This document shows positions 1-40,460 of a stretch of 40,460 nucleotides of DNA, piece by piece (position 1 is the first letter of the stretch; each line of letters starts with the position of its first letter). Under the pieces are notes generated by a model, which was not told where the DNA came from, searched no databases, and saw only the letters and a list, made by a program, of their open reading frames with translations. This DNA is from a virus. The translations under genes and the position numbers were made by a program. The stretch is from the UHGV virus genome UHGV-1390708. The stretch is one strand, 5' to 3'.

Positions 1-423
1 GTGCGATTTTGCTTAGAGTCCGAAGACTGGGGTGCCTTAAGGAATTGTCTATGACTCATCAAGTACCATGGACTTAGGGTTTGATAGGAGGGTTCATTAG
101 GAGGGGAAAAATAACAGGATAGTTGCTTGTCACGGGGTTAAGGACTCTCAAATAGTAGATCAAAACCGTGGTCCTACATCAAATAGGCCGACGTCACCAG
201 TGGCGGGGCAGCAGTATTACGATTCAACATTAGGGCTGCCTATTTGGTGGAATTCAGTTAGCGGCACATGGAAGAGAGCAGATGGTGTAGATGCATAACA
301 GAAAACTGGTGAAAATTCACCCGTGTGTTTAATCCAAGCCTCAATCGATCGATACTTGCGGTAGTTGATGAGAAAAACTCTGGCACACAAAGCTTTGCGC
401 TATTCGAAGGTGGTTAAAGCTGA

Positions 424-1581
424 TCACTCCACCTTTTCATCAAGCCAGTCCGCCCACCACTGCATCATTTCTCTGCGCTTATCGAGATACTGAGCATGGT
501 TGTAAATTCCGCGCACAGATCCGCCGTTGGCATGTGCAAGTTGCACTTCAATAGCATCAGCAGGCCATTCGTGCTCGTTCATAATCGTGCTGAATTCATG
601 CCTGAATCCGTGACCGCTTTCCAGGCCCTCATAGCCGATTCGTTTGATCACAAGTAATACCGCGTTCTCGCAGATTGGCTTCTTCTTATCGTTGCGCCCG
701 GAAAAAACAAACTCTGATACTTGTTTGGTGATTGAGCTTAGCGTAGTGAGAAGTTCAATCACCTGGTCTGACATAGGAACAACATGAATTTTGCGTCCCT
801 TCATCACACTGGCGTCGATGGTGATAATCCTGTTTTCAAAATCGACGTTCTTCCATTGCATGGAGCGAAGCTCTTTCGTTCTTAGGGCTGTGTAGCGTAA
901 AACTTTGGTCGCAATGAGCGATACGATACTTCCTGAAAATGTTGCCAGTGCTTTGTTGAATGCCGGGATCTGGTCGGCAGGTAAAAATGGGAAGTTCTTC
1001 TTGCGGTATCCCTTCATGGCGTCTGCAAGGTCAGGTGCCGGGTTGTATTTAGCCCTTCCGGTGACAATAGCGTAACGGAAAACTTCGCCGCATCTTCTGC
1101 GGGCTTTGTTGGCTCGCTCCATTGCACCGCGATCTTCAAACCTGCGGATTACTTCCAGCAGTTGCATCGGCTCAATATCCTGAATCTCAAGACCGCCGAT
1201 GATGGGTAAAATGTCGTCATCAAACATTTTGGCAAGTTCAGTCGCATAGCCTACTGACCAGACTTGCTTCTTGTGCTCGTACCATTCTTTGTAAATCGCA
1301 CTAAAGGAATTGTTGTTAGACGAAGCCTTTTTCGCCTTTACCGGATCGATGCCAACCGAGATGTCTTTCCTCGCAGTCCATGCCTTATCCCTTGCCTCCT
1401 GCAAAGTCATTAGCGGATATTTTCCTACGGTCAGGACTTTCTCCTTACCGTCAATCTTGTAGCGAAGCTGCCATACCTTTTTCCCGGATACAGGGACATA
1501 AAGGTACAGGCCATTACCATCTAGAAGGCGGTATGGTTTTTCTTTCGGCTTTGCTGCTTCAATCTGCTTAACGGTGAGCAT
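424..1581 (-). CDS. int: Tyrosine integrase (tRNA-targeting, P4-like family)
   Basis: ORF 424..1617; N-terminus 'KQIEAAKP..YRLLDGNGLYLYV..GKKVWQLRYK..GKEK' resembles the arm-binding domain of this family; C-terminus has 'HGFRHEFST' and 'RGIYNHAQY' catalytic-type motifs. Start placed at the internal Met (MLTVKQ) by family pattern; could extend to 1617. Confidence 0.88.
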   Translation of the reverse strand: MLTVKQIEAAKPKEKPYRLLDGNGLYLYVPVSGKKVWQLRYKIDGKEKVLTVGKYPLMTLQEARDKAWTARKDISVGIDPVKAKKASSNNNSFSAIYKEWYEHKKQVWSVGYATELAKMFDDDILPIIGGLEIQDIEPMQLLEVIRRFEDRGAMERANKARRRCGEVFRYAIVTGRAKYNPAPDLADAMKGYRKKNFPFLPADQIPAFNKALATFSGSIVSLIATKVLRYTALRTKELRSMQWKNVDFENRIITIDASVMKGRKIHVVPMSDQVIELLTTLSSITKQVSEFVFSGRNDKKKPICENAVLLVIKRIGYEGLESGHGFRHEFSTIMNEHEWPADAIEVQLAHANGGSVRGIYNHAQYLDKRREMMQWWADWLDEKVE

Positions 1582-1830
1582 GGGTAAAAATCCGGTGGGT
1601 AAAATTATTTTATCCACTTTTTACCCGTCATGGAGTGCGGCTGTCAACGATCTGAAGCGAACCATGACGAACTGTGAATCTACTGAAGGCTTGATATTCA
1701 GGGGATTTTGCGGACTGGTACGGATGGGAGCGAACTGATAAATGGTGTCCCCTGCAGACATCTACTTGAAGCAGCAGGGGATTGATTGGAATGGTGTTTT
1801 TTAGATGTGAGAAATATTTTACCCGCTATT

Positions 1831-2031
1831 TTACCCATTGGCGCGGCTTAAGAGCTTATTTTTGAATTCACAATGGTCACGATATAACCATCTTGCTCGC
1901 CCGTGGATAACTTTGGCTTTTGGCAGGTCGCCGGACTTAATCCGGTCATAGATGAAGGTTTTACCGAAGCCAGTATCGGCCATGATGAATTTCAAATCAA
2001 CCAGTGAATCAGGTTGTAGTTCGTGTTGCAT
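1831..2031 (-). CDS. xis: Excisionase / AlpA-like small DNA-binding protein
   Basis: 66-aa ORF immediately upstream of int on the same strand; GGAGA Shine-Dalgarno 5 nt before the ATG; HTH-like 'FIYDRIKSGDLPKAKVIHGRARW'. Confidence 0.7.
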   Translation of the reverse strand: MQHELQPDSLVDLKFIMADTGFGKTFIYDRIKSGDLPKAKVIHGRARWLYRDHCEFKNKLLSRANG

Positions 2032-2073
2032 GAGTGCTATCTCCGAATAGGGAATCGAACCTGCAAATCAGGC

Positions 2074-2096
2074 AAGAAAAAACCGCCATCAGGCGG
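2074..2096 (-). terminator. Putative intrinsic terminator (minus strand)
   Basis: Hairpin ccgcc-atca-ggcgg followed on the minus strand by TTTTTTCTT; overlaps the stop of the 55-aa ORF. Confidence 0.45.
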
Positions 2097-2256
2097 CTTG
2101 GTGTTCTTTCAGTTCTTCAATTCGAATATTGGTTACGTCTGCATGTGCTATCTGCGCCCATATCATCCAGTGGTCGTAGCAGTCGTTGATGTTCTCCGCT
2201 TCGATAACTCTGTTGAATGGCTCTCCATTCCATTCACCTCTGACTCGGAAGTGCAT
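2089..2256 (-). CDS. Hypothetical small protein (55 aa, below the ORF-track cutoff)
   Basis: Manual translation MHFRVRGEWNGEPFNRVIEAENINDCYDHWMIWAQIAHADVTNIRIEELKEHQAA; GGAGA Shine-Dalgarno upstream; terminator overlaps stop. Confidence 0.35.
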   Translation of the reverse strand: MHFRVRGEWNGEPFNRVIEAENINDCYDHWMIWAQIAHADVTNIRIEELKEHQAA

Positions 2257-2414
2257 TTATCATCTCCATAAAACAAAACTCGCCGTAGCGAGTTCAGATA
2301 AAAGAAATCCCCGCGAGTGCGAGGATTGTTATTGTCTTTTCTTCGTGCATTTGTCGCACTTTCGGCACCATCCAGATAGGCACATCCGTCCGCAATTAAC
2401 ACATATAGGCCACA

Positions 2415-2693
2415 TCATTTTTCCTCTTTTGGTTTATGAATCTGAATGGTCATGCCGCTTTGAGTGGTGACTACAATGACAGAACCAGGCTGAAGGCTGT
2501 TAAGATTGAATGCTTCGTAAAACGAATCCAAGGCCAGCGCTTTTTTATTCTTTCGGTTCCACCAACGCCATCCCTTGCTACAGGCTACACTGACAATCCA
2601 CTGCCCACTCCTGTAAGCCATATAAAACCAGATGAGCAAAACCTGAAGGAATGCTATCCAGTCAATAATCGTATATTTCGCGAAGGAGTCCAT
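2415..2693 (-). CDS. Hypothetical small membrane protein
   Basis: ORF with hydrophobic segment YTIIDWIAFLQVLLIWFYMAY; ATG overlaps the stop of the upstream gene (TGATG), suggesting translational coupling. Confidence 0.5.
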   Translation of the reverse strand: MDSFAKYTIIDWIAFLQVLLIWFYMAYRSGQWIVSVACSKGWRWWNRKNKKALALDSFYEAFNLNSLQPGSVIVVTTQSGMTIQIHKPKEEK

Positions 2694-3550
2694 CACTTCA
2701 CCTCCTGCTGCGGTGCTGCTGGCATTTCACGCCAGTGCGTAACTGAGTGCGGATCCGGATATTCGGTGCCATCATCCCAGCGATTGCCATTCCACATTGC
2801 AGACCACATCTCACCGTCTTCATACATGACCATTACCGGAATTAACTTATCCGGCATTCGCTCACTACAGCTTATCCAACCATCCGGAGTTACCGGAACT
2901 TGCGGAATGGCTGTCTGCTCTCGAACGTCATTAGGCGCTATAGGTTCTGCTGCCAACTGACTGGCATATTTGTTAATGGTAACGATAAGCTCTTGCTCAG
3001 CCTCATCCAGACAATCACCGATACCTCGCCTGTCACCGTCAAAATCATCGAAATCGGCACGAATCTTGGCAACCTTCTGGATTGCGGACAACACCTCACT
3101 AGGAATTACCGGATAGTTGGTTGACGTTTCCGCGATTTCACGAAAATTATTGGTTGACGAATTCTTGTTTTCCCGAAAGTTTCCGGACTGAAACATGGCT
3201 GCGCGATAGGCGTTCCAGCCGACAGCTTTTCCGTGTTCAAACGCGCTGTCAAAGTCATCATCCATTTCCATCGCATCAGGCACAGATACCGTCTCTGGAG
3301 GGGCGGCGTAAAGCGGAGTTACGGTAATTTCGTATTCGTTAATATCTTCATCGCTGATAGATGCATCAAAGCTTAAAAAGCCAGGTCTACCGAGACCACG
3401 GGCCTGTGCGTCCTGGATGATGTACGCCACAGCCTCAGCTTCGAGCGATGCCAGTGCGATACGCGCCAGCTCCCTTTCTTCTGACGCGGTTGGCTCAGGA
3501 CCGTTGCCGAGGAAAATTTCTTGTGCGCGCTTTTTGGTAATTGTGCTCAT
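2693..3550 (-). CDS. DUF551-type early accessory protein
   Basis: 285-aa ORF; the Trp-rich C-terminus (WISCSERMPDKLIPVMV...WNGNRWDDG) resembles the DUF551 domain common in lambdoid early-left regions (from memory). Confidence 0.65.
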   Translation of the reverse strand: MSTITKKRAQEIFLGNGPEPTASEERELARIALASLEAEAVAYIIQDAQARGLGRPGFLSFDASISDEDINEYEITVTPLYAAPPETVSVPDAMEMDDDFDSAFEHGKAVGWNAYRAAMFQSGNFRENKNSSTNNFREIAETSTNYPVIPSEVLSAIQKVAKIRADFDDFDGDRRGIGDCLDEAEQELIVTINKYASQLAAEPIAPNDVREQTAIPQVPVTPDGWISCSERMPDKLIPVMVMYEDGEMWSAMWNGNRWDDGTEYPDPHSVTHWREMPAAPQQEVK

Positions 3551-4314
3551 GATGTCTCTCCTTTACCGGCTGCGGCGCGGTCTATGCGTTCAATTTCGGC
3601 CAGAATAAGTGCGCCAGCTTTCACAAGGTCACGACGCGGCCCAGATTGCTTCCACCAATCAGGAGCCCACGGCCAATGCGCTGGCGTTGAGAGGCCTTGA
3701 TTGTGTGCGTTAATCGCATAGCAAGCTGCAGCATCTGCCAGCTCACTGTTTTGATAGGCGTCGTCATGCTCCGATGTCCAACCCTCAACAGCCCTCTGCC
3801 GCTGACGTTCTGATATCACATCCAGAAGTGCAGGATTGAACGCCAGCACCTCCAGTTCAGCAATCCGCTTCTCTGCGGCTTCCAGCTTCTCGCGCATATC
3901 GTCAACGTACTCGACCAGAGATCCGCCAGCAGGAATTTCGCATTCCTCGACCAGTTGGAAGTAGATATCAGCTGCGGCCCGTGTGTTGCTATGCCTAGCG
4001 TCGCCCATCTCACCTTCACGAAGAGCATCGCGTTCGGCGGTAAGATTGGCTATTTTGCTGTCTTTGCCTTCCAGCTCAACGCGCAGCCTCCCAACCGTAA
4101 GCGCAATATCCTCGTTCTCCTGGTCGCGGCGTTTGATGTATTGCTGGTTTCTTTCACGTTCATCCAGCAATGCCAGCGCGATATCTGGCGAAAAGTGCTT
4201 CATAAAATCGTTAAGCGCATTAATTCGCTGATCGAAAGGCATTACAGGTGCTTCACCAGCAATTTTTGTTTTTTCAGCGATTTCACGAAGCTTTTGATAA
4301 TCAATCTTGCTCAC
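3547..4314 (-). CDS. Hypothetical early-left accessory protein (coiled-coil)
   Basis: 255-aa ORF, start overlaps upstream stop; position equals the ea region of lambdoid phages. Confidence 0.6.
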   Translation of the reverse strand: MSKIDYQKLREIAEKTKIAGEAPVMPFDQRINALNDFMKHFSPDIALALLDERERNQQYIKRRDQENEDIALTVGRLRVELEGKDSKIANLTAERDALREGEMGDARHSNTRAAADIYFQLVEECEIPAGGSLVEYVDDMREKLEAAEKRIAELEVLAFNPALLDVISERQRQRAVEGWTSEHDDAYQNSELADAAACYAINAHNQGLSTPAHWPWAPDWWKQSGPRRDLVKAGALILAEIERIDRAAAGKGETS

Positions 4315-4799
4315 TGGTTGCCTCCTTTGCGAAGCTCTGCAGCGAAATATACAGCTGCGGAAACAATAGCTGCATGTCGGTACTCACCATCAGAAAATAA
4401 AGAATCTCCCTTAAGTGCATTGACGATACTCTGATGATTTTTTGCCAGCATCTCCACGCCCTGCGCCCGTACTTCAGCCAGAAAAGCATCGGTGGCTTGG
4501 GTTTCGATATCGTTAATTTCAGGAAGAATCTCTTCCCATGTAGCGATATCGCCATTCAAATGCCATCCGGCAATTCCACTGGAGTTATCCGCAACACTCC
4601 GAACGGCTTCAATAGTTTCATGCATTGCCGCATTCTCCGCTGCCAGCGCCGCGCACTTGGCCTCCGCTTCAGCAAATTTACGCACCAGATACTCAGCATT
4701 TGTTTCGTTAACCTTTAAATCACTTGGGATGCATTTACCTTTCAGGAATCCATCCATCTCAATTAGTGACATTTGTTTCATTTTTTCCCACTCCTCCAC
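4311..4799 (-). CDS. Hypothetical early-left accessory protein
   Basis: 162-aa ORF in an overlapping-stop chain with its neighbours. Confidence 0.6.
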
Positions 4800-4942
4800 A
4801 TCGCATTCAGATATTTGTTGTCATTAACAGAACCGAAACTATTTCTCTTAAGAAATTCCTCTCTCGATGGCATTGGCTTTACGCGTTGGCGAATAATCAT
4901 TTCTGCCGGAAGAATGCCGGGATTGTATGCAAGTCCTCTCAT
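4778..4942 (-). CDS. Hypothetical small protein (54 aa)
   Basis: Manual translation [54 protein letters not shown]; its ATG overlaps the upstream stop (ATGA) and its 3' end overlaps the start of the next gene. Confidence 0.3.
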
Positions 4943-5229
4943 GATTTACTCTCCACGAACTTGTCAATAGCCATGCTAAGTGACACACCTAAAGTCTCGA
5001 TATGTTGCTGAATATCCTGTAGCGTCTGCGCCTGAGATAACAGGATTTCACGGTTGCATAACTCTTTGACCAGATGCTCAAACTTGCTGTAATAACCGAT
5101 ACGACTTAGTGTTTCTTTCCCTGCATTCTCGCCTTCTTTGATAATTCCTCTTTCGCTAAGAATCAGGTCGTGTTTGGTTCCGGTAATAACGTATTTTCCG
5201 AGGTCGATGTTTAGCTTCATTGTTTTCAT
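4939..5229 (-). CDS. Hypothetical protein (96 aa)
   Basis: ORF 4939..5382 trimmed to the Met preceded by GAGGAA ([13 protein letters not shown]...); this avoids overlap with the upstream 98-aa ORF. Confidence 0.55.
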
Positions 5230-5239
5230 TGTTAATTCC

Positions 5240-5536
5240 TCAGTCATTACTGATAGCGCCATAGCGTGAGCGGTAATTACGCAGGCGTGGGTCGATATAT
5301 TCAGGGAAGTGGGTATATGTGGCTTTGCGGAATGGTCGGATTGATGTCTGGTAAATTCGCTCTCGTTCTTCTTTCTCTGCAAGCCATATACAGTGGCGAA
5401 ATTCCTTTTCCTCTTTCGTTTCCTGCGGTAGCGACATTATCCGATCGTAGTTTTTTCTGAATTTATCCAGCACCTCCGATACGGAATTGCCGGAACAGCG
5501 GCGCGGGTCATCCGCACCATACAGAGGCGCTGGCAT
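5240..5536 (-). CDS. Hypothetical protein (98 aa)
   Basis: ORF MPAPLYGADDPRRCSG...; lies just downstream of the recombination genes. Confidence 0.55.
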   Translation of the reverse strand: MPAPLYGADDPRRCSGNSVSEVLDKFRKNYDRIMSLPQETKEEKEFRHCIWLAEKEERERIYQTSIRPFRKATYTHFPEYIDPRLRNYRSRYGAISND

Positions 5537-5559
5537 AATTAAATCCTTATTTTTCTAAA

Positions 5560-5943
5560 TCAGAATGGGATGGAATCGTCGTATACAGGAGTGTTCTGCT
5601 GGTTACTACTTTGCTGCTGCGGGCCATTTCCTGAAGCTGCAAATCCAATCTTTGCATTCAGTAATTCAAGAGTGATTGATTGACCATTTTGCCCCTGATA
5701 AACATCAACCCTGATGTTTTCTCCGGTAATTTCCACAATGCCACCTTCAACAAGAACACTACGGTAGTAATCCGCTTGCGCTCCCGGCTTGGCAAATACA
5801 ACGGCGCTGTAGTTTGTCCATTCTTTCTTTTTTGTCTGGCGATCGTAATACTGAACGCCAGCACGGATGTTGAATCCGATATTTTCCCCGGCCTGAAACT
5901 CTCTTGCGGGCTTGTTTAGTCTTACAGTAATCGAATGTGCCAT
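5560..5943 (-). CDS. ssb: Single-stranded DNA-binding protein (SSB-like)
   Basis: Acidic C-terminal tail ending DDSIPF, the SSB hallmark; OB-fold-like body; start (MAHSITVRLNK) overlaps the erf stop (TAATG). The ORF track's 5' extension was rejected. Confidence 0.75.
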   Translation of the reverse strand: MAHSITVRLNKPAREFQAGENIGFNIRAGVQYYDRQTKKKEWTNYSAVVFAKPGAQADYYRSVLVEGGIVEITGENIRVDVYQGQNGQSITLELLNAKIGFAASGNGPQQQSSNQQNTPVYDDSIPF

Positions 5944-6548
5944 TAAGCAGCCGCTCCTTCTAATTCGTCTCGTCTGATGTTGTAAACGTCCTGCGCTTTG
6001 TGCTGCTCCGGTGTGCCTTCGAGCAGCTTCCACGCTTTGGCGAACGCCTGTTTAAGCTCTTCTACGGTGTTTTTCTGCATTGCTGCGTCAGTGAATGCTT
6101 TTAGAACCTGTTCAGGTGTAGGTGATGGTTTTGATTGCTTTGCTGCTGCGTTCTGCTGATGTTTATGCTCGTCTGTATCTGCATCTTTCGCATCATCTAT
6201 GCCGAACAAACCATTGAGGCAATACTTGCGTGCATAAGAGCTTGTAGCTCCCGTAACTTGTGCAGAATCCATTCCTTTCTTGCTTTCTTCCTCTCGTGCT
6301 AGTGCGGTTGCCGTATGACTGTTTTCGCCATCGGTAATAGTTGCCGTGGCTTTCACATAATACCGATCACCAATCAACACAACTTCATCGCTGATTGATA
6401 AAAACAGGCCATTCAGTAACGGCTTAACGCCTTCAAGAATGTCTTCGCAGCTTCTGTATTTATATTTTCCGAATGAGTTGTACTGATTCTTTGGCGCGTT
6501 CAGATTCTCCTGAATAGCTGCCAGTCTTGCGTAAAATTCTTTGCTCAT
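5943..6548 (-). CDS. erf: Erf-family single-strand annealing recombinase
   Basis: Motif 'NSFGKYKYRSCEDILEGVKPLL' resembles the ERF family; start set at the ATG (MSKEFYARL) 8 nt after the stop of the upstream small ORF; the track's longer form would begin at a TTG. Confidence 0.7.
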   Translation of the reverse strand: MSKEFYARLAAIQENLNAPKNQYNSFGKYKYRSCEDILEGVKPLLNGLFLSISDEVVLIGDRYYVKATATITDGENSHTATALAREEESKKGMDSAQVTGATSSYARKYCLNGLFGIDDAKDADTDEHKHQQNAAAKQSKPSPTPEQVLKAFTDAAMQKNTVEELKQAFAKAWKLLEGTPEQHKAQDVYNIRRDELEGAAA

Positions 6549-6558
6549 ATGATTGTTC

Positions 6559-6729
6559 TCAGAATGGACATGGCCCAAGGAAATAACGCTGATTTAATAC
6601 TTCAGTCTTTGCCGCATTTAAAAATACGCGAACACCTTCACGATCTCCCTTCTGGCGATACATTAACGCCTGCTGCGTGTACATGCGTCTCTGTAACTTG
6701 CTCTCCTTCACTGTGGTTGCAAGTGACAT
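6559..6729 (-). CDS. Hypothetical small protein (56 aa)
   Basis: Manual translation MSLATTVKESKLQRRMYTQQALMYRQKGDREGVRVFLNAAKTEVLNQRYFLGPCPF; strong AGGAG Shine-Dalgarno 7 nt upstream. Overlaps the 6638..6808 ORF in another frame. Confidence 0.35.
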   Translation of the reverse strand: MSLATTVKESKLQRRMYTQQALMYRQKGDREGVRVFLNAAKTEVLNQRYFLGPCPF

Positions 6730-6808
6730 GAATATCTCCTTCGTTACCGATTAATTCTTTCATCTGACGAATGAATTCTTCGTCTGACCAGTTATCTGTA
6801 AAACTCAT
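6638..6808 (-). CDS. Hypothetical small protein (56 aa)
   Basis: MSFTDNWSDEEFIRQMKELIGNEGDIH...; its ATG overlaps the kil stop (ATGA), suggesting coupling; sits where P22 has arf. Confidence 0.3.
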   Translation of the reverse strand: MSFTDNWSDEEFIRQMKELIGNEGDIHVTCNHSEGEQVTETHVHAAGVNVSPEGRS

Positions 6809-6957
6809 TTCCTGCGATACCACGGAAGGTTGATAGCTGATTTCATCGCTTTATTTGCTTCAATCCACATTTTTGAATCACCAATAAATCTGGCTATTAC
6901 TGCTTTGTTCTGTGCTGCACGAAGCATCTGGTGATTGATGGCTATTTCATTGCGCAT
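6805..6957 (-). CDS. kil: Kil-like host killing / cell-division inhibitor
   Basis: Manual translation MRNEIAINHQMLRAAQNKAVIARFIGDSKMWIEANKAMKSAINLPWYRRK; the 'A.FIGD' motif and position after cIII match lambda Kil as I recall it. Confidence 0.5.
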   Translation of the reverse strand: MRNEIAINHQMLRAAQNKAVIARFIGDSKMWIEANKAMKSAINLPWYRRK

Positions 6958-7073
6958 AATAAGACCTCAACTCTTTTCCATCCGTCACGTAATTTACGGG
7001 TGATTCGTTCAAGTAAAGATTCATTTAGTTGGAAGGCACCCATGCGAGCGCCTCCCGCGATTGCGTAAATCAT
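6942..7073 (-). CDS. cIII: CIII (FtsH inhibitor that stabilises CII)
   Basis: Manual translation MIYAIAGGARMGAFQLNESLLERITRKLRDGWKRVEVLLCAMK; central ESLLERITRKLRDGWKR matches the lambda CIII helix; AAGGAA Shine-Dalgarno upstream. Confidence 0.8.
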   Translation of the reverse strand: MIYAIAGGARMGAFQLNESLLERITRKLRDGWKRVEVLLCAMK

Positions 7074-7097
7074 GGGTGGTTCCTTATGTTGGTTTTA

Positions 7098-8066
7098 TTA
7101 GTAGGTTATTTTTGTTGCGAATACTTCGCCTTTTACGATGGCTGTTATGATATTTTTAGCAACATCTTCTGATGCGCCAACCTTGATAAGGTCAGCAAGT
7201 ATTTTGTTATTTACTTCTTTCCGGTGAGCTTTATCCTTTGCTCTACGCTCTTCTTCGTCCTTGATTCTTTTTTCTTCTGCTATTCTGGCTTGCTCTTTTG
7301 CTTCAGCCTCGCGACGGATTCGTTCAGCCTCCTCCTGTGCTTTTCTGCGTTCTGCTTCAATTGCTGCCTGCTTTTCTCTTTCAGCTCGTTCTGCTGCCTC
7401 TTTTGCTTCGCGCTGTGCTCGTTGCTCGGCTTCAATGCGTTCACGCTCTGCACGTTCCGCTGCGGCCTTAGCTTCTGCTTCTCGCCTTGCTGCTGCTTCA
7501 ATTTCGGCTTTTGCCTTTGCTTCGGCTTCTGCTCTGGCTTTCTCTTCAGCTTCTCTTTTTAAGCGTTCTTCATGCTCTCGCTTTTCCTGCTCCGCTTTGA
7601 GTCTTGCCTCTTCTCTTTGGCGGTCAAATTCGCGATCCATCAAAATCGCTATTTCATGGTCAGACTCAATTTGCTTTGCGAGAGCTTCAGCTGCTGCCTT
7701 AGCTTCTTCTTCGGCTTTAATCCGTGCCTGCTCCTCCTCATAATCAGTAAGAGGCTGGCGCGCCTTGGCTTTCAGTTCATCAAGGCGATCGCGCACTGTC
7801 TTGCGGTTGGCATCAATTAGCTTTGGAATTTCCTTCAGTTCAGCAACAAGGTCTTTGCCAAGACCATCGAGATATGTTTTCGTCTGCGCAACTTTATACG
7901 CCAGAGAAGCGATCTCCTTTCTGCCCTTTGCCGTTGTGATATCAGGCACAAAGGACATAACTTCACGTTCAACCTTTTGAAGGATTTCTTCAATCTGGTC
8001 GGCAGACTGAAATACAGTCATTGCATTTGCTTTTTCAATAACAACTAAATCTGTTACTTCACTCAT
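7098..8066 (-). CDS. Hypothetical coiled-coil protein with a long E/A/K/R-rich repeat region
   Basis: ORF 7098..8120 trimmed to the Met (MSEVTDLVV) preceded by GGAGG; about 170 residues of EAKA/ERAERE-type low-complexity helix. Confidence 0.7.
   Translation of the reverse strand: MSEVTDLVVIEKANAMTVFQSADQIEEILQKVEREVMSFVPDITTAKGRKEIASLAYKVAQTKTYLDGLGKDLVAELKEIPKLIDANRKTVRDRLDELKAKARQPLTDYEEEQARIKAEEEAKAAAEALAKQIESDHEIAILMDREFDRQREEARLKAEQEKREHEERLKREAEEKARAEAEAKAKAEIEAAARREAEAKAAAERAERERIEAEQRAQREAKEAAERAEREKQAAIEAERRKAQEEAERIRREAEAKEQARIAEEKRIKDEEERRAKDKAHRKEVNNKILADLIKVGASEDVAKNIITAIVKGEVFATKITY
7230..7750. repeat. Low-complexity coding repeat (GCT/GAA/AAG-rich) inside the coiled-coil gene
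   Basis: Reiterated gctgaagc / gcagaagc units visible in the sequence; they generate the spurious antisense ORFs listed in the track. Confidence 0.6.
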
Positions 8067-8078
8067 ATATCCTCCGTC

Positions 8079-8105
8079 AAAAAAATTGCCCTCACACTGG
8101 AGGGC
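8079..8105 (-). terminator. Putative intrinsic terminator in the leftward operon (tL-type)
   Basis: Hairpin gccctc-acactgg-agggc followed on the minus strand by AATTTTTTT, about 13 nt upstream of the coiled-coil gene's Shine-Dalgarno. Confidence 0.5.
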
Positions 8106-8241
8106 AAAGAAGATTTCCAATAATCAGAACAAGTCGGCTCCTGTTTAGTTACGAGCGACATTGCTCCGTGTATTCACTCGTTGGAATGAATACACAGCGC
8201 AGTGTTTATTCTGTTGTTTATGCCAAAAATAAAGGCCACCA

Positions 8242-8442
8242 TCAGGCAGCCTTGTTATTCTGTTTACCAAGTTCTCTGGCAATCATTGCCGTCGTTCGTA
8301 TTGCCCATTTATCGACATATTTCCCATCCTCCATTACAGGGAACATTTCTTCAGGCTTAACCATGCATTCCGATTGCAGCTTGCATCCATTGCATCGCTT
8401 GAATTGTCCACACCATTGATTTTTATCAATAGTCGTAGTCAT
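8242..8442 (-). CDS. ral: Ral-like restriction alleviation protein
   Basis: 66-aa ORF MTTTIDKNQWCGQFKRCNGCKLQSECM...; matches my memory of lambda Ral in size, sequence and position downstream of N. Confidence 0.6.
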   Translation of the reverse strand: MTTTIDKNQWCGQFKRCNGCKLQSECMVKPEEMFPVMEDGKYVDKWAIRTTAMIARELGKQNNKAA

Positions 8443-8512
8443 ACGGATAGTCCTGGTATTGTTCCATCACATCCTGCGGATGCTCTTCGAACTCTTCAAA
8501 TTCTTCTTCCAT
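8426..8512 (-). CDS. Hypothetical acidic micro-ORF (28 aa)
   Basis: Manual translation MEEEFEEFEEHPQDVMEQYQDYPYDYDY; GAGGTGA Shine-Dalgarno upstream; 3' end overlaps the ral start. Confidence 0.25.
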   Translation of the reverse strand: MEEEFEEFEEHPQDVMEQYQDYPYDYDY

Positions 8513-8570
8513 ATCTCACCTCAAATAAGTGGTTTGCTGCCTAATTTCATTTTCTGGCGACCAACACAAG

Positions 8571-8843
8571 TCATCTTGCTGTCAGTTGTTTTGATTTCCG
8601 GTAGCCTGCCGCGTAAATGGCTACGTTTGGCAGGCAAATACTTCCACTGCATTCATCTGCCTTCTTGCAGCGAAGGCTTCCGAGTGATGCTGCTTTGTCT
8701 GCTCTGACGCAACTAGAGATCTTTAGCGCAATTTTTCGCGCAAGTCTCTGCTCTTGCATTGCCTGTTCACGTTGAGCCTGCCTGCGTGCTCTGCGGCGAT
8801 TTCTGGCGTTATCGTCAGCCAGATATGTAATGACTACTGTCAT
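8571..8843 (-). CDS. N: N-type transcription antiterminator
   Basis: N-terminal arginine-rich motif NARNRRRARRQAQREQ; GGAGG Shine-Dalgarno 6 nt upstream; nutL lies upstream in the pL transcript. Confidence 0.7.
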   Translation of the reverse strand: MTVVITYLADDNARNRRRARRQAQREQAMQEQRLARKIALKISSCVRADKAASLGSLRCKKADECSGSICLPNVAIYAAGYRKSKQLTAR

Positions 8844-9202
8844 GTTGACCTCCGATGATTGACTTTGGTGGTGACGCGCCGGGTGCTTATCTTCCGGTTG
8901 CCGTCGTGCAGCTGCACTTCACGTCACCCCAAAGCCAACTACTCTTTGACTCACACTCTCGCAGTGAGCGCGCTCATGCCCTTGAGTCTCTGTCGCTTAT
9001 TAGCCGCTGATAACCGGTGCGCGTCTGGCATTCGCGCTGCCTTTCCGGAGCATGTTCCCTTATTTACCCTCACATCGGTCTGCTAAACCTGCTCGCCATT
9101 ACGCGACTCGGGGCAGCATCATTACTGCTGCATTGCCTTTCGGCTGCGGTCTAACCGCGTTAGTGCACCATTACGGCACCTCCTGTTTGGTTAAACTCAG
9201 TT

Positions 9203-9242
9203 CCCGCATTTCGGCGGGACAATCCCATCAATGTTAAAGAGC
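9203..9242 (-). promoter_or_regulatory. nutL (boxA GCTCTTTAA plus boxB hairpin)
   Basis: On the minus strand: GCTCTTTAA, 14-nt spacer, CCCGCCGAAATGCGGG; the boxB is identical to the nutR boxB. Confidence 0.6.
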
Positions 9243-9291
9243 CTGCCAATCTGTTCCGTTTGGCTACCAGCGTCCTGCTGATGGCTTAAAG

Positions 9292-9374
9292 ATAACTTAG
9301 GTTATAGGTGTGGTCAATAACCTAATTTATATTTTGTGGTAAATAAGTTATAAGTGATGGATAACAAAGGTATT
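9292..9374. promoter_or_regulatory. OL operator cluster and pL region
   Basis: Repeated 14-bp dyads of the form ATAAC-N4-GTTAT (ATAACTTAGGTTAT, ATAACCTAATTTAT, ATAACAAAGGTATT), matching the OR sites. Confidence 0.5.
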
Positions 9375-9504
9375 TTATTTTTGTAAATGTTGCTGATTGA
9401 TTGGTGTTTGAGGGCTTGCGTGCGGGGTGAAGGTGTTACCTTTGGCTTGATGCTTGTCTATGATGATGATGGGTGATTGGGTGGTGAACGGCAGGAAAAG
9501 AAAA

Positions 9505-9529
9505 CCCGGCGCTGAGGCCGGGTGTTTTT
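9505..9529. terminator. Bidirectional intrinsic terminator
   Basis: Hairpin cccggc-gctgag-gccggg with T-runs on both strands; ends the cI operon on the minus strand. Confidence 0.6.
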
Positions 9530-9824
9530 AGTCTTTTCTTTTGCTTAGCATTTCGTCGATTTCTAAGTCAATACGATATTGATCTATTGCTTTTCTCTCG
9601 TTTGGGGTTGGTATTTTATACTGTTCAATTAGATCTGTTGTGTATTTTATTTCATCTAATGTGATTTTTATATCAGAGAGAATCTCTTTTATATCAATTA
9701 GATGCTCTTCTTCTTTTGCGCGATTAGAGCTATGTTCAATCACTTGAGATAGCTTTTTACTAATGCTTAGCAAAACAAAAAGAATGATGACCAAAACAAC
9801 AACAAAAACTATCAGAAATTCCAT
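9528..9824 (-). CDS. Small membrane plus coiled-coil protein (moron in the rex position)
   Basis: 98-aa ORF; N-terminal transmembrane helix EFLIVFVVVLVIILFVLLSI then a charged helical region; GGAGGG Shine-Dalgarno; markedly AT-rich; immediately downstream of cI and followed by a terminator. Confidence 0.7.
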   Translation of the reverse strand: MEFLIVFVVVLVIILFVLLSISKKLSQVIEHSSNRAKEEEHLIDIKEILSDIKITLDEIKYTTDLIEQYKIPTPNERKAIDQYRIDLEIDEMLSKRKD

Positions 9825-9864
9825 TATCCCTCCGCACTTCCGTAAGTCTTCTTCTGATTATCGG

Positions 9865-10572
9865 TTACCAACTATGAGACGACCAGAATACTCTGCCAAT
9901 AATCCTTACGGTTTCATGAAATTCATCTCTATCCATTACTTCATCCGGGTACTCTTCGCGATTTATTGATCTGATTATCACCGATGTAGGGGTGGCGATT
10001 AATGTTTTTACTCGTAACAAATCAGACTGGCAAATAGCGTAGGTTTTACCATCTCTGATGGTGGTATCTTGCGTGTTAACACCAACAACATCGCCATCGT
10101 GAAGCGTTGGTTCCATGCTTTGCCCTACAACCCTAACTAGCTTGGCTGATCTTTCAGATACTCCCATCTTTTTCAGATAGTGCTTTCTGAAAACCAAAGA
10201 GAACTCCGATGATTCCTCTAGCTCGCAGCTACCGCTTCCAGCTGAAAGCGAAACGTTAAGAAGAGGCAACGCAACAAACTCGTCATCGTTTCTTTTAATG
10301 TCTTCCCATACCACAGCTTTTAAAGATGACTCACGGACATTGGATGGTTCTTCATGTGCACCATCCCTCATTTCACCAATACCAGAACTAAGCCATTCAG
10401 GGCGCACTTTTAAAGCATTGGCTAATTCAACCATCTTGCGAGATCCGTTTGTTTTACCGGACGACATCTTCTGTATGGCTGGCTGAGATATTCCAACCAT
10501 GTCAGCAAGCTGTGATTGTGATACCCCTGCTGAGCTCATGGCTGCATTTAGTCTTTCTGCGAATGTTTTCAT
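9865..10572 (-). CDS. cI: CI-type repressor (HTH plus LexA-like S24 peptidase domain)
   Basis: HTH 'SQSQLADMVGISQPAIQKM'; C-terminal 'VVGQSMEPTLHDGDVV' S24 motif. Start set at MKTFAERL because the longer form would run into OR. Confidence 0.85.
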   Translation of the reverse strand: MKTFAERLNAAMSSAGVSQSQLADMVGISQPAIQKMSSGKTNGSRKMVELANALKVRPEWLSSGIGEMRDGAHEEPSNVRESSLKAVVWEDIKRNDDEFVALPLLNVSLSAGSGSCELEESSEFSLVFRKHYLKKMGVSERSAKLVRVVGQSMEPTLHDGDVVGVNTQDTTIRDGKTYAICQSDLLRVKTLIATPTSVIIRSINREEYPDEVMDRDEFHETVRIIGRVFWSSHSW

Positions 10573-10584
10573 ACCCACAAATCT

Positions 10585-10647
10585 ATAACTACGGTTATCC
10601 AAAGTAAAATAACAAAGGTTATTGCTATTTTTTATAACTTGAGTTAT
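10585..10647. promoter_or_regulatory. OR operator cluster with divergent pRM/pR region
   Basis: Three dyads ATAACTACGGTTAT, ATAACAAAGGTTAT, ATAACTTGAGTTAT at about 24-bp spacing between cI and cro. Confidence 0.6.
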
Positions 10648-10683
10648 CTTTGGTTATAAGTAATGACCACAAGAGGTATGCTC

Positions 10684-10908
10684 ATGAATTTAGTAATTCA
10701 ACGAGCCTTGAAAATTGTCGGTAGCCAAAAGCGCCTTGCCGACAAGTGTGGTGTAACGCAGCCAGCAGTACACAAATGGCTGAAAGGCGGGTTGGTCTCT
10801 CCAGAGAAAGTTACCGCCATCGTTAACGCCACTGGAGGGCAGATCAAGGCTTACGAAATTCGCCCCGATTTGCCACACCTGTTTCCAAAACCGAATCAGG
10901 CAGCATAA
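10684..10908 (+). CDS. cro: Cro-like HTH regulator
   Basis: 74-aa form starting MNLVIQRAL, preceded by AGAGG; HTH 'QKRLADKCGVTQPAVHKW'; first rightward gene after OR. Confidence 0.75.
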   Translation: MNLVIQRALKIVGSQKRLADKCGVTQPAVHKWLKGGLVSPEKVTAIVNATGGQIKAYEIRPDLPHLFPKPNQAA

Positions 10909-10915
10909 GTAACAC

Positions 10916-10958
10916 CGCTCTTTAACAGTCATGGTCCTCATTCCCGCCGAAATGCGGG
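10916..10958 (+). promoter_or_regulatory. nutR (boxA CGCTCTTTA plus boxB hairpin)
   Basis: CGCTCTTTAACAG followed by CCCGCCGAAATGCGGG between cro and cII. Confidence 0.65.
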
Positions 10959-10966
10959 AATACAAC

Positions 10967-10995
10967 GCGCATAAGTTGATGCGCATAACTTCTTA
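10967..10995 (+). terminator. tR1-like hairpin
   Basis: gcgcat-aagttg-atgcgc stem-loop then a T-rich tract, between nutR and cII. Confidence 0.3.
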
Positions 10996-11017
10996 TTTGC
11001 TAAGGAAATACTTACAT

Positions 11018-11311
11018 ATGGTTCGTGCAAACAAACGCAACGAGGCTCTAAGAATCGAGAGTGCGTTGCTTAACAAAATCGCAATGCTTGGAACTGAGAA
11101 AACAGCGGAAGCTGTGGGAGTTGATAAGTCGCAGATCAGCAGGTGGAAGAGGGACTGGATTCCAAAGTTCTCAATGCTGCTTGCTGTTCTTGAATGGGGT
11201 GTCGTTGACGACGACATGGCCCGATTGGCACGACAAGTTGCTTCGATTCTCACCAATAAAAAACGCCCGGCGGCAACCGAGCGTTCTGATCAAATACAAA
11301 TGGAATTTTAA
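11018..11311 (+). CDS. cII: CII transcriptional activator
   Basis: MVRANKRNEALRIESALLNKIAMLGTEKTAEAVGVDKSQISRWKRDWIPKF... matches lambda CII as I recall it; AAGGAA Shine-Dalgarno. The track's 5' extension was rejected. Confidence 0.9.
   Translation: MVRANKRNEALRIESALLNKIAMLGTEKTAEAVGVDKSQISRWKRDWIPKFSMLLAVLEWGVVDDDMARLARQVASILTNKKRPAATERSDQIQMEF
11027..11040 (-). promoter_or_regulatory. pRE CII-binding repeat (TTGC-N6-TTGC)
   Basis: Minus strand reads TTGCGTTTGTTTGC, overlapping the cII 5' end as in lambda. Confidence 0.5.
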
Positions 11312-11335
11312 CAACATCCAGCGAGGTAATTATAT
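11257..11335 (-). ncRNA. oop: oop-like antisense RNA with tO terminator
   Basis: Minus strand GGTTGCCGCCGGGCGTTTTTTATTGGTGAG lies antisense to the cII 3' end, as I remember for lambda oop; the 5' end is inferred from the usual ~77-nt length. Confidence 0.4.
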
Positions 11336-11606
11336 GCGAAACAAAGGCTTTAATCCACCTGATACACACAAAGAAGCTAAGCGTTTGCGCTTCCTTCGTT
11401 CCATTGATGAAAGAACTCAAATATCTTTTGTGAAAGTTGCCAGAACTGAGCTTCTGAAGGCTGAGGCGAGGGCGTTGCTCCCGTCTCTACCAAAAGAGGA
11501 GGGGTATACGTTCATTCCAAACGCATTTCTGGAAAAGCTGCTCAAAGAAGACATATCCGTAAGTCAGTTTAACGATGTTCTTAAGGTCTTTCGTCAAGGC
11601 AGGTAG
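11334..11606 (+). CDS. Hypothetical protein (90 aa) between cII and the replication initiator
   Basis: MRNKGFNPPDTHKEAKRLRF...; GAGGTAA Shine-Dalgarno. The track's frame-overlapping extension was rejected. Confidence 0.55.
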   Translation: MRNKGFNPPDTHKEAKRLRFLRSIDERTQISFVKVARTELLKAEARALLPSLPKEEGYTFIPNAFLEKLLKEDISVSQFNDVLKVFRQGR

Positions 11607-11608
11607 TT

Positions 11609-12556
11609 ATGAGCAATACAGCAAAAATCTACGATTTCAGCGCCGCACACGAGCGCAGGAGCAACAGGATGGAGAACCAGAAAACTGGTTACATTCCGTT
11701 GTACCGGAGCATTCTGAAACAGTCATGGGCGAAAGATGTTTATCTTCGCACCCTGTGGGAAAACCTTCTCCTGAATGCCGCCAGAAAGCCATACAAAGCG
11801 AATTTCAAAGGTCATGAATGGCATCTGCAACCCGGTCAACTGGTTGTGACAGCAGCTGATTTAGGTCTTCAGTTATGCGACAGGCATGGCAAGCCAGCAA
11901 GCCGCGATCAGGTTGAGCGGATGCTTCAGGTTTTTGTGAAAGAGGGGATGATCTCCATTGATGGAGAGAAGCAAAAAGGTCGTGTGATCACCATCACAAA
12001 TTACCATGAATATGCTCAAAAAATGGACAATTCACCCGCACATGAAGCCGCACAAACAACCGCACATGACGCCGCACATGACGAAGCCAGTAATGGCGCG
12101 GCTTTCAGCGTACATGCCGCACATGAAAGCGCACATGAAGCCGCACAAACAACCGCACATCATGAACAAGAAGGTATTAACAAGAATATAAATAATACCC
12201 CCCTACCCCCCAATGGGGGAGGCGATGGGCAGGTTAAACCTGAACGTCGCAAGGCAGAACGAATCGACTACGAATCCTTCCTGAACGCCTACAACACCGA
12301 AGTCGGTGACAGACTGCCACACGCTGTTGCGGTCAACGAGAAACGCAAACGCCGCCTGAAGAAAATCATCCCGCAACTGAAAACGCCAAATGTGGACGGT
12401 TTCAGAGCGTATGTCAGGGCGTTTGTGCATCAGGCCAAGCCGTTTTACTTCGGAGACAACGACACGGGCTGGACGGCTGATTTTGATTACCTGCTGAGGG
12501 AAGACTCGTTAACGGGAGTTCGGGAAGGGAAGTTTGCAGACAGGGGGATTGCATGA
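11609..12556 (+). CDS. Replication initiator (O-like / P22 gene 18 analogue)
   Basis: Position between cII and the helicase; the central His/Ala-rich linker is encoded by direct repeats, an ori-in-gene arrangement like lambda O. Confidence 0.65.
12036..12170. repeat. Iteron-like direct repeats (CGCACATGA units; two ~30-bp copies)
   Basis: GCACATGAAGCCGCACAAACAACCGCACAT occurs twice (about 12036 and 12137) with shorter CGCACATGA units between. Confidence 0.6.
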
Positions 12557-13929
12557 GACAGGATATCGAAGCGAGCGTTATCGGTGGCCTGCTGATTGGT
12601 GGATTAACTCCAACCGCCAGTGACGTTCTGGCAACGCTTGAGCCGGAAGCGTTTTCAATTCCGCTCTACCGGAAAGCCTTCGAGGTTATCCGCAAGCAGG
12701 CGCGAAACAGAAACCTAATCGACGCGCTGATGGTTGCCGAGGCGTGCGGAGAGGAGCATTTCACGTCAATCCTGATGACCAGCAAAAACTGCCCGAGTGC
12801 CGCAAACCTGAAGGGATATGCCGGAATGGTCGCGGATAACTATCACCGCCGTCTGGTGCTGGACATCATGGATGAAATGCGTGAACCAATTCAGAGCGGA
12901 ACCATCGACGCATCGAGTCAGGCGATGGATGAACTTGTAAAGCGTCTTTCAGCCATCAGAAAGCCCCGTGACGAGGTTAAACCTGTACGGTTAGGGGAAA
13001 TCATCACTGACTACACTGACACGCTTGACAGGCGTCTGAGGAACGGAGAAGAGTCAGATACCCTGAAGACCGGAATCGAAGAACTTGACGCTATCACCGG
13101 AGGGATGAACGCTGAAGACCTGGTGATTATCGCCGCTCGTCCTGGTATGGGGAAAACCGAACTGGCGCTAAAGATTGCCGAAGGTGTTGCAAGCCGCGTT
13201 ATTCCTGGTTCTGACGTCCGGCGCGGAGTATTGATTTTCTCGATGGAAATGAGCGCATTGCAGATTGCAGAGCGGAGCATTGCCAACGCCGGGAGGATGT
13301 CGGTTAGCGTACTGCGAAATCCTGCATCGATGGATGACGAGGGCTGGGCACGTGTTGCTAACGGCATGAGTCAGCTTGCAGATTTGGATGTATGGGTAGT
13401 CGATGCCTCGCGGTTATCGGTCGAAGAAATACGCTCAATCGCAGAACGGCACAAACAGGAAAATCCAAACCTGTCACTCATCATGGCGGATTATCTTGGC
13501 CTGATTGAGAAGCCGAAAGCAGATCGCAACGACCTTGCAATTGCTCACATCTCCGGAAGCCTGAAGGCGATGGCGAAAGACCTGAAAACACCGGTTATCT
13601 CCCTGAGTCAGCTTTCGCGCGATGTTGAGAAGCGACCAAACAAACGCCCGACAAACGCAGATTTGCGTGATTCAGGAAGCATTGAGCAGGACGCAGACTC
13701 AATCATCATGCTCTATCGGGAAGCGGTATATGACGAGAACAGTAGCGCCGCGCCATTTGCTGAAATCATCGTGACGAAAAACCGTTTTGGTTCACTTGGT
13801 ACGGTTTACCAGCGGTTCTGCAACGGACACTTTGTTGCATGTGACCAGGATGAAGCCAGACAGATTTGCACAACATCAAATGCACCCGCTGCACGTGGCA
13901 GACGATATGCACAAGGGGCTGACGTATGA
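12553..13929 (+). CDS. Replicative DNA helicase (DnaB family)
   Basis: Walker A '[11 protein letters not shown]'; DnaB-type N and C domains; follows the initiator gene with overlapping stop and start. Confidence 0.9.
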
Positions 13930-13955
13930 CCATCTACATCACTGAGCTAATAACA

Positions 13956-13984
13956 GGGGCTATTTACACAGTAGCCCTTTTTTA
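13956..13984 (+). terminator. Intrinsic terminator after the replication genes
   Basis: gggcta-N9-tagccc hairpin followed by TTTTTTAT. Confidence 0.55.
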
Positions 13985-14010
13985 TTGGATTAAGAACGAG
14001 GGGAATCCTG

Positions 14011-14223
14011 ATGGACACCGTTAACGGAATGTGTTCAGACGCACCGCGTGCCAAGAAATGTAAATGCGGAAAATCACCGACAATATTCGACATGGATAAC
14101 GGGTGCCAAATCTACTGCGCTAACCACGCTGCTGTGGCGGCCGCGAATTATCGCAGTGCGGTAACGGAGTGGAATAACCTGAAATCTGTTAGAGAGGGAA
14201 GTCATGAAAAAACTAACCTTTGA
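14011..14223 (+). CDS. Hypothetical Cys-rich small protein
   Basis: 70-aa ORF with CKCGK...CQIYCANH; GGGGAA Shine-Dalgarno. Confidence 0.5.
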   Translation: MDTVNGMCSDAPRAKKCKCGKSPTIFDMDNGCQIYCANHAAVAAANYRSAVTEWNNLKSVREGSHEKTNL

Positions 14224-14644
14224 AATTCGATCCCCAGCACATCAGCAAAACGCTATTCACGCGGTACAGCAAATTCTTCCAGACCCAACCAAACCAATCG
14301 TAGTAACCATTCAGGAACGCAACCGCAGCTTAGACCAGAATCGAAAGCTTTGGGCTTGCCTTGGTGACGTCTCTCGTCAGGTTGAATGGCATGGGCGCTG
14401 GCTGGATGCAGAAAGCTGGAAGTGTGTGTTTACCGCAGCATTAAAGCAGCAGGACGTTGTTCCTAACCTTGCCGGGAATGGCTTTGTGGTAATAGGCCAG
14501 TCAACCAGCAGGATGCGTGTAAGCGAATTTGCGGAGTTATTAGAGCTTATACAGGCATTCGGTACAGAGCGTGGCGTTAAGTGGTCAGACGAAGCGCGAC
14601 TGGCTCTCGAATGGAAAGCGCGATGGGGAGATCGGGCAGCATGA
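14204..14644 (+). CDS. ninB: NinB recombination protein
   Basis: 146-aa ORF MKKLTFEIRSPAHQQNAIHAVQQILPDPTKP... matches lambda NinB as I recall it. Confidence 0.9.
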   Translation: MKKLTFEIRSPAHQQNAIHAVQQILPDPTKPIVVTIQERNRSLDQNRKLWACLGDVSRQVEWHGRWLDAESWKCVFTAALKQQDVVPNLAGNGFVVIGQSTSRMRVSEFAELLELIQAFGTERGVKWSDEARLALEWKARWGDRAA

Positions 14645-15168
14645 CTATCAAATCAAATACGCCAGCACACGACAAGGACTGCTGGAGAACGCCGCTTTGG
14701 CTTTTTGATGCACTGGATATTGAGTTTGGATTCTGGCTGGATTCGGCAGCGAGCGACAAAAATGCTCTGTGTGCTCACTGGCTAACTGAGGCCGACGACG
14801 CGCTCAATTCTGAGTGGGTAAGCCACGGTGCAATCTGGAATAACCCACCGTACAGCAATATCAGGCCGTGGGTGGAAAAAGCCGCTGAGCAGTGCATACA
14901 ACAGCGACAGACGGTAGTGATGCTTGTGCCAGAGGATATGTCTGTCGGATGGTTCAGCAAGGCTCTGGAGAGTGTTGACGAAGTTCGCATTATCACTGAT
15001 GGACGGATTAATTTTATCGAACCATCGACAGGGATAGAGAAGAAGGGAAACAGCAAAGGTTCCATGCTGCTGATTTGGCGACCGTTCATCAGTCCTCGAC
15101 GGATGTTTACTACCGTATCCAAAGCGGCATTGATGGCGATCGGGCATGGCGTCAGGAGGGCAGCATGA
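14641..15168 (+). CDS. DNA N6-adenine methyltransferase (phage Dam-type)
   Basis: 'NNPPYS' catalytic motif; ATG overlaps the ninB stop (ATGA). The track's 5' extension was rejected. Confidence 0.8.
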
Positions 15169-15341
15169 GACGACAGCGACGAAGTTTCACCGACATAATC
15201 TGCGAAAACTGCAAATACCTTCCAACGAAACGCTCCAGAAATAAACGCAAGCCAATACCAAAAGAATCTGACGTAAAAACCTTCAACTACACGGCTCACC
15301 TGTGGGATATCCGGTTGCTAAGACATCGTGCGAGGAAATGA
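15165..15341 (+). CDS. ninE: NinE
   Basis: [49 protein letters not shown]... matches lambda NinE from memory; AGGAGG Shine-Dalgarno. Confidence 0.8.
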
Positions 15342-15703
15342 CTATGGATTATTCACAGTTAAGTGATTTTGAAATTAACGTGGCGGTATTCGAAGCCATT
15401 CATAACGGATCACCGGATTACAAAGAAGGTGAGAATGGCGATATGGTGTTTGTCTCATTTGAGGGAGACATTGTAAACGGAGACGCAGTTGAAGTAGAAG
15501 TTGAGCGCGGATCCTTTAACCCATGCGCAAACCCAGCAGACTCATGGCCGATTATTGAAAAATACAGGATTAGCATTATCAATCTCGATGAAGACGAGTG
15601 GGGTGCACGCGGTGTGGCCTACTGTAAATCTAAGCGAGCTATACATGAAAATCCCCTCCGCGCCGCCATGATTGTCTTTCTCATGATGCAGAGAATCCAA
15701 TAA
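15338..15703 (+). CDS. Hypothetical nin-region protein (121 aa)
   Basis: ATG overlaps the ninE stop; acidic protein. Confidence 0.55.
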
Positions 15704-15879
15704 TGCTTAGCCCATCCCAATCAATTCAATACCAGAAAGAAAGCGTCGAGCGGGCTTTAACGTGCGCTAACTGCGGTCAGAAGCTGCATGTGCTGGAAGT
15801 TCACGTGTGCTCCGATTGCTGCGCAGAACTGATGAGCGATCCGAATAGCTCAATGTACGAGGAAGAAGACGATGAATGA
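15703..15879 (+). CDS. ninF: NinF
   Basis: Manual translation [58 protein letters not shown] (below the track cutoff); matches lambda NinF from memory. Confidence 0.7.
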   Translation: MLSPSQSIQYQKESVERALTCANCGQKLHVLEVHVCSDCCAELMSDPNSSMYEEEDDE

Positions 15880-16594
15880 GTTAATAAATGGCAATGCCAT
15901 CAAAATGACAAGCATTGAAATCGCTGAGTTGGTTGGTAAGCGTCATGACAATGTGAAACGTACCATCGAAACGCTGGCTAAAAATGGTGTTATCCGGCTT
16001 CCTCAAATTGAGTATTGTGGAAGAATCAATGGGTTAGGCTTAAATCAAAGTTTTTGTGTGTATGTATTCGAAGGCGAACAAGGAAAGCGAGACAGTATTG
16101 TCGTTGTAGCCCAGTTGTCGCCGGAATTCACGGCTCGCCTTGTTGACCGTTGGCGAGAGCTTGAAGAAGATGCGGTTAATATCCCAAAAACGCTACCAGA
16201 AGCGTTGCGCCTTGCTGCTGACCTTGCTGAGCAGAAAATGCAACTGGAAAACCAGCTCGCAATTGCCGCACCTAAAGTTGAGTTTGCCGATCGAGTTGGC
16301 GAAGCCAGCGGAATTTTGATTGGAAACTTTGCAAAGGTTGTCGGTATTGGTCCAAACAAACTGTTTGCGTGGATGCGCGATCACAAAATCCTTATTGCTT
16401 CAGGTTCCCGGCGCAATGTGCCAATGCAGGAATATATGGATCGCGGCTATTTCACAGTGAAAGAAACAGCGGTCAACACAAATCACGGAATACAGATATC
16501 GTTCACCACAAAAATCACCGGGCGTGGTCAACAGTGGCTGACCAGAAAGCTGCTCGATAACGGAATGCTGAAAGTAACAGGGGAGGCTGCTTAA
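15872..16594 (+). CDS. Roi-like / antirepressor-type protein (Rha-like N-terminus, KilA-C-like C-terminus)
   Basis: N-terminus 'IKMTSIEIAELVGKRHDNVKRTIETL' and C-terminal domain typical of phage antirepressor/KilAC proteins; nin-region position like HK022 roi (from memory). Confidence 0.65.
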   Translation: MNELINGNAIKMTSIEIAELVGKRHDNVKRTIETLAKNGVIRLPQIEYCGRINGLGLNQSFCVYVFEGEQGKRDSIVVVAQLSPEFTARLVDRWRELEEDAVNIPKTLPEALRLAADLAEQKMQLENQLAIAAPKVEFADRVGEASGILIGNFAKVVGIGPNKLFAWMRDHKILIASGSRRNVPMQEYMDRGYFTVKETAVNTNHGIQISFTTKITGRGQQWLTRKLLDNGMLKVTGEAA

Positions 16595-16884
16595 TGGCTA
16601 ACCTACGCAAAGAAGCGCGCGGCAGAGAATGCCAGGTACGTATTTACGGCGTATGCAATGGCAACCCTGAAACTACAGTTCTGGCACATTACCGGATGGC
16701 TGGAATTTGCGGAACGGGAATGAAGCCTGACGACCTGATCGGCGCATGGGCTTGTAGCGCGTGTCACGATGAAATCGACCGACGCACCCATAATCTCGAC
16801 AACAAAGACGCCAGACTTTACCACCTCGAAGGCGTGATCAGGACGCAGGCGATACTACTGAAGGAGGGGAAGATTAAGCCATGA
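16594..16884 (+). CDS. DUF1364 / YbcO-like protein
   Basis: MANLRKEARGRECQVRIYGVCNGNPETTVLAHYR... resembles E. coli DLP12 YbcO as I recall it; conserved cysteines. Confidence 0.6.
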   Translation: MANLRKEARGRECQVRIYGVCNGNPETTVLAHYRMAGICGTGMKPDDLIGAWACSACHDEIDRRTHNLDNKDARLYHLEGVIRTQAILLKEGKIKP

Positions 16885-17243
16885 ACGAATATCAGTTTGT
16901 GCTTCCATACCCGCCGTCGGTGAATACCTACTGGCGAAGACGGGGAAGCCAATACTACATCAGCAATAAAGGCCAGAAATACCGAAAAGACGTTCAGCAA
17001 ATCATCCGCCAACTCAAGTTAGACATTTTCACCAAATCACGACTCCGCATCAAAGTCATCGCAGACGTTCCAGACTCCCGCCGCCGCGACCTCGATAACA
17101 TCCTGAAGGGTTTACTCGACTCCCTTATCCACGCCGGATTTGCGGAAGACGACGAGCAATTCGATGACATTCGCGTAATTCGTGGCGTGAAAGTACCAGG
17201 CGGAAGGCTTGGAATAAAAATCACCGAACTGGAGAACGTATGA
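16881..17243 (+). CDS. rusA: RusA Holliday-junction resolvase
   Basis: 'PPS.N.YWR...RRRDLDNILKGLLDSL' RusA-family motifs; 120 aa. Confidence 0.85.
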   Translation: MNEYQFVLPYPPSVNTYWRRRGSQYYISNKGQKYRKDVQQIIRQLKLDIFTKSRLRIKVIADVPDSRRRDLDNILKGLLDSLIHAGFAEDDEQFDDIRVIRGVKVPGGRLGIKITELENV

Positions 17244-17428
17244 ACGCCACAATTCAAACGATACCAGAGCTTCTTATCCAGACACGAGGCAATCAGACCG
17301 AAGTGGCGAGGATGCTTTCCTGCGCAAGAGGAACGGTGCTCAAGTACAACCGAGACAGCAAAGGCGAACGCCACGTAATAGTTAACGGCGTCCTGATGGT
17401 CAAGCAGGGCAAGAGAGGAAGACGATGA
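17240..17428 (+). CDS. ninH: NinH-like protein
   Basis: 'TIPELLIQTRGNQTEVARMLSCARGTVLKY' resembles lambda NinH. Confidence 0.7.
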   Translation: MNATIQTIPELLIQTRGNQTEVARMLSCARGTVLKYNRDSKGERHVIVNGVLMVKQGKRGRR

Positions 17429-18048
17429 GACTCGAAAGCGTAGCTAAATTTCATTCGCCAAAAAGCCCGATGATGAGCGACTCACCACGGGCCACGGCTT
17501 CTGACTCTCTTTCCGGTACCGATGTGATGGCTGCTATGGGGATGGCGCAATCACAGGCCGGATTCGGAATGGCTGCATTCTGTGGTAAGCACGAACTCAG
17601 CCAGAATGACAAACAAAAGACTATCAACTATCTGATGCAATTTGCACACAAGGTATCGGGGAAATACCGTGGCGTGGCAAAGCTTGAAGGAAATACTAAG
17701 GCAAAGGTACTGCAAGTGCTCGCAACATTCGCTTATGCGGATTATTGCCGTAGTGCCGCGACGCCGGGCGCAAGATGCAGAGATTGCCACGGTACAGGTC
17801 GGGCAGTTGATATAGCAAAAACAGAGCAGTGGGGGAGAGTTGTTGAGAAAGAGTGCGGAAGATGCAAAGGTGTCGGCTATTCAAGAATGCCAGCAAGCGC
17901 CGCATATCGCGCTGTAACGATGCTAATCCCAAACCTTACTCAACCCACCTGGTCACGCACTGTTAAGCCGCTGTATGACGCTCTGGTGGTGCAATGCCAC
18001 AAAGAAGAGTCAATCGCAGACAACATTTTGAATGCGGTCACACGTTAG
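17425..18048 (+). CDS. Q: Late-gene antiterminator Q
   Basis: 207-aa ORF MRLESVAKFHSPKSPMMSDSPRATASDSL... matches lambda Q as I recall it. Confidence 0.9.
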   Translation: MRLESVAKFHSPKSPMMSDSPRATASDSLSGTDVMAAMGMAQSQAGFGMAAFCGKHELSQNDKQKTINYLMQFAHKVSGKYRGVAKLEGNTKAKVLQVLATFAYADYCRSAATPGARCRDCHGTGRAVDIAKTEQWGRVVEKECGRCKGVGYSRMPASAAYRAVTMLIPNLTQPTWSRTVKPLYDALVVQCHKEESIADNILNAVTR

Positions 18049-18090
18049 CAGCATGATTGCCACGGATGGCAACATATTAACGGCATGATA

Positions 18091-18119
18091 TTGACTTTTT
18101 GAATAAAGTTGGGTAAATT
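18091..18119 (+). promoter_or_regulatory. Late promoter pR' (-35 TTGACT, 17-bp spacer, -10 TAAATT) with the qut region downstream
   Basis: TTGACTttttgaataaagttgggTAAATT directly after Q. Confidence 0.6.
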
Positions 18120-18261
18120 TGACCCAACGATGGGTTAATTCGCTCGTTGTGGTAGTGAGATGAAAAGAGGCGGCGCTTACTACCGATTCCGCCTAGTTGG
18201 TCACTTCGACGTATCGTCTGGAACTCCAACCATCGCAGGCTGAGAGGTCTGCAAAATGCAA

Positions 18262-18318
18262 TCCCGAAACAGTTCGCAGGTAATAGTTAGAGCCTGCATA
18301 ACGGTTTCGGGATTTTTT
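18262..18318 (+). terminator. tR' terminator (3' end of the 6S-type late leader RNA)
   Basis: Stem tcccgaaac...gtttcggga followed by TTTTTT, about 195 nt downstream of the pR' start. Confidence 0.55.
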
Positions 18319-18716
18319 ATATCTGTGCAACAGGTAAGAGCATTCTCCTTTATGGGGCTTGGTTTAAATGCATTGAGTGCTCTTTCCGTTGTGCTGAATT
18401 AAGCGAATACCGGAAGCAGAACCGGATCACCAAATGCGTACAGGCGTCATCGCCGCCCAGCAATAGCACAACCCAAACTGAGCCGTAGCCACTGGCTATC
18501 CTGAATTCATCAGTGATAGTTACGCTGCGGCCTTCTACACATGATCTTCGTGAAAGCGGGTGACAGGAGGTCGCGCTAACAACCTCCTGCCGTTTTGCCC
18601 GTGCATATCGGTCACGAACAAATCTGATTACTAAACACAGTAGCCTGGATTTGTTCTATCAGTAATCGACCTTATTCCTAATTAAATAGAGCAAATCCCC
18701 TTATTGGGGGTAAGAC

Positions 18717-19040
18717 ATGAAGATGCCAGAAAAACATGACCTGTTAGCCGCCATTCTCGCGGCAAAGGAACAAGGCATCGGGGCAATCCTTGCGTTTGCA
18801 ATGGCGTACCTTCGCGGCAGATATAATGGCGGTGCGTTTACAAAAACAGTAATCGACGCAACGATGTGCGCCATTATCGCCTGGTTCATTCGTGACCTTC
18901 TCGACTTCGCCGGACTAAGTAGCAATCTCGCTTATATAACGAGCGTGTTCATCGGCTACATCGGTACTGACTCGATTGGTTCGCTTATCAAACGCTTCGC
19001 TGCTAAAAAAGCCGGAGTAGAAGATGGTGGAAATCAATAA
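18717..19040 (+). CDS. S: Holin S (dual-start, S107/S105 type)
   Basis: [39 protein letters not shown]... with Met1-Lys2-Met3 dual start; three transmembrane segments. Confidence 0.9.
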
Positions 19041-19500
19041 TCAACGTAAGGCGTTCCTCGATATGCTGGCGTGGTCAGAGGGAACTGATAACGGACGACA
19101 GAAAACCAGAAATCATGGTTATGACGTCATTGTTGGCGGAGAGCTATTCACTGATTACTCTGATCACCCTCGCAAACTTGTCACGCTAAACCCAAAACTC
19201 AAATCAACAGCCGCCGGGCGTTACCAGCTTCTTTCCCGTTGGTGGGATGCCTATCGTAAGCAGCTTGGCCTGAAAGACTTCTCTCCGAAAAGCCAGGACG
19301 CTGTGGCACTGCAACAGATTAAAGAGCGTGGCGCTTTACCGATGATTGATCGCGGTGATATTCGTCAGGCAATCGACCGTTGCAGTAATATCTGGGCTTC
19401 ACTTCCGGGCGCTGGTTATGGTCAGTTCGAGCATAAGGCTGACAGCCTGATTGCAAAATTCAAAGAAGCAGGCGGAACGGTCAGAGAGATTGAGGTATGA
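19024..19500 (+). CDS. R: Endolysin R (lytic transglycosylase type)
   Basis: [39 protein letters not shown]... matches lambda R as I recall it. Confidence 0.9.
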
Positions 19501-19964
19501 GCAGAGTAACCGCGATTATCTCCGCTCTGGTTATCTGCATCATCGTCTGCCTGTCGTGGGGGGTCAATCATTACCGTGATAACGCCATCGCCTACAAAGA
19601 ACAGCGTGATAAAAAAGTCAGTGAGCTGAAGCAGGCGACTGCCACCATTACTGACATGCAGCAGCGCCAGCGTACTGCTGATGCACTAGATGCTAAATAC
19701 ACGAAGGAGTTAGCTGATGCGAAAGCTGAAAATGATGCTCTTCGGCGCAAGCTTGATAATGGTGGCAGGGTGCTCGTCAAAGGAAAATGCCCTGTGCCAG
19801 CCTCAACCGAAACCTCCCGCGCCTCCGGCATGGGCAATGATGCCACCGTCGAACTCTCTCCAGTTGCTGGACGAAACGTTCTCGGTGTCCGGGACGGAAT
19901 CATCCGCGACCAGACAGCACTGAGAACGCTTCAGGAATACATCAGGACGCAATGCCTTCGATGA
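19497..19964 (+). CDS. Rz: i-spanin Rz
   Basis: N-terminal transmembrane helix ([16 protein letters not shown]) plus coiled coil; lambda-like N-terminus with a divergent C-terminus. Confidence 0.85.
19717..19923 (+). CDS. Rz1: o-spanin Rz1 (embedded in Rz, +1 frame)
   Basis: Lipobox 'LIMVAGCSS' and a proline-rich stretch; entirely nested inside Rz. Confidence 0.7.
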
Positions 19965-20118
19965 TAGCGATAATTTTACTCATCATCCTTCACATCTGGC
20001 TCTGTAGACAGGGTGGTGATCACTTCTGGAGTAAATCCAGATTAAACATCTCATTGCTGATGCTTGATATTGAGCATCTGGCGCGCGGTAAGGGGCTGCG
20101 TTGAGATAAGAGCCAGTT

Positions 20119-20162
20119 CATTACAAATACCAGGATTTAGCCTCGCATTCGCGGGGTTTTTT
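20119..20162 (+). repeat. Junction motif copy 1 (ATTACAAA plus hairpin and T-run)
   Basis: cATTACAAAtaccagg...cctcgcattcgcggggTTTTTT upstream of the DUF2829 gene. Confidence 0.5.
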
Positions 20163-20186
20163 ATTCCCAACTCCATAGGTAATTTT

Positions 20187-20666
20187 ATGACCCAGCATAT
20201 TGGCGTAAAACTGATTAACGCCTTTCCGATGACGAGACAGGCATATAACGATTTTCGTGGCTGGCAGCTTCCTGCCGGAGAAAACGGCGAGGACGAAGGC
20301 TATCTGGTTGAATATCTGGATGGCGGAAAACCTAACACCGATCGCTTTGATGGCTACGTTAGCTGGAGTCCAAAAGAAGTATTCGAAAGGGCTTATCGTC
20401 CGGTATCAGGACTAAGTTTCGGCCTTGCCATGGAAGCGTTAAAACAGGGCAAAAGTTTGCAGCGGGCAGGATGGAATGGGAAAGACCAGTTTGTTTATCT
20501 CGTGAAAGGGGAAAAATTAGCGTCTGCGTTGGGTTATGGCTTTGGCGAATATGTTGGCGAGCCAACTTTCAATGACACGCTTGTATTGAAAAACTCACAG
20601 AACCGCCTTGCTACATGGGTTCCATCCATTGGCGACCTGATGGCTGAAGACTGGCAAATCATTTAA
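20187..20666 (+). CDS. DUF2829 (Tad2-like) domain protein with a unique N-terminal extension
   Basis: C-terminal ~85 aa 'AMEALKQGKSLQRAGWNGKDQFVYLV...ATWVPSIGDLMAEDWQII' fits my recollection of the DUF2829 signature (GWNGKG ... LAEDWE). The track's 20064 start was rejected. Confidence 0.6.
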   Translation: MTQHIGVKLINAFPMTRQAYNDFRGWQLPAGENGEDEGYLVEYLDGGKPNTDRFDGYVSWSPKEVFERAYRPVSGLSFGLAMEALKQGKSLQRAGWNGKDQFVYLVKGEKLASALGYGFGEYVGEPTFNDTLVLKNSQNRLATWVPSIGDLMAEDWQII

Positions 20667-20676
20667 CCATGTAGTC

Positions 20677-20710
20677 ATTACAAAGCCCATCAACGGGTGG
20701 GCTTGATAAT
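20677..20710 (+). repeat. Junction motif copy 2 (ATTACAAA-GCCCA-loop-TGGGCTT-GATAATG)
   Basis: Directly after the DUF2829 gene stop. Confidence 0.5.
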
Positions 20711-20899
20711 GAAACCGGAATTTATTCTAGGCAACCAGTTACGGCAGTACCGCGAAACAACCCAAGCCAGTAAGTGGGGAAATAACACTGGCAGCCACTG
20801 AAAGATGAACCTCCAGCCTTATGGCAAAAAAGATTCTTTGTGGTGGCGGACTGATGGAAAGACATCCTAATCAAGCAACCACTCTACAGGGTCATAATT

Positions 20900-21271
20900 A
20901 TGAACGACCAGCAAATCGAAAAAGAAATTGTTGAGAAAGGCAAAACGGCACCGCGCGTTACGCCAGACCATATCGAAGGAATTATTGCTCAGGAGGCATA
21001 TTTCACAGCAGAGGATGGTGCCTTTGGCAAAGCCATAAAAGCGAAACATACTGGCGGAGAGGTAAACTACCAGCCGCACGAATCACTTTCTCTGCTGACG
21101 TTCTGCGTCCTGGTGCTGCGCAACGGCTTCACCGTCACCGGAGAGAGTTCCTGTGCAAGTCCGGAAAATTTTGATGCAGAAATTGGTCGGAAGATTGCCC
21201 GGCAGAATGCTGTAAACAAAATCTGGATGCTCGAAGGTTACTTGCTGAAGCAGAAGCTAAGCGAACAGTAG
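20900..21271 (+). CDS. Hypothetical cargo protein (123 aa)
   Basis: ORF between the lysis and packaging modules; flanked by the ATTACAAA junction motif. Confidence 0.6.
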   Translation: MNDQQIEKEIVEKGKTAPRVTPDHIEGIIAQEAYFTAEDGAFGKAIKAKHTGGEVNYQPHESLSLLTFCVLVLRNGFTVTGESSCASPENFDAEIGRKIARQNAVNKIWMLEGYLLKQKLSEQ

Positions 21272-21273
21272 TT

Positions 21274-21315
21274 ATTACAAAAGCCATTCCCTACAGAGTG
21301 GCTTTGATAATGGCT
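21274..21315 (+). repeat. Junction motif copy 3 (ATTACAAAA-GCCA-loop-TGGCTTT-GATAATG)
   Basis: Directly after the 123-aa gene stop. Confidence 0.5.
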
Positions 21316-21374
21316 TATACCCTACACGGGATAACTTAACTGATATCCCTTTTAACGGATAAACGGAGCCAACA

Positions 21375-21617
21375 ATGGCAGAGATTATTCCCATGACTGA
21401 AGAACAGAAATTCCAGTTAGAGATTTACAAGCTGGTCATGAACCAGAACGCAGCCGCAGAAGAAGCATTTCAATTCATCGGCACTGACGAGCTGAAGCTT
21501 GAGCTATTCAAAATTCACTTCCAGTCAGGCGGCGCTAATTCAGATATCACGACCCGTACTATCGAAGCGGTGCGTAAATCGAAGGAAGCGTTAGACCTGT
21601 TCACCACCGGAACATAA
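21375..21617 (+). CDS. Hypothetical protein (80 aa)
   Basis: ORF with GGAG Shine-Dalgarno, immediately upstream of the small terminase. Confidence 0.55.
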   Translation: MAEIIPMTEEQKFQLEIYKLVMNQNAAAEEAFQFIGTDELKLELFKIHFQSGGANSDITTRTIEAVRKSKEALDLFTTGT

Positions 21618-21619
21618 AC

Positions 21620-22060
21620 ATGGCGCGCCCAACGAAGTATCAAGAGGCGTATGCCGAACAGGCACGCAAACTGTGCTTGCTGGGCTATACAGACGCCGAA
21701 CTCGCTGACTTCTTTGAAGTTAGCGAGGCAACAATCAACAATTGGAAATTGGAATATCCGGAGTTTTTAGAGTCCATAAAAAAGGGTAAGGCCGTCGCTG
21801 ATGCAGAAGTTAGTGATCGTCTTTATCAACGCGCTATGGGCTTCGTGGCTCCAGACATCGATATTCGTGTTATTGAAAACAGAATTGTCGAAACTCCGCT
21901 TGAGAAGTATTACCCGCCAGATACAACAGCTGCCATCTTCTGGCTTAAGAACCGACAGAAGGATAAATGGCGCGACAAGGTTGATCACGAGCTAACAGGC
22001 AAAGACGGCGGCGCAATCCAGATTGAAACATCACCGATGAGCACTCTATTCGGAAAATGA
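21620..22060 (+). CDS. Terminase small subunit (putative)
   Basis: 146-aa ORF directly upstream of the large terminase; HTH-like 'ATINNWKLEYPEF'. Confidence 0.6.
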   Translation: MARPTKYQEAYAEQARKLCLLGYTDAELADFFEVSEATINNWKLEYPEFLESIKKGKAVADAEVSDRLYQRAMGFVAPDIDIRVIENRIVETPLEKYYPPDTTAAIFWLKNRQKDKWRDKVDHELTGKDGGAIQIETSPMSTLFGK

Positions 22061-23472
22061 CCTCGATTAATCCTATCTTTGAACCGTTCATTGAGGCGCA
22101 TCGCTACAAAGTCGCCAAAGGCGGTCGAGGTAGCGGTAAATCATGGGCAATTGCTAGGCTGCTTGTTGAAGCGGCGCGTCGGCAGCCAGTGCGTATTCTT
22201 TGCGCTCGTGAACTGCAAAACAGTATCAGCGATTCGGTAATCCGGTTGCTTGAAGACACCATAGAGCGGGAAGGGTATTCGGCTGAGTTTGAAATTCAGC
22301 GTTCAATGATTCGTCATCTCGGAACGAATGCTGAATTCATGTTCTACGGCATAAAAAACAACCCGACGAAGATTAAATCGCTCGAAGGCATTGATATCTG
22401 CTGGGTGGAAGAAGCGGAAGCGGTAACGAAGGAATCGTGGGATATCCTGATTCCAACCATCCGCAAGCCGTTTTCCGAAATATGGGTGAGCTTTAACCCG
22501 AAAAATATCCTCGACGATACCTATCAGCGATTCGTTGTAAATCCTCCCGATGATATTTGTCTGCTGACGGTGAACTACACCGACAACCCGCACTTTCCTG
22601 AAGTTCTCCGTCTGGAGATGGAAGAGTGTAAACGCAGAAATCCGACACTGTATCGTCACATCTGGCTTGGTGAGCCAGTGAGCGCAAGTGATATGGCAAT
22701 CATCAAACGAGAATGGCTTGAAGCCGCAACCGATGCGCACAAGAAACTCGGATGGAAGGCGAAAGGCGCTGTTGTCTCTGCACATGACCCGTCAGATACA
22801 GGGCCAGATGCTAAAGGTTACGCATCGCGCCACGGTTCGGTAGTTAAGCGCATTGCCGAAGGTCTGCTGATGGACATCAACGATGGTGCTGACTGGGCTA
22901 CTTCGCTGGCGATTGAAGACGGCGCTGACCACTACTTGTGGGATGGTGATGGTGTTGGTGCCGGGCTACGCAGACAGACAACGGAAGCGTTCTCCGGCAA
23001 GAAAATCACCGCCACGATGTTCAAGGGCAGCGAATCGCCATTCGATGAAGATGCACCGTATCAGGCCGGAGCATGGGCTGATGAAGTCGTACAGGGTGAC
23101 AACGTTCGCACTATTGGCGATGTGTTCCGCAATAAGCGAGCGCAATTCTATTACGCACTGGCTGACAGGCTGTATCTGACATATCGGGCGGTTGTCTACG
23201 GTGAGTATGCAGACCCCGACGACATGCTGAGTTTCGACAAAGAAGCGATAGGCGAGAAGATGCTGGAGAAGCTGTTTGCAGAACTGACGCAGATTCAGCG
23301 CAAATTCAATAACAACGGGAAGCTGGAGCTTATGACTAAGGTCGAAATGAAGCAGAAGCTCGGTATTCCATCTCCTAACCTGGCTGATGCGCTGATGATG
23401 TGTATGCATTGCCCGGAGTCGGCTGCGCAACCCGACTATTCCAGTTACTCAATTCCTTGTGGTGTAGGTTGA
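22057..23472 (+). CDS. Terminase large subunit
   Basis: Walker A 'KVAKGGRGSGKSWA'; C-terminal nuclease-type region; 471 aa. Confidence 0.9.
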   Translation: MTSINPIFEPFIEAHRYKVAKGGRGSGKSWAIARLLVEAARRQPVRILCARELQNSISDSVIRLLEDTIEREGYSAEFEIQRSMIRHLGTNAEFMFYGIKNNPTKIKSLEGIDICWVEEAEAVTKESWDILIPTIRKPFSEIWVSFNPKNILDDTYQRFVVNPPDDICLLTVNYTDNPHFPEVLRLEMEECKRRNPTLYRHIWLGEPVSASDMAIIKREWLEAATDAHKKLGWKAKGAVVSAHDPSDTGPDAKGYASRHGSVVKRIAEGLLMDINDGADWATSLAIEDGADHYLWDGDGVGAGLRRQTTEAFSGKKITATMFKGSESPFDEDAPYQAGAWADEVVQGDNVRTIGDVFRNKRAQFYYALADRLYLTYRAVVYGEYADPDDMLSFDKEAIGEKMLEKLFAELTQIQRKFNNNGKLELMTKVEMKQKLGIPSPNLADALMMCMHCPESAAQPDYSSYSIPCGVG

Positions 23473-23473
23473 T

Positions 23474-25672
23474 ATGGCAGAAAAAAAGATGACTGACTGG
23501 CATCGCAAGGTGCTGTGCAACTTTGATAATGCCTGGTCAGCAACGCAGGATATGCGTGAGCAGATTATTGAGGCTCAACGTTTCGTCCGGGTGTCCGGCG
23601 CACAGTGGGAAGGCAGCACAAACGCTGGTTACTCATTTGATGAAGGCAGGTTTGAGCATTACCCGCGCTTTGAACTGAATAAGATTGCCCGTGAATGTGA
23701 TCGCATCATTGGCGAGTATCGACAGAATCGCATCAGCGTTAAATTCAGGCCGAAGGATGACAAGGCATCGGAAGCGTTAGCCGAAAAAATGAACGGCAAA
23801 TTCCGCGCTGACTATCAGGAAACATCCGGTGGCGAAGCGTGTGATAACGCATTTGATGATGCCGTAACGGGCGGATTCGGTTGTTTCCGCATGTGTGCCG
23901 ATTACGAAGATGAAATGGATCCGAGTAACGAGCAACGCCGTATAAGCCTTCTCCCTGTTTACGACCCAGCGACATGCGTCTTCTTTGATCAGGACAGCAA
24001 GCAATATGACCGCTCTGATGCTATGTGGGCTATGGAAATGTTCTCCATGACGCCCAAAGCGTTCGAGGCTGAATACCCTGATTCCATCGCGGCAAGCCTT
24101 TCTCGTGATGACACTGGTACTCAGTATGACTGGTCAACGCCTGACGCCATCTATGTTGGACGTTACTACGAAGTCCGCATAGAGAAGGTGAAGCTCACAG
24201 CATGGCGTAACCCTGTCAGCGGAGAAACGGCAATCTATGATGAAGAGCAAATCAAAGATATTGTCGACGAGCTGACCGATGGTGCATTCGAACTGATTGG
24301 TGAGCGGACAGTGAAGAAACGCCGAGTTTATTGCGGTCTTCTGTCTGGCGCTGAATGGCTGGAAGAACCGAAGCGTATTCCGGGCGAACATATTCCTCTC
24401 ATCCCGGTATATGGGCGTCGCTCATTTGTTGATAATCAGGAGCGAATCGAAGGCCACGCAGCAAAAGCGATGGATGCACAGCGTCTTGAGAACCTGATGG
24501 TTTCCATGATTGCAGATAACGCTACTCAGGCTGGCGGTGATGGCATTCCTGTAGTTGATGTTGACATGATTCCTGGTCCTCTCGCCAATCATTGGGCGGA
24601 GCGCAACAAAAAGCGCCCGGCGTTCCTGCCGATGGTCAGTCTGAAAAACAAAAACGGAGATATTACTGCGCAGGCTCAGGTCAGCAGTTATACGCCTCCG
24701 ACACAAATGCCTCCAGCTCTTGCCGGGCTATTGCAGTACACCGGAACGGCTATTCAGCAAATTACAGGTGCGTCGCAGCTTGAGAACATGCCGAGCAACG
24801 TCGCCACCGATACCGTTGATAGCATCTTTAACCGGATGGATACGCAGTCCTATATCTACATGGACAACATGGCTAAATCCATGCGTCGCGCTGGCGTTGT
24901 GTGGCTTTCTATGGCTCGTGAAGTCTATGGCAGCGATACGCCAATGCGCATCGTTAATGAGGACGGCAGCGATGACGTGGCGCTGATGACTGGTGAAGTG
25001 GTTGACCGTCAGACAGGGCAGGTTATCGCGCTTAACGACCTTTCGCAGGGTAACTATGAAGTGACTGTCGATGTCGGTCAGTCGTTCGCTACTCGCCGTG
25101 ATGCAACGGTTAAGTCGTTACTTTCCATGCTGGCACTTATCCCACCAGGAACGCCGAAGCACGACCTTGTATCGTCGATGATTCTCGACAATATGGACGG
25201 CGAAGGGATGGACGACCTGAAAGAATACAACCGCAATCAGTTGCTTCTGTCTGGCGTTATCAAGCCGAGAACGCCTGAAGAACAGCAGATGGTTGAACAG
25301 GCGAAACAACAACAGGCCAGTCAGCCAGATCCGGCTATGGTTGCAGCGCAAGGTCAGCTTCTTGCTGGTCAGGCTGAATTACAGAAAGCGCAGAACGAAC
25401 AGGCAGCCATTCAGGTTAAAGCATTCCAGGCACAGACTGATGCTCAGGTTGCTGCGGCAAATGTTGTGAAAATCCTCGCATCTGCCGATAGCCAGCAGAA
25501 ATCTGATATCCGCGAGGCTCTGAAACTGCTCGGACAGTTCCAGCAACAGCAAGGAGATAATGCCCGTGCTGATGCAGAGCTTGTCCTGAAAAGTCAGGCA
25601 CAGGGCCATGCACAACGAATGGACATCAGCAGCATCCTGCAAAAATCAACCCAGCAACAACCACAGCAGTAA
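23474..25672 (+). CDS. Portal protein (P22 gp1-like)
   Basis: 732 aa; collinear with P22 portal as I recall it ('KRRVY...GEHIPLIPVYG'; C-terminal Q/A-rich barrel 'DPAMVAAQGQLLAGQAELQKAQN'). Confidence 0.9.
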   Translation: MAEKKMTDWHRKVLCNFDNAWSATQDMREQIIEAQRFVRVSGAQWEGSTNAGYSFDEGRFEHYPRFELNKIARECDRIIGEYRQNRISVKFRPKDDKASEALAEKMNGKFRADYQETSGGEACDNAFDDAVTGGFGCFRMCADYEDEMDPSNEQRRISLLPVYDPATCVFFDQDSKQYDRSDAMWAMEMFSMTPKAFEAEYPDSIAASLSRDDTGTQYDWSTPDAIYVGRYYEVRIEKVKLTAWRNPVSGETAIYDEEQIKDIVDELTDGAFELIGERTVKKRRVYCGLLSGAEWLEEPKRIPGEHIPLIPVYGRRSFVDNQERIEGHAAKAMDAQRLENLMVSMIADNATQAGGDGIPVVDVDMIPGPLANHWAERNKKRPAFLPMVSLKNKNGDITAQAQVSSYTPPTQMPPALAGLLQYTGTAIQQITGASQLENMPSNVATDTVDSIFNRMDTQSYIYMDNMAKSMRRAGVVWLSMAREVYGSDTPMRIVNEDGSDDVALMTGEVVDRQTGQVIALNDLSQGNYEVTVDVGQSFATRRDATVKSLLSMLALIPPGTPKHDLVSSMILDNMDGEGMDDLKEYNRNQLLLSGVIKPRTPEEQQMVEQAKQQQASQPDPAMVAAQGQLLAGQAELQKAQNEQAAIQVKAFQAQTDAQVAAANVVKILASADSQQKSDIREALKLLGQFQQQQGDNARADAELVLKSQAQGHAQRMDISSILQKSTQQQPQQ

Positions 25673-25762
25673 TTAACCCATAACGTGCAATGGCTGTCTT
25701 TATGAGGCCTGGCACCCTATTGCCTTCCGATGGGCTGAACATCGAGTAAACAGGGGTAACAA

Positions 25763-26656
25763 ATGGACCAGATGGCAGAAAACACACCAGAAGTTGAAAT
25801 CGAAACCGACGCGTCAGAGCAGATTCCTGATGATGTCGAACTGGCTGAAGAAGTCGAAAAAGCAGATGGCAGTGAGTCCTCAGGAAATGATGCAGAGGAA
25901 GCTACTGACACTGATGACGACGAATCAGAACAGGAATTCTACTTTGGTGACGAAAAGCTGGATTCGCCAACCAGCGAAGATAGCGCAGAGCATGGACTGG
26001 TAAAACACCTGCGCAAGACGATTAAAGAGAAAGACCGCGAGCTGAAAGAGCTGATGCGTCAGTCTCAGAAACCCGTCGAGCAGCAGCCGGTAATCACTCA
26101 ACCACCGCGAATGCCAAAACTGGATGATGAGGACATCGGTTTCGATGAAGAAATCTACCAGCAACGCATGGCTAAGTGGGCGGAGGACAACGGCAAATAC
26201 CAGCAACAGGAGATGGCTCGCAAGCAGAAGGAGCAGGAGCTTCAGGCTGCCTATCAAGAGCGATTATCCAAATATCAGCAACGTGTTAAGGCTCTCAAGG
26301 TTCCTGGCTATCAGGAAGCTGAACAGGCCGTACTCGAGGAAATCCCCATAGAGACACAAAACGCGATCCTGTTTGAGTCAGAGAAGCCGGAAATCGTTGT
26401 TCTGGCGCTCGGTCGCAACGCTGAACTGCGCAAGCAACTGGCAGAAGCTACCAACCCCGTAGCAATTGGTCGTCTGCTGGAACGTATCGAATCGAAGGCA
26501 AGAATCATGCCAAAAGCAAAAACCACGGCAGCCACAACCCCGACAGTTAAGGGGAGCAACGGCGCAGTAATCAATAACCTCGACAAACTGAAAGCCAAGG
26601 CGCTGGAAACTGGTGACTGGACGCCGTATTTCGCCGCTAAAAAGGCAAAAAAATAA
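25763..26656 (+). CDS. Scaffolding protein (P22 gp8-like)
   Basis: Acidic N-terminus, helical Q/E/K-rich body, basic C-terminus; between portal and coat. Confidence 0.75.
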   Translation: MDQMAENTPEVEIETDASEQIPDDVELAEEVEKADGSESSGNDAEEATDTDDDESEQEFYFGDEKLDSPTSEDSAEHGLVKHLRKTIKEKDRELKELMRQSQKPVEQQPVITQPPRMPKLDDEDIGFDEEIYQQRMAKWAEDNGKYQQQEMARKQKEQELQAAYQERLSKYQQRVKALKVPGYQEAEQAVLEEIPIETQNAILFESEKPEIVVLALGRNAELRKQLAEATNPVAIGRLLERIESKARIMPKAKTTAATTPTVKGSNGAVINNLDKLKAKALETGDWTPYFAAKKAKK

Positions 26657-26674
26657 CCTATCGGAGCATTAAGC

Positions 26675-27928
26675 ATGGCTAACCAATTAGCAAAAGACCT
26701 TGAAATCATGTTCGAAAACTACGTTGAAGGCTTTGAGGCCGCCTGCGTAGTTTCCCGTAACGCTAAAAAATTCCGTCCCGGTGATACAGCAATGCAGCGA
26801 GCAGGTGATGTTCTGTATCGTCCGCAGCATTACCACATGAACATTGAGGAAGGCCTCGACCTCAGCGGAAAAACGCCTACAGCACTGGTTCAGCGCCTTG
26901 TTCCTTCTGTATTCAAGGAGCCGAAAAACATTCTGTACACTCTGGATGCGCGTGAAATGCGTGACCCCGAGCATAAAACTGAAGCTGGTCGCGCCGCAGG
27001 TATGCGCCTTGCTGCACAGATTGACTCTGACCTGATTTCCATGGTTACGCAGCGTGCTACTAACGTGATAACAATGGCTGACTCAACCACTGGTTCACAG
27101 GGCCGTGATTTGTGGAACTGTGCGGCAGGTATTGATGCCACCATGACGGCGATTGGTGTACCGCAGGGTATCAACCGTCGCTCTTTCTGGAACCCCTTCA
27201 ACTACAAAGACCTTGCTGGCGAGCTTGGTCACCGTGCCTACGCTCAGGGCGCAACCCTGACAGCATACGAAAAAGCGCAGATCCCTCCGGTTGCTTCCTT
27301 TGATAGCTACAAGACCGATATTTCTGGTCGATTACCGAAAGGAAGCGCTGAATCCTTGACAGTATCAGGCCAACCTGAACACAAGGTTGAAGCGAAAGAT
27401 TCAAATGGTATGCCAGTTGATAACCGACAGGGGACTATTACGGTATCTGCATCTGGCTTGCAGGTTGGTGATGCGTTCACCATTGCCGGTGTGAATTCCG
27501 TACACCAGATCACAAAAGATACCACCGGGCAACCGCAGGTATTCCGTGTTCTGGCTGTTAGCGGAACTACCGTAACAATCTCTCCAAAGATTCTCCCTGT
27601 TGAAAATACCGATGTTGCGAGTCGTCCATATGCAAACGTCGATGCCAAACCGGCAGAATCAGCAGCAATCACCATTCTCAACAAGAACGCAGCACCGGCT
27701 AACCTGTTCTGGGCTGATGGTTCTGTTGAACTGATGTACGGCAAACTGGCATTCCCGACTGGTCAGGGTCCACAGGTAATGACAGCAACCACCGAGCAGG
27801 GCGCTACGCTGATCATGTCTTACGCCTTCGACCACATCAAAGGCGTAACCACTGCTCGTTTCACCACTCTGTACGGTTGCTCTGTACTTGTTCCTGAATA
27901 TACGGGCATCGTTATTGCCGGGCAGTAA
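26675..27928 (+). CDS. Major coat protein (P22 gp5-like)
   Basis: 417 aa; position and overall pattern (for example 'NLFWADGS') consistent with P22-like coat; strong terminator follows. Confidence 0.85.
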   Translation: MANQLAKDLEIMFENYVEGFEAACVVSRNAKKFRPGDTAMQRAGDVLYRPQHYHMNIEEGLDLSGKTPTALVQRLVPSVFKEPKNILYTLDAREMRDPEHKTEAGRAAGMRLAAQIDSDLISMVTQRATNVITMADSTTGSQGRDLWNCAAGIDATMTAIGVPQGINRRSFWNPFNYKDLAGELGHRAYAQGATLTAYEKAQIPPVASFDSYKTDISGRLPKGSAESLTVSGQPEHKVEAKDSNGMPVDNRQGTITVSASGLQVGDAFTIAGVNSVHQITKDTTGQPQVFRVLAVSGTTVTISPKILPVENTDVASRPYANVDAKPAESAAITILNKNAAPANLFWADGSVELMYGKLAFPTGQGPQVMTATTEQGATLIMSYAFDHIKGVTTARFTTLYGCSVLVPEYTGIVIAGQ

Positions 27929-27935
27929 TTTTGGT

Positions 27936-27956
27936 GGGGCTTCGGCCCCATTTTTA
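27936..27956 (+). terminator. Intrinsic terminator after the coat gene
   Basis: ggggc-ttcg-gcccc hairpin followed by ATTTTTATT. Confidence 0.7.
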
Positions 27957-27969
27957 TTGGGAGAAGACA

Positions 27970-28158
27970 ATGGCACGAACAATGCTCTATAAGCCTGGCA
28001 ACATGATCACCTGTGGTCAGTTTGCTGTCGATTACATCATTGTTGATGACGAAGAAGTTAAATCTCACCTGAAAAAAGGTTGGGTAAAAACCCCTGAAGA
28101 AACCGCAACGAAGCAAAAAGTGGCTAAGGCGGAAGAAGATGGCGAAAACGAAGGGTGA
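27970..28158 (+). CDS. Hypothetical small protein (62 aa)
   Basis: MARTMLYKPGNMITCGQ...; GGGAGA Shine-Dalgarno. The track's 27931 start overlaps the terminator and was rejected. Confidence 0.5.
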   Translation: MARTMLYKPGNMITCGQFAVDYIIVDDEEVKSHLKKGWVKTPEETATKQKVAKAEEDGENEG

Positions 28159-28600
28159 TCTCGTTCTTAAGGCTTTACGAAAAGCCGGGCTGTATTCCAA
28201 TGCCACGTTGACAGATGCTGACCCTCAGGCAATTGAAGATGCCATTAATGACCTCGAAGACATGATGGCAGCATGGCAGGCGAAAGGTATCGAGCTTGGG
28301 TATCAGTTTGCTGATACAGAAAACGGCATCATGCCGTTACCTGACGATGATTCAGGTATCCCTGCATGGGCAAATGATGGTGTCGCTTTGAAACTCGCTG
28401 TGCAAGTGTGCATGGATAACGTCATTCAGCCGTCAGACGCTCTCCTTACCGCTGCTGACAGTGCATATCAAACAATCTGTATCGCTTTAACCAAAATACC
28501 ACCACTTGAGCGGCGAAATGACATGCCTCGCGGTAGTGGTAACAAAAGCGCGTTTACGTGGAATCGGTTTTACATCGAGAAAGATGATTCGAGTACGTGA
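28139..28600 (+). CDS. Head-completion / tail-adaptor protein (P22 gp4-like)
   Basis: 'KTKGDLVLKALRKAGL..ATLTDADPQ...DLEDMMAAW' resembles P22 gp4 from memory. Confidence 0.7.
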   Translation: MAKTKGDLVLKALRKAGLYSNATLTDADPQAIEDAINDLEDMMAAWQAKGIELGYQFADTENGIMPLPDDDSGIPAWANDGVALKLAVQVCMDNVIQPSDALLTAADSAYQTICIALTKIPPLERRNDMPRGSGNKSAFTWNRFYIEKDDSST

Positions 28601-28609
28601 GGTGAATAA

Positions 28610-30028
28610 ATGCCGATTCAGCAACTTCCGCTTATGAAAGGTGTCGGCAAAGACTTTCGAAACGCCGACTATATCGACTATCTGCCAGTGAATATGTTGG
28701 CTACACCCAAAGAAATCCTCAACAGCAGCGGATATCTTCGCTCATTCCCTGGCATTGCCAAACGTTCTGATGTGAACGGTATATCGCGCGGCGTCGAGTA
28801 CAACATGGCGCAGAGTGCTGTATATCGCGTGTGTGGGGGCAAGCTGTATAAGGGCGAAAGCGAAGTCGGTGACGTCGCTGGAAGTGGTCGCGTATCAATG
28901 GCGCATGGTCGGACATCTCAGGCTGTAGGCGTTAATGGTCAACTGGTCGAGTATCGCTATGATGGCACGGTTAAAACCGTCTCAAACTGGCCTACAGACA
29001 GCGGATTCACACAGTATGAGTTAGGCTCAGTCCGCGACATTACACGCTTACGTGGGCGTTATGCGTGGTCAAAAGACGGAACTGATTCATGGTTTATCAC
29101 TGACCTTGAAGACGAATCGCATCCTGACCGTTATAGCGCACAATATCGCGCAGAATCGCAGCCTGACGGCATCATCGGCATCGGAACATGGCGAGACTTC
29201 ATCGTATGCTTTGGTTCATCAACGATTGAATATTTCTCCCTGACTGGTGCAACCACCGTTGGTGCCGCTTTGTATGTCGCACAGCCATCGCTGATGGTGC
29301 AGAAAGGTATTGCCGGGACTTACTGCAAAACGCCATTCGCTGATTCTTATGCGTTCATCAGCAATCCGGCAACAGGTGCGCCGTCTGTGTACATCATCGG
29401 TTCCGGTCAGGTATCACCAATCGCCAGCGCGAGCATTGAGAAAATCCTCCGCTCCTACACTGCTGATGAACTGGCTGATGGTGTGATGGAATCGCTGCGA
29501 TTTGATGCTCATGAGTTGCTGATTATCCACCTTCCGCGCCATGTTCTCGTGTACGACGCATCTTCAAGCGCCAATGGTCCGCAATGGTGTGTACTGAAAA
29601 CAGGCCTGTATGACGATGTGTACCGCGCTATCGACTTCATTTACGAAGGCAATCAGATAACGTGCGGCGATAAGCTGGAGTCCGTGACCGGGAAATTGCA
29701 GTTCGATATCAGCAGCCAGTACGACAAGCAACAGGAACACCTGCTGTTTACTCCGTTGTTCAAAGCAGATAACGCCAGAGTTTTCGACCTTGAAGTTGAA
29801 TCTTCAACTGGCGTTGCGCAGTACGCTGACCGCCTGTTCCTCTCTGCAACCACTGACGGCATCAATTACGGTCGTGAGCAGATGATTGAGCAGAATGAAC
29901 CGTTCGTTTACGACAAACGCGTTTTGTGGAAGCGGGTCGGACGCATCAGGAAAAATGTCGGCTTCAAATTGCGTGTTATCACGAAGTCACCTGTCACTCT
30001 GTCAGGTTGCCAGATAAGGATTGAGTAA
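28610..30028 (+). CDS. Tail hub protein (P22 gp10-like)
   Basis: 472 aa, the same length and position as P22 gp10. Confidence 0.7.
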
Positions 30029-30729
30029 TGGCTGATTCGAATCTCAATGTGCCGGTAATCACCCAAGCTACGCGGCTTGATGCTTCAATTTTGCCACGCA
30101 ATATATTCAGCCAGTCTTACCTACTATATGTCATAAATCAGGGAGCTGATGTCGGTGCAATTGCCGGGAAGGCAAATCAGGCCGGTCAGGGCGCTTACGA
30201 TTCCCAGGTAAAAAACGATGAACAGGATGTCGAACTGGCTGATCACGACGCAAGAATCACCGCAAACACAAAAGCGATAAATCTCCTTGAGGTCAGGTTA
30301 ACAACCGCCGAAGGGAAGATAGTCGTACTGCGTAGCGATGTTGATTACTTGCTGGATGAGGTTATCGATATTCAGGCGCATCTGGTCACTGTTGACCAAA
30401 GACTGGATGGCGTAGAAAGCGATGTATCTGACATTAAGAGTGATTACGTATCGAAAACCGTAACCGAATCGCAGTCTCTTGCGTCACCGATGGATGTAAA
30501 AACATCATATTCAGTTGATGGAATTCAGGTCGTTGGAGCAAGGCAGACCGGATGGACTGCAGCCACAGGTACGCCACTTCTTGGCTCATTCAACGCAAAC
30601 CAGTCATACACTGTCGGCACTACGTACACGCAATCCGAAGTCGCAGCTCTCGCTACAGGTTTGCAGCAGGCGCGGCAGCGTATTCTGGCGCTTGAAACGG
30701 CACTTAGATTACATGGGCTGATTGACTGA
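30028..30729 (+). CDS. Tail needle protein (P22 gp26-like)
   Basis: 233 aa; N-terminus '[40 protein letters not shown]' and C-terminal '...LHGLID' match P22 gp26 as I recall it. Confidence 0.85.
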
Positions 30730-31184
30730 TGATTACATTCAAACCAACGCGAAACATCGACCTGATCGAAGCAGTAGGAAATCACCCTGACATTATCTCC
30801 GGGAGCAACAACGGTGATGGATACGACTACAAACCTGAATGCCGTTACTTTGAGGTGAACGTGCACGGGCAGTTCGGCGGCATTGTTTACTATCAGGAAA
30901 TTCAGCCTCTTACATTCGATTGCCACGCCATGTACCTGCCAGAGATTCGCGGCTTCAGCAAGGAAATCGGTCTGGCGTTCTGGCGATACATTCTGACTAA
31001 CACCACCGTTCAGTGCGTCACATCGTTCGCTGCGCGCAAATTCCGCCACGGTCAGATGTACTGCGCAATGATTGGCCTTAAGCGTGTAGGAACCATCAAG
31101 AAATACTTCAAAGGCGTGGATGACGTGACGTTTTACAGCGCCACACGCGAAGAACTAATCGACTTCCTGAATCACGGGAGATAG
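30729..31184 (+). CDS. Hypothetical virion protein in the gp14 position
   Basis: 151-aa ORF between the needle and ejection genes; assignment by position only. Confidence 0.5.
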   Translation: MITFKPTRNIDLIEAVGNHPDIISGSNNGDGYDYKPECRYFEVNVHGQFGGIVYYQEIQPLTFDCHAMYLPEIRGFSKEIGLAFWRYILTNTTVQCVTSFAARKFRHGQMYCAMIGLKRVGTIKKYFKGVDDVTFYSATREELIDFLNHGR

Positions 31185-31186
31185 CC

Positions 31187-31879
31187 ATGTTATATGCATT
31201 TAAGCTGGGCAGAAAACTGCGCGGCGAGGAACCTTGGTGCCCTGAAAAAGGCGGGAAAGGTGGTAGCTCTGATAAAAGCGCAAAGTATGCAGCAGAAGCT
31301 CAGAAGTATGCCGCAGACCTGCAAAATCAGCAGTTCAACACCATCATGAACAACCTGAAGCCGTTTACTCCTCTGGCTGAGAAGTATGTCGGCAGCCTCG
31401 AGAACTTATCGTCTCTGGAGGGGCAAGGTCAGGCACTTAACCAGTATTACAACTCTCAGCAGTACAAAGACCTTGCAGGTCAGGCTCGCTATCAGAGTCT
31501 GGCGGCAGCGGAAGCAACAGGTGGATTGGGTTCCACTGCAACCAGTAATCAGTTAGCAACAATCGCACCAACGCTTGGTCAGCAATGGCTATCTGGACAA
31601 ATGAACAATTACAACAACCTGGCAAATATCGGTCTTGGCGCTCTTCAGGGGCAGGCAAACGCCGGGCAAACATATGCCAACAACATGAGTCAGATTTCAC
31701 AGCAAAGCGCGGCGCTGGCTGCGGCAAACGCCAACCGACCGTCAGCATTGCAGCAGGGGGTTAGTGGTGCTGCATCCGGTGCGCTTTTGGGTGGTGGCAT
31801 AGCCAGTGCTCTCGAGCTATCAACTCCGTGGGGTGCTGGTATCGGTGCTGGTCTTGGTCTGCTTGGCTCGTTGTTTTAA
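31187..31879 (+). CDS. Ejection protein (P22 gp7-like)
   Basis: 'MLYAFKLGRKLRGEEP..PEKGGKGGSS' N-terminus and Q/N/A/G-rich body resemble P22 gp7. Confidence 0.8.
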   Translation: MLYAFKLGRKLRGEEPWCPEKGGKGGSSDKSAKYAAEAQKYAADLQNQQFNTIMNNLKPFTPLAEKYVGSLENLSSLEGQGQALNQYYNSQQYKDLAGQARYQSLAAAEATGGLGSTATSNQLATIAPTLGQQWLSGQMNNYNNLANIGLGALQGQANAGQTYANNMSQISQQSAALAAANANRPSALQQGVSGAASGALLGGGIASALELSTPWGAGIGAGLGLLGSLF

Positions 31880-31889
31880 GGGGTAATCA

Positions 31890-33305
31890 ATGGCTACGTG
31901 GCAACAGGGTATTAATTCTGGTGGTTTTCTGGCTGGCATCGGTACGCAAAATGAGAATGCGCCAAAGGCAAGCGACATTAACGCAACGCTTGGTCTGATC
32001 CGCGAAAACAATGAACTGGCTCGCTCAGGTGCAAATAACGTTGGTCTGACCGCGTTACGTGGTCTGGCTGGAGTTGCTGATATTTATAAGCAGGAACAGC
32101 AACAGAAAGCGATTAATGCGTTCAATAAGGTTCATGCTGATGCATGGGCTTCTGGTGATCCATCGGGACTATTTAAGTTTGCCAAGGAAAATCCAGCGTT
32201 TGTTGCGCAGGCACAACAGGCGTTTTCCGGTCTTAATGAGCAGCAACGCAACGATATGGGCGATTTAGCCATGAGGGCTAACGTCGCTCTTTCTCAGGGA
32301 CCGGAAGCCTACAGTAAATTCATTACTGACAACAAGGACAGGTTAAATCGCGTTGGTGTTAATGCTGACTGGATGATTCAGACAGGTATCCAGAATCCAG
32401 AGCAGCTATCACACATGCTGACTACTATGTCTCTCGGTGCGCTTGGACCAGAAAAGGCGTTTGCTGTTCAGGACAAGATGGCTGGTCGTGAGATTGATCG
32501 CGGAAAACTTGCAGAGACAATCCGCAGCAATCAGGCTGGTGAAGCACTTCAGGCGAGAGGGCAAAACCTTTCCTATCAGTCAGCAATGACTGGGCACAAT
32601 ATCGCAGCACAACGCTTGGCTCTGGATCAGCAAGAGTTCGGGTTTAAGATGCAGCAAGCGCAGGAAAAGGCTCAGCAGTTGATTAGCGAAGCACCTAAGC
32701 TGTCAGTAAACATGGAAAAAGGCATCGAGACGGCTGTAAACAATGCTACAGCATCATCAAACTCAGCCAATTCTATGAGTGCGCTTGCTCAACAGTTCAG
32801 AGCAGAAAAACCAACGACAGGTTTGTTCGGTAACGCACAGAACATGTTCGCAAAACTTACCGGAAGCGATACAACATTGCGTGATTTGCGCATTCGCCAA
32901 AATGCCCTTGTTAACAGTCAGGTTCTTAAATTCCTACCTCCCGGCCCAGCAACGGATAAAGACGTTGAGATCGTTCGACAGGGTGCGCCAACTGACATGG
33001 ATAACCCTGAGACGGTCGCAAGATGGCTTGATGCAATGGCAAACCTTGAGCGACGAAACGCGCAGTTTAATGAGTTTAAAGCCGAGTGGATGAGCGCGAA
33101 TGGCAACCCTGGACAATCGCGTAATGGCGGTCAGATATTGGGGTTGGATGTTAAAAAAGGTGAATCATTGGGGAGTGCCGTTAAGCGGTATATGTCAATG
33201 AATACTGACGCAGCACCAGCGCAAGATTCGACACCTTCAGGAGAAACACCGAATCAGGTTGGATCATATACCTCAAAATCAGGCATTCAATTTACGGTGG
33301 AATGA
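31890..33305 (+). CDS. Ejection protein (P22 gp20-like)
   Basis: 471 aa, the same length and position as P22 gp20. Confidence 0.7.
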
Positions 33306-35428
33306 TGAAAGTAACTGCAAACGGTAAGACATTTACCTTCCCTGATGGTACGAGCACGGAAGATATTGGCACCGCCATTGATGAGTATTTTGCTGGTCAG
33401 GCTGTTCAGCAACAAACAGTTAATCAGGACAATAATGCACCAACACGGGAAGAACCATCATTGATGCAACAAGCTGGCGATTGGCTCACTGGTGGTCAAA
33501 GTGCAGGGCAAATTGCAGAACAGGCTGGTCGTGGTCTGGTAAACATACCATTTGACGTATTGCAGGGTGGCGCAAGTCTGATTAATGCAATCAGCCAGGG
33601 GCTTGGTGGCCCCAAGGTTTTGGATGATGTTTATCGCCCTGTCGATCGACCGACAGACCCTTGGGCGCAAGCCGGTGAAACAATTGGTGGGTATCTCCTG
33701 CCAATTGGCACAGCGGCAAAAGTTGCTGGAGCGCCAGCAAAGCTCGCAGGAGACATCGGTTCCGCAGGAAACATGATTGCAGGTTCTCTTGCTGATGCTG
33801 CAAATCAGGAGGGTGATTTTGCACAAAATGCTGCCATTAACGGTGGTATCAATATTGGTGCTCAAGGCGTTCTTTCAGGTGTCGGGCGCGTTATTGCGCC
33901 AAGGGTTTCACAGGCTCTTGGTGGTGCAGCACTGAATTCTGCTAATGATGTTTCTAGGATGGCAAAGTCAGGTGCTGGGCGTCAGTCAATTGCCAGTCAG
34001 GCCGCTAATGTGTCCGAAGATGTAGCAAAAGCGGCTGAGTCTGCTGGAATTGATATAAACGCATTAACACCAGGAATGCGATCTGGAAGTCGTGGAATTG
34101 CACAAGCCGAAGGCGCATTGGCATCAACACCTGGAATTGTTCAGGACGCCCATCAGGCAGCATTTAACGAAATATCATCAAAGTTAAGTCGAAACCTTGA
34201 TGAATTTGGGGCCACATCTGGAACGGCATCAGAAAAAAGTGCGGCTATAAAACAAAGGATTCTTCAAAATCTTGATCAGATGAAGGATGCCGAGCGCGCG
34301 GCATGGGATGACGTGCGGTCAACAATGCCAAATCAAAAAGCAAGAATGCTAAATGGTAATGCCGTTATTCAGGCAGAGCGATCTGCTGGCATACCGCTTA
34401 CTCCTGAAATGAAACAGTTTGTTCAGGCAAACAATCAAGGTGGAGTAACATTTGATGGCATGAAAGCATGGAGAGCGAAATTTGCTGATGCGGAGCAAAA
34501 ATATAAGCGTAGCGGAGAGGCAAATGCGGCAAGGAGAGCAGGGGAAATACGCCGGGCAATTACTGATGATATGCGCACAATGGCGGAAAACGGCGGATTT
34601 CTTGATGACTGGCAGAAAGCTAATGATCTGTCTAAAGCGAGGTTATCAGCACAAGAGAGTGCAGAGTCTGTTTTCGGGCGTGATTTGGCAACAGATGCAC
34701 TGATTACGAATGGAGTAAAATCCCTTCAATCATCGTCAGCTAAAGGTCTTAATGGTCCTGCTGGATTCCATTCTATGATCCGCGCGCTGCCAGAATCAGA
34801 GCGTGTTCCTGCTATTTCATCAATGTTGCAAGATGCTATCTCGCATGGTGTACGTGGTGGCAAAGCTGATGCAGCAGGAATTAACCATATCGCAGAGATA
34901 CTGACTCCACAAAATGTAAAAGCCATTAGCCGATATTCCTCAGAGCTTGGAAGAATTGCTGATGCATATGGCACTCTTGCAAGAGCAGCAGTGAAACCTC
35001 AGCAGTATATTGAAAGAACAGGTAGAACTGCCAATGTACTACGCGATCTGGATGCTGGTTTATCCAACGTCACATCAACAGTGTTAAATGCAATTGCCAA
35101 TTCAACATCAGGTGCCATTGTTGGTGGCGCTGGAGGAGGCATTGCAGGCGCTGCCGCAGGTGCTTTAGTTGGCGCTGGGTTAAAAGGCGCTGTATCTAAA
35201 ATTGCCACCACACGTAGTGGTCGGTATGCGATAGAGAAAGCAGTTCAGGAAGCAACTAAAGCAGTAAGAGCAGGCGGAAGCAAAGAAGCATTAGCGGCGG
35301 CGGAACGCAGATTTATGGCAAATAAGGCCGCCGTAAAAGCAATACGCGAGGCACTAGGAAACGAAGAGTTCCAGCGTTTAGCAAGGGCTGGAATTGTGGC
35401 ATCGCTTAGCGGAATGGCACAGGAGTAA
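33302..35428 (+). CDS. Ejection protein (P22 gp16-like)
   Basis: 708-aa Ala/Gly-rich protein, last gene of the ejection block. Confidence 0.7.
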
Positions 35429-35758
35429 TTAGTCATCCATGGATGGATTGAGCTTATCTCGTGTTGATGTGGCAATTTTACCAACATTTTTCAACCAAGA
35501 TTTTAAGAAGGATATGTCGTCCTTAATATCATGAATATCCTCATTCTTTATACGATCAACCTTATCCTCTAGGCTCTCTATAGAACGCTCAATGCTAGAC
35601 AGAGAGATTTTTAAGTCTCCTTGCTCACGTTCCAGTGAGGATTTGAGAGCACAATATTCGTTTTCTAGAATTCCTATTTTTTTTGTTAGAGAGTGCATTC
35701 GATACTCATACACCAAACTAGAAACGACTAATGCAGCCAACAGAAACCATTCAAGCAC
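35429..35758 (-). CDS. Small membrane plus coiled-coil protein (GTG start)
   Basis: ORF 35429..35974 trimmed to a GTG preceded by AGGAGG; this removes the overlap with the divergent gene. Transmembrane helix LEWFLLAALVVSSLVY then coiled coil; AT-rich. Confidence 0.5.
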   Translation of the reverse strand: MLEWFLLAALVVSSLVYEYRMHSLTKKIGILENEYCALKSSLEREQGDLKISLSSIERSIESLEDKVDRIKNEDIHDIKDDISFLKSWLKNVGKIATSTRDKLNPSMDD

Positions 35759-35788
35759 ACCAACCTCCTTAGTTTTGCGCAGGATACC

Positions 35789-36154
35789 ATGAAAAAAGTT
35801 AACATTGGAAACGTACCAAAAATGCTCGTTCCGCTCTTTGAGAGCGGTACAATTGTGTTTTGTAGAGACTTTCCAGAATGGCAACGCCTGCATCAAAAAC
35901 TTGGTGTGGACGTGCAGGACTCGGATGCCAACGGAGCGTCTCATACAATGAGCAGCGAGAATGGTGTTTTGCATGTGATAGGCGTGTTCAATGGCAAACT
36001 ATCTACTATTGCCCATGAGTGCGCTCACATGGCATTCGATATCTGCTCAAGGGTCGGTGTTGATGTTGAACCAGGAAGAGCCAACGAGACTTACTGCTAC
36101 TTAATGAGCAGGCTTGTTGAGTTCTGCGAGCGACATATCAAAAAGCCGGAGTGA
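35789..36154 (+). CDS. Putative small zinc metallopeptidase-like protein (HExxH)
   Basis: 121-aa ORF with 'IAHECAHMAFD' (HExxH) and a downstream Glu; no recognisable signal peptide. Confidence 0.55.
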   Translation: MKKVNIGNVPKMLVPLFESGTIVFCRDFPEWQRLHQKLGVDVQDSDANGASHTMSSENGVLHVIGVFNGKLSTIAHECAHMAFDICSRVGVDVEPGRANETYCYLMSRLVEFCERHIKKPE

Positions 36155-36170
36155 CCCGGCTTGATTATTA
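36136..36170. terminator. Bidirectional terminator between convergent genes
   Basis: Hairpin agccgg-agtgac-ccggct with T-rich tracts on both strands. Confidence 0.5.
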
Positions 36171-36347
36171 CTTTTTGCTGTCTGGAGTTCGCTTATCTAA
36201 TACCCAGCCATGACCTGGCTTTGTTGTTGGTGGAAGCCTTTCGTTGTCCTTGACGGTGGCAAAATTGTCTTTCTTACCGCCGCGCGGGCCAACTTCTTGG
36301 TATATTCCGCCGTTTTTTCCTGTGTTTTCACCTGGTTTTTTCGCCAT
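36168..36347 (-). CDS. Small basic Gly/Lys-rich protein (59 aa)
   Basis: MAKKPGENTGKNGGIYQEVGPRGGKKDNFATV...; GAGGT Shine-Dalgarno. The track's longer start was rejected. Confidence 0.5.
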   Translation of the reverse strand: MAKKPGENTGKNGGIYQEVGPRGGKKDNFATVKDNERLPPTTKPGHGWVLDKRTPDSKK

Positions 36348-36436
36348 GATATACCTCAACATGCACTCGTTATTGGGCGATTAAATATTGATCTCATTTT
36401 ATGAGTAGTCAATATGGTCCAAAAAAGGCAAAAATT

Positions 36437-36464
36437 AACCCACCTTCAGGTGGGTTTTTTGTTT
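36437..36464. terminator. Bidirectional terminator overlapping the 3' end of the Mnt-like gene
   Basis: aacccacc-ttca-ggtgggtt hairpin with T-runs on both strands. Confidence 0.5.
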
Positions 36465-36766
36465 AGCAGTTCTCTCAACTTTTCGTTCTGCTCTCTGAAC
36501 TTTTCCTGTATTTCTTTTTGCATGGCGATAACCTGGGCTTGAAGTTGAACTAGCGCATCAACATTTAGCGGAACCGAGACGCTGTTGATTTTATCTGCTA
36601 TTTCCCCGAGTGTATTTTCTGCATTCAAGGCATCTTCCAGTATCTGAACAATCTCTGAGTTCATTGATCTGCCGTTACGTTTGGCTCGTTCAGCTATAGC
36701 ATCCCGCATTCCTGCAGGAAGCCTGATATTGAACCTATCCATTTCATGACTAGGGAACTTGCTCAT
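36446..36766 (-). CDS. Mnt-like ribbon-helix-helix repressor (copy 1)
   Basis: 'FNIRLPAGMRDAIAERAKRNGRSMNSEIVQILEDAL' is an Arc/Mnt-type RHH motif; diverges from the Arc-like gene across an operator region. Confidence 0.7.
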   Translation of the reverse strand: MSKFPSHEMDRFNIRLPAGMRDAIAERAKRNGRSMNSEIVQILEDALNAENTLGEIADKINSVSVPLNVDALVQLQAQVIAMQKEIQEKFREQNEKLRELLNKKPT

Positions 36767-36801
36767 ATGACCTCAACGTAAAGATGTTCGCTAAACAATA
36801 G

Positions 36802-36857
36802 CACCAACTTGACATCAAAATAAATGGTGTTAAATTGGTTCTAGAACCAAGTTGGTA
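36802..36857. promoter_or_regulatory. RHH-repressor operator: 12-bp perfect palindrome inside a larger inverted repeat, with a TTGACA -35-like hexamer
   Basis: GGTTCTAGAACC (36837-36848) flanked by CACCAACTTG ... CAAGTTGGT; TTGACA at 36809-36814. Confidence 0.55.
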
Positions 36858-36877
36858 TCATTATAGGAGGATTACTT

Positions 36878-37051
36878 ATGAAAGATGTGCTTTACACAGG
36901 TCGTAAAAGTCAAAGTTTTCAGCTTCGTTTGCCAGCGCGAATGAAGGAGGAGATTAGACGTGTTGCTGAAATGGATGGAATTTCTATCAACTCTGCGATT
37001 GTGCAGCGACTGGCTAAAAGCCTGAGAGAGGAAAGAGCTAATGCCCAGTAA
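36878..37051 (+). CDS. Arc-like ribbon-helix-helix repressor
   Basis: Manual translation MKDVLYTGRKSQSFQLRLPARMKEEIRRVAEMDGISINSAIVQRLAKSLREERANAQ; GGAGG Shine-Dalgarno. Confidence 0.6.
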   Translation: MKDVLYTGRKSQSFQLRLPARMKEEIRRVAEMDGISINSAIVQRLAKSLREERANAQ

Positions 37052-37751
37052 AAATAGTGAAGCCCAGCAGTGCGCGAACACAAACTGGGCCTCTATGTCA
37101 GTAACCGTATGCAAGGAAACTAACATGAATATTGTAGCAAAATCAGATTACAACTTCCACGGAGTTGAGTTGGTGCCCACCCGTGATATGCATGGTGTTT
37201 GGTTTACATCATCTAATATTGCATCTGCACTTAAATACGCAAATAGTCGTGCAGTAACAATGATTTATAACAAGTATAGCGATGAGTTTAGCGCCGGAAT
37301 GACTCAGGTACTCGAAGTGAGTACCTCAGGAAATTATCGCAAAAAAGTGCGAGTTTTCTCACTACGCGGTGCCCACCTAATCGCGATGTTTGCTCGCACT
37401 CCGGTAGCCAAAGAGTTCCGCCGCTGGGTGCTGGATATTTTGGATCGGCAGGCAGAATGCTCACCGATTGCAAAACAGTTTACTGACGAAGAACTGGTTA
37501 ATCTCTGCTACTTACAATTGTGGATGGAGAAGAGTCAACAAATGTGCAAACACATCTACCCAGGAATGAAGCAAATTGGTTCTGAGCTTTCAGGAAGGAT
37601 TTACGATATTGCATATGAGACTCGCTACATGTCAGAAGAAACCAAGAAATCACTTCTTCGTGAAATGAAGAATCTTGATACCAACAATTTTGTCGTAAAG
37701 AACGCTCAGCCAATACTGGCAAAACTGCGCGGCGAGGAATGGATTCATTGA
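37041..37751 (+). CDS. ant: Antirepressor Ant (Bro-N-type)
   Basis: 236-aa ORF downstream of the Arc-like gene; Bro-N-like 'FHGVELVPTRDMHGVWFTSSNIASAL'. An alternative start at 37127 (MNIVAKS, AAGGAA Shine-Dalgarno) is possible. Confidence 0.7.
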   Translation: MPSKNSEAQQCANTNWASMSVTVCKETNMNIVAKSDYNFHGVELVPTRDMHGVWFTSSNIASALKYANSRAVTMIYNKYSDEFSAGMTQVLEVSTSGNYRKKVRVFSLRGAHLIAMFARTPVAKEFRRWVLDILDRQAECSPIAKQFTDEELVNLCYLQLWMEKSQQMCKHIYPGMKQIGSELSGRIYDIAYETRYMSEETKKSLLREMKNLDTNNFVVKNAQPILAKLRGEEWIH

Positions 37752-37770
37752 TTGGTGCGCCGGACGGCGC

Positions 37771-37801
37771 AAAAAGAAAACCGCCAGTGTGCTGCTGGCG
37801 G
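37771..37801 (-). terminator. Putative minus-strand terminator
   Basis: ccgccag-N7-ctggcgg hairpin followed on the minus strand by TTTTCTTTTT. Confidence 0.3.
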
Positions 37802-37839
37802 CCTATGTCACACCCTTACTACCACATAAGGAATGCCTA

Positions 37840-38565
37840 ATGACTTTTAAGAATGTAGCAAACATCGGATCCGTTGTCACGGATAAAACCATTGACAGCC
37901 AAAGTCTTCTGATGATGGTTAATGAAGCTCGCAAGTTATGTGGAGAGCCATCAGTACGTAACAACAAATTCATCGAGAAAATTGAGGATGAATTGGAGGG
38001 CGAGACCTACACAAAAAGTGTAGGTCGGAAAAACGGGGCTGACATTGATGTTATCTCCATGACTATCAAGCAGGCGCTTCGTGTTGCTGCTCGCGAATCT
38101 AAAGCAGTTCGCCGAACACTTGTAGACAAACTTGAAAGTATGCAGGAAGCACACATTAAAAGCGGTAAATCAGCGAGTGGACTTGTTGAGTATCGTCAAG
38201 CGCGAACATTGAAAATGACGGTTGAAGCTGTTACCAATCTGTTCGATCTGATGCCAAATCTTGCGCCTGAGGCAAAGCAGACTGCGGCAGCAAGCATAAT
38301 CAACCCGATCGTTGGTTTTAATGCAATACCTCTTCCAGCAATAGAAGAGCATTACTACTCAGCAGGGGAGGTTGCAGAGCAGCTTGGAGTAACGGCCAAC
38401 AAGATTGGTCGCATTGCTAACGCAAACAACCTCAAAACTGAGCAGTACGGCAAGTTCTTCCTAGATAAATCTGCGCATTCCAGCAAACAGGTAGAGGCGT
38501 TCCGCTACAATGCGGAAGGTGTTAAAGCACTACAACACCTGATTCATGGGAGTAATGTTGCATAA
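37840..38565 (+). CDS. Antirepressor-like protein (KilA-C-like C-terminus)
   Basis: ORF 37789..38565 trimmed to MTFKNVANIG (AAGGAA Shine-Dalgarno); the C-terminus 'YYSAGEVAEQLGVTANKIGRIANANNLKT' resembles KilA-C-type domains. Confidence 0.55.
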   Translation: MTFKNVANIGSVVTDKTIDSQSLLMMVNEARKLCGEPSVRNNKFIEKIEDELEGETYTKSVGRKNGADIDVISMTIKQALRVAARESKAVRRTLVDKLESMQEAHIKSGKSASGLVEYRQARTLKMTVEAVTNLFDLMPNLAPEAKQTAAASIINPIVGFNAIPLPAIEEHYYSAGEVAEQLGVTANKIGRIANANNLKTEQYGKFFLDKSAHSSKQVEAFRYNAEGVKALQHLIHGSNVA

Positions 38566-38786
38566 TGGCAAAGAAAAAATATGGCATTATGCCGCCAAGA
38601 ATCAAAGGAAGAGCCAGGGTAAAAGGCGATGCTGGAAGGTATCACATTCTTGGAGTTCTGTGGCATGAGAGAGCTTTAATTTTAAGTAGACCTCATGGGT
38701 ACATTGAAAAGGTATCTATAGATAGAGTAGAGATTCTTCCCCTTACACCTGAAGAAGAAGAAACGTACGGACTTTTTGATAACTAA
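38565..38786 (+). CDS. Hypothetical protein (73 aa)
   Basis: ATG overlaps the upstream stop (TAATG); AT-rich; followed by a terminator. Confidence 0.5.
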   Translation: MAKKKYGIMPPRIKGRARVKGDAGRYHILGVLWHERALILSRPHGYIEKVSIDRVEILPLTPEEEETYGLFDN

Positions 38787-38794
38787 CCAACTAA

Positions 38795-38817
38795 ACCCGC
38801 TTAATCGCGGGTTTTTT
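38795..38817 (+). terminator. Intrinsic terminator
   Basis: acccgc-ttaatc-gcgggt hairpin followed by TTTTTT. Confidence 0.65.
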
Positions 38818-39058
38818 CTTTTCTAAGGATATCAGCCACAACTTCTTTTACTCGTTCCGAGATTAATGAGGCCAGCCTCTCTTCTTCATCACGATACCCG
38901 CTTACAGGTGATGGTTTGGAGAGTGATTCTTCCATCGTAGCCACAATTTCGGAATTGATAGACCTGTTATTCATTTTTGCACGTTGCTTAATCTTAGCGT
39001 GCAACTCGTGCGTAAGCCTCAAGTGGAACTGCGCCTCATCGTATTTGCTGTACATCAT
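38801..39058 (-). CDS. mnt: Mnt repressor (copy 2)
   Basis: 'NNRSINSEIVATMEESLSKPSPVSGYRDEEERLA' resembles P22 Mnt ('NGRSMNSE...SKPSPVTGYRNDAERLA'); start at the Met preceded by GAGG. Confidence 0.75.
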   Translation of the reverse strand: MMYSKYDEAQFHLRLTHELHAKIKQRAKMNNRSINSEIVATMEESLSKPSPVSGYRDEEERLASLISERVKEVVADILRKEKTRD

Positions 39059-39190
39059 CAATGCCTCACCAAATGGGTGGAATGGCATCGTAAAACCTAC
39101 TGTACAAATCAACAATCGTACCATTTCGGTATGCAACAAACACCAACCGTAGCCATGCTGCGGCGATTCCTTGTATCTGGAGCAAATTAA

Positions 39191-40460
39191 ATGACAGATT
39201 CAATAAATGCCAATGTTGTAGTAAGCATGCCTTCGCAACTCTTCACTATGGCGCGTTCTTTTAAAGCGGTTGCCAATGGCAAAATTTATATCGGAAAAAT
39301 TGACACTGACCCGGTAAATCCTGAAAACCAGATTCAGGTTTATGTAGAGAACGAAGACGGTTCTCACGTTCCTGTTTCGCAACCAATCATCATTAACGCT
39401 GCTGGTTACCCAGTATATAACGGACAGATTGCCAAATTCGTAACTGTGCAAGGTCATTCGATGGCTGTTTATGATACGTACGGTGCGCAGCAGTTCTATT
39501 TTCCTAATGTGCTGAAGTATGACCCTGACCAGTTCCGGCAGGAGCTAGAGAGAGAGTTTGCAAGCGGGGCATTCCCTGAAACAGTAAAGTATAAGTATGG
39601 ATTACCATCTGTTGTTGATGGTGCCGTATACAGAACTGTTCAGGATAAGCTTGATGATTTTGTGTTCCTTGAGGATTTCGGAGGAAAAGACGACGGAGGT
39701 ATTACTGATAACTCTTTAGCATTTAAGAAGGCGTTTGCATCAGGTGCTAAGAAAATTTATCTCAGAGGATCTGGTGTTTATGCCATGGCTACTCGTGATA
39801 TTGAGTTGCCTGCCAGGTATGAAATTATAGGTAATGCAAAAAATCCAGAGATTAAATATCTAGGTTCTGATTCAACCTTCACTATGTTTACCCTTACAGG
39901 GTCTGGCCCGGCTGCTAGTCAGTGGAAACAGGGTGGCATCTTTAGGGATGTGATCATTTCATCTGATACAGTAATTAACTGGATGGTTTGCCGACATGTC
40001 CAGAACTTAGATTTCGACAGAGTGTACTTTTACAACTCAAGAACTTTAATGAACAACTATCACTATGTTAACTTCTTTAGATGTGAACGTTGGTCGAGCG
40101 GATTTGAAGGCAGATCAGACCTTAACACAGTAAATTTCATTAGCGAGTCTCCAAAATTTTTGATGTGCTTTAGCTCAAACTCACCTATAGATGTTTGGGA
40201 TACAGCAGACCTTAGTATCACTTTCTGCACCTTTTTTGCGGGAGATTATGCAGTACAGACTAAAGTTACTCTGGTATCGCCAACAGCGCTGGACCAATTT
40301 GCTGGATACCAGGTATTTATATCCAACTCTGTTTTTGATGCAGTTTCTGGTAGCGCATGGTTACTTAACGGCATTGCGTACGGATCTATCATTGGTAACT
40401 TTGTGTCATCTGGGCGTGATGCGACAGCTTCCGGTGCTGTTGTTGATGGTGTCCGTTCAA
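39191..40460 (+). CDS. Tailspike protein (3' end truncated by the window)
   Basis: N-terminus 'ANVVVS...[35 protein letters not shown]...VLKYDPDQ' matches the P22 tailspike head-binding domain from memory; the downstream domain differs from P22; no stop before the window end. Confidence 0.85.

Follow-up and report, generated by a model that had tools for sequence, protein, structure and literature searches.

A mosaic variant of the phage P22 immunity region with two repressor genes and their putative operators beside the tailspike gene of an Escherichia coli prophage

The window analysed here (the whole 40,460-nt stretch of virus genome UHGV-1390708) is from a P22-like E. coli prophage. Between its gene 16 homologue and its tailspike gene, the interval referred to as the ant moron, a check of the open reading frames located three genes for ribbon-helix-helix (RHH) proteins of the Arc/Mnt family and, between them, two antirepressor-type genes (Table 1). 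All three RHH proteins match the Pfam family Arc (PF03869). The left mosaic junction is marked by the bidirectional terminator hairpin, a homologue of that of P22 mnt; nucleotide similarity to P22 and SE1 stops at approximately position 36462. The locus was compared with approximately 90 related loci, adjacency and antirepressor presence being counted over 80 loci and operators scanned for in 49.

Table 1. Genes, transcription signals and putative regulatory sites in the interval
Feature	Coordinates	Strand	Description
Terminator hairpin, bidirectional	36437-36456		3' end of mnt1; terminator scan match on both strands
mnt1	36446-36766	-	106 aa; Arc-family RHH; Pfam Arc 1.6e-20; phrog_1287
Upstream half-site H0, AGCACCAA	36800-36807	+	Directly before the -35 hexamer
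Pant-like promoter	36809-36836	+	TTGACA, 16 nt, TAAATT; TG precedes the -10 hexamer
Putative Mnt1 operator, perfect 16-bp palindrome TTGGTTCTAGAACCAA	36835-36850		Covers the predicted start site
Third half-site H3, TTGGTATC	36852-36859	-	Pairs with 36843-36850
arc-like gene	36878-37051	+	57 aa; first gene of the rightward operon; Pfam Arc 8.3e-12
Candidate sar-like RNA 1	37052-37124	-	Covers the ant1 ribosome-binding site
ant1	37125-37751	+	Antirepressor; Bro-N 1.9e-10 and P22_AR_C 2.5e-14 (Pfam)
Candidate sar-like RNA 2	37770-37845	-	Covers the ant2 ribosome-binding site and start codon
ant2	37840-38565	+	241 aa; PHROG 1726 'anti-repressor', 1e-101
orf73	38565-38786	+	PHROG 4977; optional, missing from many otherwise identical loci
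Terminator hairpin	38793-38814		Terminator scan; between convergent orf73 and mnt2, overlapping the last mnt2 codons
mnt2	38801-39058	-	85 aa; full-length P22 Mnt homologue; Pfam PF03869 9.9e-15
Pmnt2, inferred	39087-39115	-	-35 TTGTTG (39115-39110), 17 nt, -10 TACGAT (39092-39087)
Putative Mnt2 operator GTACCATTTCGGTAT	39118-39132		Core TACC-N5-GGTA at 39119-39131
Tailspike gene	39191-40460	+	Homologue of P22 gene 9 with a head-binding domain at the N-terminus; transcribed away from mnt2; continues beyond the window

The initial annotation had listed two Mnt-type repressors, an Arc-like gene and Ant, and the reading frames lie at the positions it gave. The Pfam and PHROG matches bear out the Arc-like and Ant assignments, but the term Mnt-type fits only one of the two repressors throughout. 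Mnt2 shares 48% identity with P22 Mnt (residues 7-79 against P22 residues 4-76), the homology running through the linker and the C-terminal tetramerisation helix, and matches 1MNT at 8e-17 over chain residues 3-75. Mnt1, 54% identical to P22 Mnt over 37 residues, is Mnt-like in the RHH part only, the likeness being confined to residues 10-51 and alignments ending no later than residue 51. For Mnt1, a long helix is predicted in the C-terminal part (residues 69-102, pLDDT ~83), so that the modelled C-terminal design is analogous to that of Mnt, though not homologous in sequence. The two repressors belong to different PHROG families (1287 for Mnt1, 795 for Mnt2) and, when aligned with each other, are 38% identical over 45 residues of the RHH part, the C-termini being unrelated. 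They are therefore not duplicates, and the suggestion of a duplicated immI is not supported. Neither is a pseudogene or a protein of unrelated fold, both being RHH proteins and the mnt2 reading frame being intact in all loci.

Mnt1 is the positional analogue of P22 mnt: its gene is divergent from arc-ant, and a symmetric palindrome lies at the start site of the ant promoter. The Pant-like site is the best match of the promoter scan in this region, agreeing with the consensus at 10/12 positions, and has the same layout as P22 Pant; for mnt1 itself, no promoter above the scan threshold was found. The 16-bp palindrome TTGGTTCTAGAACCAA begins within the -10 hexamer of the Pant-like promoter and is the only perfect palindrome of this length in the window, shuffled sequences giving an expectation of 0.65 per 40 kb. 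The perfect palindrome and larger inverted repeat recorded by the initial annotation are real: GGTTCTAGAACC (36837-36848) is nested in TTGGTTCTAGAACCAA, and the symmetry widens to 20/22 matching positions. ACCAA/TTGGT half-sites occur four times in 72 bp, as compared with 0.19 expected.

Across loci that differ in the C-terminal domain of the repressor, TTGGTTCTAGAACCAA is co-inherited with the RFNIRLP beta-strand, and Klebsiella phage KP12 retains the palindrome with one change, plus the beta-strand. In loci with an RFTVR strand, the palindrome is replaced by ATGACATCA-N3-TGATGTCAT. The half-site H0 likewise varies with the type of left repressor, reading AGCATCAT in the RFTVR-type loci, and is conserved in KP12. 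Together with 36843-36850, H3 forms an ACC-N5-GGT site that has the geometry of P22 Omnt and is one mismatch from the Mnt2 operator. H3 is not conserved in KP12 and is therefore probably secondary.

The Arc-like protein is 34% identical to P22 Arc in alignment. The same Arc protein (96-100% identity) is seen with differing left repressors and operators; comparison of the loci found no Arc operator, despite identical Arc proteins beside different operator sets. Ant1 matches PHROG 245 'anti-repressor Ant' at 1e-53 and is 29% identical to the C-terminus of P22 Ant. Ant2 matched no Pfam or NCBIfam family and shows no similarity to P22 Ant, and its single-sequence structure model was unusable (pLDDT 37); it is the PHROG label that makes it a putative antirepressor. 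The dN/dS values of ant2 (0.02-0.13) indicate purifying selection.

Each ant gene appears, from promoter, terminator and folding predictions, to have its own sar-like antisense RNA candidate. Candidate RNA 1 aligns with the P22 arc-ant/sar region, is preceded by an extended -10 element (TGcTACAAT, 37139-37131) and folds into two hairpins like those of P22 sar (z = -6.4), with a compensatory A-U to G-C change across loci in the terminator stem. Candidate RNA 2 has a minus-strand promoter (GTGACA-17-TACATT, 37880-37852) and a minus-strand terminator (37804-37778), both retained even in four diverged loci (L053 and L080-82), and also folds into two hairpins (z = -2.1). The Rfam sar model gave no match in the region.

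Among loci sharing 95-99% identity that begins at arc or ant1, the left regulator differs. It is Mnt1, a 127-aa variant whose N-terminus and operator are the same, an RHH protein of the RFTVR type with its own palindrome, or an HTH repressor together with a different small RHH protein. Mosaic breakpoints lie within mnt1 after codon 18 and after approximately codon 25. A version of the cassette lies inside the tail genes of Stx phages, and its mnt1 homologue has 96.6% nucleotide identity from codon 19, 50% over codons 1-18, and a different operator. The left-hand repressor and operator are thus swapped between phages as a block.

The right-hand repressor gene has a different setting. The tailspike gene adjoins mnt2, in divergent orientation, in 75 of the 80 loci, while 27 of the 80 have no recognisable antirepressor gene. 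Mnt2 is of the orphan-mnt type, as in ST64T, L and SE1: what lies divergent from it is the tailspike gene, with no arc or ant between, rather than an arc-ant promoter overlapping the operator. Its reading frame is intact in 80/80 loci, with dN/dS of 0.10-0.21 where synonymous sites are not saturated, which indicates purifying selection. The putative operator GTACCATTTCGGTAT is the sole perfect match to the Mnt2 operator in the window. It is found 73 nt upstream of the mnt2 ATG in 49/49 loci scanned, lies 2 nt upstream of the -35 hexamer of Pmnt2 and 59 nt before the gene 9 start codon, and from its symmetry and position upstream of the repressor's own -35 would belong to the ~17-bp symmetric class. 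Pmnt2 is below the promoter-scan threshold, and in an upstream alignment of the window with ST64T, P22 and others the region is homologous to P22 Omnt/Pmnt (TTGAGA-17-TATCAT). In the Mnt2 lineage, operator and recognition strand covary: QFHLR occurs with TACC-N5-GGTA, QFNLR with GACCAC-N-GTGGTC, and HFNFR with GTCCAC-G-GTGGAC. Loci with the beta-strand QFNLRL have AAGACCAC-N-GTGGTCTT in place of the operator seen here, and P22 has AGGTCCACGGTGGACCT. Rightward Pant-like hexamers beside the operator are degenerate (ATGGCA-16-ACAAAT), and one locus, L071, retains a remnant of the P22 ant C-terminus between operator and gene 9.

The ant moron of this prophage is probably a mosaic of two self-contained repressor-operator units and not one expanded circuit. 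Unit 1 (36437 to ~38814), comprising Mnt1, the palindrome, Arc, Ant1 and Ant2, would be a mobile antirepressor cassette built like P22 immI. Unit 2 (38801-39132) would be a homologue of P22 mnt that has lost its arc-ant partner. Among the readings offered by the initial annotation was that of a hybrid immI or a recombination scar left by two phages. This is upheld by the exchange of the left regulator and operator as a block between near-identical loci, by the cassette version among Stx phage tail genes, and by Mnt2 with its operator being an orphan beside gene 9 of the kind known from ST64T, L and SE1. In the lysogen, divergent Mnt1 would bind the 16-bp palindrome at the start site and the flanking ACCAA half-sites, and its binding would hold the arc-ant operon off. 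The strong rightward promoter TTGACA-16-TAAATT would drive arc, ant1, ant2 and orf73; Arc would give autogenous shut-off after infection, and each ant gene would be damped further by its own sar-like antisense RNA. Mnt2 would autoregulate by binding TACC-N5-GGTA immediately before the -35 of its own weak promoter, and would also occlude the decayed Pant remnant now pointing into the tailspike gene.

The initial annotation had also proposed layered control of the antirepressor. Mnt2 would then be a second maintenance repressor of the ant promoter, acting at the ACC-N5-GGT site in 36843-36859, beside or overlapping the Mnt1 site. The site AACCAAGTTGGTA (36845-36857) is indeed one mismatch from the Mnt2 core, its arms being spaced by the same 8 bp. 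Its right half, GATACCAA, is similar to CATACCAA, which loci L069 and L072 carry as a natural variant of the Mnt2 half-site. Only ~0.014 such one-mismatch sites are expected by chance per 100-bp region. However, AACCAAGTTGGTA is composed of the Mnt1 half-site ACCAA and is restricted to loci with RFNIR-type Mnt1, being absent from RFTVR- and HTH-type loci with Mnt2 98-100% identical; its right arm is variable (TTGGCATC in L026 and L034) and is lost in KP12. Near-identical Mnt2 (98-100%) occurs with three unrelated ant-promoter regions that lack a TACC-N5-GGTA-type site, many phages have Mnt2 without any ant gene, and the one universally conserved operator of Mnt2 lies in its own promoter region by the tailspike gene. 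Layered control is therefore improbable, though some cross-talk between Units 1 and 2 is possible because a one-mismatch Mnt2-type site is present in the ant promoter of this type of cassette. Marginally less probable again is that Mnt2 is a decaying remnant of a lost immI without present function, a status raised as one possibility for the phage L mnt-like gene (PMC8022706). The loss of the arc-ant partners, the degenerate Pant-like hexamers and the ant remnant in L071 would fit such decay, as would the report that mnt of the related phage Kapi1, which may not be of the Mnt2 type, is not detectably expressed in lysogens (PMC12922286). The intact reading frame and low dN/dS of mnt2 speak against it, as do operator arms that are perfect in 49/49 close loci and, in distant loci, change in step with the recognition strand, and several phages keep Unit 2 as the sole gene of the moron. 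Purifying selection on this tailspike-adjacent orphan mnt and its co-evolving operator argue against the view of a degrading remnant.

A role outside its own cassette is a more plausible, if tentative, reason for the retention of Mnt2. It might set transcription into the tailspike gene, entering from the Pant remnant or by read-through from the ant or late operon, or it might give immunity in trans against related superinfecting phages that have a matching operator in their ant promoter. The near-constant position of mnt2 and its operator next to gene 9 favours such a role, and PMC2629481, citing its reference 76, reports that the P22 ant moron influences tailspike levels, possibly through Mnt and Arc. 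At least three operator/beta-strand specificities are present, as expected for immunity-type diversification. Against such a role, none of the loci examined was found to have an ant promoter with a TACC-N5-GGTA operator, the match of the rightward promoter to consensus is weak, and a small RHH tetramer would be unlikely to stop antiterminated late transcription. Mnt2 and its operator could be an actively selected autonomous module that gates tailspike transcription or protects the lysogen in trans against the antirepressors of superinfecting relatives, and that may cross-bind the ant-promoter site here; this we put forward as a possibility, with the odds against it.

The immI region of P22 is a textbook example of a regulatory switch, and its Arc and Mnt proteins serve as models of DNA binding. 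The locus studied here and those related to it make up a natural series: recognition strand and operator have moved as a pair, and recombination joints fall within the repressor gene. From this series, at least three specificities of the Mnt lineage and three of the Mnt1 lineage can be read directly, providing ready test cases for the rules of RHH recognition. Any of the roles considered for Mnt2 (tailspike gating, protection in trans or cross-binding), if true, would answer why L and ST64T keep mnt without ant. The architecture is found in many E. coli prophages, including that of strain 55989, and antirepressor cassettes of the Unit 1 type influence prophage induction. No component is new in kind, and the finding is useful but not surprising.

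The locus is a mosaic form of a familiar phage immunity region, and the type of system is not new. As in P22 immI, an RHH repressor gene and an arc-ant operon diverge in the slot between genes 16 and 9; a strong promoter has a symmetric putative operator directly behind its -10, and a sar-like RNA candidate lies where ant begins. Ant1 ends in a P22_AR_C domain, and Mnt2 and its upstream region are homologous to mnt and Omnt/Pmnt. Unlike in P22, the repressor facing arc-ant has a C-terminal half without homology to Mnt, and a second ant-type gene is present, both ant genes having an antisense RNA candidate of their own. The true Mnt homologue has been displaced to the opposite end, where it converges with the operon and faces gene 9, and both operator sequences differ from those of P22. 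The ant moron is known to be highly variable, with 10 types in 16 genomes, and that of ST64T has mnt only (PMC2629481).

In Salmonella phages ST64T, L and SE1, an orphan Mnt homologue is likewise divergent from the tailspike gene across ~130 bp (PMC2629481; PMC8022706). That spacer holds a symmetric operator of the 17-bp type together with Pmnt-like hexamers, and the repressor has neither arc nor ant to control; the role of the phage L mnt-like gene is stated to be unknown (PMC8022706). Mnt2 is 51% identical to ST64T Mnt, and the locus differs in pairing QFHLR with TACC-N5-GGTA rather than QFNLR with GACCAC-N-GTGGTC, and in having a complete second antirepressor cassette immediately downstream of mnt2. 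Cassettes of Stx-converting and other lambdoid phages (for example Stx2a_WGPS8, SPN3UB and Klebsiella KP12) share the three-gene layout Mnt1-Arc-Ant and the promoter architecture. In the Stx version, Mnt1 has the same sequence as here from residue 19 through to its last residue, but its N-terminal strand is KFNLRF and the operator half-sites are of the GCCA type. Cassettes of this group sit among tail genes or elsewhere, not beside a P22-type tailspike gene, and have no second Mnt adjacent. The CUS-3/JEP4-type moron of E. coli P22-like phages, described as lacking arc in a 2008 comparison (PMC2629481), has a left regulator consisting of an HTH (C2-like) repressor and a different small RHH protein, with different operators, whereas its run of ant1, ant2, orf73, mnt2 and tailspike gene is 95-99% identical to that found here.

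The window derives from an Escherichia coli phage or prophage of the P22-like group (Lederbergvirus). The region studied is bounded by a homologue of the gene 16 ejection protein (33302-35428) and by the tailspike gene starting at 39191, and this interval is the slot occupied by immI in P22. The two Mnt-like ribbon-helix-helix (RHH) genes described in the initial annotation were confirmed, with ORFs and matches to the Pfam Arc family (PF03869) in agreement (1.6e-20 for mnt1 and 9.9e-15 for mnt2); the arc-like gene matched the same family at 8.3e-12. Ant1 carries Bro-N and P22_AR_C domains (Pfam), and orf73 belongs to a PHROG of unknown function. For a leftward ORF of 181 aa (35429-35974, minus strand), similarity to the HK620 hkcB family is restricted to the C-terminal 109 residues, and the long N-terminal extension overlaps an hkcC homologue on the opposite strand (35789-36154, plus strand); the true start of this ORF is probably internal.

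Genes of the immI-like region
Gene	Coordinates	Strand	Product	Source
mnt1	36446-36766	-	106 aa	ORF list and sequence
arc-like	36878-37051	+	57 aa	ORF list and sequence
ant1	37125-37751	+	208 aa	ORF list and sequence
ant2	37840-38565	+	241 aa	ORF list and sequence
orf73	38565-38786	+	73 aa	ORF list and sequence
mnt2	38801-39058	-	85 aa	ORF list and sequence

Mnt2 aligns with P22 Mnt over nearly its full length (48% identity, residues 7-79) and matches the Mnt structure 1MNT at 8e-17. Mnt1 is related to P22 Mnt in the RHH part only (54% identity over 37 residues), and its PDB alignments all end by residue 54; its C-terminal segment is unrelated to Mnt and is predicted to form a single long helix (residues 69-102, pLDDT ~83). 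Hence, the assignment of both genes to the Mnt type holds along the whole length of Mnt2, but for Mnt1 it applies to the RHH part alone. As Mnt1 and Mnt2 share just 38% identity over 45 residues, differ in the C-terminus and fall into separate PHROGs, the earlier suggestion of a duplicated immI was not borne out. The other origin proposed there, a hybrid of two phages, is favoured, as the left end is exchanged between otherwise near-identical loci and mnt2 is an orphan unit of the type found in phages ST64T and SE1.

The palindrome GGTTCTAGAACC, noticed previously between mnt1 and the arc-like gene, is real and lies at the centre of a longer one, perfect over 16 bp (TTGGTTCTAGAACCAA, 36835-36850) and the only perfect one of this length in the 40 kb window (0.65 expected from shuffles). 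Its start falls within the -10 hexamer of TTGACA-16-TAAATT (36809-36836), the best promoter-like site of the region; the layout is that of P22, where the operator immediately follows the -10 hexamer of Pant. ACCAA/TTGGT half-sites occur four times in 72 bp, as against 0.19 expected. The promoter scan recovered this ant promoter and that of a candidate antisense RNA at ant2, but none for mnt1 or mnt2, and Pmnt1 was not located.

The 16-bp palindrome is taken here as the principal operator of Mnt1: left-hand repressor and adjoining site covary across the cassettes compared, and Klebsiella phage KP12 has kept an RFN(V/I)RLP strand along with TTGGTTtTAGAACCAA and, upstream, AGCACCAA, with loss of the third half-site. 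A site with P22 geometry (36843-36859) had been considered as the primary operator and was rejected, since KP12 retains the 16-bp palindrome yet lacks the right arm of that site.

Of 5426 complete E. coli genomes, 19 carry the full architecture at 95-99% identity; one of them is strain 55989, for which the NCBI annotation lists three 'Arc family DNA-binding proteins'. Other prophages are near-identical rightwards from arc or ant1 and have a different left end, of which three variants were seen: a 127-aa protein that shares the N-terminus and palindrome of the Mnt1 loci and has another C-terminal domain; an RHH protein with the β-strand RFTVR, adjoining a different palindrome, ATGACATCA-N3-TGATGTCAT; and a repressor of the helix-turn-helix type (HTH, C2-like), accompanied by another small RHH protein and by repeats that are unrelated. 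The 127-aa and RFTVR types carry the same Arc protein (96-100% identity), and the covarying sites thus belong to the left-hand repressor and not to Arc. Likewise, identical Arc proteins stand beside different palindromes, so the covarying palindromes are not those of Arc, and an Arc operator was not assignable among the sites compared across cassette types. Two elements alone are common to all types: TTGACAT, and a direct repeat, ATGG-N7-(A/T)TGG, with an 11-bp period (36824-36838 in the window). The repeat flanks the ant promoter's -10 hexamer and lies at the same position in loci L004, L052, L087, L091 and L092, whatever the Mnt1/Arc variant; it could represent the Arc operator, or else belong to the promoter itself.

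Exchange also extends into the repressor gene. In Stx-converting phages, where the Mnt1-Arc-Ant cassette is located among tail genes, mnt1 shares 50% nucleotide identity with the window over codons 1-18 and 96.6% from codon 19, and the protein has the strand KFNLRF and differing half-sites (GCCA-type). Sharp mosaic joints lie within mnt1 of the window and within the corresponding genes of related loci L087 (3001-3321) and L034 (5827-6210), and the gene for the 127-aa variant is ~99% identical over the first ~75 nt and unrelated beyond. These joints define three exchangeable modules, namely operator with recognition strand, helices, and C-terminal domain. Many sister prophages have, in place of Mnt1 and Arc, the HTH repressor and a different 57-aa RHH protein (L005 1593-2507; L001 3093-4007; L071 2717-3848). 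The HTH protein is C2-like in the JEP4 annotation, and the L071 version has a GDSM peptidase-type motif; in such variants, expression of ant may be linked to cleavage of the repressor. Morons of the HTH type were scored as being without arc in the 2008 comparison (PMC2629481).

For mnt2, 80 viral contigs encoding relatives were fetched and the 170 nt upstream of each compared. All proteins with the β-strand QFHLRL are accompanied at a fixed position by the palindrome (G/A)TACC-N5-GGTA(C/T), which lies 73 nt before the ATG and is perfect in 49/49 loci scanned. The copy in the window, GTACCATTTCGGTAT (39118-39132), is the sole perfect TACC-N5-GGTA in 40 kb. Relatives with a QFNLRL strand, phage ST64T included, have AAGACCAC-N-GTGGTCTT at the equivalent position, whereas in P22, with strand HFNFRM, the operator is AGGTCCACGGTGGACCT. 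The region upstream of mnt2 aligns throughout with P22 Omnt/Pmnt in the order operator, 2 bases, -35 (TTGTTG/TTGTGG/TTGAGA), 17 nt and -10 (TACGAT/TATGAT/TATCAT), and the putative Pmnt2 was placed by this homology only. The opposite strand has a counterpart of the strong Pant of P22, degenerated in the window to ATGGCA-16-ACAAAT. The mnt2 frame remains open for 27 codons further upstream (39059-39139, minus strand; MLHTEMVRLLICTVGFTMPFHPFGEAL…), and in several relatives (L054, L056, L070, L071 and L073) an ATG at the start of this stretch gives an ORF of 107 aa, which would extend across the operator and the predicted promoter; the open frame is probably a mere reflection of conserved regulatory DNA.

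The tailspike gene is divergent from mnt2 and 116-255 nt away in 75 of the 80 loci. No recognisable antirepressor was present in 27/80, and in several phages mnt2 is the sole gene between the ejection-protein and tailspike genes; ST64T and SE1 have the same arrangement of mnt next to the tailspike. Locus L071 retains, between the Mnt2 operator and gene 9, 86 residues from the C-terminal end of a P22-type ant (411-671, ~93% identity). This fragment has the appearance of a relic left by the deletion through which mnt2 became an orphan, and would fit loss of arc-ant from an ancestral immI. The mnt2 gene is under purifying selection, with an intact ORF in all loci and dN/dS of 0.10-0.21 where synonymous sites are unsaturated. 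The locus comparison thus gives evidence for a functional orphan mnt.

Layered control of ant by both repressors, as raised in the initial annotation, would require Mnt2 to act at the ant promoter as well. That promoter does include AACCAAGTTGGTA (36845-36857), the Mnt2 operator core with one mismatch. However, this site is composed of Mnt1 half-sites and is confined to loci with an RFNIR-type Mnt1, being absent from HTH-type and RFTVR-type loci despite Mnt2 proteins 98-100% identical; nor is its right arm constant, differing from locus to locus and missing in KP12. Cross-regulation by Mnt2 is therefore possible but unlikely, and separate control of the two units is preferred.

Ant2 matched only PHROG 1726 'anti-repressor'; no Pfam or NCBIfam family was found even at E = 10, save a weak HTH hint, nor any PDB sequence match, and its single-sequence AlphaFold model has a pLDDT of 37. 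In some prophages, ant2 is interrupted by a ~1.1-1.2 kb insertion (L010 4718-5957; L042 4569-5652; and the E. coli genome match H39, where the annotation includes an IS3-family transposase), and hence those strains can maintain the prophage without an intact ant2.

Each ant-type gene has a candidate sar-like antisense RNA on the minus strand (37052-37124 and 37770-37845). In both cases the promoter lies within the first ant codons, the spacer upstream of the ant gene contains a terminator, and the predicted RNA folds as two hairpins. The region upstream of ant1 aligns with the P22 sar region, and an extended -10, TGcTACAAT, lies within the first ant1 codons. This candidate forms two hairpins (z = -6.4; P22 sar, z = -4.9), and in its terminator stem an A-U pair is exchanged for G-C between loci, a compensatory change. 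At ant2, the scan identified a minus-strand promoter (37880..37852) and terminator (37804..37778), both kept in diverged loci. A search of 35400-39400 against Rfam (E ≤ 1) found no sar family match, only sroH terminator-like fragments. By analogy with P22, a sar-like RNA may be produced at both genes.

Taking sequence and P22 precedent together for binding, promoters and RNAs, the strong promoter at 36809-36836 would transcribe arc, ant1, ant2 and orf73 as far as a hairpin at 38793-38814. Mnt1 bound to the start-site palindrome would keep this operon off in the lysogen, and Arc would presumably provide early autogenous shut-off as in P22. Mnt2 at 39118-39132 would be centred ~45 nt upstream of the predicted start of mnt2 transcription, as is Mnt in P22. 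If any rightward promoter toward gene 9 persists, its start region would be covered as well.

In the literature, for which full-text coverage was incomplete, no description was found of the two-repressor composite, the Mnt2 operator or paired sar-like RNAs. In a transcriptome study of the P22-like phage Kapi1, an mnt gene was not detectably expressed in lysogens (PMC12922286). The slot itself was named the 'ant moron' by Villafane et al. 2008, who distinguished ten types in sixteen genomes, among them mnt-only ones in ST64T and ST104 and E. coli types, such as CUS-3, with ant genes and no recognised arc (PMC2629481). The locus is a mosaic variant of this already known kind of system, and its chief value is comparative, lying in the clean covariation of recognition strand and operator and in the recombination joints inside the repressor gene.

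Follow-up and report, generated by a model that had tools for sequence, protein, structure and literature searches.

Antirepressor modules decide the lytic switch of prophages, and through them the induction of one prophage can be linked to that of others in the same cell. In the P22-like (Lederbergvirus-type) temperate phage described here two short genes lie between the antirepressor gene ant1 and a mnt homologue next to the tailspike gene, and their position raises the question whether they form an element of their own or belong to the ant operon. An earlier note had regarded them as an independent cassette with a cargo of two genes. Here, we present an analysis of this locus within the window, i.e. 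the whole stretch of 40,460 nucleotides of virus genome UHGV-1390708. With somewhat better than even confidence we favor the reading that this phage possesses an expanded immI module, in which a second antirepressor-family gene is co-transcribed with arc and ant1, gated by its own predicted sar-like RNA and followed by an optional ORF. Both genes are already contained in public phage records, where they are uncharacterized.

Gene layout between the gene-16 homologue and the tailspike gene

The interval is bordered on the left by the gene-16 homologue (33302-35428) and ends at the tailspike gene, which begins at position 39192; between the two lie also three small genes that are found in P22 as well. 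A gene for a 106-aa ribbon-helix-helix (RHH) protein of the Arc/Mnt family is located on the minus strand (36446..36766; Pfam Arc, E 1.6e-20). It is divergent from arc and by synteny occupies the slot that is held by mnt in P22. Its product shares 54% identity with P22 Mnt in the N-domain only and is presumed to be the maintenance repressor of the ant operon. The plus strand encodes an arc homologue of 57 aa (36878..37051; Pfam Arc, E 8e-12) and then ant1 (37125..37751), the gene for an antirepressor of 208 aa with Bro-N and P22_AR_C domains according to Pfam, which matches PHROG 245 (anti-repressor Ant) with an E-value of 1e-53.

The two genes in question follow on the same strand at 37840..38565 and 38565..38786, in accordance with the coordinates given in the earlier note; the length of 242 aa ascribed there to the first product had counted the stop codon, and the protein comprises 241 aa. 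This gene has an ATG start with a Shine-Dalgarno (SD) sequence AAGGA 9 nt upstream, and it belongs to PHROG 1726. The second gene codes for 73 aa (PHROG 4977, E 5e-54), and its ATG shares one base with the TAA of the 241-aa gene (TAATG). That this ORF is overlapping and AT-rich was thus seen correctly from the beginning: its GC content is 0.396 compared with 0.478 for the window, and it has the highest AT content among the genes of the region. Equally sound was the view of both as accessory, non-structural genes that are absent from P22.

On the opposite strand a mnt homologue of 85 aa (38801..39058; Pfam Arc) is convergent with the ant operon, unlike P22 mnt, and divergent from the tailspike gene. 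It matches P22 Mnt over the full length (48% identity over 73/83 residues, E 1e-24), which takes in the C-terminal tetramerisation region. No clear palindromic operator was detected in the adjacent segment 39059-39191, where only a weak 15-nt inverted repeat with its arms 44 nt apart occurs. In the loci L046 and L048 the 73-aa ORF is separated from the tailspike gene by a second and complete mnt-arc-ant set, and this suggests that the tailspike-proximal mnt of the window is what is left of a second immI copy.

Family, distribution and possible function of the 241-aa protein

Profile and structure searches upheld the initial description of the 241-aa protein as antirepressor-like. It is covered from end to end by PHROG 1726 (“anti-repressor”; E 9.7e-102, residues 1-241 on profile positions 1-264 of 264). 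Residues 14-105 show 73% identity with residues 112-206 of P1 Ant1 (95 aa, E 2e-43); this similarity is restricted to the N-domain and corresponds to a part of Ant1 that is also present in Ant2. In the P1 record AF234173 both Ant1 and Ant2 are annotated as antagonizing the C1 repressor by complex formation. An AF2 model (34-sequence alignment, pLDDT 72) comprises this N-domain (~15-105), a helical linker and a winged-helix C-domain (~170-236) that superposes on the MerR-type winged helices of RacA and BldC (probability about 1.0, TM about 0.63 on the target). Foldseek against the PDB returned only local MerR-like winged-helix matches with weak E-values for this model. Within BFVD the whole model matches viral antirepressor, KilA, KilAC and Rha proteins with E-values down to 3e-8. 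Among 116 distant relatives the C-terminal half is common to proteins with Bro-N (26), Rha (23) and KilA-N (13), and its further partners are ORF6N (11), AntA (9), ANT (4) and P22_AR_N (3). Judged by these matches, the 241-aa protein is a member of a domain-shuffled antirepressor superfamily.

Several searches gave no result. Pfam contains no family at E <= 0.01 for this protein (best: HTH_31 at 0.12) and NCBIfam no match above noise, with weak matches to excisionase/HTH models across these two collections. A direct comparison with P22 Ant revealed no detectable similarity, a sequence search of the PDB found no match for the 241-aa or the 73-aa protein, and PADLOC found no match to a defence system.

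Relatives of the 241-aa protein are abundant. A large protein collection holds 1969 of them, all named “hypothetical”, and 880 are found among representative sequences at 50% identity. The gene has matches in 183 phage records and 447 IMG/VR stretches, and it occurs in 91 of 5426 complete E. coli genomes (about 1.7%). Of the 80 viral loci that we inspected, nearly all have it at a distance of ~90 nt behind an ant1-like gene, which in turn is preceded by arc and a divergent RHH gene; some loci have a CI-like HTH + S24 gene in place of the RHH gene. This synteny of arc, ant1 and the 241-aa gene is not confined to P22-like phages but extends to other phage types. One homologue (L089) has no neighbors on its strand. 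Overall, the 241-aa gene accompanies arc-ant operons widely and in a syntenic position. Our search of the literature yielded no publication on this family, nor on tandem antirepressors in P22-like phages.

Most likely, the 241-aa protein is an antirepressor that binds and inactivates a repressor of the CI/C2 type or another prophage repressor via its P1-Ant-like N-domain. Repressors of the CI/C2 type are the usual targets of Ant proteins, as known from P22 Ant. The main repressor of the window phage (9865-10602) is a CI/C2-type HTH + S24 protein and a plausible target.

The competing view that the protein is a DNA-binding regulator of transcription or lytic growth similar to Roi, KilA or Rha, for which placement in the ant operon would provide timing only, is possible but rather unlikely. 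It draws on the C-domain, which resembles MerR/excisionase-type winged helices such as RacA and BldC, as well as on the weak excisionase/HTH model matches. It draws also on database annotation: full-length homologues with 60-62% identity in Stx2a phages are annotated as antirepressor, but one of them (60%) as Roi, and other homologues carry the names 'repressor' or 'transcriptional regulator'. The winged helix together with the Roi-annotated homologue makes DNA binding conceivable, and most of the 'antirepressor' labels in this superfamily are inherited and not tested; to our knowledge, no member of PHROG 1726 has been tested. Against this view, the N-domain is shared at high identity with P1 Ant, which has been studied experimentally, the gene stands constantly behind ant genes under Arc/Mnt control, and it is apparently subject to a predicted control of the sar type, which in P22 is dedicated to the antirepressor.

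A more far-reaching version of the antirepressor reading, which we regard as improbable, assumes two antirepressors of different specificity in one operon, each gated by its own cis-antisense RNA, the second being aimed by a P1-Ant-type recognition domain at repressors of unrelated co-resident prophages (e.g. P1/P7-like C1 or heteroimmune lambdoid repressors) with the 73-aa ORF as a modulator. If it were true, a P22-like phage could cross-induce other elements in the cell or break their immunity.

The predicted second antisense RNA and the transcription of the operon

The conserved second antisense unit is the most useful new point of this analysis. Two hairpins are located at 37755-37804 upstream of the 241-aa gene, and the earlier note had taken them for a terminator pair that insulates the cassette. 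Their plus-strand sides are followed by A-runs or non-U sequence: the first (37755-37770) by AAAAAGAAAA and the second by CCTATGTC. In the plus direction, neither hairpin qualifies as an intrinsic terminator. The terminator scan made its call on the minus strand only (37804..37778), where the hairpin CCGCCAG-N7-CTGGCGG with a 10-pair stem is followed by a T-run (tail TCTTTTTGCG), and thus it is leftward transcription that is terminated here. On the same strand a promoter scan found GTGACA-17-TGcTACATT at 37852..37880, inside codons 5-14 of the 241-aa gene. A start ~7 nt below the -10 element would give an RNA of ~75 nt (about 37845 to 37768) that is complementary to the leader, the SD sequence and the start codon of the 241-aa gene. 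The predicted RNA folds into a 5' stem-loop and the terminator hairpin (z = -2.8). Probably this RNA gates the translation of the 241-aa gene in a sar-like manner.

Conservation of the antisense promoter was analyzed in codons 2-20 of 18 distinct homologous 5' coding ends; many of the compared loci are closely related and the counts do not represent independent events. No variation was seen in the bases of the -35 element (GTGACA), in the TG upstream of the -10 element or in positions 1, 2, 4 and 6 of the latter, nor in the 17-bp spacing. All third-codon positions inside the -35, -10 and TG elements (5/5) are invariant; elsewhere in codons 2-20, 13 of 14 third positions are variable. The amino acids encoded underneath the promoter vary: codon 5 is N or T and codon 6 is L or V, codon 7 encodes A, S or T but always reads NCA, and codon 12 encodes V, S, A, F, N or I but always reads NNT. 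Predictions for codon 7 derived from the protein sequence only (Thr = ACA, Ser = TCA) held in three loci (L086, L088, L089). These loci are of Morganella, metagenomic and Pectobacterium origin. Since bases and codon choice are fixed while the amino acids change, the antisense promoter appears to be under conservation at the nucleotide level. The invariant bases are those important for sigma-70, namely TA...T, the upstream TG, GTGACA and the 17-bp spacer. Two residues overlapping the -35 element, V13 and T14, do not vary at the protein level either, so that part of the conservation could be due to the protein.

The antisense unit is kept in every context in which the 241-aa gene sits in an ant operon, and it is absent from a subgroup located outside ant operons (L043, L044, L057). 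Stem sequences of the terminator are unrelated in L076, L086 and L089, but its architecture is retained there, as it is in loci with a different upstream gene (L008, L041, L083-L085), and the predicted antisense RNAs measure 63-81 nt in 12 diverged loci. RNAalifold applied to 11 predicted antisense RNAs supported the terminator helix only and yielded no common or covarying 5' fold. A search against Rfam found neither sar nor any other family in 36000-39500, and the gap before the 241-aa gene gave no meaningful alignment with, or homology to sar in, the P22 arc-ant spacer.

One might suppose that the minus-strand promoter and terminator are no sRNA gene but a conserved linker for recombination, or that they serve to halt leftward read-through from mnt, the promoter match being a by-product of a conserved N-terminus. 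We give this little credence. In its favor, the same block of hairpin and promoter occurs in Salmonella phage SPN3UB at the junction with a non-homologous gene, as would be seen at a mosaic boundary; the invariant V13 and T14 and the missing covariation in the 5' part of the RNA also fit. However, it is third positions and codon choice that are conserved and not amino acids, and the invariant bases coincide exactly with the positions relevant for sigma-70. Moreover, the terminator persists with different stem sequences, and the 5' part of an antisense RNA is expected to track its target and not to covary internally.

A Pant-like promoter (TTGACA-16-TAAATT, 36809-36836; 10/12 with TG in the promoter scan) precedes arc, and a perfect 16-bp palindrome, TTGGTTCTAGAACCAA, at 36835-36850 covers its -10/start region. 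A palindrome search found no second copy of it anywhere in the window; it can be considered as a candidate operator. Between ant1 and the 241-aa gene a consensus scan, which is no proof of absence, found no sigma-70-like plus-strand promoter, and a terminator scan found no plus-strand terminator. The simplest reading therefore places the 241-aa gene third among the cistrons of the Pant operon, and it is most likely co-transcribed on the arc-ant1 transcript. The missing promoter also means that the supposed cassette is not insulated upstream. The strong downstream terminator reported in the earlier note was found at 38793-38814 as an intrinsic terminator with an 8-bp stem followed by TTTTTTCTTTT. 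It marks the end of the rightward operon, and its hairpin reaches into the 3' end of mnt, which is encoded on the opposite strand. Of the signals claimed for an independent cassette only this terminator remains.

Nor do the two genes behave as one cargo, because the 241-aa gene is syntenic with arc-ant and the 73-aa ORF is separable from it. Among syntenic relatives a presence/absence polymorphism is observed, both genes being absent in P22 and the 73-aa ORF in many loci (L011, L017-L021, L034-L040, phiKp_30). Where the latter is missing, the stop codon of the 241-aa gene is followed by the same terminator within about 30 nt, which identifies the ORF as a clean optional insertion of ~210 bp; the operon terminator is kept in loci with or without it. 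Wherever found, the ORF follows directly after the 241-aa gene. In 5.8e9 proteins it forms 8 clusters (at 90% identity), whose members are all at least 80% identical and come from E. coli or Salmonella only, and a single phage record, JEP4, contains it. The protein has a basic N-terminal tail, an invariant core and an acidic tail, and its first ~20 codons differ by frameshifts among homologues. For the core, modelling gave a small barrel of the SH3/Tudor type at low confidence; Pfam and NCBIfam gave nothing significant for this protein, and Foldseek with this low-confidence model returned only generic SH3/Tudor-like barrels. We propose that the 73-aa ORF was added later and is coupled to the 241-aa gene in its translation.

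That both genes were inserted as a unit in the form of an autonomous moron, with own signals and terminators on both sides, is most unlikely. The strong downstream terminator, the lack of both genes in P22, the known hotspot of gene flux in this region (PMC2629481) and the solitary L089 homologue would agree with it, but the upstream hairpins act on the minus strand only, the scan found no plus-strand promoter, the 73-aa ORF varies in its presence independently of the 241-aa gene, and the latter is syntenic with arc-ant1 across phage types.

In the expanded immI module that we prefer, a divergent gene for a Mnt-like repressor would be followed by a Pant-type promoter driving arc, ant1, the 241-aa gene and the 73-aa ORF. 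Once the RHH repressors release Pant, the 241-aa gene would be transcribed together with arc and ant1. The RNA of ~75 nt from the promoter in the first 14 codons would pair with the SD sequence and the start codon and damp translation of the 241-aa gene, as P22 sar does with ant, and it would end at the hairpin that was previously read as an upstream terminator. The 241-aa protein may then inactivate a prophage repressor, so that a wider set of repressors could be neutralized by the phage, and the 73-aa ORF might be translated by coupling to the 241-aa gene. Two genes of the antirepressor type thus seem to be present in the operon, and each would have an antisense RNA of its own.

If this reading is right, enterobacterial ant operons commonly hold a second, uncharacterized gene of the antirepressor family that PGAP names “hypothetical”. 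Antisense control of the sar type would then be portable, moving along with the gene downstream of it, and not a peculiarity of P22 ant, and the P1 Ant-like domain would offer the ready link of this family to experiment. The current understanding is not overturned by this; the annotation of a known hypervariable region is refined.

Comparison with P22, P1 and other phages

The immunity-I region of P22 (mnt, arc, sar, ant, t_ant) was reportedly the subject of work by Sauer in 1983 and Liao/Wu in 1987. In the P22 genome the order is mnt (minus strand), Pant/Pmnt, arc, sar, ant, t_ant and gene 9. The statement that P22 ant is followed by mnt was mistaken, because in P22 mnt is found to the left of arc and is transcribed divergently from it. 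Correct was that the slot is empty in P22: only a terminator stands between ant and gene 9, and both the 241-aa and the 73-aa genes are absent. Also the notion of an insertion between ant and mnt relative to P22 had to be abandoned, since a mnt adjacent to the tailspike gene represents the arrangement of the L/ST64T type, already known for phages L, ST64T and ST104 (PMC2629481; bioRxiv 10.1101/2020.10.05.325894). The whole interval from gene 16 to the tailspike gene is the “ant moron”, of which Villafane et al. in 2008 distinguished ten types in sixteen genomes and which they described as subject to rapid flux (PMC2629481).

The window resembles P22 in the location of the module between the gene-16 homologue and the tailspike gene, in the succession of a divergent RHH repressor gene, arc and ant, the last one accompanied by a sar orthologue, and in the operon terminator before the tailspike gene. 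Located in the arc-ant1 spacer, the clear sar orthologue for ant1 (37055..37124, minus strand) shares both stem-loops of P22 sar in its fold (z = -6.1), and its promoter, TGGAAG-17-TGcTACAAT (37159..37131, minus strand), was read from the sequence in ant1 codons 3-12. The window differs from P22 in that it contains a second antirepressor-family gene, a second antisense unit unrelated in sequence and the 73-aa ORF, and in that a true Mnt homologue adjoins the tailspike gene with another RHH protein in the place of Mnt. The second antisense unit nevertheless repeats the layout of P22 sar and ant, with the promoter in the first codons, in the same register as P22 Psar, and the terminator just upstream of the ribosome-binding site; in P22 the RNA extends over 15021-15090, Psar lies at 15097-15125 inside ant, and ant starts at 15091.

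Among the closest known loci is that of Escherichia phage JEP4 (MT740315), in which JEP4_15-19 show the same order of an arc-like gene, ant1, the 241-aa gene ('KilA protein'), the 73-aa gene, mnt and tailspike as the window, with 97% DNA identity and 99-100% protein identity. Its tailspike-proximal gene is annotated as 'regulatory protein mnt'. Unlike the window, JEP4 has a C2-like repressor gene left of arc and no 106-aa RHH gene there. Salmonella phage SPN3UB, a siphovirus, contains arc, ant, an ORF6N gene and a 90-aa gene. Its ant1 is 94% identical to that of the window and followed by the same hairpin and the same antisense promoter (TCGACA-17-TGcTACATT) inside the next gene, which encodes an ORF6N domain. 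The downstream gene pairs of SPN3UB and the window have no sequence similarity, but in both phages a short gene overlaps the stop codon of its predecessor. The immI region of P1 (c4 antisense RNA, icd, ant) is comparable in having ant under the control of an antisense RNA, which in the window is a predicted one. P1 Ant differs from the 241-aa protein by an extra N-terminal part and by a C-domain of the Pfam ANT/KilAC type in contrast with the different winged-helix C-domain, and P1 c4 is an RNA that is processed from the same transcript and acts in trans, whereas the predicted RNA of the window would be a convergent cis-antisense RNA.

Genes 3' of ant1 and the predicted antisense unit

The siphovirus SPN3UB (L004 3641-4781) carries an ant1 antirepressor gene 94% identical to that of the window, and its slot 3' of ant1 is occupied by an ORF6N-domain gene and a 90-aa gene that are unrelated to the window pair, i.e. 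the 241-aa antirepressor-family gene and the 73-aa ORF overlapping its stop. Inside this replacement ORF6N-domain gene lie the same hairpin and antisense promoter as in the window. This antisense unit, a predicted sar-like minus-strand RNA and its promoter, looks like a portable junction for exchanging second antirepressor-type genes. In another viral locus (L074, 4001-5955) the copy of the 241-aa gene is truncated to residues 1-197, and a second copy of its C-terminal half (48% identical) is located about 1 kb beyond; this arrangement is apparently recombinant or due to an insertion within the 241-aa gene. Residues 20-73 of the 73-aa protein are identical in all aligned homologues (alignment A5). 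Its first ~20 codons (38565-38625) contain A-rich tracts and lie in three different reading frames across these homologues, the N-terminal tail being either unconstrained or slippage-prone.

The spacer between arc and ant1 (37055-37159, minus strand) apparently encodes an orthologue of P22 sar RNA. A 70-nt minus-strand sequence of this spacer matches the sar fold with its 5' stem-loop and long terminator hairpin (fold z -6.1 vs -5.3 for P22 sar), and an extended -10 promoter (TGcTACAAT, minus strand) is found in ant1 codons 3-5. Rfam gave no match in this spacer.

Second immI sets and small ORFs shared with P22

The true Mnt homologue is encoded convergently to the ant operon, its gene (window 38801-39191 region) pointing away from that of the tailspike; the 133-bp gap between mnt and the tailspike gene showed no obvious operator and no strong promoter. 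Since two related contigs (L046 and L048, ~5550-7200) carry a complete second mnt-arc-ant set at this position, tandem immI modules with later deletion are suggested as the origin of the tailspike-proximal mnt.

Left of the RHH gene, a 121-aa ORF (35789-36154, plus strand) encodes a protein 100% identical to P22 13861-14223, where the P22 record NC_002371 has no annotated CDS, and a 64-aa ORF (36168-36362, minus strand) one 98% identical to P22 14243-14434. A 181-aa ORF (35429-35974, minus strand) overlaps the former, its P22 match being limited to the first 87 residues.

Regulators left of arc and a candidate operator

Several relatives have, in place of the RHH protein, a CI/LexA-like protein with HTH and peptidase S24 domains as the divergent regulator on the left side of the arc-like gene (JEP4, L001 3093-3662; L086 1238-2011; L088 1142-1864), thus the same ant operon can come under a cleavable (SOS-type) repressor. 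At the DNA level the 106-aa RHH gene (window 36439-36720) is 95.7% identical to genes annotated "hypothetical protein" in many Stx1/Stx2-converting phages, which shows that P22-like and Stx phages have exchanged regulators of the ant operon.

The Pant-like promoter is overlapped at its -10/start by a 16-bp palindrome without mismatches (TTGGTTCTAGAACCAA, window 36835-36850), present in a single copy in the window. In P22 the equivalent position is occupied by the Mnt operator; here the palindrome is a candidate operator of the 106-aa RHH protein.
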